Positions 1 to 38,024 of a stretch of DNA of 38,024 bases are shown here, in pieces. This DNA is from Minisyncoccota bacterium (GTDB lineage: Bacteria > Patescibacteriota > Minisyncoccia > SW-4-49-11): contig JALQTA010000002.1 of NCBI GenBank assembly GCA_023264145.1, forward strand, positions 1-38,024. Reading direction: 5' to 3'. Position 1 is the first letter of the stretch; every line of letters starts with the position of its first letter. Made by a program: the position numbers and the translations under genes. The notes under the pieces were generated by a model, which saw only the letters and a list, made by a program, of their open reading frames with translations, did not search any database and was not told the DNA's origin.

Positions 1-1065
1 ATACGCCCAGTGAGAAGCAATTCCATATTCACAATATTCATGCATCTCCTCTGTCCGTATTTGTATCTCAAATACCGTACCTGTTATCGGATCTTTAACC
101 GTAGTATGAATACTTTGATATCCATTTGGCTTTGGATTTGCAATATAATCCTTTACTCGATTAGGAAGTGGTTCAAAATGTGATTGAATAGTAGAAAATA
201 CCTGATAACATGTAGCTAAATCAGGAGTAATTACTCGAAGTGCAATAATGTCATATACTTCATCTACGGTCTTCCCTGTACCTAATTTTTTATATAAAGA
301 GTAGTATTTTTTAGCTCTCCCATAAATACGAGTATATGAGATGTGTTCCTCTTGAAATATTGTTTCAATACTATCTTGTATTGTTTCTAATAATTCTTGC
401 CGAATATCATATTCTTGCTTTACTGATTGAATTAACTCTTGATACTCCTCTGGATAGGCATATGGAAAACTCAAATTTTCAATTTTATCTTGAAATTTCC
501 CCATTCCTAATCGCTCCGCAATAGGGGCATATATCTCAAGACTTTCAAGAGCAATACGCTGCGCTTTATGAAAAGGAAGTGAAGATAATGTTTCTAAATT
601 ATGCAATCTATCAGCTAATTTAATAAAAATAACTCGAATATCACGACTCATTGCCACAAACATTCTCCGTAAATTTTCAGCATATCTATCCTCTCCCTTA
701 TATTTAATCACCGACAACTTGGTAACTCCTGATATCAAAAAAATAACATCTCTGCTAAATATTTTTTCTAAATCTTTTAAACTAACATGAGTATCTTCTG
801 GGACATCATGCAATAAGGCTGCGATTAATGTATCTCTATCTAATTTCATTTCAGCGAGAGTTATACATGCTGAAACTGGATGAGTAATATAATATTCTCC
901 ACTTTTACGCCTTTGTTCTTTATGAGCTTCTACCATTTGCATAAAAGCTATTTCCATCTGTTCTAAATCTGCTGATGAAAGATATCCTAAATGCACTTTT
1001 AATATACCCCAGAGTTGCGTACTGGCAATTTCTAAATTATCTATCCTAATATCCTTGATATACAT
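1..1065 (-). CDS. rel: bifunctional (p)ppGpp synthetase/hydrolase (RelA/SpoT family), N-terminal part; the ORF runs off the left edge
   Basis: Hand translation of the reverse strand. It is absent from the supplied track because no stop lies in the window. ATG at 1065-1063 gives MYIKDIRIDN... HD hydrolase motif: HPVSACITLAEM..LLHDVPEDT. Synthetase motifs: PNGYQSIHTTV and FEIQIRTEEMHEYCEYGIASHWAY. Frame ends exactly at nt 1. Confidence 0.9.
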   Translation of the reverse strand, partial: MYIKDIRIDNLEIASTQLWGILKVHLGYLSSADLEQMEIAFMQMVEAHKEQRRKSGEYYITHPVSACITLAEMKLDRDTLIAALLHDVPEDTHVSLKDLEKIFSRDVIFLISGVTKLSVIKYKGEDRYAENLRRMFVAMSRDIRVIFIKLADRLHNLETLSSLPFHKAQRIALESLEIYAPIAERLGMGKFQDKIENLSFPYAYPEEYQELIQSVKQEYDIRQELLETIQDSIETIFQEEHISYTRIYGRAKKYYSLYKKLGTGKTVDEVYDIIALRVITPDLATCYQVFSTIQSHFEPLPNRVKDYIANPKPNGYQSIHTTVKDPITGTVFEIQIRTEEMHEYCEYGIASHWAY

Positions 1066-1119
1066 ACCAAAAGTATATCATATAATGACAATATTACTAT
1101 TGATATACAGAAGCAATAC

Positions 1120-1536
1120 TCAAAACATACTTGTTAATGTCTTTCCATCTGCCCCTTGCGTCTTCGCTGAAATACGATAATCAGAAGGATTTAAGGCAAG
1201 CAGATATGAGCTTTGGAAATTCAAATTATCTGATGTCATATACAGGTAATCACTTACAAATTGGTTATTAAATTGAATACAATTTGTTTTAATGTTAGTG
1301 TCACAAATGGGAGTATAACTACTGGGAATAGCTGCTGGATAGCTACCTTCTACAGCAACATATTCATGAATATTTTTTAATAATACATTCATCTCACTTT
1401 GAATTTGTAAGTTTCTTAAATGATTAACTTCCTGATTAAAATTTATTACATATAAACTAATTCCCCCGATAAGAGTGAGAGTGAATACCGATAATAATAT
1501 TTCAAATACACTAGCTCCTTTATAAAATGAGTGCAT
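1120..1536 (-). CDS. prepilin-type N-terminal domain protein (divergent minor-pilin-like paralogue, 138 aa)
   Basis: N-terminus MHSFYKG|ASVFEILLSVFTLTLIGG has Gly then Glu at +5 and a hydrophobic helix. It has a YP motif and a single Cys pair (ICDTNIKTNC), as in the other four pilin-like ORFs. It is the last gene after rpe-murE-murA. Confidence 0.7.
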   Translation of the reverse strand: MHSFYKGASVFEILLSVFTLTLIGGISLYVINFNQEVNHLRNLQIQSEMNVLLKNIHEYVAVEGSYPAAIPSSYTPICDTNIKTNCIQFNNQFVSDYLYMTSDNLNFQSSYLLALNPSDYRISAKTQGADGKTLTSMF

Positions 1537-1566
1537 ACTATTATTGATTTTAGTTATTATAGAACC

Positions 1567-2838
1567 TTAATAATCTACTCTATCTATTTCAAATCCAACA
1601 TCTCTCAATCTATATTCAATACGCTCATACCCTCTATCAATATGATAAATATTATGTATTTCACTATCCCTTTCTGCAATCAGAGCTGCTAATAAAAATG
1701 TCATCCCCGCTCTTACATCAGGACTTTCTATTTTTCTTCCATATAATTGAGTTGGTCCATTTACTACCACTCTGTATGGATCACACATAATAATATTTGC
1801 TCCCATTTGATTAAGAATATCAGTATAAAATAATCTTCCATCAAATATTGTTTCCTGTACTACGGATGTCCCCGTAGCTTGAGTTAATAATAGCGTAAAT
1901 GGAGCTTGTAAGTCAGTTACAAATCCGGGATATTCATGGGTTTTTAGTTGTAAAGCATGATATGGATTATTATGTGACATAATATGGATAGAATTCTCTC
2001 CCAATTCATATTGTACTCCTGCTAAATCAAGAAATTTCCAAAATACTCGTAAATGTTCTGGAACAATATCTGTTACCGTAATATCACTTCTCGTTAAGGC
2101 TGCTAAAATAGCAAAGGTACCTGCCTCTAATCTATCGGGAATATTTGTATATTCAACTGAATGCAATTGCTCTACCCCGATAATTTCAATTTGTGAAGTT
2201 CCATCACCCATAATCTGAGCCCCAGCACTTCTCAACATATCACATAAAGCAGTAATTTCTGGTTCAAGAGCAGCATTATATATCGTAGTTTTACCTTTTG
2301 CTTTTACTGCTGACATGATTAAATTTTCAGTAGATGTATGAGAAATCCATTTAAAGACATATTCTATTCCCGTTAAAAATCCTTGCTTTAACTGAAAACG
2401 ATATGATGAGTCGGCTTCTTCAATATCAGCACCCATTAACCGCAAACTCTCTAAGGTCATATCAATAGGCCTGCGACCAATTGCATCACCTCCAGGATGA
2501 GGGAAACTAACCTCTCCAAAGCGAATTAATAACGGAGCAATAAAAAGAAAAGAGGCTCGCATTTTTACTGCTAAATCTACTGGGATAGAGCTACTGTGAA
2601 CTACAGTAGTATCAATACGATATGAATGATTATCTAAACGATCTACTTTGGCTCCTAATACCATTAAAATTTGAATCATATCCTTAATATCATCAATATC
2701 AGGAATATTGTGTAATGTCACAGGTCCATCTATTAATAAGGTTGCTGGTAGTAGTTTTATTGCCGAGTTTTTAGCTCCATATACTGGGATGGTACCTTGT
2801 TTATGTAACTGATTTCCTTTAATAATAAATTTTTGCAT
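1567..2838 (-). CDS. murA: UDP-N-acetylglucosamine 1-carboxyvinyltransferase (MurA), Asp variant at the catalytic Cys position
   Basis: 423 aa. N-terminus FIIKGNQLHKQGTIPVYGAKNSAIKLLPATLL and the loop HPGGDAIGRRPID match the MurA pattern (E. coli LPGGCAIGARPVD). Confidence 0.93.
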   Translation of the reverse strand: MQKFIIKGNQLHKQGTIPVYGAKNSAIKLLPATLLIDGPVTLHNIPDIDDIKDMIQILMVLGAKVDRLDNHSYRIDTTVVHSSSIPVDLAVKMRASFLFIAPLLIRFGEVSFPHPGGDAIGRRPIDMTLESLRLMGADIEEADSSYRFQLKQGFLTGIEYVFKWISHTSTENLIMSAVKAKGKTTIYNAALEPEITALCDMLRSAGAQIMGDGTSQIEIIGVEQLHSVEYTNIPDRLEAGTFAILAALTRSDITVTDIVPEHLRVFWKFLDLAGVQYELGENSIHIMSHNNPYHALQLKTHEYPGFVTDLQAPFTLLLTQATGTSVVQETIFDGRLFYTDILNQMGANIIMCDPYRVVVNGPTQLYGRKIESPDVRAGMTFLLAALIAERDSEIHNIYHIDRGYERIEYRLRDVGFEIDRVDY

Positions 2839-2863
2839 AATATTAAGATTATATGTAGATATA

Positions 2864-4162
2864 TTACTTTATTAATTCTAAGACTGTTTCCGTATCACTC
2901 CATTGCTCTTTCTGGCCATGAGCTCGTATAATACTTGTTTCACTTCCCTTACCGGTAATAATAATAGTATCTTCTGGAGACGCAATATCTAATGCTTTAA
3001 TAATAGCGTCCCTACGAGACAAGACTTTCCAGGCATTCTTATTTTCTATTTTTCCGGATTCTAATACTCCTGCAAAAACCTGATCAATAATAGCTTGAGG
3101 ATCTTCATCATAAGGATCTTCATCTGTCACAATAACATAATCATTCATACTACCCGCAACTTTTCCCATAGGAGAACGCTTCCATGTATCTCTCCCTCCT
3201 CCACAAGATCCTAAAATAGCAATTGTTTTACCAGAACCTTTAAAATCATTGTTAATGGTTCCATAAACTTGTACTAATGCTTCAGGGATATGAGCATAAT
3301 CAACAAAAACATGAGGGTTGGTCGCAATATGATTCATTCTTCCAGGGATATCAACTAATTGATTTAAAGCCTGATTAATGTTATCGTATTCAAATCCTAA
3401 CCAGTGTGCAACTCCTATAACAAATAATAAATTATATCCCATAAATTTACCCAATATGGGAGTAGTTACTTGATATATAGTATTATCATTTCTATCCCGA
3501 TAAGTAAATGCTAATCCCGAGGTACTTGAATGAATATTCTCCATAATCAGAGTAGAGTCCGTTGACTTCCCAATAGATTGAACGGTTTTATGTGTTAATC
3601 CACGATAATATTCTTGATGACTATCATCCTGATTTACCCAAGCTATTGGCTGAATTATTTTTCCTTGGATAAATTTATCCTGACTTCGTTCAAATGACTG
3701 GAATAATAACCCCTTAGCTTTTTTATAATTTTCAAAACCACCATGAGACTCTAAATGTTCAGGATATAAATTCGTAATAATAACTGAATCAAAATGAATC
3801 CCTCGATGACGGTTTTGAGCGAGTCCTTCACTAGTAACTTCGACAATAAAAACTGTTGCTCCATGCTGTTTTGAATCTCTCATTAATTGATGAATTCTTC
3901 CTTTTCCCGGCATAGAGTTACGAAGAGGATTTTTATATAATGTTTTTCCATCACTACAATATACTGAAGAGGATAAGCCAACCTTCAAACCTAAAGTAGT
4001 AAGCGTTTGATACATTGTATAAACCGTACTTGTTTTTCCTTTTGTACCAGTAACCCCAATGACAATCATAGATTCCCCAGGTCTTCCCGTAATGATATAT
4101 GCAAAATAAGTAATTACAATATGGTATATTCCTTTTATTTTTTTGATTAATTTCTGAAACAT
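2864..4162 (-). CDS. murE: Mur ligase, MurE-like (UDP-MurNAc-L-Ala-D-Glu amino-acid ligase) lacking the N-terminal domain
   Basis: P-loop GVTGTKGKTST at residues 37-47. YKKAKGLLF (carbamyl-Lys region) and DYAHIPEAL (MurE DYAHTPDAL) are present. The C-terminal TDEDPYDEDPQAII replaces the TDDNPRTEEPRAII of E. coli. Confidence 0.8.
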   Translation of the reverse strand: MFQKLIKKIKGIYHIVITYFAYIITGRPGESMIVIGVTGTKGKTSTVYTMYQTLTTLGLKVGLSSSVYCSDGKTLYKNPLRNSMPGKGRIHQLMRDSKQHGATVFIVEVTSEGLAQNRHRGIHFDSVIITNLYPEHLESHGGFENYKKAKGLLFQSFERSQDKFIQGKIIQPIAWVNQDDSHQEYYRGLTHKTVQSIGKSTDSTLIMENIHSSTSGLAFTYRDRNDNTIYQVTTPILGKFMGYNLLFVIGVAHWLGFEYDNINQALNQLVDIPGRMNHIATNPHVFVDYAHIPEALVQVYGTINNDFKGSGKTIAILGSCGGGRDTWKRSPMGKVAGSMNDYVIVTDEDPYDEDPQAIIDQVFAGVLESGKIENKNAWKVLSRRDAIIKALDIASPEDTIIITGKGSETSIIRAHGQKEQWSDTETVLELIK

Positions 4163-4173
4163 ATCTTACTATG

Positions 4174-4827
4174 TTATATCTTTATTAAGGTATTATACAT
4201 CATAATAGGATCATGAGATGTAAAAATAGCACTCCCCACTGCAATTCTCTCCACTCCACTCGCTATAATATGAGGGATTGTATTCTGATTAGCACCACCA
4301 TCCCAAGAGATATCTCCTTCATACATCGTATATCTTTGCTTAAATTCTACAACCTTATCATATACAGCAGTATGAATAGGAGAACCATAAAATCCTGGAT
4401 TAACCCCCATAAACTGAACTCCTTCTATTTTTTTAACCACTTTCCCAATATCTCGTATATCTGTGTCTGGATTTATTGCTATTGATACTTCTTTATTAAT
4501 TCCCTTAATTTGATTTACTAATTGTCGTAATTGTTCTAAGTTTTCACAAATTTCTTGATGTACAATAATTCTTTTACATACATCAAAGGATTTAAGACTC
4601 GCAATAATATCCTGAGTATTTTCAAAGTTTGCCATAATATGAATTTCCACCTGCAAACCACCAAAATCCTCATAAAAAAATTCTCTTGGAAATAATGATT
4701 TTGATTCTACAAATATCCCGTCCATAATATCTATCTGAATGTAATCAGTCATTTGCCGAGCCAAAGATAGATAGTGTTTAAATTCTTGTTTTGAATTTGT
4801 TAAAATGGCGGGAATAATGCTCATCAT
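4174..4827 (-). CDS. rpe: ribulose-phosphate 3-epimerase family protein
   Basis: 217 aa. IQIDIMDGIFVES, EIHIMA and ISWDGGAN fit the Rpe TIM-barrel pattern. It lies near tkt and rpiB. Confidence 0.75.
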   Translation of the reverse strand: MMSIIPAILTNSKQEFKHYLSLARQMTDYIQIDIMDGIFVESKSLFPREFFYEDFGGLQVEIHIMANFENTQDIIASLKSFDVCKRIIVHQEICENLEQLRQLVNQIKGINKEVSIAINPDTDIRDIGKVVKKIEGVQFMGVNPGFYGSPIHTAVYDKVVEFKQRYTMYEGDISWDGGANQNTIPHIIASGVERIAVGSAIFTSHDPIMMYNTLIKI

Positions 4828-4849
4828 AATGTATCTCTTAATTAGGTCT

Positions 4850-4858
4850 ATTATATCA
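4850..4858 (-). promoter_or_regulatory. extended -10 element TGATATAAT upstream of rpe
   Basis: Plus-strand ATTATATCA is minus-strand TGATATAAT, 22 nt upstream of the rpe ATG (4827). Confidence 0.45.
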
Positions 4859-4906
4859 AATTAACTCATCAAAAGATAGGGTCTGATTGTAATCATGTTC
4901 ACTTAG

Positions 4907-6133
4907 TTAAATTGCATCTAAAGCTGCCTGTAAGGCATTCCCTGGAGCAGTATAATTACTTAGTGTTGTAGCAGATCCTATTGCCCACACTAAGATACGA
5001 ACATCAGAATAACTATCTGGAGCATTAGATGAGCTACCACTTCGTGCTAAAACATAAAAGGGTCTTGTACTTGAGGATTGGGAAGCTTGAGTTTGTGTTG
5101 TTACCACATCGCCTAGCATACGTTGATAATTACCACTAACACCACGACTAATTCCATAACCGCCAAGACTTGTTGAGCTAAATGCTTGTGAAGCACTATT
5201 ACGAGATCTAGTAAGCTGATTCCATGCGAGACTCCATGAACCATTCCCAAACCCTCCATTCCCAAATAAAACACTTGGATTATTTGTGGGAGCACCCGTA
5301 GTAAGAACATATGTATGTAGATTATCCTGTCCAAATGAGGAGCCTGTATATCCAGTTATTATATATTTACTCGTTCCATTCCCTCTCACACCGGTTTTTA
5401 TATTAAAATCTCCTGCAACCAACCCCACATGAGTAGGCGTAATTCCTTTTATGGGAACTAAACCACCATTCACAGTTGTTGCTCCAGCAAATACAACTAA
5501 CTGTGTAATCGTATCCCACATTCCAGGAGTTTCTTTTAGAGTAACTACATAATCATTAATAGCTTGAGCATAAGCAGTAGGCACGGGATCACCTAAAGAA
5601 GCACGAGCATCCATCATTGCCTGTACATCTGGATCATATGAGATAGTAGCCCCCCCTGGAGTGACTACCTCTGGAGGTAAAGGATTATTGATAGCAATAG
5701 AAGTTGATGATTCCGCACGCAAGGCAATTAAACTGACTATATTAGCATTATTATCGACTGCAATACTATACCCAGATCCTCCGGTATTATCGTCATCTTC
5801 TGGATCTTGAGGGATAAGATTAAGATAGGTTGGGACAAGAGAAGATAAATCTATATATCCTGCGCATGTACTTGCATCAGGATCACAAATTTCTTGATGA
5901 TTACGCGTGATACCAGTCGGATATGATCCTTCCTGTAATCGATATTGAGTTAAAGCTGATTCAATACGCAAAATATCAGTATTTCTTTGATTATTACGGG
6001 CCTCAGCAATTTGCCCAATTGGATCAAACGTTACTAAGGTAATGGCGAGTAGTAATCCTACTAAAGCAAGTACTAATAACACTTCCAGAAGCGTAAATCC
6101 TTTTTTTTGTTTTACTATATCTTTTTGTTTCAT
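4907..6133 (-). CDS. modular type IV pilin-like protein: prepilin N-terminal domain plus ~260-aa Cys-free beta-rich C-terminal module
   Basis: KKG|FTLLEVLLVLALVGLLLAI with Glu+5. YP motif. Cys pair EICDPDASTC followed by YIDLSSLVPTYLNLIPQDP. Residues ~150-408 are Gly/Ser/Thr/Asn-rich with no Cys. Confidence 0.85.
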   Translation of the reverse strand: MKQKDIVKQKKGFTLLEVLLVLALVGLLLAITLVTFDPIGQIAEARNNQRNTDILRIESALTQYRLQEGSYPTGITRNHQEICDPDASTCAGYIDLSSLVPTYLNLIPQDPEDDDNTGGSGYSIAVDNNANIVSLIALRAESSTSIAINNPLPPEVVTPGGATISYDPDVQAMMDARASLGDPVPTAYAQAINDYVVTLKETPGMWDTITQLVVFAGATTVNGGLVPIKGITPTHVGLVAGDFNIKTGVRGNGTSKYIITGYTGSSFGQDNLHTYVLTTGAPTNNPSVLFGNGGFGNGSWSLAWNQLTRSRNSASQAFSSTSLGGYGISRGVSGNYQRMLGDVVTTQTQASQSSSTRPFYVLARSGSSSNAPDSYSDVRILVWAIGSATTLSNYTAPGNALQAALDAI

Positions 6134-6139
6134 ATGACT

Positions 6140-7420
6140 TTATTCTGAACGTAATGCCTTTACTGGGTTTAAAGTTGCGGCCTTCAAAGCAGGATAAATA
6201 CCAGCTAAAACTCCTATTCCGATACTAATCGCAACAATACCAAGTGTCGAGACTAGATTAAAGTTAAAGAAGGTATCGACATCAAATCCTATCTTATTTA
6301 ATTCTTGAACAATGAAGATATTTCCCACCTGCATACTTCCAATCACCACGAATAATCCCACAATACCTCCTAATAATCCAATCAATGCAGACTGTATCAA
6401 AAATACCCCTAATATTTGTCCATTTGATGCTCCCATAGCTTTGAGAATACCAATTTCTTTTGTCTGTTCATAAATACTCATAACCATGGTATTGGTAATT
6501 CCAATTGCGGCAATCACTGCTGAAATTGTTCCAAAAGCAATCATAGCTATGGTAAATGCTTGAATAATATCATCTAAAAACCCTAATACATCGTCGGCAG
6601 TAAAAATACCTTGAAAATTATATTTATCATCAATAGCCTCCTTAATTGATGTAATATTTTCTTCATTACCAGTCACCCGAAGCAAATCATATCCTACTGA
6701 TGACACATACTCATCTTTAGAATCAAATCCACCAATTGTCGCTAATACATTTAAAGATGTATCTAATGAAATAATAGCATCATTACGATCAGATCCTGGA
6801 TCAAATACCCCTTTAATCGTATAGTCAAATTGTCTATCTAAAATTTCTTTCGTTTTTACCGTTCCAAATAACGCACTTTTAGACGTAATAAAGCTGACTT
6901 TTTTACCTATCAATTCTTCTTCGGGAAGTTCATAAAATTCAGCTACTGACTTAGAGATAAATATTTCGTCCCCTACAGGTTTCGTTTTATCTCCCCAAAA
7001 TTCAGTAAAATAGCTATCATCCCCCTCAATATCCCATCCCGTAATAAAAGCAGGACTATAGGCTTTATCCTTACCATCTAACTTAATCTCTAAATTATTC
7101 ACAATGGTCGCGGGTATAGTTGTTTGAACACCATCAATATTCTTAATTGAGTCTACAACGTCTTGAGTAATAAGAGTGGTTTCAGCCGCTTCTGTTGTTT
7201 CACTTGATGGTGGTGCAAATGCTCCTGCTCCCCCACTATTCGTAATATAAATTTCATTAGATTTAAATTGTGTCTGAATAGCACTAACTAATAATGTCCG
7301 AAGATCCTGCATTCCAAAAATAATAAGTGATAGTAAAATAACCGCTATGGTAATTCCTAAACTCGTTAAAATAGTTCGGAGTTTACGACGAGCAACCAGA
7401 CTAAATGCATATTTAATCAT
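6140..7420 (-). CDS. ABC transporter permease, FtsX/MacB-type (4 TM with a large extracytoplasmic domain)
   Basis: 426 aa. TM1 is LTSLGITIAVILLSLIIFG. A ~260-aa soluble loop follows, then three C-terminal TMs with KEIGILKAMGAS, which is typical of the FtsX family. It sits 4 nt downstream of the ATPase gene. Confidence 0.88.
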   Translation of the reverse strand: MIKYAFSLVARRKLRTILTSLGITIAVILLSLIIFGMQDLRTLLVSAIQTQFKSNEIYITNSGGAGAFAPPSSETTEAAETTLITQDVVDSIKNIDGVQTTIPATIVNNLEIKLDGKDKAYSPAFITGWDIEGDDSYFTEFWGDKTKPVGDEIFISKSVAEFYELPEEELIGKKVSFITSKSALFGTVKTKEILDRQFDYTIKGVFDPGSDRNDAIISLDTSLNVLATIGGFDSKDEYVSSVGYDLLRVTGNEENITSIKEAIDDKYNFQGIFTADDVLGFLDDIIQAFTIAMIAFGTISAVIAAIGITNTMVMSIYEQTKEIGILKAMGASNGQILGVFLIQSALIGLLGGIVGLFVVIGSMQVGNIFIVQELNKIGFDVDTFFNFNLVSTLGIVAISIGIGVLAGIYPALKAATLNPVKALRSE

Positions 7421-7424
7421 ATAT

Positions 7425-8093
7425 TTATATATTATCCACTAATTTCCCATCTCGTAGAAATAACTTTCTATCAATACCTTCCGCTAAGTGCAAATCATGA
7501 GTCACCAAAAACATTGTCATATTTTCTTCTGCATTGAGTTCAAATAATAAATGCATTATTTCTTTTCCGGTAACAGAGTCTAAATTCCCTGTTGGCTCAT
7601 CAGCTAATAGAATTTCTGGCTTAGCCAGTAAAGCTCTTGCAATAGCAACTCTTTGCATTTGCCCTCCAGATAATTCATTTGGTCTATGCTTCACTCTATC
7701 TGATAGTCCCACTTTATCTAATAAATATTTTGCTCTTTCTGTTGATTCTATAGCTGTTAATTGTCCCCCAAATTTCACTGGTAATAAGACATTTTCTAAT
7801 ACATTTAATGCTGAAATTAAATTAAATTGCTGAAAGATAGTACCTACTTTTAATCTTCGATAGATATTGGGATTATAATCCTTAATATCTTTACCATCTA
7901 CAATAACCTGCCCCTCATATACGCGATCAAGTCCACCTAATACATTTAATAAAGTTGACTTTCCTGATCCAGAGCTTCCAATAATCGCAACCATTTCTTT
8001 GGTCTCGGCGGTAAATGAAATATCATTCAATGCAAACACCGTATTTTCTGCATTCATTTGATATATTTTTTTTAAATTTTTTACCTCTATCAT
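7425..8093 (-). CDS. ABC transporter ATP-binding protein (MacB/LolD-like)
   Basis: Walker A GSSGSGKSTLLN, signature LSGGQMQRVAIARAL, Walker B LLADEPTGNLD, H-loop VTHD. Confidence 0.95.
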   Translation of the reverse strand: MIEVKNLKKIYQMNAENTVFALNDISFTAETKEMVAIIGSSGSGKSTLLNVLGGLDRVYEGQVIVDGKDIKDYNPNIYRRLKVGTIFQQFNLISALNVLENVLLPVKFGGQLTAIESTERAKYLLDKVGLSDRVKHRPNELSGGQMQRVAIARALLAKPEILLADEPTGNLDSVTGKEIMHLLFELNAEENMTMFLVTHDLHLAEGIDRKLFLRDGKLVDNI

Positions 8094-8095
8094 AT

Positions 8096-9925
8096 CTATT
8101 GTCTTAATGTATCTACTAATTGTACAATAGCTTCTGTATTAATTTGCTCAAACTCCAATAACTCTTGTGGTAGTCCGCTACGAGGCATTTGATGTACCGT
8201 TAATGCCCGAATTGGAGTTAAGACATCTTCGAGCTCTGTCCTAATAGCTTCAGAAATACCTCCCGCCACATGATTATCTTCCACAACAATAATGCCTTTT
8301 GTTTCACGAGCGGCTAAATGTAGAGTAGCTGTATCAAGAGGATTTACACTATATAGATCTATCACTCTCACTCTTATCCCTCTTGCTTCTAGTATATCAT
8401 ATGCTTTAAGACATTCATATAAAGTTATCCCAGCTCCAATTAAGGTAATCTCATCCATTTCACTCGTACGCAATGTTTTACTTCCCCCTACCACAAATGT
8501 TTCTGTAGCTGGATATATAATAGGTAATGCTTCACGGGTAAGCCTCACATAACTGAGGCCATCATATAAATACGCTTGCTCTGTTAATTTAAGAGCAGAT
8601 ATTGCGTCCCCCGGATAAAGAATAGCCGTCCCAAATAAGCCTCTAAAAAATCCAATATCATTTAACGCCATTTGAGAGGGGCCATCAGCCCCAATAGAGA
8701 CTCCGGCATGAGTCCCCACTATCACCATATTAGGATTATTATACTGCAACATACGGATTTGATCATAAGCACGTGTCAAAAATCCTGCAAATGAACATGC
8801 TATAGGTTTTTTCCCTGCCAATGATAATCCAGTTCCCACACTAATCATATTCTGCTCAGCAATGAACATTTCAAGAAATCTTTCAGGGTCAGCATGATTA
8901 GCATAGGTAGAATTACTTACCTCAGCATCTAAAACAATAATATCATTATAATTTCTCGTTAATAAAGAGAGTGCATCACCAAAGGCTTTTCTTGGAGATA
9001 TCAAAGAATCTTCATCATATTGAGGGTAGTCAATACTACTCATTGATGGAGGTATATAATGATATTCTGATTGCTGTTGGGGTACGGGGATATCAGCTCG
9101 AACTGATAAATCAAGCTCTCCTAATTCAGGGATATATTGACTAAATTGCTCTTGACTTAATGCTTTCCCATGCCAATTATCTTGTCCTTCGATTAAGGAT
9201 ATACCTTTACCTTTAACAGTTTTTGCTAAAATAGCAGTTGGCTTTAATGAACTTTTCACCTGCCTCAATGCTTCCATTATTTCTTCAATATTATGGCCAT
9301 CAACCATAATAACATTCCAACCAAAAGCCTCTAAACGATTTTTATATACCTCTATATTATGTCCCACCATCGTCTCTCCCCTCTGCCCCAATCTATTAAT
9401 ATCGATTAAGGCAACTAAGTTATGTATCTGATAATATGCTGCGCTTTCTATACTTTCCCATACTGAACCTTCCGCCATTTCACTATCCCCCATTAATACA
9501 TAGGTATAGCTATCTGTTTTATCAAATAACTTAGCATTCATAGCATACCCAAGACCTATTCCTAACCCTTGTCCAAGTGAACCTGTAGCTGCATCAGTAA
9601 AAATTGACCGCATACTAGGATGCCCTTCTAATACACTATCAAAATTCCTCAAATCTTGTATTTCTTCTGGACTAATCATATGAGCCAAAAGCCATACACT
9701 ATATAATAACGGTGCTGCATGACCTTTTGACAAAATAAATCTATCATTATAAAGACTATGCGTATTATGAATATCATAATGAAATTCACCACCAAAAAAT
9801 AATGATACTACAAGTTCTGCCGCTGATAGCGATGAACTTGGATGCCCTGATCCTGCTTGAGTGGTTGAATATACACTCCAGTATCGGGCAAGTTGAGCTA
9901 ATTGTATTAATCGTGAAGTCTCCAT
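8096..9925 (-). CDS. tkt: transketolase
   Basis: 609 aa. GHPSSSLSAAE, GDSEMAEGSVWE (TPP-binding) and the C-terminal transketolase domain pattern are present. Confidence 0.93.
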   Translation of the reverse strand: METSRLIQLAQLARYWSVYSTTQAGSGHPSSSLSAAELVVSLFFGGEFHYDIHNTHSLYNDRFILSKGHAAPLLYSVWLLAHMISPEEIQDLRNFDSVLEGHPSMRSIFTDAATGSLGQGLGIGLGYAMNAKLFDKTDSYTYVLMGDSEMAEGSVWESIESAAYYQIHNLVALIDINRLGQRGETMVGHNIEVYKNRLEAFGWNVIMVDGHNIEEIMEALRQVKSSLKPTAILAKTVKGKGISLIEGQDNWHGKALSQEQFSQYIPELGELDLSVRADIPVPQQQSEYHYIPPSMSSIDYPQYDEDSLISPRKAFGDALSLLTRNYNDIIVLDAEVSNSTYANHADPERFLEMFIAEQNMISVGTGLSLAGKKPIACSFAGFLTRAYDQIRMLQYNNPNMVIVGTHAGVSIGADGPSQMALNDIGFFRGLFGTAILYPGDAISALKLTEQAYLYDGLSYVRLTREALPIIYPATETFVVGGSKTLRTSEMDEITLIGAGITLYECLKAYDILEARGIRVRVIDLYSVNPLDTATLHLAARETKGIIVVEDNHVAGGISEAIRTELEDVLTPIRALTVHQMPRSGLPQELLEFEQINTEAIVQLVDTLRQ

Positions 9926-9926
9926 A

Positions 9927-10385
9927 TTATAAAGAGTTATTTTCCATTGCTGTTATCTTTGATATTCTCCGAATATGCCGTTCTTCATATGATGGCTCTG
10001 TTTCAATAAAAGCAACGACTATATCGAGTAAATCTGCAGGATCATTCTCTGCTGATAAAGCCAATACATTAAGATGATTATGATTACGAGCCACCTTTAC
10101 CGTATCGAGAGAATTCAATACAGCCGATCTAATACCAGGAACTTTATTTGCAACAATACTTACCCCTACTCCCGTTCCACAAATAACAATACCAAGAGAT
10201 TTAGTATTATTCGCAACCTGTTGTGCCACTGCTGTCGCATAATCTGGATAATCATCAGTTTGATCATAGACACTGTTCCCACAATCAACAACATCTTTTC
10301 CTTGTGACCGTAAAAAAGAAATAATATGCTGCTTTAATTCAAATCCCCTATGATCAGATCCTATATATATTGTTGATATATTCAT
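9927..10385 (-). CDS. rpiB: ribose-5-phosphate isomerase B
   Basis: 152 aa. IYIGSDHRGFELK and CGTGVGVSIVANKVPGIRSA are RpiB/LacAB hallmarks. Confidence 0.92.
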   Translation of the reverse strand: MNISTIYIGSDHRGFELKQHIISFLRSQGKDVVDCGNSVYDQTDDYPDYATAVAQQVANNTKSLGIVICGTGVGVSIVANKVPGIRSAVLNSLDTVKVARNHNHLNVLALSAENDPADLLDIVVAFIETEPSYEERHIRRISKITAMENNSL

Positions 10386-10395
10386 ATGTATACTA

Positions 10396-10992
10396 TTATT
10401 TTTGTAATAATTTTAAGGCCATTCTAATTTGCTCTGAAACCTCTAAGCTTGCATCTAATTGAGGAATTACCCTCTGAATCTGAATTGATTTATACCCTAA
10501 AGATTCTAATGCATCCCATACATCTTGAGTAATATGATATTCTTGTCTATCAACTACCGCATCATCTATTGATCCCATTTGGGATATAGCCACACCTAAT
10601 TTATCTCTTAATTCTAAAATAATTCTTTCTGCTGTTTTTTTGCCAATTCCAGAAGCTTGATTCAGTACATTAACTCGCTCTTGTTGTATAGAGTGAATTA
10701 ATGCCTCTGGTCTATCTAAATCTAAAATAGATAAAGCACTTTTACACCCCACCCCATTTACGGATATTAATTGCTTAAATAATTCATAAGACATCATATC
10801 CAAAAATCCAAATAATGTTAAGCTATCTTCTTTTACATCTAAATACGTAATCAGTGAAACTTCATCTCCCACTCCCCCTAATGAGCTCAGTGTGATACTG
10901 TTTACTAATACCATATATCCAACACCACCTACCGCAACAATGATAGTATGATCTTTTTTATATTGAATAGTACCCGACAAACTTGCAATCAT
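10396..10992 (-). CDS. ruvA: Holliday junction branch-migration complex subunit RuvA
   Basis: 198 aa. MIASLSGTI... start, HhH motifs (VNGVGCKSALSIL, ASGIGKKTAERIILEL) and a C-terminal domain III. Confidence 0.9.
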   Translation of the reverse strand: MIASLSGTIQYKKDHTIIVAVGGVGYMVLVNSITLSSLGGVGDEVSLITYLDVKEDSLTLFGFLDMMSYELFKQLISVNGVGCKSALSILDLDRPEALIHSIQQERVNVLNQASGIGKKTAERIILELRDKLGVAISQMGSIDDAVVDRQEYHITQDVWDALESLGYKSIQIQRVIPQLDASLEVSEQIRMALKLLQK

Positions 10993-11015
10993 ACATTATA
11001 TTATTTCATACCTTT

Positions 11016-11024
11016 ATTATATCA
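11016..11024 (-). promoter_or_regulatory. extended -10 element TGATATAAT upstream of ruvA-rpiB-tkt-ABC-pilin operon
   Basis: Plus-strand ATTATATCA within the conserved block TTATTATATCATAT, 23 nt upstream of the ruvA ATG. Confidence 0.5.
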
Positions 11025-11030
11025 TATATA

Positions 11031-11059
11031 TTGAGAAAAATTGTATTTAATGCTACACT
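11031..11059 (+). promoter_or_regulatory. candidate sigma70-type promoter for peroxiredoxin gene (TTGAGA-17 nt-TGcTACACT)
   Basis: -35 TTGAGA at 11031-11036. 17-nt spacer ending in TGc. -10 TACACT at 11054-11059. It lies inside the TTG-started long ORF version, which argues for the ATG at 11104. Confidence 0.4.
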
Positions 11060-11103
11060 ATATACGGTATCATATACCAAATTATTCAATAAATACTATC
11101 ATT

Positions 11104-11625
11104 ATGATCAAAGTAGGACAACCAGCTCCTGATTTTACTCTTCAAGGGTATCAGGACGGAAAATTTGCAGAATACTCTCTATCCAAAATTACTGAAACAG
11201 GAAAATGGGTAGTATTATTCTTTTATCCATTAGACTTCACCTTTGTATGTCCAACTGAGATTACTGGATTCAACAAACATATTGAAGAATTCAATAAGCT
11301 TGGGGCCCAAGTACTTGGAGCTAGCGTAGACAGTGTCCACTCACATAAAGCATGGGTAGAAAAAGATTTAGGAAAACTCGAATTTCCTCTCTTATCCGAC
11401 TTCAGAAAAGAAACAGCTGATGCCTATAATATCTTAGTAGATAATGACGGAGGAGTAGCCTTACGAGGAACCTTTATTATTGATCCTCTTGGAATATTAC
11501 GATACTCTGTTGTGTCTGACCTTAATGTAGGACGAAGTATTGAAGAAACTGTTCGAGTATTATCTGCCCTTAAGAATGGAGGTCTTTGTCCCGTAGAATG
11601 GGAAGAAGGACAAGACACTCTCTAG
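11104..11625 (+). CDS. ahpC: typical 2-Cys peroxiredoxin (AhpC/Prx1 family)
   Basis: MIKVGQPAPDF start. Peroxidatic Cys in FTFVCPTEI and resolving Cys in GLCPVEW. The track ORF begins at TTG 11041; the internal ATG at 11104 fits family N-termini. Confidence 0.9.
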   Translation: MIKVGQPAPDFTLQGYQDGKFAEYSLSKITETGKWVVLFFYPLDFTFVCPTEITGFNKHIEEFNKLGAQVLGASVDSVHSHKAWVEKDLGKLEFPLLSDFRKETADAYNILVDNDGGVALRGTFIIDPLGILRYSVVSDLNVGRSIEETVRVLSALKNGGLCPVEWEEGQDTL

Positions 11626-11643
11626 TCCTCTCCTTAACTACAT

Positions 11644-11672
11644 AAAAAGAGAAGGTTTAACCTTCTCTTTTT
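11644..11672. terminator. bidirectional rho-independent terminator between convergent prx and grx-like genes
   Basis: AAAAAGAGAAGG-TTTAA-CCTTCTCTTTTT is a 12-bp stem flanked by A-run and T-run, so it is usable on both strands. Confidence 0.75.
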
Positions 11673-11708
11673 ATATTATGCACTGGGTTATACGTAATAA
11701 GTATCAAC

Positions 11709-11954
11709 CTACGCTTCAATACCCACTAATTTTGCTAATGTAGCTCGATCATATCCAATTAAGATTTGTCCATCTACATCAATAACAGGAACTCCCATTT
11801 GACCGCTTTTCTCTACCAATTCATTTCTCTTTTCAGCATCGGCAGCAACATTATAATCAGTGAATGGAACATTATTCTCTGCTAAGAATTCTTTTGCTTG
11901 CTTACAAAACCCACAGGTTGGAGTTGAGTAAATCTGTATATTTGGAGTACTCAT
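11709..11954 (-). CDS. glutaredoxin-like (NrdH/YruB-type) small thioredoxin-fold protein
   Basis: 81 aa. IQIYSTPTCGFCKQAKEFL is a CxxC motif at the start of helix 1. GVPVIDVDGQ is typical of the Grx fold. Confidence 0.8.
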   Translation of the reverse strand: MSTPNIQIYSTPTCGFCKQAKEFLAENNVPFTDYNVAADAEKRNELVEKSGQMGVPVIDVDGQILIGYDRATLAKLVGIEA

Positions 11955-11988
11955 ATATCTACTTATTAATTATCTTATATACACAGAT

Positions 11989-11997
11989 ATTATATCA
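11989..11997 (-). promoter_or_regulatory. extended -10 element TGATATAAT upstream of grx-like gene
   Basis: Plus-strand ATTATATCA, 34 nt upstream of the ATG at 11954. It abuts the stop of the upstream DsbA-like gene. Confidence 0.45.
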
Positions 11998-11999
11998 TA

Positions 12000-12740
12000 T
12001 TATTTCAAAAGTTCATCAAGATATTGCTCAAAGGTTGCAATAGGAAGAGCTCCTGCAATACGAAGCCCTTGAGTTACTTTCCCATTTTCAAGCTTTCCAA
12101 TAATAAATCCTGGGGTACCCGTAATTCCATTATCATTCCCAAAGGAAATCCCCGCTTTTACTTTATCTGCAGTTTTTTCTTCTTTAAGACAAGTATCAAA
12201 TTCCGCGGTATCAAGATCCTTAATATCTTTTGCTAATTCATTCAATTGAGACTCTTCCATTCCAGCTCCTCCACTTTCTGTATTTTTGAATATTAAATCC
12301 GCATAATCAAAAAATCCTTGATTCCCTTTTTGTTCATATACACATTGGGCAGCAATTGCCTGCTTAGTTGCAAGAGGATCATGAAAATCTAATGGATAAT
12401 CTTTCCACGCAAGGATAGCCTTTCCTGATTCAACATATTGAGAAATAATATCTAAGCGAGCTCCATCATGAAATCGCTTACAAAAAGGACATTCATAATC
12501 ACTAAACTCAATAATAGCAATTTGAGCTTTATCCTTATCCCCTAGATAAGGAGTGTCTTCCGATAAATCAACGGATATATCTCGAGCCTCAACAGGATCA
12601 TTGGGATCTTGGGCTACTACTGGCTGTTGAGAATTATTTGATTGATTCGCTTGACTCCCATTATAGACAATCGCAGAAGCTATCATCATTCCTGACAATA
12701 AAATTGAAGCCACCACTAATAAAATTGATTTGTTTTCCAT
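12000..12740 (-). CDS. membrane-anchored DsbA-family thiol:disulfide oxidoreductase
   Basis: 246 aa. N-terminal TM SILLVVASILLSGMMIASAIVY. Thioredoxin-fold active site FSDYECPFCKRF. GTPGFIIG is the cis-Pro loop region. Confidence 0.85.
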   Translation of the reverse strand: MENKSILLVVASILLSGMMIASAIVYNGSQANQSNNSQQPVVAQDPNDPVEARDISVDLSEDTPYLGDKDKAQIAIIEFSDYECPFCKRFHDGARLDIISQYVESGKAILAWKDYPLDFHDPLATKQAIAAQCVYEQKGNQGFFDYADLIFKNTESGGAGMEESQLNELAKDIKDLDTAEFDTCLKEEKTADKVKAGISFGNDNGITGTPGFIIGKLENGKVTQGLRIAGALPIATFEQYLDELLK

Positions 12741-12768
12741 AGTATAGTATTATATTATTATATGATTC

Positions 12769-12777
12769 ATTATATCA
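12769..12777 (-). promoter_or_regulatory. extended -10 element TGATATAAT upstream of DsbA-like gene
   Basis: Plus-strand ATTATATCA, 28 nt upstream of the ATG at 12740. Confidence 0.45.
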
Positions 12778-12837
12778 GACTCTCTGTTTGGTAGCAATAT
12801 GAACGAGTATTCCCTTTAATATATTTACAAAAAAACT

Positions 12838-13779
12838 ATGATTTACGATACCATCATTATTGGCGGTGGACCTACTGGAACAGCTGCTTCTGTCTACGCT
12901 GCCCGTAAACAACTCAAAGCACTTTTGATTACCGATAGCTTTGGAGGACAATCTGTTGTATCTAATGATATTGATAATTGGATTGGAGATATTAGAATTT
13001 CTGGTTTTGATTTAGCTCAAAAATTTGAAGCGCATATCAAGGCACAGCCTGGACTTGAAACTCTTATTGATAAAGTATCTGCCATCAATAGAAGCCAAGA
13101 AACTCCTTATCCCCTTTATGAAATTACTACCGAGGGAGGAAAAACATTCCAAACAAAAACCCTTATTCTGGGAATGGGAGCTCATAGAAGAAAACTCAAT
13201 ATTCCTGGAGAACAAGAATTTTCTGCAAAAGGAGTAGCTTATTGTGCCACGTGTGATGCTCCATTTTTTGGAGATAAAAAAGTGGCTGTTGTTGGAGGAG
13301 GGAATGCAGGTCTTGAAAGCGCATTAGACTTACTCGCTTATGCTAGTGAAGTATATCTTTTTAATCGCACAGACACTCTCAAAGGAGATCCTGGTACTGC
13401 TGAGAAAATACAAGCCCATCCTAAATTTAAAGGAATCTTGTATAATACTATCGTTACTGAAATTACTGGTGAAACTATGATGACAGGTATCACCTATACC
13501 AATACCCAAACCCAAGAAACTCAATCTATGACTCTTGATGGATTATTTATTGAAATTGGATCTTTACCAAACTCTGATATTGTCAAACATCTCGTAGATA
13601 CCAATGAAATCGGAGAAATTATTCTTGACCATAAATATGGAACAACGTCAGCTCCTGGTATTTTTGCTGCGGGAGATATTACCGACGAGGCTTATAAACA
13701 AAACAATATCTCAGCGGGAGATGCCGTTAAGGCTGCCTTATCAGCATATAGTTATGTTCATAAATTAGAAGAGAATTAA
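12838..13779 (+). CDS. trxB: thioredoxin-disulfide reductase
   Basis: 313 aa. FAD motif IIGGGPTGTAA, redox centre CATCDAPFF, NADPH motif VVGGGNAGLESA, C-terminal GIFAAGD. Confidence 0.92.
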   Translation: MIYDTIIIGGGPTGTAASVYAARKQLKALLITDSFGGQSVVSNDIDNWIGDIRISGFDLAQKFEAHIKAQPGLETLIDKVSAINRSQETPYPLYEITTEGGKTFQTKTLILGMGAHRRKLNIPGEQEFSAKGVAYCATCDAPFFGDKKVAVVGGGNAGLESALDLLAYASEVYLFNRTDTLKGDPGTAEKIQAHPKFKGILYNTIVTEITGETMMTGITYTNTQTQETQSMTLDGLFIEIGSLPNSDIVKHLVDTNEIGEIILDHKYGTTSAPGIFAAGDITDEAYKQNNISAGDAVKAALSAYSYVHKLEEN

Positions 13780-13790
13780 TAAAAAGAGAT

Positions 13791-13816
13791 GCCTCGCCAC
13801 AATGTTGTGACGAGGC
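13791..13816. terminator. hairpin terminator between convergent trxB and the 103-aa ORF
   Basis: GCCTCGcCACA-ATGT-TGTGaCGAGGC has 10 bp and one mismatch. On the minus strand it is followed by ATCTCTTTTTATT. Confidence 0.6.
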
Positions 13817-13825
13817 TAAAGGAGG

Positions 13826-14137
13826 TTAAACTTCTGTTGACTCATTGGGATTAATGATGTCAGCAAATTCTTTAAGTGCAAGCTGAGAAATAATTGATTC
13901 AAGGATATGAATAGTAATGTCATTAGCATGTTTTTTACTCATACCTTCTTTTCTAAAAGAATGATACATCTGCTCCTTCAATATTCGAATTGATGCTTCC
14001 CAATCACGAACTCGCAGTTCACGGCGAAGAAAAAAGCTATGAAACTGTGATTGTAAAGCCAATGTTCCTCGCTCTACAATTTCCTGTTCTCTTTCTCGAG
14101 TTAAGAATCCAAACTGAGTCTGAGCCATGCTAATCAC
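13826..14137 (-). CDS. hypothetical all-helical small protein (103 aa from GTG; 100 aa if the ATG at 14128 is used)
   Basis: The ORF is bracketed by its own near-consensus promoter and a terminator. GGTGA lies 5 nt before the ATG at 14128. No family recognised. Confidence 0.6.
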   Translation of the reverse strand: MISMAQTQFGFLTREREQEIVERGTLALQSQFHSFFLRRELRVRDWEASIRILKEQMYHSFRKEGMSKKHANDITIHILESIISQLALKEFADIINPNESTEV

Positions 14138-14177
14138 CAGGTAATGGGACTACATGCCATCAGCAGCATGTACTTAT

Positions 14178-14205
14178 AGTATACCGAGTATTAATCTATT
14201 GTCAA
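14178..14205 (-). promoter_or_regulatory. near-consensus sigma70 promoter TTGACA-16 nt-TATACT for the 103-aa ORF
   Basis: Minus strand: TTGACA (14205-14200), 16-nt spacer, TATACT (14183-14178). The predicted 5' UTR contains the hairpin TACATGC-N8-GCATGTA. Confidence 0.6.
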
Positions 14206-14211
14206 AATATA

Positions 14212-14769
14212 TCAACTATTTATAAAGTTTTGAAATACTTGAGTTTTTTCTAATAATCGTAATTCTTCACGACACCATTCGGAAAAAGTCTTCTCATCAG
14301 CAAAAGCTTCTTTCACAAATTTTTCCCAAGAGAGCCAGCGATAAGCTTCTAATTCCTCTGGATGAGGAATAATTTCATCTGAACTAATACCAAAATAAAT
14401 GGGACATATTTCATTTTCCACTACTCCATCCCTCTCAAATCGATAGCGATAATCACTCGCTTTTACTAATATATTAAAGTTCTGAACACCGAGTTCATAA
14501 TAAGCTCTTCTTCTCACTGCATCAATTGTTTCTTCATATAATTCAGGATGTCCACAACAACTATTAGACCACACCAGCGGCCAAGTTTTCTTCCCCCTCC
14601 AACGCTGTTGAATCAGAAATTTTTTATCAGAAGGTCTGAATAAAAATAAAGAAAAGGCCCGATGAAGCGGGGTATTCTGGGTATGTACCTCAGATTTAGG
14701 AGATACTCCTATTACTTCATCGAGCTCTGTAACTAATACAACATGTTCAAAATCGGGTTTTTGTATCAT
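14212..14769 (-). CDS. idi: isopentenyl-diphosphate delta-isomerase, type 1 (Nudix fold)
   Basis: 185 aa. HRAFSLFLF, WPLVWSNSCCGHP (catalytic Cys) and the VENEICPIY pattern are present. Confidence 0.85.
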   Translation of the reverse strand: MIQKPDFEHVVLVTELDEVIGVSPKSEVHTQNTPLHRAFSLFLFRPSDKKFLIQQRWRGKKTWPLVWSNSCCGHPELYEETIDAVRRRAYYELGVQNFNILVKASDYRYRFERDGVVENEICPIYFGISSDEIIPHPEELEAYRWLSWEKFVKEAFADEKTFSEWCREELRLLEKTQVFQNFINS

Positions 14770-15426
14770 TTATTTTTTTAATTCAGCATCAATTAATGTC
14801 TTGAATTCATCCAGGCTTTGTGGATTCTTGATAATCACCCCATTCAAAATAAAGGTTGGGGTTGAATTAATACCAAGAGCAACTCCTGATTGATAATCTT
14901 TTTCTACTCGTTCTTTAGAGTCATCATCAGATTTCATATCTTCTTCAAACTCAGCAACATCTAATCCGAGTCCTTGAGCATAAGCACTAAAGAATCCTCG
15001 TGGATCTTTTTCTTCAGCCCACTCAGATTGTTTTTCAAATAATACATCTTTCATTTCCCAAAATTTTCCTTCCTCCCCAGCAGATTCAGCAGCTTGAGCT
15101 GCAAGATCAGCATTCGGATGAATACTTCGTAACGGGAAATGCCTAAATACAAATTTCAATTCCTCTGCCGTATATGATTCTCTCAACTGCTTAATAATAG
15201 GTTCATATGATTTACATGCTGGACATTGGAAATCACTATATTCAATTAAGGTTACTTTGGCATCACTATTTCCTAAAAAAGTGTCTTCTTCCGTCACTTC
15301 GACATTCACTTCTCGAGTACCACTATTCTGACTATTAAGCCCCCATATTACTGCCCCAATTACTACCAAAATGGTTACAATAACAATTCCTTTACCGATA
15401 AAATTATTTTCTGTTACATCACTCAT
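14770..15426 (-). CDS. membrane-anchored DsbA-family thiol:disulfide oxidoreductase (second paralogue)
   Basis: 218 aa. TM GIVIVTILVVIGAVIWGL. Active site YSDFQCPACKSY. STPTFILNG cis-Pro region. Its stop abuts the idi start. Confidence 0.85.
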   Translation of the reverse strand: MSDVTENNFIGKGIVIVTILVVIGAVIWGLNSQNSGTREVNVEVTEEDTFLGNSDAKVTLIEYSDFQCPACKSYEPIIKQLRESYTAEELKFVFRHFPLRSIHPNADLAAQAAESAGEEGKFWEMKDVLFEKQSEWAEEKDPRGFFSAYAQGLGLDVAEFEEDMKSDDDSKERVEKDYQSGVALGINSTPTFILNGVIIKNPQSLDEFKTLIDAELKK

Positions 15427-15458
15427 ATCTATATCTTAATCTTTATACTTCCTTTTTT

Positions 15459-15467
15459 ATTATATCA
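15459..15467 (-). promoter_or_regulatory. extended -10 element TGATATAAT upstream of DsbA2-idi
   Basis: Plus-strand ATTATATCA in the block TTATTATATCATAT, 32 nt upstream of the ATG at 15426. Confidence 0.45.
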
Positions 15468-15482
15468 TATTCTTTGAGAGCA

Positions 15483-16724
15483 TCAATGACTATGCCCATG
15501 TACATGGATATGTTCTTTACCATCATCTTTACGTGGTTTATGCTTATAGGTAGAAAACACCTTTGCTGCAATCAAACTCGTAATAGGGACCGCTAGAACA
15601 ATGGCAATACTTCCCGCAATTGTTCTTACTAATTCTTGTGCAATAAATTCTGAATTAAGAGTAACCCATAGAGGGACATTGGCACTATTCATATAGATAA
15701 GAAGGAAGAATGGTAAACTTGATCCTACGTAGGCTAATGCTAAGGTATTTACCAAAGACGCAATATGATCTCTTCCTACTGACATTCCTGCACGATATAA
15801 TTGTTTAAATGTTGCCTTAGAATTAGCCCGTTTAATTTCATCAATAGTTCCTGCTTGTGCTACCGTTACATCATCTAATACTCCCAACATACCTATCATA
15901 ATACCTGCCAATAAAATTCCTCTTAAATCAATATCTCCATCAATAACAGAAGCAAGATAAAATGTTTCTTCACTCCCTACCCCAAACATCTGGGCCCAAT
16001 ACACAAATAAAGTAGATAAAGCATAAGCTATTGCAAGAGTAATATTCATAGATACAAAGGCAATCATGGTTCTTAAGCGAAATCCATGTGAAATAAAGAG
16101 AGTCAGAACAATAATACTAAAAGTCGAAATAAAGGTAACAATCAATGGATTTTGGCCTGATAATAATGAGGGTACCAAATATCCAACCAGGATTCCAATA
16201 CTTGCAACAAGCCCAATAATAGACCCGAGACCTTGTTTTCGTGCAAAAATAATCGCTAATACTAAGAAAAATACAACCATGCCCATCAGTCCTGGCAATC
16301 TATATCTATCTTGAACATAATACTCTTCCTTGTCTCCCACTAATGTTTTTACCACTACCAAGACATCTCCTTCTTTATAAATCTGACTTTCTTGCAAATC
16401 AATTCCTCCTCCATTATTAACAACAATAATCTCATCCTTTTTTTCTTTATTAAGAATTCTTAATGTTAAAATTTGAGTCTTTTGTTCTTGTCCTAATACT
16501 TGGGAAGTATTTGTTTCAATTCCTTCTACACGAGCACGATAAAAACTATCCGGAGTAGAGTATTCCTCCCCTGTTGAATTAGGAATATTTTGAGGAACAC
16601 TACTACTCTCATCTACTAATATCTCATCCGTAATAATATCTCCCTCCTCTTGAGCATATCCCCATAATGGAACAAGACATATACTGAGCATAAGAATAAT
16701 GCTATATTTTTTGAACATCATCAT
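15483..16724 (-). CDS. YibE/F-family integral membrane protein with extracytoplasmic N-terminal domain and His-rich C-terminus
   Basis: 413 aa. Signal/TM, then a ~130-aa soluble domain, then multiple TMs with GMLGVLDDVTVAQAGTIDEI, which fits the YibE/F pattern. The tail is KEHIHVHGHSH. Confidence 0.7.
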   Translation of the reverse strand: MMMFKKYSIILMLSICLVPLWGYAQEEGDIITDEILVDESSSVPQNIPNSTGEEYSTPDSFYRARVEGIETNTSQVLGQEQKTQILTLRILNKEKKDEIIVVNNGGGIDLQESQIYKEGDVLVVVKTLVGDKEEYYVQDRYRLPGLMGMVVFFLVLAIIFARKQGLGSIIGLVASIGILVGYLVPSLLSGQNPLIVTFISTFSIIVLTLFISHGFRLRTMIAFVSMNITLAIAYALSTLFVYWAQMFGVGSEETFYLASVIDGDIDLRGILLAGIMIGMLGVLDDVTVAQAGTIDEIKRANSKATFKQLYRAGMSVGRDHIASLVNTLALAYVGSSLPFFLLIYMNSANVPLWVTLNSEFIAQELVRTIAGSIAIVLAVPITSLIAAKVFSTYKHKPRKDDGKEHIHVHGHSH

Positions 16725-16735
16725 ATACTATGTGT

Positions 16736-18070
16736 TTATGTAATAATTGTTTTATGCATATAAGATTGCAATATCTCAGGAACACGAATACTTCCATCTG
16801 CTTGTTGATTATTCTCCATAATCGCAATCAGAATTCTCCCGATCGCAAATACCGTAGCATCATTCATATGCACAAAATGATTCTGTCCTTCTTTATCCTT
16901 ATATTTTGTTTGTAAACGACGAGATTGGAATTCTCCCATATAATCTGACGTATGAGTTTCTCTATATTGATTTTGTCCCGGTAACCAGGTTTCAATATCA
17001 TAGGCTCGAATATCAGGCGTCCCCATATCACCAGTACATTTCAATACCACTTGATAGGGCAATTGTAACTGTTGCATTAAATACTCTTGTATCGCTACAA
17101 TCAATTCTTGTTCTGCAAAACCGGTATCCTTATCACTAAACACCTCAATTTCAATTTTATCAAATTGATGTAATCGTAAAATTCCTTTCATATCTTTTCC
17201 ATAAGTTCCCGCTTCTCGACGAAAGGCAGTAGAATACCCTACATATCGAAGAGGCAAATTACGATAATCAAGAGTTTCATCCATATGAAGAGGTCCCAAG
17301 GTATGCTCTGCACTTCCCACCAACATCAGCCCATCTATCGTTGTCTGATATCTATCATCAATAGGATCAAGTCTTCCCATACGCTTCATTACCTCCGGTT
17401 TCATCATTACGGGAGGTAAAACAGGAGTATAATTTTTAGTATCAAGATTTAACCCTGCAGTATCAATAATCTGAGCAATAATATCTTGATTTTGCAATAC
17501 TGACATTACCCATTGAATTAATGCAAATTGCATCAAAACTAAATCTCCTTTTATATACGCAAATCGAGACCCAGACACTTGAGCAGATTTTTCGGTATCA
17601 ATCAGTCCAAGATTTTTCCCTAATTGCCAATGCTCTAATGGGGGGAAATCAAAAGCCGGTTTATCTCCTACCTGCCGAACAATAACATTTTCATTTTCCG
17701 TCAACCCAATCGGAGTATCTGCTGAGTAAATATTAGGCACTTGATACATCAATGATTGATACTCAGTATCTATATTCATAAACTGAGAAGAAAGTTCACC
17801 TAAAGATTTTTTCACTTCTTTCCCCTTATTAATCCAGTGCGATCTTTCCTCCATAATAGAGGATTCCGACATTTCTTTATTCTCTATTAATAATTTAATA
17901 TGATCATCTATAGTATTTTTATCAGCTCTCAACTGCTCCATTTGTTGCAATATCTGGCAACGCTCTTCATATAATGCCAATAATGCATCAATATCAATTT
18001 GAACTTTTTTATTTCGAACCACTTCAATAAGAAGGTCTCTATTGGCTTTAATAAACCCGATATCTAACAT
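16736..18070 (-). CDS. serS: seryl-tRNA synthetase
   Basis: 444 aa. N-terminal coiled-coil arm. Class II motifs RFAYIKGDL, TAFRREAGTYGKDMKGILRLHQFDKIE and GRILIAIMENNQQADGSIRVPEIL. Confidence 0.93.
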   Translation of the reverse strand: MLDIGFIKANRDLLIEVVRNKKVQIDIDALLALYEERCQILQQMEQLRADKNTIDDHIKLLIENKEMSESSIMEERSHWINKGKEVKKSLGELSSQFMNIDTEYQSLMYQVPNIYSADTPIGLTENENVIVRQVGDKPAFDFPPLEHWQLGKNLGLIDTEKSAQVSGSRFAYIKGDLVLMQFALIQWVMSVLQNQDIIAQIIDTAGLNLDTKNYTPVLPPVMMKPEVMKRMGRLDPIDDRYQTTIDGLMLVGSAEHTLGPLHMDETLDYRNLPLRYVGYSTAFRREAGTYGKDMKGILRLHQFDKIEIEVFSDKDTGFAEQELIVAIQEYLMQQLQLPYQVVLKCTGDMGTPDIRAYDIETWLPGQNQYRETHTSDYMGEFQSRRLQTKYKDKEGQNHFVHMNDATVFAIGRILIAIMENNQQADGSIRVPEILQSYMHKTIIT

Positions 18071-18093
18071 AACACATTTTATAAGTATATCTC

Positions 18094-18102
18094 ATTATAC
18101 CA
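18094..18102 (-). promoter_or_regulatory. extended -10 element TGGTATAAT upstream of serS
   Basis: Plus-strand ATTATACCA, 23 nt upstream of the ATG at 18070. Confidence 0.45.
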
Positions 18103-18128
18103 CACTATAGTTCTACACTCAATATATA

Positions 18129-18137
18129 TGATATACT
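18129..18137 (+). promoter_or_regulatory. extended -10 element TGATATACT upstream of 154-aa pilin gene
   Basis: TGATATACT lies 25 nt upstream of the ATG at 18163. Confidence 0.4.
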
Positions 18138-18162
18138 TATTACACACATCAATTTTGTTTAT

Positions 18163-18627
18163 ATGAATAAAAATACAACCCTTAAAAAAGGATTTTCTTT
18201 ATTAGAAATATTATTAGTCTTAACCCTATTAGGTATTTTATTTTCAAGTTTTTTATTCGCACTCAATCCCCGCCGCATCTCTATAGAAGCCTCTGATAAT
18301 CAAAGAAAATCTGATGCTCTAACCATATATCAAGCGCTCCAACAATACGCTCTCCAAAATAATACCTATCCTCTTGATGTCCGTAACGCTATCAATAACT
18401 CAGTCACTGAAATCTGTAAAACAAGTGGAGTAGCTTGTAGTGGGAGAATTGATATATCAAGTTTAATTCCAGAATATTTAGCCACTATTCCCTCATCATC
18501 TGAGGATGCTAATGGCTCTGGTTTCTATCTTATTAAACGAAATAATCGCCCCTATATAGGAGGAGTTAATGAACTTGATGGATCTACCTTTGTAATAGAA
18601 AGTAATGATCAAACATTCACTCCCTAA
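18163..18627 (+). CDS. type IV pilin / GspG-like pseudopilin (154 aa)
   Basis: LKKG|FSLLEILLVLTLLGILF with Glu+5. DNQRKSDALTIYQALQQY..YP. Cys pair EICKTSGVAC then RIDISSLIPEYLATIP. Confidence 0.88.
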   Translation: MNKNTTLKKGFSLLEILLVLTLLGILFSSFLFALNPRRISIEASDNQRKSDALTIYQALQQYALQNNTYPLDVRNAINNSVTEICKTSGVACSGRIDISSLIPEYLATIPSSSEDANGSGFYLIKRNNRPYIGGVNELDGSTFVIESNDQTFTP

Positions 18628-18635
18628 ATACATTG

Positions 18636-18658
18636 AATTGTGCTGGTGAACGGACTTG
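18636..18658 (-). repeat. 23-bp exact copy of the tRNA-Leu 3' end (T-loop to discriminator plus 5 nt) without the rest of the tRNA; att-like fragment
   Basis: AATTGTGCTGGTGAACGGACTTG at 18636-18658 is identical to 18793-18815. The upstream context cannot form a T-stem or acceptor stem, so it is not a second tRNA. Confidence 0.85.
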
Positions 18659-18715
18659 GTCACAAGTAACTTTTCTGACGAAAAATTCTCGCTACCCCGT
18701 CTCGCGGTGTTCGCC

Positions 18716-18731
18716 TTGGACATATGTCCAA
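18716..18731. repeat. 16-nt perfect palindrome TTGGACATATGTCCAA inside the 134-bp spacer
   Basis: Read directly from the sequence; it is self-complementary. Confidence 0.9.
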
Positions 18732-18765
18732 ACTCACACATACGCTCCGACTTTCAAGTCCTACA

Positions 18766-18789
18766 GTAATAGTCCAAACGGACTATTAC
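18766..18789 (-). other. perfect 10-bp stem / 4-nt loop hairpin 8 nt downstream of tRNA-Leu
   Basis: GTAATAGTCC-AAAC-GGACTATTAC on the plus strand. No U-tract follows on the minus strand, so its role as terminator or processing signal is open. Confidence 0.7.
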
Positions 18790-18792
18790 CTC

Positions 18793-18815
18793 AATTGTGC
18801 TGGTGAACGGACTTG
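18793..18815 (-). repeat. 23-bp repeat copy forming the genuine 3' end of tRNA-Leu plus 5 nt of trailer
   Basis: Identical to 18636-18658. Confidence 0.85.
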
Positions 18816-18880
18816 AACCGTTACGGAGTTGCCTCCAAAGGATTTTGAGTCCTTCGTGTCTACCATTCCACCACACCAGC
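18798..18880 (-). tRNA. tRNA-Leu (anticodon CAA), class II with long variable arm; CCA not encoded
   Basis: The reverse strand folds by hand as follows. Acceptor stem GCTGGTG/CACCAGC. D-arm GTG-GAATGGTAGA-CAC. Anticodon arm AAGGA-CTCAAAA-TCCTT. Variable arm TGGAGGCAACTCCGTA. T-arm AACGG-TTCAAGT-CCGTT. Discriminator A. Confidence 0.9.
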
Positions 18881-18895
18881 ATTGATAACCACCTT

Positions 18896-18925
18896 ATTAT
18901 ACGCATGTCTATACACCCTTGTCAA
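18896..18925 (-). promoter_or_regulatory. consensus sigma70 promoter TTGACA-18 nt-TATAAT for tRNA-Leu
   Basis: Minus strand: TTGACA (18925-18920) and TATAAT (18901-18896). The -10 lies 15 nt before the mature tRNA 5' end. Confidence 0.6.
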
Positions 18926-18947
18926 TGATAGAGAAGTATGCTATAAT
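18919..18947 (+). promoter_or_regulatory. sigma70 promoter TTGTCA-17 nt-TATAAT for the 228-aa ORF, sharing its -35 with the divergent tRNA promoter
   Basis: TTGTCA at 18919-18924, 17-nt spacer, TATAAT at 18942-18947. The ATG is at 18985. Confidence 0.55.
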
Positions 18948-18984
18948 AAGCATGTAGTAGTAATATAAAAATAAAAGCACCGAT

Positions 18985-19671
18985 ATGTCAAATTCTGAGG
19001 ACAAATCTCAGCAGATTGCTGAGTTAGAACAAATTGTAAAAGAGGCTGAAGCTCGACTCAATCAAGCTCGTGCCATGTTAACTCAGGTAGCTGGAGCAAG
19101 TCAACCTTATACGAGTGTATTAGGTCAGGCTGAAAAAGTTGTCCTAGGAGAATTTACTGGTGAATATATGGTTGATGAAACCAAAAAACAATACCCAGTA
19201 CCTGCTAATTATGCAAGTAAATCTAAGCTGATTGAAGGAGATCAACTAAAGCTCACTATTACTGCAGATGGGGCTTTTATTTATAAGCAAATAGGTCCTG
19301 CTCCAAGAAGAAGAGCTATTGGAAACATTATTTATAAAGATAATAGCTATTTTGCAAAAGTCGGAGATGAGTTATATAGACTTCTTACCGCTTCAGTAAC
19401 ATATTTTAGATTATCTCCTGGAGATGAAGTGACTATTCTTACCCCTCTTACCAAAAAAAGTGAATGGGCAGCTATTGAAAACGTTGTGAGTGCTCAAGCT
19501 TTGGGAATTTCAAATACCAATGCACCATCCAATCTCAATGATACTCCATCTTCATCTATGGAACCAAGTAATCCTATTGATGAGGAAATTGTAGATGATA
19601 CTCCTTTACCTGAAGAGGCTAACTCTGAAGAAGAACCTAGTGATGAGCCATTAAAAATACAGCCTTGGTAA
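18985..19671 (+). CDS. hypothetical protein: N-terminal coiled coil, central beta-rich domain, acidic Ser/Glu/Pro tail
   Basis: 228-aa ORF with its own promoter. No family recognised. It ends 7 nt inside the GtrA-like gene. Confidence 0.6.
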   Translation: MSNSEDKSQQIAELEQIVKEAEARLNQARAMLTQVAGASQPYTSVLGQAEKVVLGEFTGEYMVDETKKQYPVPANYASKSKLIEGDQLKLTITADGAFIYKQIGPAPRRRAIGNIIYKDNSYFAKVGDELYRLLTASVTYFRLSPGDEVTILTPLTKKSEWAAIENVVSAQALGISNTNAPSNLNDTPSSSMEPSNPIDEEIVDDTPLPEEANSEEEPSDEPLKIQPW

Positions 19672-20099
19672 AATTTAAAGAAGTAGCCTTATTTGGCATT
19701 GTTGGAGTTTTAAATACCTCGATTGATATCGGGGTATTTGCTCTTCTTAAGTCAGTATTCGCTATTCCCAATACTTCTTCTGCAATCATATGGATTAATC
19801 TTATATCCGTAGTTGCTGCTATGATATTTAGTTATCTTGCAAATAAATATATTACCTTTAATCATAAAAAATCGATCAAATCAACGGAAATAGGAGGGTT
19901 TATTATTGTTAATGGATTAGGATTTGCGGTTAATACCCTTATATTACAATTAACCATCATGATTATTGGTAGTGAGTCTATTTCCATCCTATCACCTAAT
20001 CTCTTGTTAGATACCGCTATTCTTGGTAAAATATTAGGTACTGGAGGCTCCATGATTGTGAGCTTTATTGGCTATAAATTTTTTGTATTTCGTAAATAA
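19665..20099 (+). CDS. GtrA-family membrane protein (TTG start)
   Basis: 144 aa with four TM segments. The N-terminus FGIVGVLNTSIDIGVFALL and the C-terminal YKFFVFRK fit the GtrA-like pattern. Confidence 0.75.
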   Translation: MVKFKEVALFGIVGVLNTSIDIGVFALLKSVFAIPNTSSAIIWINLISVVAAMIFSYLANKYITFNHKKSIKSTEIGGFIIVNGLGFAVNTLILQLTIMIIGSESISILSPNLLLDTAILGKILGTGGSMIVSFIGYKFFVFRK

Positions 20100-20101
20100 G
20101 T

Positions 20102-21727
20102 ATGCCTGCCTTATATCGTACCTATAGACCTCAAAATTTCAAGCAAATTATTGGGCAAGATATTATTAAATCAACCCTACAGAATGCGATTATTCATAAT
20201 CGTACCGTTCATTCGTATCTATTTAGTGGTCCTCGTGGAACAGGGAAAACTACTATGTCTCGTATCTTTGCAAAAGCCTTAAATTGTCTCAATAGGCCTC
20301 AAGATTCTGCAGAACCGTGTAATATCTGTGCTAATTGCCTTGCCATACAAGATAACTCCTTTATTGATCTGATTGAAATTGACGCTGCCTCCAATAGAGG
20401 TATTGATGAGATTAGGAGTTTAAAAGAAGCAGTACGATTTGCTCCTTCACAAAAAAATGGATATAAAATTTATATCATTGATGAGTCTCATATGCTCACC
20501 AAAGACGCATCTAATGCCTTATTAAAAACTCTAGAAGAACCACCTAAAAACACTATCTTTATTTTAGCAACAACGGATGCTCATAAAATGATTCCTACTA
20601 TCTTATCACGGGTACAAAAATTTGACTTCAAGCCGCTTTCCAGTGCTGAATTAAAAGAAAAAATTCTCTTTATTATGGAGTCTGAGAAAATCACTATCGA
20701 TGACTCGGTAATTAACCAAATTATTCTTCAAGCAATGGGTGGTGCTCGAGATGCAGAAAGCATTCTAGGAAAATTAATGGCAGGACAATCAACTCATATC
20801 ACCCAAGAATTTGCTGCTACTATTTTAGGGAAAAATTCATACTTTGAAGCCTATCAATTACTTACAACTTTATCCCTCAATCAATTATCCGAAGCAATTC
20901 ATCATATTCATACCTTATATGACCAAGGGTATGCAATAGAGCAATTGTTATTACATTTGATTCATATCAGCCATATGATATTTTTAATGCAAATCAGCTC
21001 AACACTGATCAATACTGATACGTTATTAGAATCTGAATATGAGACCTTAACCACTTTATCTTCCTCTATTCCTCAACATACTATTATTACCTTTATACAA
21101 TCTCTTGAGGAAATTAAAAATCAGACCTATACCGCCTATCTTCCCTATCTTCCTTTAGAAATAACGATTGCCCGTATATGGGGTTCTCCGATAACACCTT
21201 CAGATCATCATAGGGTACTAGATCCTACTCCTGAGCCTCAACCTATCATAGAAAAAGAACCTATTACTCCTCCTCTAGAACAACAACCTGTTCCTCCAAA
21301 ACCAAATACCGAGACTATTGTACCAAAGCCTAAGAAAATAGATATTGATACTCCTATCGTTTCAGAAAAATCTCCTGGAGATATATATACGGTCAAAAAA
21401 CTCTATCCTACTATCAATAAGTCTCTTAGTAAAACCAATAAAAGCCTAAGTGTTATTTTTGCGAAAACCGAACCCATTGAGATTACAGATCAAACTCTGA
21501 CTATTGCTGTGGAATCAAATTTTTATCGAGATCGATTAGAAAAACAGACGAGTATTATCCTTGATAGTATTCGGGAATTCATAGATTCAATTATTGGAAT
21601 TACCTTTATATCTCAAAAAATAGTCCCCCAGCCAATTGAACTTACTCCCCTTCAAGATATATCAGATAATGATCAGCCTAAGAATATTAATGATACAATA
21701 GCTGATATTTTTAAGGATAGTATGTAA
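20102..21727 (+). CDS. dnaX: DNA polymerase III subunit gamma/tau
   Basis: YRPQNFKQIIGQD. Walker A GPRGTGKTT. Zn module CNICANC. Walker B YIIDESHMLT. SRVQKF sensor. Pro-rich linker PTPEPQPIIEKEPITPP. Confidence 0.93.
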   Translation: MPALYRTYRPQNFKQIIGQDIIKSTLQNAIIHNRTVHSYLFSGPRGTGKTTMSRIFAKALNCLNRPQDSAEPCNICANCLAIQDNSFIDLIEIDAASNRGIDEIRSLKEAVRFAPSQKNGYKIYIIDESHMLTKDASNALLKTLEEPPKNTIFILATTDAHKMIPTILSRVQKFDFKPLSSAELKEKILFIMESEKITIDDSVINQIILQAMGGARDAESILGKLMAGQSTHITQEFAATILGKNSYFEAYQLLTTLSLNQLSEAIHHIHTLYDQGYAIEQLLLHLIHISHMIFLMQISSTLINTDTLLESEYETLTTLSSSIPQHTIITFIQSLEEIKNQTYTAYLPYLPLEITIARIWGSPITPSDHHRVLDPTPEPQPIIEKEPITPPLEQQPVPPKPNTETIVPKPKKIDIDTPIVSEKSPGDIYTVKKLYPTINKSLSKTNKSLSVIFAKTEPIEITDQTLTIAVESNFYRDRLEKQTSIILDSIREFIDSIIGITFISQKIVPQPIELTPLQDISDNDQPKNINDTIADIFKDSM

Positions 21728-21730
21728 TAT

Positions 21731-23395
21731 CTATTGAGTAAGAGCTTGTAAGGTTGTAGTTGATAATTCATTTGAAAAGAAAACCACCCGAGATAATACC
21801 CCATTAAGATAATTACTATTATTCCCATTTCTTCCTAAGGCGATTTGATTAAATGTACTTCCAATATTTACTGCACTCACTCCTGTTGCAGTTACTCCAT
21901 TAAGGGCAACATTTCTCGTTGTTGAATTAAAGGAAGCTCCTATTTTACTTATATTTGCAACCACATTTGCACTTGGATTACTAACTTGAGTGCTAATACT
22001 TCCATCCCAAATACCAATTCGGGTATTCAAAAGCTCTCGGGAAATAGCTACTCCTCCTCCATTAAACCCTATAAATCGTCCATAACCATTTTGAGTACTT
22101 TCAAGCCCACCTCGTCCTTGAATAAAAAATGATCCTATTGATGTGTTAGATACCGTACTCGTAAAATTAGTCCCACTAATGGTTCCATTATCTGCATTAC
22201 GAATTACCGAACTTCCTGTTGTTGGGATATAAGATGTCGGAAATACTCCCGTTTCTAGCTGTGCTCCCCATACATGAACATAGGATGAGGCATTATCTCC
22301 AGCAAATGATGTCACATTAGATTCATTACTCAATAATATGCGAAATCTCCTATTAGTCGCAGCGGTATCCGGATATCCAGACACCCATAATCTCCACCAA
22401 CCATTCCCATAATCTTGAGCTCCCCAACTTGTTGTTACTCCTCCTCCCGATGTGTATTCCGCCGTATTAGTAAAAGTAGCGACGCCTGTAGAAAAGTTAA
22501 ATATTACTCCATGCATGGCATTTCCCGTTCCGTATACTAATAATCGTGCAGCTGATCCTAGTCCTTGTTTGACAAAAATAGAACTCGTAGTATTAGTAGC
22601 TGTAGTGAAGCCAGTAGGATTAATTTCAATCCAATGAGATGTATTTACTGTATTTGCAATCACTCCATCTGCGCTTTGATTTCCATCTGGTCCTATAATA
22701 GTATTTTGAGAAATATTAGAGGAAGCTAATGTCCATGCTAGCTGAAATTCTTCACTACGCGTTGCTAGATTCGTTCTCGACTCCTCTACTAAAAGCCCCA
22801 AACTTTCCTTTGTAATAGGATTGTGGTCAAATCGAGGTTCATTGATGGCGGCTGTCTTTATGAGCCCATCTTCTCCTATATGTGTCCCTGTACTTGCTCT
22901 CGTAAAGGTTATAAGATTATTCCCACTTGCATTATCTATTAAGCTCTTATTACTTGCAAAGTTTAAGTCTAAACTTGGTGTACCTCCTATATTCCATATA
23001 CTATCTTTTGGATGAGTCACTTCTATACTTGTTCCTGCACTATTCCTTCTTATATAATAATATCCTGTATCTGGTTCTGGTATATTGGCTATATAATCTG
23101 GACTGAGGAGACTTAAATCTACACACCCTACAGGTGGACTCGTAGTTGGACATATTACCCTTGCTCCTGTATCTATCCCCCCAGGATATTGTCCATTATT
23201 ATCTATTGCATATTGTCCTATAGACTTTATGATAGTATTTATATCGCTTTTCCTCTTTGCTGCTCGGGCTGATTCTATTTGCTTATTAGGATTTATTGCG
23301 ACCAATACGATAGCTGCTAATATCCCTATTGCAGCTATTACCAATAATATTTCTAATAGCGTGAATCCTTTTTTTCTTTTTGATTTTTGCATCAT
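21731..23395 (-). CDS. modular type IV pilin-like protein: prepilin N-terminal domain plus ~415-aa phage tail-fibre-like / lectin-like C-terminal module
   Basis: RKKG|FTLLEILLVIAAIGILAAIVLVAINP with Glu+5. YP motif. Cys pair VICPTTSPPVGC then VDLSLLSPDYIANIPEPD. From residue ~141: SLDLNFASNKSL..ITFTRASTGTHIGEDG..NEPRFDHNP..GLLVEESRTNL, then a long Cys-free S/T/N/G-rich sequence. Confidence 0.85.
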   Translation of the reverse strand: MMQKSKRKKGFTLLEILLVIAAIGILAAIVLVAINPNKQIESARAAKRKSDINTIIKSIGQYAIDNNGQYPGGIDTGARVICPTTSPPVGCVDLSLLSPDYIANIPEPDTGYYYIRRNSAGTSIEVTHPKDSIWNIGGTPSLDLNFASNKSLIDNASGNNLITFTRASTGTHIGEDGLIKTAAINEPRFDHNPITKESLGLLVEESRTNLATRSEEFQLAWTLASSNISQNTIIGPDGNQSADGVIANTVNTSHWIEINPTGFTTATNTTSSIFVKQGLGSAARLLVYGTGNAMHGVIFNFSTGVATFTNTAEYTSGGGVTTSWGAQDYGNGWWRLWVSGYPDTAATNRRFRILLSNESNVTSFAGDNASSYVHVWGAQLETGVFPTSYIPTTGSSVIRNADNGTISGTNFTSTVSNTSIGSFFIQGRGGLESTQNGYGRFIGFNGGGVAISRELLNTRIGIWDGSISTQVSNPSANVVANISKIGASFNSTTRNVALNGVTATGVSAVNIGSTFNQIALGRNGNNSNYLNGVLSRVVFFSNELSTTTLQALTQ

Positions 23396-23413
23396 GACAC
23401 AAACTAATGATAT

Positions 23414-24394
23414 CTATGACATTAACCCTACAGCTTTGCGTACTTTTTCCATCGTATTCTGTGCTATAGATTGAGCTTTCAAAGTTCCTTGATGTAATAT
23501 ATCTTGTACATATACGGGTTGAGATAGTAATTCTTGACGACGTGTACGAATAGGTTTGAAGTAAGTCAGTATTGCCTCAGCCAATATATCTTTGCTTTCT
23601 TTATAAGATATACTCCCTTCTCGATATTGTGTTTCAATCTGATTAATTTCTTGTTCGGAGGCAAATAACCGATATAATGCCAGTATATTACAGCTATCTG
23701 GGTCTTTTGGTTCATGTGGTGCTTTTGAATCAGTAATTATCTTACTAATTTTTGATCGTATCGTATCTTCTGATTCAAATATTTCGATAGTATTGTGATA
23801 AGATTTACTCATTTTTCTTCCATCAAGTCCTTTTACTATTGAGGTGTCTGATTGAATATAAGGCTTTGGTTTTATAAATAATTCTCCATATCGAGCATTA
23901 AATTTATCTGCTATTTTTTGAGCAATTTCAATATGCTGTTTCTGATCCTGTCCTACAGGAACTACCGATGATTGATACAGTAGAATATCTGCTGCCATTA
24001 ATACCGGATAATCAAATAATCCCATATTTGCTTCTTTTCCATTTGCAATAGCATCTTTATAGGCATGAGAACGTTCCAGATAGGAGACGGTCACTAAATT
24101 ATTAAATATCCAAGTAAGTTCGGTGAGTTCTCGTATATCTGATTGTAAAAATAATGAGGTTTTAGTTAAATCTAATCCCATTGCAAGATAATCTATCACA
24201 ATATCCTGAGTATAGGTATGTAATAAAACAGGGTCTTTAATACTGTTAAGAGCATGAAGATTCGCTACAAATATAAAGATATCCTCAAATTCTGTATCCT
24301 GTGACAATGAAATCAATGGTTTGACTGCACCAAAATAATTTCCTAAATGTAATTTACCCGTGGGTTGTATACCCGTAAGACATAATTTACTCAT
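23414..24394 (-). CDS. trpS: tryptophanyl-tRNA synthetase
   Basis: 326 aa. GIQPTGKLHLGNYFG (HIGH region), GQDQKQHIE, KMSKS. Confidence 0.93.
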   Translation of the reverse strand: MSKLCLTGIQPTGKLHLGNYFGAVKPLISLSQDTEFEDIFIFVANLHALNSIKDPVLLHTYTQDIVIDYLAMGLDLTKTSLFLQSDIRELTELTWIFNNLVTVSYLERSHAYKDAIANGKEANMGLFDYPVLMAADILLYQSSVVPVGQDQKQHIEIAQKIADKFNARYGELFIKPKPYIQSDTSIVKGLDGRKMSKSYHNTIEIFESEDTIRSKISKIITDSKAPHEPKDPDSCNILALYRLFASEQEINQIETQYREGSISYKESKDILAEAILTYFKPIRTRRQELLSQPVYVQDILHQGTLKAQSIAQNTMEKVRKAVGLMS

Positions 24395-24426
24395 ATATTC
24401 TCTTTCCTATCCGTTATTACCTTGTA

Positions 24427-24435
24427 TTATACCAT
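24427..24435 (-). promoter_or_regulatory. extended -10 element TGGTATAAT upstream of trpS
   Basis: Plus-strand ATTATACCA, 32 nt upstream of the ATG at 24394. Confidence 0.4.
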
Positions 24436-24439
24436 AGAA

Positions 24440-26860
24440 CTAATTCAACATACTATGCGTTCTTCTTTCAATATCTGCTCTGACTTCTGATACCGTATGA
24501 GCATACTGCTGGCGGGATTGTTCTATAACAACTTGTTGTAAAGCTGGATTTGACTTATCTGCAAAGATAACTTCCATATTAAAGGCTTTACTTGTCTTCC
24601 CATTAATCATAAGAGTAATAACTGATTTAAGATTATCTATTGATACTAAATCTTCAGCACTATAATATGGCTGCATACGCTGAGCAATAAGTTCAGCATC
24701 TTCTGATCCAATACGAAAGCTCACTACCGTACCAACATTGCCAAAAACTGCATTTTTAATTCCCTCAGATAATTGACCAATATATTGATGAGCTAATATT
24801 AAACATAATCGGTATTTTCGCGCTTCAGAAAGAATTGTTGAAATACTATCTGTGGTAAAGTTTTGAAACTCATCTAAGTATAAATAAAAATCTCGTCTCT
24901 GATCTTCAGGAATTTCATTTCTTTTAAAGGCCGCCATTTGTAATTTTGATACCAATAACATACCCAATAGATTACTATTTTGTTCTCCTAGTCCCCCTTT
25001 GGATAAATTCCCAATCAAAATCTTTCCTGAATTCATAATATCCTGAAAATCAAATGAAGAACGTGACTGTCCAATAATATTACGTACCATCTCATTTTCA
25101 ATAAATCGGCCTAATTTACTTAACAAATATCCCAAGGTATCCCCTGCCTGAGAACCTTTTTGTGTAGCAGGAAACTCTTTTTCCCAAAAATGCCGTATAA
25201 CCGGATCATCTACGGTGAGTAATACTTCTCTTCTAAAATTTTCATCTGTAAACATCAGAGGAATTTCAACTAATGTTTTTGGATTATTAATATCTGACAT
25301 CAGAGCTGACATAGCCATACGCATATTATGCTCAAAAATAGGTCCAATCATACTGGGATCTGAAACCAATTTATAAAAAATAGAAATCATTTCTTGAATA
25401 AGAAAATCTTTTTCTTCATGTGTGCGAGCTTCCAAAATATTAAGCCCCATAGGATAGGCTATATCTGCAGGATTAAAGTAAATCACATCCTTCATACGAT
25501 GTTCTGGAATCATTCCTAATACATCTACCGCAAAGTCACCATTTGGATCTAATAAGGCTAAACCATGCCCAGCCTGTAAATCTTCTTGTATCATCTTTTT
25601 CATCAAAGAACTTTTCCCTGTTCCTGTCTGTCCAATTAAATACATATGGCGACGACGATCTTCCGTTGCGATACGAATTGGGGAAACTTCTCCTCTATAG
25701 GTATTATTTCCTAATAATAGCCCTTCTTTTGGTAAGTCTACGGGAGGATGAGATGTTTTTGAGGTAATCCACGTAACCTTAGGCGTTTCCACCCCCACTG
25801 ATGGAATATGAAAAATACTCGTAAGTTCCTCACTATTTAAGATCATTGACTCCCTCCTTGAAAAAAGTCTAAATATAAAGGTATATACAAATTGTTTAAT
25901 AGTCTTAATGGGATATCGAATAACCTTAAATTCATTTAAATCCCCATTCGCAAATTGAGAAAAAGCCCCTTCTAATTGATCAAATAATGCATCGGCTCGT
26001 GATGATTCATGAGATATCGTTAATAAACGGATATTAGTACTATAGGCAATCTTAGAAGTTTTTTGACTAATTTTTTCCATCATTATTGACTCCTGAGGAG
26101 ACAGTGTTTTGATTTCCTTAGGTTGATTTGATTGAGACTGAGTGGTATCAGAAATAGTCTTCATAAACTTTTTATCTAATCCACCAAAAACCTCATGATA
26201 AGAATCTTTAAAGGATTCTCCTGATTGCATTTTTTTCACTACTTTTTGTCCATTTTTACTCCAGTCATCTGAGACTCTCTGAATTAAAATTTGCACGACA
26301 GCACTTTCATCTTCCTGAATTTTAGATAAAGCAGAAGTAATAACATTAAGAGGATTAGACTCTAGTTCTTTATAGGTTCTAATAGGTAGAATATAAGGTT
26401 TTTTGAGCTGCAAATATCCCGCTCGAATTTCACCACCAGGAACTAATACATTATAATCCGTAATATGTTTCAACTCAGCCTCAGGATATACCCCATGAAT
26501 TTGTTTCTCAAAAATGGACTCATACCCTTTGGGAACTCCTATATAAAAATTAATTTCATCTCTTTCCGTAGGACTCACAATTTCAAGAGAAATATACGGG
26601 TTTCCATATCGTATATTATCCCAAAAGTTTTCTAATTTTAGATAAGAAAATCCAGCATATACTTGTTCCATCACACTTATCAAATCTTTTACATTCCCCT
26701 CAGGATTAGAGTTATTCCGAGGGACAATAATCTGGTACTGAGACATGGCAAGCCCTCTATTAATTCTTCTTTTCTCCCAAAATGGATGAATAATTACCGT
26801 CGCAATAATAAAGATCATTGCGAGTATCCATATCATAAGAAGAACATAAAGAAATATCAT
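24440..26860 (-). CDS. membrane-anchored P-loop ATPase of the VirD4/TraG/TraD (type IV coupling protein, FtsK-HerA superfamily) type with a ~380-aa unknown N-terminal domain
   Basis: 806 aa. N-terminal TM IFLYVLLMIWILAMIFIIATVII. Walker A YLIGQTGTGKSSLM. Walker B FYLYLDEFQNF. ARKYRLCLILAHQYIGQL is typical of T4CP-like ATPases. Confidence 0.75.
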   Translation of the reverse strand: MIFLYVLLMIWILAMIFIIATVIIHPFWEKRRINRGLAMSQYQIIVPRNNSNPEGNVKDLISVMEQVYAGFSYLKLENFWDNIRYGNPYISLEIVSPTERDEINFYIGVPKGYESIFEKQIHGVYPEAELKHITDYNVLVPGGEIRAGYLQLKKPYILPIRTYKELESNPLNVITSALSKIQEDESAVVQILIQRVSDDWSKNGQKVVKKMQSGESFKDSYHEVFGGLDKKFMKTISDTTQSQSNQPKEIKTLSPQESIMMEKISQKTSKIAYSTNIRLLTISHESSRADALFDQLEGAFSQFANGDLNEFKVIRYPIKTIKQFVYTFIFRLFSRRESMILNSEELTSIFHIPSVGVETPKVTWITSKTSHPPVDLPKEGLLLGNNTYRGEVSPIRIATEDRRRHMYLIGQTGTGKSSLMKKMIQEDLQAGHGLALLDPNGDFAVDVLGMIPEHRMKDVIYFNPADIAYPMGLNILEARTHEEKDFLIQEMISIFYKLVSDPSMIGPIFEHNMRMAMSALMSDINNPKTLVEIPLMFTDENFRREVLLTVDDPVIRHFWEKEFPATQKGSQAGDTLGYLLSKLGRFIENEMVRNIIGQSRSSFDFQDIMNSGKILIGNLSKGGLGEQNSNLLGMLLVSKLQMAAFKRNEIPEDQRRDFYLYLDEFQNFTTDSISTILSEARKYRLCLILAHQYIGQLSEGIKNAVFGNVGTVVSFRIGSEDAELIAQRMQPYYSAEDLVSIDNLKSVITLMINGKTSKAFNMEVIFADKSNPALQQVVIEQSRQQYAHTVSEVRADIERRTHSMLN

Positions 26861-26865
26861 ATACC

Positions 26866-27327
26866 CTATTTATTATGAATATCGGTTAAAATACCTTCCT
26901 GTATTAATGTTGGATACGCCATATTTAAAGACTCTTCTAATCTATCAAGCCCCACATAATCATCAATTGCTAAAAAGGCTTGTATCACTTCTAAAATATC
27001 TTTCCCCTTTGTGGTAATAAGTTTTTGAGCAACTTCCACACGACTTTCTTCTGATATAGAAAGAAGCCATCCATATTTCTTAACCAATTTTGGTGATAAT
27101 GGTTTTGAAATAGGATTCTGATGATAGGTGGTTTTTTGTGTCTCGACAATATCTCTAATGTGTTGCTGTGATTGCTCATAACTTACAGAGCTTACCTCTT
27201 GTTCAGTTCTCCTTGAGGATACTTCCGCTTCAGATTGAACAGAATCCATAACTTCAACAGCTGTTTCCACATGCTCAGAGATGGGAGGTAATTCAGATTG
27301 ATTCTGTATGTCTTTATTATATTCCAT
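26866..27327 (-). CDS. hypothetical acidic protein (153 aa)
   Basis: The ORF sits 5 nt upstream of the VirD4-like gene and 9 nt downstream of the GT39 gene. The N-terminal half is Ser/Glu/Gln-rich and low complexity. The C-terminal ~70 aa are helical. Confidence 0.6.
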   Translation of the reverse strand: MEYNKDIQNQSELPPISEHVETAVEVMDSVQSEAEVSSRRTEQEVSSVSYEQSQQHIRDIVETQKTTYHQNPISKPLSPKLVKKYGWLLSISEESRVEVAQKLITTKGKDILEVIQAFLAIDDYVGLDRLEESLNMAYPTLIQEGILTDIHNK

Positions 27328-27336
27328 AGGTATGTA

Positions 27337-29130
27337 TTAATATTTCGTATTCTTATATATAAGGATAGATTCTCCTATTATATAATCTGGTTTTCTCCAT
27401 TTAAGCCACCAATACTCTTGATAATCTGGATTTTGTTGTTTTAAGTAAAAGGAATCTTGGAACATGGTAGCACTAATAGCCGTATAGCCAATTTTTGGCC
27501 CATCACTAGATTTTATAGGAATAACCGTAATATCTGGTAAATAATAGTTAATATCTCCTGTGCCAAAATAATCTACATATAGTGTATCAATATTTTGTTC
27601 TTTCGTCCATGTATGAAGTCTTTTCAAATCTTGCCCCCAATCGAGATTAGAATCAGTAAAAATCTGATACCCTTGATTTTGTCCCGCAAACATATTGAGA
27701 TATGAAATATAGAAAGGGTGAGCGTTGAAGGTCGTGATCCCATATAGTATGATCAATATTCCTAGAAGATATCGTGAAAACGCAAGAGGAATTAATATTC
27801 TAACAACTCCAATCGCGATAATAATATACGTTAAAGCAACAGCGGGAAGAATATGCCTAATACCAAGATTAAGATTTCCCGTAATACTAATAAACCAATA
27901 TAAAAGAATCATTGCAATCACCGTCCATTCATACCAGTACGTTAGTATCCAGTCTTTATTAAGAATAAATGACTTCGTATATACTAAACGAATAATTTTT
28001 ATTCCAGAAATAATAGTTAAGGACCCCAATAATACAATAGTTACCAATTGTTCCTTTAATATATACGTTAAGGGAAAATAACTAGTAAAACTTTGATTCG
28101 TAAATGATCCTAATAAAAATGTCGTGTTCCCTCCCCCAACTCTTTGTATAACCATTGCTTGCCCTAGGAGATAATGACCAAAATACTGCATACCAGGTAT
28201 ACTTACAATAGTAGATAATGTATTTTTTGTAGTATCAGATATGGTATTATTTTGAGGAAATGATTCCTCAATGAGTTGTAATTGAGTATCCGTAGACATA
28301 TTACGCATCGCAATAAAATAAACAAGACTAATACCAATAAAGACACCTAGCCCTACGATAATTCCATCTCGTATTAATCGAAGAATATGGGACCGTAATT
28401 GTTTTGAACCCCAATATTTAATACCCATATACCCAAACCCGCTTACCAAAAATAACGGTAATAAGAGAATCGTTGAGAATTTTGCTAAAAATGAAAACGA
28501 TATAACTCCAATTAAACACCCGATATATTTACTCCGTCCCGATGTTAAATATCGTATCCAAATATCAATACTCATAATAAAGCCTATTGTGGCGATAATA
28601 TCGGTAGTAACTAATCTCCCATGGGCAATAATATTAGGTGAAAAGGCATACAAAAACAATGCAAATATACTGATAAGCTTATTTTTTGTGTGATAATGTA
28701 CTGAGTAGGCAAGATATACTCCCCCCAATAACACTATCAAGATAGTTGGTAATCGAGCCCACCATATCAATGCATTTGCATCATTTCCTGAACGAAATAA
28801 AAATTCATACCCAATATCCCATTGCGCATTTACTTTATTCATCCAATTATCACTATTAGTAGGAAAATTAACCGACATCCCCGTAATAGATGAACCTATC
28901 CAAATTGAAGCCCCTGATAACAATTTCAATAAAGGAGGATGCTCTGGATTTAGACGATAATCACCTGTTACAATATACGAATACCCAGCACCAATATGAG
29001 GACTTTCATCTACCGTTAAAGAATCCCCAGCGCTCGAAGTAAACGCAAGTATTGCCAGACTTATGGTGATCACTAAAACATATCCCCATAATGGAACTTG
29101 TGTGTATATTCTGGTAATCCACTGTTTCAT
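27337..29130 (-). CDS. GT-C fold glycosyltransferase, family 39 / ArnT-PMT-like (polyprenyl-phosphate-sugar dependent)
   Basis: 597 aa and polytopic. LTVDESPHIGAGYSY in the first extracytoplasmic loop is the DE-x-x-H type motif. There is a C-terminal soluble domain. Confidence 0.8.
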   Translation of the reverse strand: MKQWITRIYTQVPLWGYVLVITISLAILAFTSSAGDSLTVDESPHIGAGYSYIVTGDYRLNPEHPPLLKLLSGASIWIGSSITGMSVNFPTNSDNWMNKVNAQWDIGYEFLFRSGNDANALIWWARLPTILIVLLGGVYLAYSVHYHTKNKLISIFALFLYAFSPNIIAHGRLVTTDIIATIGFIMSIDIWIRYLTSGRSKYIGCLIGVISFSFLAKFSTILLLPLFLVSGFGYMGIKYWGSKQLRSHILRLIRDGIIVGLGVFIGISLVYFIAMRNMSTDTQLQLIEESFPQNNTISDTTKNTLSTIVSIPGMQYFGHYLLGQAMVIQRVGGGNTTFLLGSFTNQSFTSYFPLTYILKEQLVTIVLLGSLTIISGIKIIRLVYTKSFILNKDWILTYWYEWTVIAMILLYWFISITGNLNLGIRHILPAVALTYIIIAIGVVRILIPLAFSRYLLGILIILYGITTFNAHPFYISYLNMFAGQNQGYQIFTDSNLDWGQDLKRLHTWTKEQNIDTLYVDYFGTGDINYYLPDITVIPIKSSDGPKIGYTAISATMFQDSFYLKQQNPDYQEYWWLKWRKPDYIIGESILIYKNTKY

Positions 29131-29139
29131 ATACTCTGT

Positions 29140-29967
29140 TTATTCCTTAAATTTATAATACACTCTATCTTTGATCCTTAAATCAATATATTCTAATCTA
29201 CTTCTTTGCTCCAAAGAAAGTTGGCTAATAAAAACCTTATTTAAAGCTCTTGCTTGATACATAATATCTGTATCTAAATCTAGCATAATATAATACCCTT
29301 GTTCTGTATAGACATGAACATCGATAATCCGATTCTCTGCCTTTTGTTGAACTTGTATTGAATTAACACGAACACCTTCAAGAGCATTATATTCTGCGAT
29401 AAGCGTTTTGAGCCAACGAACCTCTCTATCAGACACCACAGCTTCTCCGCGATTACCCAAGGATATCCCCCTTATTTCAGGTTGAATAGAAGCTAATAGT
29501 GTTACATCATTGCCCATATTAATTCCATCTTCACTCAAAATATTACATATTTCCCCTTCACATATTTTGGCTAATGGAGTTCGAAGTAAAATACCTATAT
29601 TCATCGTTCGATTTAAAGTTCTGGTAATAGTAACTGTTTTAACCTGAGGAAATTCTTTTAAAATATATTGTTCTAATAAATCAATCCTTGTTAAAAAAAT
29701 ATTATTATTGTTATATATAAATGAGTTTTGACTATTAATAAAATCTTCTGATCGTGAAACTATTTCTTTTTGTAATATCTCATCCTCAACCTCAACAGTA
29801 ATACTTGAAATATTTAATATAGGAGAATAGAGTGAATATCCAATTCCTATAATCACTACTATACTTATAAAAATACTTAGAAATGGAATTCCTGTTCTCT
29901 TCACCCGAGATTTTTTCACTCGCTCAGAAGGTTTTTTATATGATTTAGGAATATATACATTTTTCAT
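29140..29967 (-). CDS. ftsQ: cell division protein FtsQ/DivIB-like (single TM plus POTRA)
   Basis: 275 aa. Basic N-terminus, TM FLSIFISIVVIIGIGYSLY, then ISSITVEVEDEILQKEIV (POTRA-like). ATGA overlap with the upstream gene. Confidence 0.65.
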   Translation of the reverse strand: MKNVYIPKSYKKPSERVKKSRVKRTGIPFLSIFISIVVIIGIGYSLYSPILNISSITVEVEDEILQKEIVSRSEDFINSQNSFIYNNNNIFLTRIDLLEQYILKEFPQVKTVTITRTLNRTMNIGILLRTPLAKICEGEICNILSEDGINMGNDVTLLASIQPEIRGISLGNRGEAVVSDREVRWLKTLIAEYNALEGVRVNSIQVQQKAENRIIDVHVYTEQGYYIMLDLDTDIMYQARALNKVFISQLSLEQRSRLEYIDLRIKDRVYYKFKE

Positions 29968-30341
29968 AGCGGTTTACATGCTGAAGCTAAAGTTAATCCC
30001 CGTGCTTCAGCTTCTTCTTTTGATTGAAAATATACTTTATTCTCCTCCTTAATACGATTAATACCCGTACAATGGGAATAATAATATCGTGTCCCATTTT
30101 TACTTGCTACAATTTGACCAGTACTTATATTAGTTTGTTTACTCGAAACATTTTGGACAGACTCTCCCCCCTGAGTATCATCCATCTTCATTGCAATTTC
30201 TGCTGGATAAATAATCTGGATATCTCTACCTTGAGACTCATTAATCTTCATTGTTCCAATCATATATGAAGTACCTCCTATCAAAACACAGGATAGGATT
30301 ATCATTAATACCTCGAACTGCTTGACAAATTTCTGTTTCAT
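29964..30341 (-). CDS. small membrane-anchored protein with C-terminal Cys-containing sunset/Ada-like domain
   Basis: Preferred start is [23 protein letters not shown] at 30341. The C-terminus [42 protein letters not shown] fits the YH..C....I...N...F.s.eEA...G....C pattern. The longer track ORF (to 30434) would overlap rpmA. Confidence 0.6.
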
Positions 30342-30350
30342 CGGTATTAT
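30322..30350 (+). promoter_or_regulatory. sigma70 promoter TTGACA-17 nt-TATTAT for rpmA
   Basis: TTGACA at 30322-30327 and TATTAT at 30345-30350. The ATG is at 30379. Confidence 0.5.
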
Positions 30351-30357
30351 TATACCA
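30349..30357 (-). promoter_or_regulatory. extended -10 TGGTATAAT only 7 nt upstream of the ATG at 30341 (leaderless-transcript candidate)
   Basis: Plus-strand ATTATACCA. The minus-strand TATAAT hexamer ends at 30349 and the start codon begins at 30341. Confidence 0.45.
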
Positions 30358-30378
30358 TATATAGTAATATTATTTGAT

Positions 30379-30651
30379 ATGGCACATAGAAAAGCTGGTG
30401 GTTCTACCGCATTAGGAAGAGATTCAAATCCCAAATATCTTGGAGTTAAACTTTATGCTGGACAAAAGGTAGAAAAAGGAAATATCATTATTCGACAAAG
30501 AGGAACCAAATTTTATCCGGGAAAAAATGTATCTCGCGGTGCTGATGATACCTTATATGCTATTGCTAATGGGGTAATACAATTTGGAAAAAGTCGCAAG
30601 ACATCCTTCACAGGAAAGCCAAAAATAGTAAAAACGGTATCCGTCATCTAA
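30379..30651 (+). CDS. rpmA: 50S ribosomal protein L27
   Basis: [29 protein letters not shown]...[13 protein letters not shown] is the canonical L27 sequence. The track ORF starts earlier (30322); ATG 30379 matches the family N-terminus. Confidence 0.95.
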
Positions 30652-30676
30652 AAAATCCCCCATGTGGGGATTTTTT
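30651..30676 (+). terminator. rho-independent terminator after rpmA
   Basis: AAAAATCCCC-CATGT-GGGGATTTTT, followed by TATTT. Confidence 0.8.
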
Positions 30677-30692
30677 ATTTATGCCGATGATA

Positions 30693-30701
30693 TGCTATAC
30701 T
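30693..30701 (+). promoter_or_regulatory. extended -10 element TGCTATACT upstream of the alpha-glucan phosphorylase gene
   Basis: TGCTATACT lies 29 nt upstream of the ATG at 30731. Confidence 0.4.
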
Positions 30702-30730
30702 ATTGTCATACTACAATAAATTAAAATACA

Positions 30731-32347
30731 ATGAACTATTCTCCTGATACCGCTTATATTTGTATGGAATTTGGTTTGAATGATGATCTTAAAATATATA
30801 CCGGTGGATTAGGTATTTTAGCAGGAGATACCATCAAAAGTTTTGCAGATCTTGGAATGCCCGTAGTGGGAGTCGGTATTTTATATAAACATGGATATCT
30901 TGATCAATCACTCGATCAAGAACAAGGACAAATCGGGCAACCTCAAGTATGGGACCATACATCCATGCTGAATTTAATAGGAAAAACTACTATTCCTCTC
31001 CTCAATGAAACCGTAAAGGTAAATATTTGGGAATACACGTATACATCAGATATATCACATAAATCTGTATCCATTTTATTACTTGATACAGATTTACCAG
31101 AAAACTCAGATGAATTTAGACAAGTATCAGATAAAGTCTACTCACCTGACTCAGAAATCTTTCGACGACAATTACTCGTACTCGGACTAGGAAGTAAATA
31201 TGCTCTTAATAGTTTGGGTCTCTGTATTAACACCTTTCATCTTAATGAAAGTCATAGTGCCTTAATTGCTCTTGAAATTAATCACTCTGTTGCTCAAGTA
31301 GTATTCACTACCCATACCCCTTTATTAGGCGGACATACGAGACTTCCTATTGAATGGTTACAAGGGATATGTACTCAAGAACAGCTAAAAAGCCTTCCTC
31401 CTGAAGCTTTTGAAGACCTACAAACCATAAATCTCACCCGATTAGCTCTCTCACTTGCAGATTACTCTAATGCCGTATCTCAAAAACATCAAGAAGTATC
31501 TCAAGAAATGTTTCCTGAACATCCTATTGACTCCATTACTAATGGGATTCATAGTCCCACCTGGGTTTCATCATCTATAAATCAGGTTTTTCAGAAATAC
31601 TATCCTGGCTGGGAAACACATCCAGCTATCTTAAGATATATTGATGGAATCCCTACAGAGGATATTAAGCAAGCACATCAAACGAATAAAGATATTCTAA
31701 CCACCTATCTTGCAGCTCATCCTGAACATCAGTATTTACCAGGAGCATTTACGATTGGATTTGCACGAAGAGCCACTGAATACAAAAGAGCTCATCTTAT
31801 CTTTTCTGATATAGACCGCCTCCTTGCATTAGCAGAACAGTATAAAGGTCTTAATATTATTTTTGCAGGGAAAGCATATCATACCGATAATGTTGGATTC
31901 GATATTATTAAACGTATTCTTGATATTGCCAAAGCACATTCAAATGAATACCTCAAAATTAGCTATTTACCAAATTACAGTATTGAAATGTCAAAAATGC
32001 TCGTTAGTGGTGTAGATGTATGGCTTAATACTCCCCGAATATCCTATGAAGCTTCTGGGACAAGCGGAATGAAAGCATCTCTCAATGGAGTTCTCAATAT
32101 TTCTACCTATGATGGGTGGTGGCCAGAAAGTGGTATTCATACCGTCAATGGATGGACTATATCAGGACATGATGAATATCAAGAAATCAATAGTATGTAT
32201 GATAATATCGCATCTGCTCTTGATTTATTTTATAATAACCGAGAAAAATTCACCCGTATGCAACGCTCGGCTATTGCCTTAATTGGAAGTTATTATAATA
32301 CCCACCGTATGGTTCTTGAATATATTCGCAAAGGATATACTCATTAA
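30731..32347 (+). CDS. glgP: alpha-glucan phosphorylase (GT35, short archaeal/Thermotoga-like form)
   Basis: 538 aa. YICMEFGL..TGGLGILAGD. HLNESHSAL. PLP-Lys region EASGTSGMKASLNG. Confidence 0.88.
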   Translation: MNYSPDTAYICMEFGLNDDLKIYTGGLGILAGDTIKSFADLGMPVVGVGILYKHGYLDQSLDQEQGQIGQPQVWDHTSMLNLIGKTTIPLLNETVKVNIWEYTYTSDISHKSVSILLLDTDLPENSDEFRQVSDKVYSPDSEIFRRQLLVLGLGSKYALNSLGLCINTFHLNESHSALIALEINHSVAQVVFTTHTPLLGGHTRLPIEWLQGICTQEQLKSLPPEAFEDLQTINLTRLALSLADYSNAVSQKHQEVSQEMFPEHPIDSITNGIHSPTWVSSSINQVFQKYYPGWETHPAILRYIDGIPTEDIKQAHQTNKDILTTYLAAHPEHQYLPGAFTIGFARRATEYKRAHLIFSDIDRLLALAEQYKGLNIIFAGKAYHTDNVGFDIIKRILDIAKAHSNEYLKISYLPNYSIEMSKMLVSGVDVWLNTPRISYEASGTSGMKASLNGVLNISTYDGWWPESGIHTVNGWTISGHDEYQEINSMYDNIASALDLFYNNREKFTRMQRSAIALIGSYYNTHRMVLEYIRKGYTH

Positions 32348-32363
32348 AAAGTACTATTATATC

Positions 32364-32804
32364 TTATAAATTCCACCCTATTACACGTGTTTCAGCTAAA
32401 TTTGCTTGTATACTAATTTTATTATTATTAATCCTTACTCTGTATCCCGTTACTCCTCCACTTGCCAAAGGATCTTTAGGGATGGAGAATAAATAATTAG
32501 GAACTAAAGGTCTCAAGTCAACACATCCACCAATAACTGACCCTTGTCCTACTGTATTGCTTCCTGTATCACATATATCCGTTAATGTGGCTGTTACTCC
32601 TGCAGGATAATCATTACCGTTTTTCAGTGCATATTCTTCCAAGGCTTTTTGCATTTTACTTACCTCACCTTCTCTTACTGAATCCCTTGCTTGAGCCAAT
32701 TGTCTTGTTGGATTAACAGCTACTAATACTATTCCTGCTAATATACCTATTAATACAATAACTACTAAAATTTCTAATAAAGTGAATCCTTTTTTTATTT
32801 TCAT
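32364..32804 (-). CDS. type IV pilin / GspG-like pseudopilin (146 aa)
   Basis: KKG|FTLLEILVVIVLIGILAGIVLVAVNP. ARDSVREGEVSKMQKALEEY..YP. Cys pair DICDTGSNTVGQGSVIGGC then VDLRPLVPNYLFSIPKDP. Confidence 0.9.
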   Translation of the reverse strand: MKIKKGFTLLEILVVIVLIGILAGIVLVAVNPTRQLAQARDSVREGEVSKMQKALEEYALKNGNDYPAGVTATLTDICDTGSNTVGQGSVIGGCVDLRPLVPNYLFSIPKDPLASGGVTGYRVRINNNKISIQANLAETRVIGWNL

Positions 32805-32855
32805 ATATATCCTATATAATCATTATACTACTCTATTTTTCTCTCCTTATCAAAT

Positions 32856-33947
32856 TTATGATTCTCGCTGATTCAGAAGTATTTCCAATTGAATAATCGT
32901 ATTTTGTATATGGATAAAAGCTTCATACGGAGAGGTAAATGAAAGGTGTTGTTTTTTCGTATAATGATCATATCCTAAATAATAGAAAAAATCTCTATTC
33001 ATACTATAAAATAAATTACGCATCAAAGGGTCATCATCAATAGTATCAATTTCTGCATGTTCTTTTCCTAACATATAGGTAGCATATTCCCAAAGTCGAA
33101 ATACCCCCTTTTCAAGATTACTATGACGAGACCAATTACGCTCTTCTTGAATACGAATCGATATCGTCTTTTTAGTTTTACTTTGAGTAATCTGAGCCTT
33201 AGTAGAAGCAAGAGCTATCTCGAGTCCAATAGACTTTGTCATCAACTGAATCGTTTGATGATTTTTTACATTCATCAAATCAAAATAATTATTATAGGTA
33301 TACCAATGAATATGAATATCAGTCTTTTCTACCTCTTTAATCCAGGTAACTCGTCCTCCCCTAAATCGTCGGAAAGCTTTTAATGGCATAGTCATCACTC
33401 CCCCTTTACGTTCATCTACAATAGAGACAAAGTCAATCATCCCAAAATGGGTAACTAATTTTTCCAATGGTAACTGACGATATATTAAAGGCAAATAAAC
33501 TGCCGTTGGTTTAAGATGCAAATATTCATGTATTCTTTCTATTGTTCCTGCAATCTCATCCTTCCACCAATCAAAATAATACATACTCAGATGGCTACTT
33601 CCCCAATACGCATCGGGGATGATATAAACAAGATCTTTTTTAATCATTTTATGTAATATCTCTAAAAATTGAGGATATTTACGTCCCGCTACATCAAGAA
33701 AATGCCCCGTAATAATAACTGAAATTTTAATATTTTGCTCATATAAAAATTCAAATAAGGGAATATATAATGTATGAAATTCTTTTTCCCAAATAGCCTC
33801 GCTTTGTTTTTTATCAACAAAAGGAAGCTTAGGATTTTTGAGTATATCTACTAATGATTTAGAAGTATAAGCAAACACCAAGGATAAAGAAATGACCACT
33901 GGGTACTCTTGAGCAAAGACTACAGGATTTTTTATTATCTTTGTCAT
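32856..33947 (-). CDS. hypothetical protein, translationally coupled to the GT4 gene; faint GH57/polysaccharide-deacetylase-like pattern without recognisable catalytic residues
   Basis: 363 aa with a 4-nt ATGA overlap with the upstream glycosyltransferase. The segment ISVIITGHFLDVAGRKYPQFLEILHKMI loosely resembles GH57 region isGvlleqL..p..lellr. The HQP and catalytic Glu/Asp motifs were not found. Confidence 0.5.
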   Translation of the reverse strand: MTKIIKNPVVFAQEYPVVISLSLVFAYTSKSLVDILKNPKLPFVDKKQSEAIWEKEFHTLYIPLFEFLYEQNIKISVIITGHFLDVAGRKYPQFLEILHKMIKKDLVYIIPDAYWGSSHLSMYYFDWWKDEIAGTIERIHEYLHLKPTAVYLPLIYRQLPLEKLVTHFGMIDFVSIVDERKGGVMTMPLKAFRRFRGGRVTWIKEVEKTDIHIHWYTYNNYFDLMNVKNHQTIQLMTKSIGLEIALASTKAQITQSKTKKTISIRIQEERNWSRHSNLEKGVFRLWEYATYMLGKEHAEIDTIDDDPLMRNLFYSMNRDFFYYLGYDHYTKKQHLSFTSPYEAFIHIQNTIIQLEILLNQRES

Positions 33948-35212
33948 ACTCCTTCAATTAAATTCAATAATTTTCTCACTTCCTGCGGCCAATTATGATG
34001 AGATAAATCTTTCTGTTGTCGCTTTAATAAATCAATACGAGCATCTTTATTTTGAATAAAATGTAAGATAGTATTTGCAAAAGCTTCTATATCATAATAG
34101 GCAAAGGTTGGAGTTGAAGGAACCACACTAATAAATCCACTTGTCTCTGAGGCAATAGTAGGAACCCCTGAACGAATTGCCTCCAGTGCCGTTAATCCAA
34201 AAGGCTCATTAGGAGATGGCATAACAAATAACTGACTAGTCTTATATAGTTGTTTCTTAGAATCACTATTAACCCATCCCGTAAATACAATATTACGTTC
34301 TAATTTCCTCTTTGCCACATGCTCTACAATTTCAGGTAATAAATTTCCTTCTGTAGATCCGTCTCCCGCAATAATAAAGGTTACTTGAGGATCAATTTGA
34401 AGTACTCGAGCTGCGGTTTCAATCAAAAAGAATAGTCCCTTTTGAGCCACTACTCTTCCCATAAATAATACATTTTTCCCACGATCTAGGTGCTCAAATC
34501 CAAGTTTTTCTGGCTCAAAACTAATATCATTATAAATAGGGTAAATTTTCTCCTCCGGAATATTATAATCTTCAATTAATATCTGCTTAGAAATATCGGA
34601 TACCACTGCTATTTTATCAGCAAGATAAAATCCTTTTTTCTCTAACTCATACAAGGCTCTTGCAGTATGGTCATTATAATGAACATGTCCTCCTGAACGA
34701 TCAACCTCAGTGGAATTAATATGATAATAAAAAGGGATAGTAATCTGATGATGCAACAGCAAAAGATGTGTTGGAATAGCCATCCAATCCATTCCATAAA
34801 TAACATCAAAGTCTTGACCATTGTCCTGTAACCAATCATACACAGCATAGGCATAAGCTCGCGTTGAGATAGGGGTATTATTAGGATACAAGGTAACGCG
34901 CTTCATCGTAGAAGCACTATATAATTGTGGCCATTTTACATATTTCTTTTTTCCCTTTGGGATAAATTCTTTGAGAACAAAATCCTTAAGTCCAGGAATT
35001 ACCTCATCTACTTTACTATATTTCTTAACCCCATCTTCAAGGGAAATAACATCCTTAATCCCATCTGCATTATGAGGAACTAAAATCGTAACCTCTGCTC
35101 CCTGATTTCTCAATTCATCTACCAAACTTCTTACTAAGACTCCCAAACCACCTTCCATCAAAGGCAATATTTCCCATGATAGAATTAGAATTTTTTTCTG
35201 AGATGCCTGCAT
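33944..35212 (-). CDS. GT-B glycosyltransferase (GT4/GT5, glycogen-synthase-like)
   Basis: 422 aa. ILILSWEILPLMEGGLGV N-terminus. C-terminal LFVMPSPNEPFGLTALEAIRSGVP is the E-x7-E motif. Confidence 0.82.
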   Translation of the reverse strand: MQASQKKILILSWEILPLMEGGLGVLVRSLVDELRNQGAEVTILVPHNADGIKDVISLEDGVKKYSKVDEVIPGLKDFVLKEFIPKGKKKYVKWPQLYSASTMKRVTLYPNNTPISTRAYAYAVYDWLQDNGQDFDVIYGMDWMAIPTHLLLLHHQITIPFYYHINSTEVDRSGGHVHYNDHTARALYELEKKGFYLADKIAVVSDISKQILIEDYNIPEEKIYPIYNDISFEPEKLGFEHLDRGKNVLFMGRVVAQKGLFFLIETAARVLQIDPQVTFIIAGDGSTEGNLLPEIVEHVAKRKLERNIVFTGWVNSDSKKQLYKTSQLFVMPSPNEPFGLTALEAIRSGVPTIASETSGFISVVPSTPTFAYYDIEAFANTILHFIQNKDARIDLLKRQQKDLSHHNWPQEVRKLLNLIEGV

Positions 35213-35235
35213 ATCTAATTGGTTATATTATCTTT

Positions 35236-35244
35236 AGTATAGCA
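35236..35244 (-). promoter_or_regulatory. extended -10 element TGCTATACT upstream of the GT4 gene
   Basis: Plus-strand AGTATAGCA, 23 nt upstream of the ATG at 35212. Confidence 0.4.
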
Positions 35245-35257
35245 TAGAGTTATCTAT

Positions 35258-36058
35258 CTATCGAATATGATATTGATTACCCCTCATCTCTATCATCTCC
35301 TCTTTAATAAGATTATCAAGATTCATGATAACTCTCTCATCTTGAATAGTGTCCATTAATTCATCTAATCTATATGGTTTCTCTAAGAGTAGTCGTAAAA
35401 TATGAGCTCTTACCTGTCGATTTGAACCCTCAAAGGCTCCTTGAACGGTATAATGTTTACTTTTCCGATTAGGATTTATTACTTGAGTTTTAAGATATGT
35501 TCCATAATCCATCAAAGCATAATACCATTCTCGTGGATTATCAAAGGAAACCGTACTGTTAACTAAAGGCATAATTTCAGTATCAGAAACCTCATCTTTA
35601 TCGTGAAAAAAATGATGAATAAATACCCGTCGAATATTCGTCTCAATAAACACCGTAGGAATATTATACGCAAAAGCAATAATCGATCCTGCGGTTGCTT
35701 TCCCGATTCCCGGAAATGTAGCTAATATTTCAGGATCACGAGGAAGCACTCCTTGATACTCTTTTTCAATTAACTGAGCAATCTGCCATAGATATTTAGC
35801 TCGCCGATTATACCCCATTCCCTGCCATACCTGTAATACCTCAGACAAAGAAGCCTGAGATAATGAAGTAAAATCTGGAAATGTTTCAATAAATTCAGGA
35901 AATTTTATCATTACTCGATTCACTTGGGTTTGTTGCAACATAATCTCTGAAACAATAACCCAATATGGATCAGGATTATCTCGCCAAGGCATAGGTCGTT
36001 TGTGATCAGAATAATACTCCCAAACAAGCTGTATAAATTCTTGCTGTGTACTATTCAT
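35258..36058 (-). CDS. mutY: MutY-like HhH-GPD adenine DNA glycosylase, cysteine-free (no Fe-S ligands), short C-terminal helical domain
   Basis: 266 aa. PWRDNPDPYWVIVSEIMLQQTQVNRV (MutY N-terminal signature with catalytic Glu). HhH FPGIGKATAGSIIAFAY. No Cys anywhere in the protein. Confidence 0.8.
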   Translation of the reverse strand: MNSTQQEFIQLVWEYYSDHKRPMPWRDNPDPYWVIVSEIMLQQTQVNRVMIKFPEFIETFPDFTSLSQASLSEVLQVWQGMGYNRRAKYLWQIAQLIEKEYQGVLPRDPEILATFPGIGKATAGSIIAFAYNIPTVFIETNIRRVFIHHFFHDKDEVSDTEIMPLVNSTVSFDNPREWYYALMDYGTYLKTQVINPNRKSKHYTVQGAFEGSNRQVRAHILRLLLEKPYRLDELMDTIQDERVIMNLDNLIKEEMIEMRGNQYHIR

Positions 36059-36061
36059 ACC

Positions 36062-38024
36062 CTATTTAGTATCCTCAAGCACCGTAATTTGAATCAAAAA
36101 TTCTTCCTTCTCTACTTTTACTTTTTGTACCCCTTCTTTTGTATCCAAAGATTCAAATTGCCATTCAATAATCCCTACCGGTTCACTAATAAGAGCTTGA
36201 TGATTTTTCATCAGAGAAATCATAGTCTCTGAAGCATCTACCGTTAATCGAATATTTTGCTCCTTAGAAAGTCGGGCATTTTTACGAGTAATCTGAAGAT
36301 TACGAATTAATTCTCGTACCAATCCCTCCTCTTTTAATTCCTCCGTCAAGACATCATCTAAACTCAACGTAAAGCTTCCTGATTTGATACTCGTATCTGA
36401 AACCATATGAGATACAATTTCTTTTACATTAATCTCTGTTTTAATAATATCTCTCATCCAATCAGTCAGTTCCACTCCTTCTACACCGAGAGATTGTAAT
36501 GGCTGCCTTACCTTTATTGCTGATACTTCCCGTAATTTAAACCCTTGCTCCAAGATAAGTTTCACCTGTTCTACTTGATTTAAGATCAAGTCATCAATAT
36601 CCCCCTCATATTCTGGATAAGAAGATAAATGAATAGATTCTACCACTTCATTTTTTTGTCCTACCACCAATTGCTGATACAAATATTCAGTAATAAACGG
36701 AGCAAATGGCGCCAAAAGATGTAATAGCCTCAGAAAATTATCATATAACGACTGTAAGAATTCTCTGTCCCCAGCTGCAAAATCATTACGAGCAGTACGA
36801 ATATACCATTTAGACATATCATCCATACACGCTTTTATTTCTCGAGTAGCCTGAGGAATACGATATTCTTCTAAGGCCATATTAACTTCTCTTATCGTAG
36901 TATTCAATCGTGTATATAGCCATTGATTTTTAGGATGTTTTACGGATGTCAATGCTTTACCTGGAGACCAATTATGAACATTAGAATAGGTAACAAGAAA
37001 ACTATACATATTCCATAATGGAAGAAGATATTCTTGCGTCATTATTTTGACCGTTTTAGGAGAAATAGTAGTATCCTCTCCAGATGAAATAGGGGTAGAG
37101 AAGAAATTTAATCTCACCGCATCAGCTCCAAATTGTTCAATCAGCTCAATAGGATTTGTATAATTTTTCTTACTCTTTGATAATTTTTGCCCATCATCAG
37201 CAAGCACTAATCCGTTCACAATCACATTACGATAACTTGGTTTATCGAATAATGCCGTAGATAAGGCCAATAATGAATAAAACCATCCCCTTGTCTGATC
37301 AACTCCTTCAGCAATATACTCAGCGGGGAATTTAGACTCAAATAATTCTTTATTCTCAAAAGGATAATGAAATCGAGCAAAAGGCATAGACCCTGAATCA
37401 TACCACACATCAATAACATCAAGAATACGACGATATTCTTCCCCATCAAGCATAAAGGTAATCTCATCAACAAAAGGCCTATGAGGATCATCAATTTTCA
37501 CCCCAGACAATGCTTCCAATTCAGCAAAAGAGCCAATTACTTTTACCTTGCCTGAATCAGATTTCCATACGGGTAATGGAGTCCCCCAATACCGCGTTCG
37601 TGAAATTCCCCAATCTTTCACTTCCTTCAGCCAATTCCCAAAGCGACCCTCTTTAATATGATCAGGAATCCAATTAATACTATTATTATGCTCAGCTAAT
37701 CTATCTCGAAGCGTACTCATTGCTACATACCATGAGGTAATAGGCTTATAGATGAGAGGGGTATTCGTACGCCAACACATAGGCAAATCATGTTCATAAT
37801 CCTCTACACGAAAGAGTTTATGAGATGCTTTCAAATCCTCAATAATATATTTATTAGCCTTCCGATAAAACATTCCTGCATACGGAGAAATTTCATCCGT
37901 AAAATCTCCCTGATCATTAATCACATCCACAGACACAATTCCCACTTTTTGAAAAATCTCATTATCTTCAGCTCCATACGGGGCAAGATGTACAATTCCG
38001 GTACCTGAATCTGTTGTCACATGA
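36062..38024 (-). CDS. ileS: isoleucyl-tRNA synthetase, C-terminal ~655 aa; the N-terminus lies beyond the right edge
   Basis: The reading frame is open to the window edge (..H-V-TTDSGTGIVHLAPYGAEDNEIF). WISRTRYWGTPLPVW and KLSKSKKN (KMSKS) are present, followed by the anticodon-binding region. Confidence 0.92.
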   Translation of the reverse strand, partial: HVTTDSGTGIVHLAPYGAEDNEIFQKVGIVSVDVINDQGDFTDEISPYAGMFYRKANKYIIEDLKASHKLFRVEDYEHDLPMCWRTNTPLIYKPITSWYVAMSTLRDRLAEHNNSINWIPDHIKEGRFGNWLKEVKDWGISRTRYWGTPLPVWKSDSGKVKVIGSFAELEALSGVKIDDPHRPFVDEITFMLDGEEYRRILDVIDVWYDSGSMPFARFHYPFENKELFESKFPAEYIAEGVDQTRGWFYSLLALSTALFDKPSYRNVIVNGLVLADDGQKLSKSKKNYTNPIELIEQFGADAVRLNFFSTPISSGEDTTISPKTVKIMTQEYLLPLWNMYSFLVTYSNVHNWSPGKALTSVKHPKNQWLYTRLNTTIREVNMALEEYRIPQATREIKACMDDMSKWYIRTARNDFAAGDREFLQSLYDNFLRLLHLLAPFAPFITEYLYQQLVVGQKNEVVESIHLSSYPEYEGDIDDLILNQVEQVKLILEQGFKLREVSAIKVRQPLQSLGVEGVELTDWMRDIIKTEINVKEIVSHMVSDTSIKSGSFTLSLDDVLTEELKEEGLVRELIRNLQITRKNARLSKEQNIRLTVDASETMISLMKNHQALISEPVGIIEWQFESLDTKEGVQKVKVEKEEFLIQITVLEDTK

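Follow-up and report, generated by a model that had tools for sequence, protein, structure and literature searches.

A Patescibacteria type IV pilin with a phage-virion-type module and an exchangeable core domain

The locus and the pilin part of the protein

The window analysed here is a stretch of 38,024 nt from a Minisyncoccota genome (contig JALQTA010000002.1), and the gene under study encodes a modular protein whose parts are listed in Table 1. The original prediction had described this open reading frame as a pilin followed by a Cys-free module of about 415 residues, and every detail it had observed, namely the KKG/FTLLE boundary, Glu+5, the YP motif and the Cys pair, was confirmed. The frame runs uninterrupted for 554 codons in DNA of 34% GC and has 3975 database relatives at E ≤ 1e-5, and thus lies far beyond chance.

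Table 1. Parts of the modular pilin gene and of its recombination segments; positions are those of the window.
Feature	Residues	Positions	Strand	Evidence
Whole gene, 554-aa modular type IV pilin	1-554	21731..23395	-	ORF list and full-length fusion homologues; stop codon 21731-21733
Class III signal-peptide leader, MMQKSKRKKG, ending in Gly-1	1-10	23366..23395	-	N_methyl and TIGR02532 matches; G10 invariant in 35 fusions
Mature N-terminal alpha1 helix (F+1, E+5, hydrophobic core), predicted filament-assembly interface	11-65	23201..23365	-	AF2 helices
Small pilin head and short conserved linker; YP, C82-C91 pair, linker ...HPKDSIWNIGG	66-138	22982..23200	-	
Module stem, PSLDLNF...ITFTRAS...PRFDH...GLLVEESRTNL; 5' recombination flank	139-210	22766..22981	-	
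Core A cassette, hypervariable, predicted ConA/LamG-type beta-sandwich	211-390	22226..22765	-	NF048003 match; AF2; allele comparison
Hinge, ...TTGSSVIRNADNGTISGTN; conserved; 3' recombination flank with WGAQLE.G.FPTSYIPT	391-410	22166..22225	-	
Module B, second, weaker-modelled beta-sandwich and conserved C-terminal helix LSTTTLQALTQ	411-554	21734..22165	-	
67-nt micro-recombination tract in module B	498-520	21836..21902	-	SNP comparison with L084 and L085

Residues 1-138 have all the parts of a pilin: the class III leader, Glu at +5, the alpha1 helix and a small head with a disulfide bond. The mature protein starts with FTLLEILLV..., its fifth residue being Glu. The YP motif stands at residue 70, and the protein has no Cys other than C82 and C91, which are followed by VDLSLLSPDYIANIPEPD. 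Both Pfam N_methyl (27.4 bits, cutoff 21.2) and TIGR02532 (28 bits, cutoff 16.3) match above their cutoffs, and in an alignment of 35 fusions no substitution occurs at G10, F11, T12, E15 or C82, while C91 is kept in at least 90%. In the AF2 model residues 13-34 and 36-65 are helical and beta strands lie within 79-127, which gives this part the lollipop fold of a pilin, an alpha1 helix with a beta head and a Cys pair; PDB matches over the helix include geopilin, GspG and PilA. The T2SS GspG equivalog TIGR01710 stayed below its cutoff of 88.85, at 37.2 bits, and Pfam T2SSG was undetected in the protein. Residues 11-45 are 87% identical across fusions and the head and linker 58%, and the head shares 39-46% identity with other pilins of the window, where another three to four pilin genes are found. 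Nucleotide identity to these paralogues over the alpha1 codons is just 0.52-0.63, which ruled out gene conversion from them. One of the pilins in the window, of 408 aa at 4907-6133, is likewise fused to a module, from a different phage family (phrog_17104). The earlier assignment of residues 1-135 to a type IV pilin is therefore upheld by profiles, model and invariant residues alike, and at the level of sequence the N-terminus, with every type IV pilin hallmark in place, does not resemble a membrane anchor unrelated to pili.

The neighbours are housekeeping genes, both here and at six other fusion loci examined, and linkage to the adjacent gene for a VirD4-like ATPase was not seen at non-syntenic loci. 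Type IV pili are well conserved in Patescibacteria, according to the passages of PMC11623550 that treat them. Neither the 38-kb window nor the surroundings of the homologues examined contain genes for PilB, PilC, PilD, PilM or PilT, so that processing and assembly are assumed here from general CPR biology. The lack of such machinery genes would also fit a different function, which we consider unlikely, in which the product is a cell-surface glycan-capture protein that uses its class III signal peptide just for export and for anchoring in the membrane or on a short stalk, and that serves in scavenging polysaccharide or nutrients or in biofilm attachment. The archaeal 'bindosome' sugar-binding proteins set a precedent for a class III signal peptide employed in export and anchoring, and the module, at 416 residues, is bulky against a 128-residue pilin. 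However, the full alpha1 helix and disulfide-bonded head have been kept, at 58-87% conservation across the family, and the head resembles, at the identity given above, the ordinary small pilins of the same genome. Moreover, lectin-like minor pilins of Saccharibacteria sit in real pili and affect host binding, as described in the part of PMC11623550 devoted to them.

A module from a phage virion family

The module is Cys-free, consists to 46% of Ser, Thr, Asn and Gly, and carries the string SLDLNF...EESRTNL from residue 141 (nt 22975) onwards. The original prediction had attributed the opening pattern to a phage tail-fibre family, and profile searches bore out this attribution. PHROG 5939 ('tail protein') aligns positions 354-762 of its 801 with residues 139-554 at E 6.6e-66, a match that takes in module B; NF048003 (GTA_spike_fiber) covers residues 202-401 with its full 182-position model at 131.8 bits (cutoff 36); and RcGTA Rcc01080 aligns its residues 43-278 with 156-407 at E 5e-26 as a single sequence and 2e-58 with a profile. 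Solved homologues of core A are E217 gp45 and Pa193 gp46 (about 1e-24) and 9OCC gp17 (2e-16), the homologous domain of E217 gp45 being one with no demonstrated binding role. Pfam gave no match to the module in the 554-aa protein. Judging by sequence similarity, residues 139-554 are homologous to a virion family that includes Rcc01080, PHROG 5939 and the Pbunavirus baseplate wedge domain, and core A is the equivalent of the 'GTA_spike_fiber' domain and a putative specificity determinant. Because this homology comes without the usual phage or GTA gene context, the protein is a domain-level member only of NF048003 and PHROG 5939: the PHROG 5939 and Pbunavirus relatives are virion components, whereas the present gene lies among housekeeping genes.

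The best-characterised relative, Rcc01080 (GhsB, PDB 6TB9), is the single-subunit head spike fibre of RcGTA, anchored by residues 2-10 (PMC7296036); the fibre is flexible and attaches RcGTA to capsular polysaccharide (PMC7296036, PMC10218006). This refines the original prediction, since this fibre is of the monomeric head-spike or accessory type, unlike a classical trimeric tail-fibre receptor-binding protein. Whereas Rcc01080 sits with its N-terminal residues 2-10 on a pentameric capsid spike base, a pilin replaces this anchor in the present protein; in addition, Rcc01080 comprises 325 aa, too short for sandwich B, and just its residues 2-10 are experimentally resolved (PMC7296036).

The AF2 model of the whole protein has a pLDDT of 81.9 and a pTM of 0.75. 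Residues 140-410 are all-beta with pLDDT mostly above 90, and module B shows strands within 422-540 and a helix at 546-553 at pLDDT 54-90. With a probability of 1.0, Foldseek matched laminin LG4-5, neurexin LNS, CBM40, pentraxins and BoNT Hc; it also matched phage baseplate proteins, 'ConA-like lectin/glucanase' proteins in BFVD (E 2e-31) and viral ConA-like lectin or tail-fibre models at TM up to 0.83. The structural and profile comparison with tail-fibre and lectin folds was thus positive, and the module is confidently modelled as two ConA/LamG-type beta-sandwiches in the order stem, core A, hinge and sandwich B. A predicted lectin-type fold would suit any glycan-binding role, including that of a glycan-capture protein.

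Glycoside hydrolases also occur in the ConA-like lectin/glucanase superfamily, and a glycan depolymerase displayed on the pilus or the cell surface, in which the invariant acidic residues could be catalytic, has therefore to be weighed; we regard it as very unlikely. Foldseek does match GH101, GH43 and sialidase-associated domains, yet these enzyme matches are accessory beta-sandwich or CBM domains at low TM (0.1-0.2), and no hydrolase family was detected in the protein by Pfam or NCBIfam. In an alignment of 76 sequences E204, E381, R166, R188 and L201 do not vary, and R399 and D402 hardly do; however, the invariant residues stand at both ends of the core A insertion, which fits a structural role better, and no conserved motif was found in the variable domain in this alignment or in the comparison of fusions. 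Since R166, R188, E204 and E381 sit in the stem or hinge, outside the variable domain, they are uninformative on the binding site. Modular pilins with predicted peptidase modules are among those described in PMC8179133, whereas the characterised relative Rcc01080 binds capsule and the biofilm-degrading enzyme listed for RcGTA is TspA, described as the tailspike.

Full-length pilin-module fusions make up 48 of the 120 best matches and come from ENA, JGI, NCBI and Logan assemblies, the named organisms being Parcubacteria/Minisyncoccia MAGs. The junction is kept across the 35 aligned fusions, with G138, P140, L142 and D143 invariant, and a frameshift or assembly break can therefore be dismissed; the fusion is genuine, its junction being conserved in dozens of independent assemblies. 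On the viral side, at least 563 stretches in IMG/VR encode the module, and the similarity to viral relatives extends over residues 130/140-554 (33-45% identity). The stem is conserved alike in fusions (about 77% among them) and phage proteins (72-77% against viral loci). Cultured-phage relatives are annotated as tail, tail-fibre or structural proteins. The phage gene contexts of the module are structural, for example a head/neck block (L092) and a tail-fibre position in a Comamonas prophage; phage relatives often hold 2-9 tandem copies of core A. An exhaustive HMMER search with core A gave 5891 representative clusters. A pilin N-terminus was absent from all phage relatives examined and from the best 80 IMG/VR loci (0 of 80). 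The module-only relatives examined, such as the L092 phage protein, have a peptide of about 30-45 residues before the PSLDLxF motif, and in the fusions the pilin occupies the exact position of this N-terminal peptide or of the RcGTA anchor.

These data also bear on whether the gene is an assembly chimera, a frameshifted gene pair or a protein of a prophage, phage or other mobile element, as a module typical of phages and a GC content slightly raised over 22-23 kb might suggest. Such an origin is effectively refuted: the same fusion with its invariant junction recurs among the best matches from several assembly sources, two syntenic contigs reproduce it, no phage genes occur in the window or at the four other fusion loci examined beyond these two contigs, the best 80 IMG/VR loci lack the pilin N-terminus, and the GC3 of the core A cassette is 0.234 against a genome norm of 0.235 +/- 0.032.

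Exchange of segments between related strains

Two close alleles of the locus were compared, one from a near-identical strain (L084, over 11,851 aligned nt) and one from a syntenic relative (L085), as scans of metagenomes gave no more: an exact 33-mer scan of metagenome contigs for further alleles returned 0 matches, and a protein-based scan just 6 loci, all distant and module-only. Against L085, the neighbouring genes are 91.5-99.1% identical at the amino acid level with dN/dS of 0.02-0.16, whereas the fusion protein is 73.6% identical. Residues 206-380 retain 31% amino acid identity against 87-96% for the rest of the protein, and core A as delimited in Table 1 (211-390) likewise about 31%; the stem stands at 96%, and the hinge has a nucleotide identity of 0.93-0.97. 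At the DNA level core A cannot be aligned between the two, and the breakpoints are sharp, near codons 210 and 390. The dN/dS of core A is 0.64 with dS saturated, and its divergence could partly reflect relaxed constraint. A variable module beside a conserved pilin, which had been named as support for a receptor-binding role, is thus strongly in evidence, with core A at about 31% between flanks of 90-96%.

Against L084, all 12 SNPs across the 11,851 nt fall in a single 67-nt tract of module B, where L084 is identical to L085 at 12 of 12 sites and where half of the SNPs (6/12) lie at third codon positions. Segment identities are discordant across the family as well: P0014 and P0016 share 71% identity in module B and just 50% in the pilin part. 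The best matches of core A are all non-pilin proteins, and its closest sampled relatives, a Comamonas prophage among them, reach 48-56% identity. These comparisons show an exchange of core A, and independently of sandwich B, as cassettes between otherwise near-identical chromosomes, with breakpoints in the conserved flanks EESRTNL and WGAQLE..FPTSYIPT. The cassette GC3, equal to the genome norm, points to a donor of CPR-like composition and rules out that a high-GC proteobacterial phage recently supplied core A. Diversification driven by a DGR was likewise ruled out: the window contains no template repeat and the Pfam-scanned ORFs no reverse-transcriptase family, and the third-position SNPs and the identity of the tract to the L085 allele speak against it too.

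Mosaic phage tail fibres and the pilE/pilS variation of Neisseria are familiar recombinational cassettes for host range or antigenicity. The present locus is similar to these in having a variable, putatively ligand-facing block between conserved flanks, wholesale replacement of that block and short conversion-like tracts, and differs from them in that the 38-kb window showed neither a silent cassette locus nor an invertase or DGR.

Swapping of a hypervariable cassette is met more typically where partners or receptors are recognised than where nutrients are captured, which argues further against a protein for glycan scavenging. Rapid diversification of a module from a genuine phage-virion family could also result from an arms race, if the protein were an anti-phage or competition decoy that masks, or competes for, the receptors used by phages or rival episymbionts. 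We hold this to be highly improbable: no defence genes were seen among the neighbours, which are housekeeping genes that differ between loci, there is no precedent for pilin-borne decoys, and adhesion simply explains display on a pilin.

A candidate recognition device on a pilus

We consider it fairly probable that the gene encodes a chromosomal modular pilin of Patescibacteria (Parcubacteria/Minisyncoccia-type), most likely a minor pilin, which displays a phage-derived glycan adhesin with a recombination-exchanged cassette. A prepilin peptidase would cleave the leader, after which the pilin part would be assembled into a type IV pilus; the tip is its probable place, as suggested by the bulk of the module alone. 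Displayed on the pilus, the module may bind surface polysaccharide of a partner or host cell; carbohydrate binding is suggested by analogy, since Rcc01080 binds the Rhodobacter capsule and folds of the LamG, CBM and pentraxin type typically bind glycans. A recombinational swap of core A would then re-target the adhesin in the manner of phage host-range cassettes. The central proposal of the original prediction, a phage receptor-binding-type domain fused to a pilin as a candidate recognition device, is supported, with host or glycan binding and incorporation into a pilus as its presumptive steps.

Modular pilins are known as pilus-displayed adhesins, for example PilB of Streptococcus sanguinis with a vWA module and PilC with a ConA-like lectin module, and are common in CPR phyla according to the account given in PMC8179133 (Raynaud et al. 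2021). The present protein, with pilin residues 1-138 followed by a virion-family module (139-554), agrees with the definition of a modular pilin quoted from that source, in which a short linker joins an N-terminal pilin to an additional domain without a specific tie to T4P biology, and it shares with the S. sanguinis proteins described there a class III signal peptide, a small pilin, a short linker and a bulky C-terminal module (PMC8179133). Its predicted lectin-type beta-sandwich belongs to the same fold class as that of PilC. Unlike the modular-pilin architectures named in the passages of PMC8179133 considered here, its module is of the phage-virion family PHROG 5939/NF048003, and unlike the S. 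sanguinis modular pilins it has two predicted sandwiches around a conserved stem and hinge, with a core that is exchanged as a cassette between strains.

Closer in phylogeny are the minor pilins of the Saccharibacteria strain TM7x, PilX1 with a jelly-roll, L-type-lectin-like domain and PilX2 with a beta-propeller, which are proposed to be tip proteins binding host glycans and of which PilX2 is needed for efficient host binding, as set out in the relevant part of PMC11623550. By description, not by sequence, our protein can be likened to these Patescibacteria pilins with a C-terminal lectin-like domain; the PilX pilins belong to Saccharibacteria, whereas the present gene belongs to Parcubacteria/Minisyncoccia, and the passages of PMC11623550 that describe PilX report neither phage homology nor cassette swapping.

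A more far-reaching idea, which we put forward tentatively and regard as possible at best, is that ultra-small Parcubacteria-type bacteria and phages share one recombining pool of receptor-binding cassettes, and that core A swaps would set, and rapidly re-set, the partner range of an episymbiont. The pilus tip would then be a cellular analogue of the phage accessory fibre, and core A would be swapped at its conserved flanks, possibly from phages targeting the same partner glycans. The pilin at 4907-6133, with its different phage-family module, suggests that fusions of this kind are a general strategy rather than an isolated case.

Little is understood of the ways in which ultra-small CPR/Patescibacteria locate and select partner cells, and cultivated members other than Saccharibacteria are very few. 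The gene family described here offers a concrete, testable candidate recognition determinant: relatives of its module fix phage-like particles to capsular polysaccharide, and a sharply bounded domain of about 180 residues is wholly different between strains whose identity elsewhere is 93%. If our interpretation is correct, cassette typing could predict partner range from metagenomes, and a monomeric virion fibre would have been domesticated through replacement of its capsid anchor by a pilin, which would widen the concept of modular pilins to a specificity that derives from phages and is switched by recombination.

Architecture of the fusion and fold of its module

The 554-residue product of the gene on the minus strand carries every pilin feature that the original prediction had ascribed to it. 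Its leader, MMQKSKRKKG, ends in glycine, the mature protein starts FTLLEILLV with Glu at +5, the YP motif lies at residue 70, and exactly two cysteines, C82 and C91, are followed by VDLSLLSPDYIANIPEPD. The 416 residues from 139 onward are free of cysteine and 46% Ser/Thr/Asn/Gly, and the string SLDLNF...EESRTNL begins at residue 141. Its scores for Pfam N_methyl (27.4 bits against a cutoff of 21.2) and TIGR02532 (28 bits against 16.3) exceed the thresholds, and its score for the GspG equivalog model stays below (37 versus 88.85 bits); by definition the protein is a modular pilin.

The proposed membership of the module in a phage protein family proved correct. PHROG 5939 ('tail protein') matches residues 139-554 with an E-value of 6.6e-66 (profile positions 354-762 of 801), and residues 202-401 cover the complete NCBIfam model NF048003 ('phage head spike fiber domain') at 131.8 bits (cutoff 36). 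The top PDB sequence match is the head spike fibre Rcc01080 of the Rhodobacter capsulatus gene transfer agent (RcGTA; E 5e-26, improving to 2e-58 when a family profile is used), followed at about 1e-24 by the baseplate wedge proteins Pseudomonas phage E217 gp45 and Pa193 gp46, and by 9OCC 'tail fiber protein gp17' (2e-16). Since entry 6TB9 resolves residues 2-10 of Rcc01080 only, solved structures homologous to the sandwich itself come from the E217 and Pa193 proteins alone. We modelled the fusion with AlphaFold2 from 76 homologues.

The resulting model is confident by its own scores (mean pLDDT 81.9, pTM 0.75) and predicts a long alpha1 helix at residues 13-65 and a small beta head at 79-127, then two all-beta regions, residues 140-410 (pLDDT mostly above 90) and 411-540 (pLDDT 54-90), the latter with a short helix at its end. 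The proposed similarity to phage and lectin folds was recovered by Foldseek: the two phage baseplate proteins ranked first in the PDB, followed by laminin LG4-5 pairs, neurexin LNS pairs, CBM40, pentraxins and botulinum Hc domains, and among viral models the matches included uncultured Caudovirales 'ConA-like lectin/glucanase superfamily' proteins (E 2e-31; TM 0.83 for a 414-residue target) and annotated Escherichia phage tail fibres. Together, the profile, PDB and structural matches indicate that the module, as modelled, consists of two ConA/LamG-type sandwiches belonging to a virion protein family. The fusion is a domain-level member of NF048003 and PHROG 5939, and the contextual feature of these families, that of being a virion gene, does not extend to it. 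A glycan-degrading enzyme could be read from the invariant E204 and E381, but both residues lie at the inserted domain's base and hydrolase families were not detected in the fusion, making this reading very unlikely.

The module in viruses and in cells

In RcGTA, each head spike holds one Rcc01080 subunit, which is anchored to a pentameric base by residues 2-10 and is otherwise flexible (PMC7296036), and this fibre fixes the particles onto capsular polysaccharide (PMC7296036, PMC10218006). Among cultured phages, the module occurs in RcapMu, RcWaterboi and Rhizobium, Nonlabens, Synechococcus and Escherichia phages, where annotations call it a structural, tail, minor tail or tail-fibre protein. 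In IMG/VR, the siphovirus-like contig L092 encodes a 446-residue module-only protein flanked by major head and Ad1 adaptor genes on one side and Neck1, major tail and tape-measure genes on the other, which is a head/neck-fibre position. Directly upstream (L092 5375-5935) is a 186-residue ORF without PHROG match, where a head-spike base protein analogous to Rcc01079 might be expected. In a Comamonas prophage, the module gene follows a collagen-repeat protein and precedes lysis genes.

At least 563 IMG/VR stretches encode a relative of the module. In the best 80 loci the match begins at residue 91 or later, and in most at 130-140, so that neither the class III signal peptide nor the alpha1 helix is included in any of them. 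Many module-only proteins carry about 30-45 N-terminal residues ahead of PSLDLxF, and the pilin of the fusion occupies this same site. The fusion is most simply described as an anchor swap, in which a pilin replaced a virion-attachment peptide, and a monomeric fibre would be suited to grafting onto a single pilin subunit.

The fusion is real and cellular, and it belongs to a family. Among the 120 best matches from ENA, JGI, NCBI and Logan assemblies, 48 are full-length fusions (493-651 residues) that share this junction, and another five are truncated at the N-terminus; recurrence across several assembly sources settles the earlier concern that the junction might be chimeric. G138, P140, L142 and D143 are invariant in 35 aligned fusions. 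Among species-representative genomes, a Parcubacteria-group MAG, with two paralogues, and a Minisyncoccia MAG encode full-length fusions, and pilins 35-58% identical to the pilin part alone occur across Patescibacteria. Public names describe one half each, either 'prepilin-type N-terminal cleavage/methylation domain' or 'phage head spike fiber domain-containing protein [Minisyncoccia bacterium]'. In the window the gene sits among dnaX, TrpRS, VirD4-like ATPase, SerRS, transketolase, RuvA and similar genes, and elsewhere, without synteny to the window, beside MreBC/PBP, ribosomal protein or ZnuABC genes; neither phage genes nor type IV pilus machinery genes adjoin it at any locus examined. An artefact or a phage gene is effectively refuted.

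Tandem paralogues of 515 and 551 residues occur on one JGI contig (L168 3462-5009 and 5160-6815), and two fusions lie about 196 kb apart on one 425-kb contig of a Parcubacteria MAG (L004 and L005), suggesting that certain genomes maintain a limited set of fusions.

Pilin-type genes and other features of the window (forward-strand positions)
Feature	Length (aa)	Position	Strand	Remarks
Fusion gene	554	21731-23395	-	ORF listing
Second modular pilin	408	4907-6133	-	class III signal peptide KKGFTLLEVLLV
Small pilin or pilin-like gene	146	32364-32804	-	
Small pilin or pilin-like gene	154	18163-18627	+	
Small pilin or pilin-like gene	138	1120-1536	-	
VirD4/TrwB-like coupling ATPase	806	24440-26860	-	TrwB_AAD_bind, DUF87, TraG-D_C, DUF8128
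DsbA-like thioredoxin-fold protein		12000-12740	-	
DsbA-like thioredoxin-fold protein		14770-15426	-	

Variation and exchange of the core A cassette

The 48 fusions match the window protein at identities of 87% in the alpha1 helix (residues 11-45), 58% in the pilin head, about 77% at residues 139-200, 13-29% at 205-380, 61% at 381-400 and 14-29% at 411-540, the pattern of conserved pilin and variable module anticipated for a receptor-binding role. A controlled comparison comes from two contigs syntenic with the window. One (L085) is 93.4% identical in DNA, and its eight neighbouring proteins are 91.5-99.1% identical (dN/dS 0.02-0.16), compared with 73.6% for the fusion. Residues 206-380 are only 31% identical (dN 0.79), with all other segments at 87-96%. 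At the nucleotide level, identity drops from about 0.9 to 0.24-0.67 over codons 211-390 (core A) and returns to 0.93-0.97, with breakpoints directly past EESRTNL and within or past WGAQLE..FPTSYIPT; a cassette has been replaced between conserved flanks. The alpha1 DNA (codons 11-50; 23246-23365, minus strand) is only 78% identical to L085 for a protein identity of 90%, and dS is about 1.2 over codons 1-45 versus about 0.17-0.45 in neighbour genes. Conversion from pilin paralogues visible in the window offers no explanation (nucleotide identity just 0.52-0.63), and these codons may be another imported segment.

A second syntenic contig, L084, is from the same strain and differs at 12 of 11,851 aligned bases. 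All 12 differences fall in 21836-21902 (residues 498-520), cause five substitutions and match L085, and they represent a short recombination tract. Random mutation is rejected by this clustering and identity with L085, and a diversity-generating retroelement by the lack of a template repeat in the window and by half of the changes being at third codon positions.

Among the first 120 proteins, the 13 top core A matches are all non-pilin (36-56% identical); no fusion exceeds about 34%, and the syntenic orthologue reaches 27%. An exhaustive HMMER search with core A retrieved 5891 representative clusters. Of the best 150 matches, 144 were new proteins, and a pilin N-terminus is present in none of these. 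Many of them carry 2-9 tandem core A copies between a stem and a hinge plus sandwich B, and one, a 1700-residue lambda-J-like tail protein, shares the core A subtype 'GWWRLW..GYPD.AATNRRFR'. Four relatives of 2161-3449 residues (P0121, P0127, P0163 and P0123) have up to nine tandem core A copies or repeated stem/core A/hinge/B units. Two relatives (P0014 and P0016) share 71% identity with the window protein in sandwich B and only 50% in the pilin part, and in fusions whose pilins are 70% identical the sandwich B identity is 13-20%; the segments have different histories. At 0.234, the GC3 of the cassette is the same as the genome norm (0.235 +/- 0.032), which implies a compositionally similar donor and points to a CPR phage or a related CPR allele rather than to recent proteobacterial import.

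Pilus context and proposed function

The window holds two pilins with phage-family modules in 38 kb. The pilin head of the 408-residue protein is 46% identical to that of the fusion, and its residues 167-396 match phrog_17104, a family of unknown function (E 1.8e-31), as well as hypothetical proteins from the Synechococcus cyanophages S-CBS4 and KBS-S-2A. The three small pilin-type genes are dispersed among housekeeping genes, and PilB, PilC, PilD, PilM and PilT were not found in the window. With 96% identity between strains and dN/dS of 0.04, the 146-residue protein is a plausible major-pilin candidate. The two DsbA-like proteins could make the conserved C82-C91 disulfide. The coupling ATPase lies two genes upstream of the fusion on the same strand, with TrpRS in between, a linkage not conserved at non-syntenic loci. 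TrpRS ends only 18 nt from the fusion start, and an obvious Shine-Dalgarno sequence is lacking, so co-transcription is likely.

We propose that prepilin peptidase would cleave the fusion, which would then become a low-abundance subunit of a type IV pilus, likely at the tip because of its bulk, as has been argued for modular pilins (PMC8179133). The module would bind the surface polysaccharide of another cell, and exchange of core A would re-target it. While the anatomical and evolutionary statements taken alone are close to certain, we favour this composite with some reserve. A bindosome-like surface glycan binder that never joins a long pilus is unlikely, and a phage-receptor decoy is more doubtful still. 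A precedent within Patescibacteria is provided by TM7x, whose minor pilins PilX1 and PilX2 are lectin-like, PilX2 being needed to bind the host efficiently (PMC11623550).

Both modular pilins and lectin-like minor pilins of the CPR are already established. No paper in the literature searched combined 'head spike fiber' with 'pilin', and the Patescibacteria pilus papers found, so far as consulted, make no mention of modules derived from phages or of swapped cassettes. What is new here is the variation of the module within the family and between strains, and the core A cassette, through which partner choice in the CPR becomes a specific experimental question, namely how exchange of core A relates to binding.
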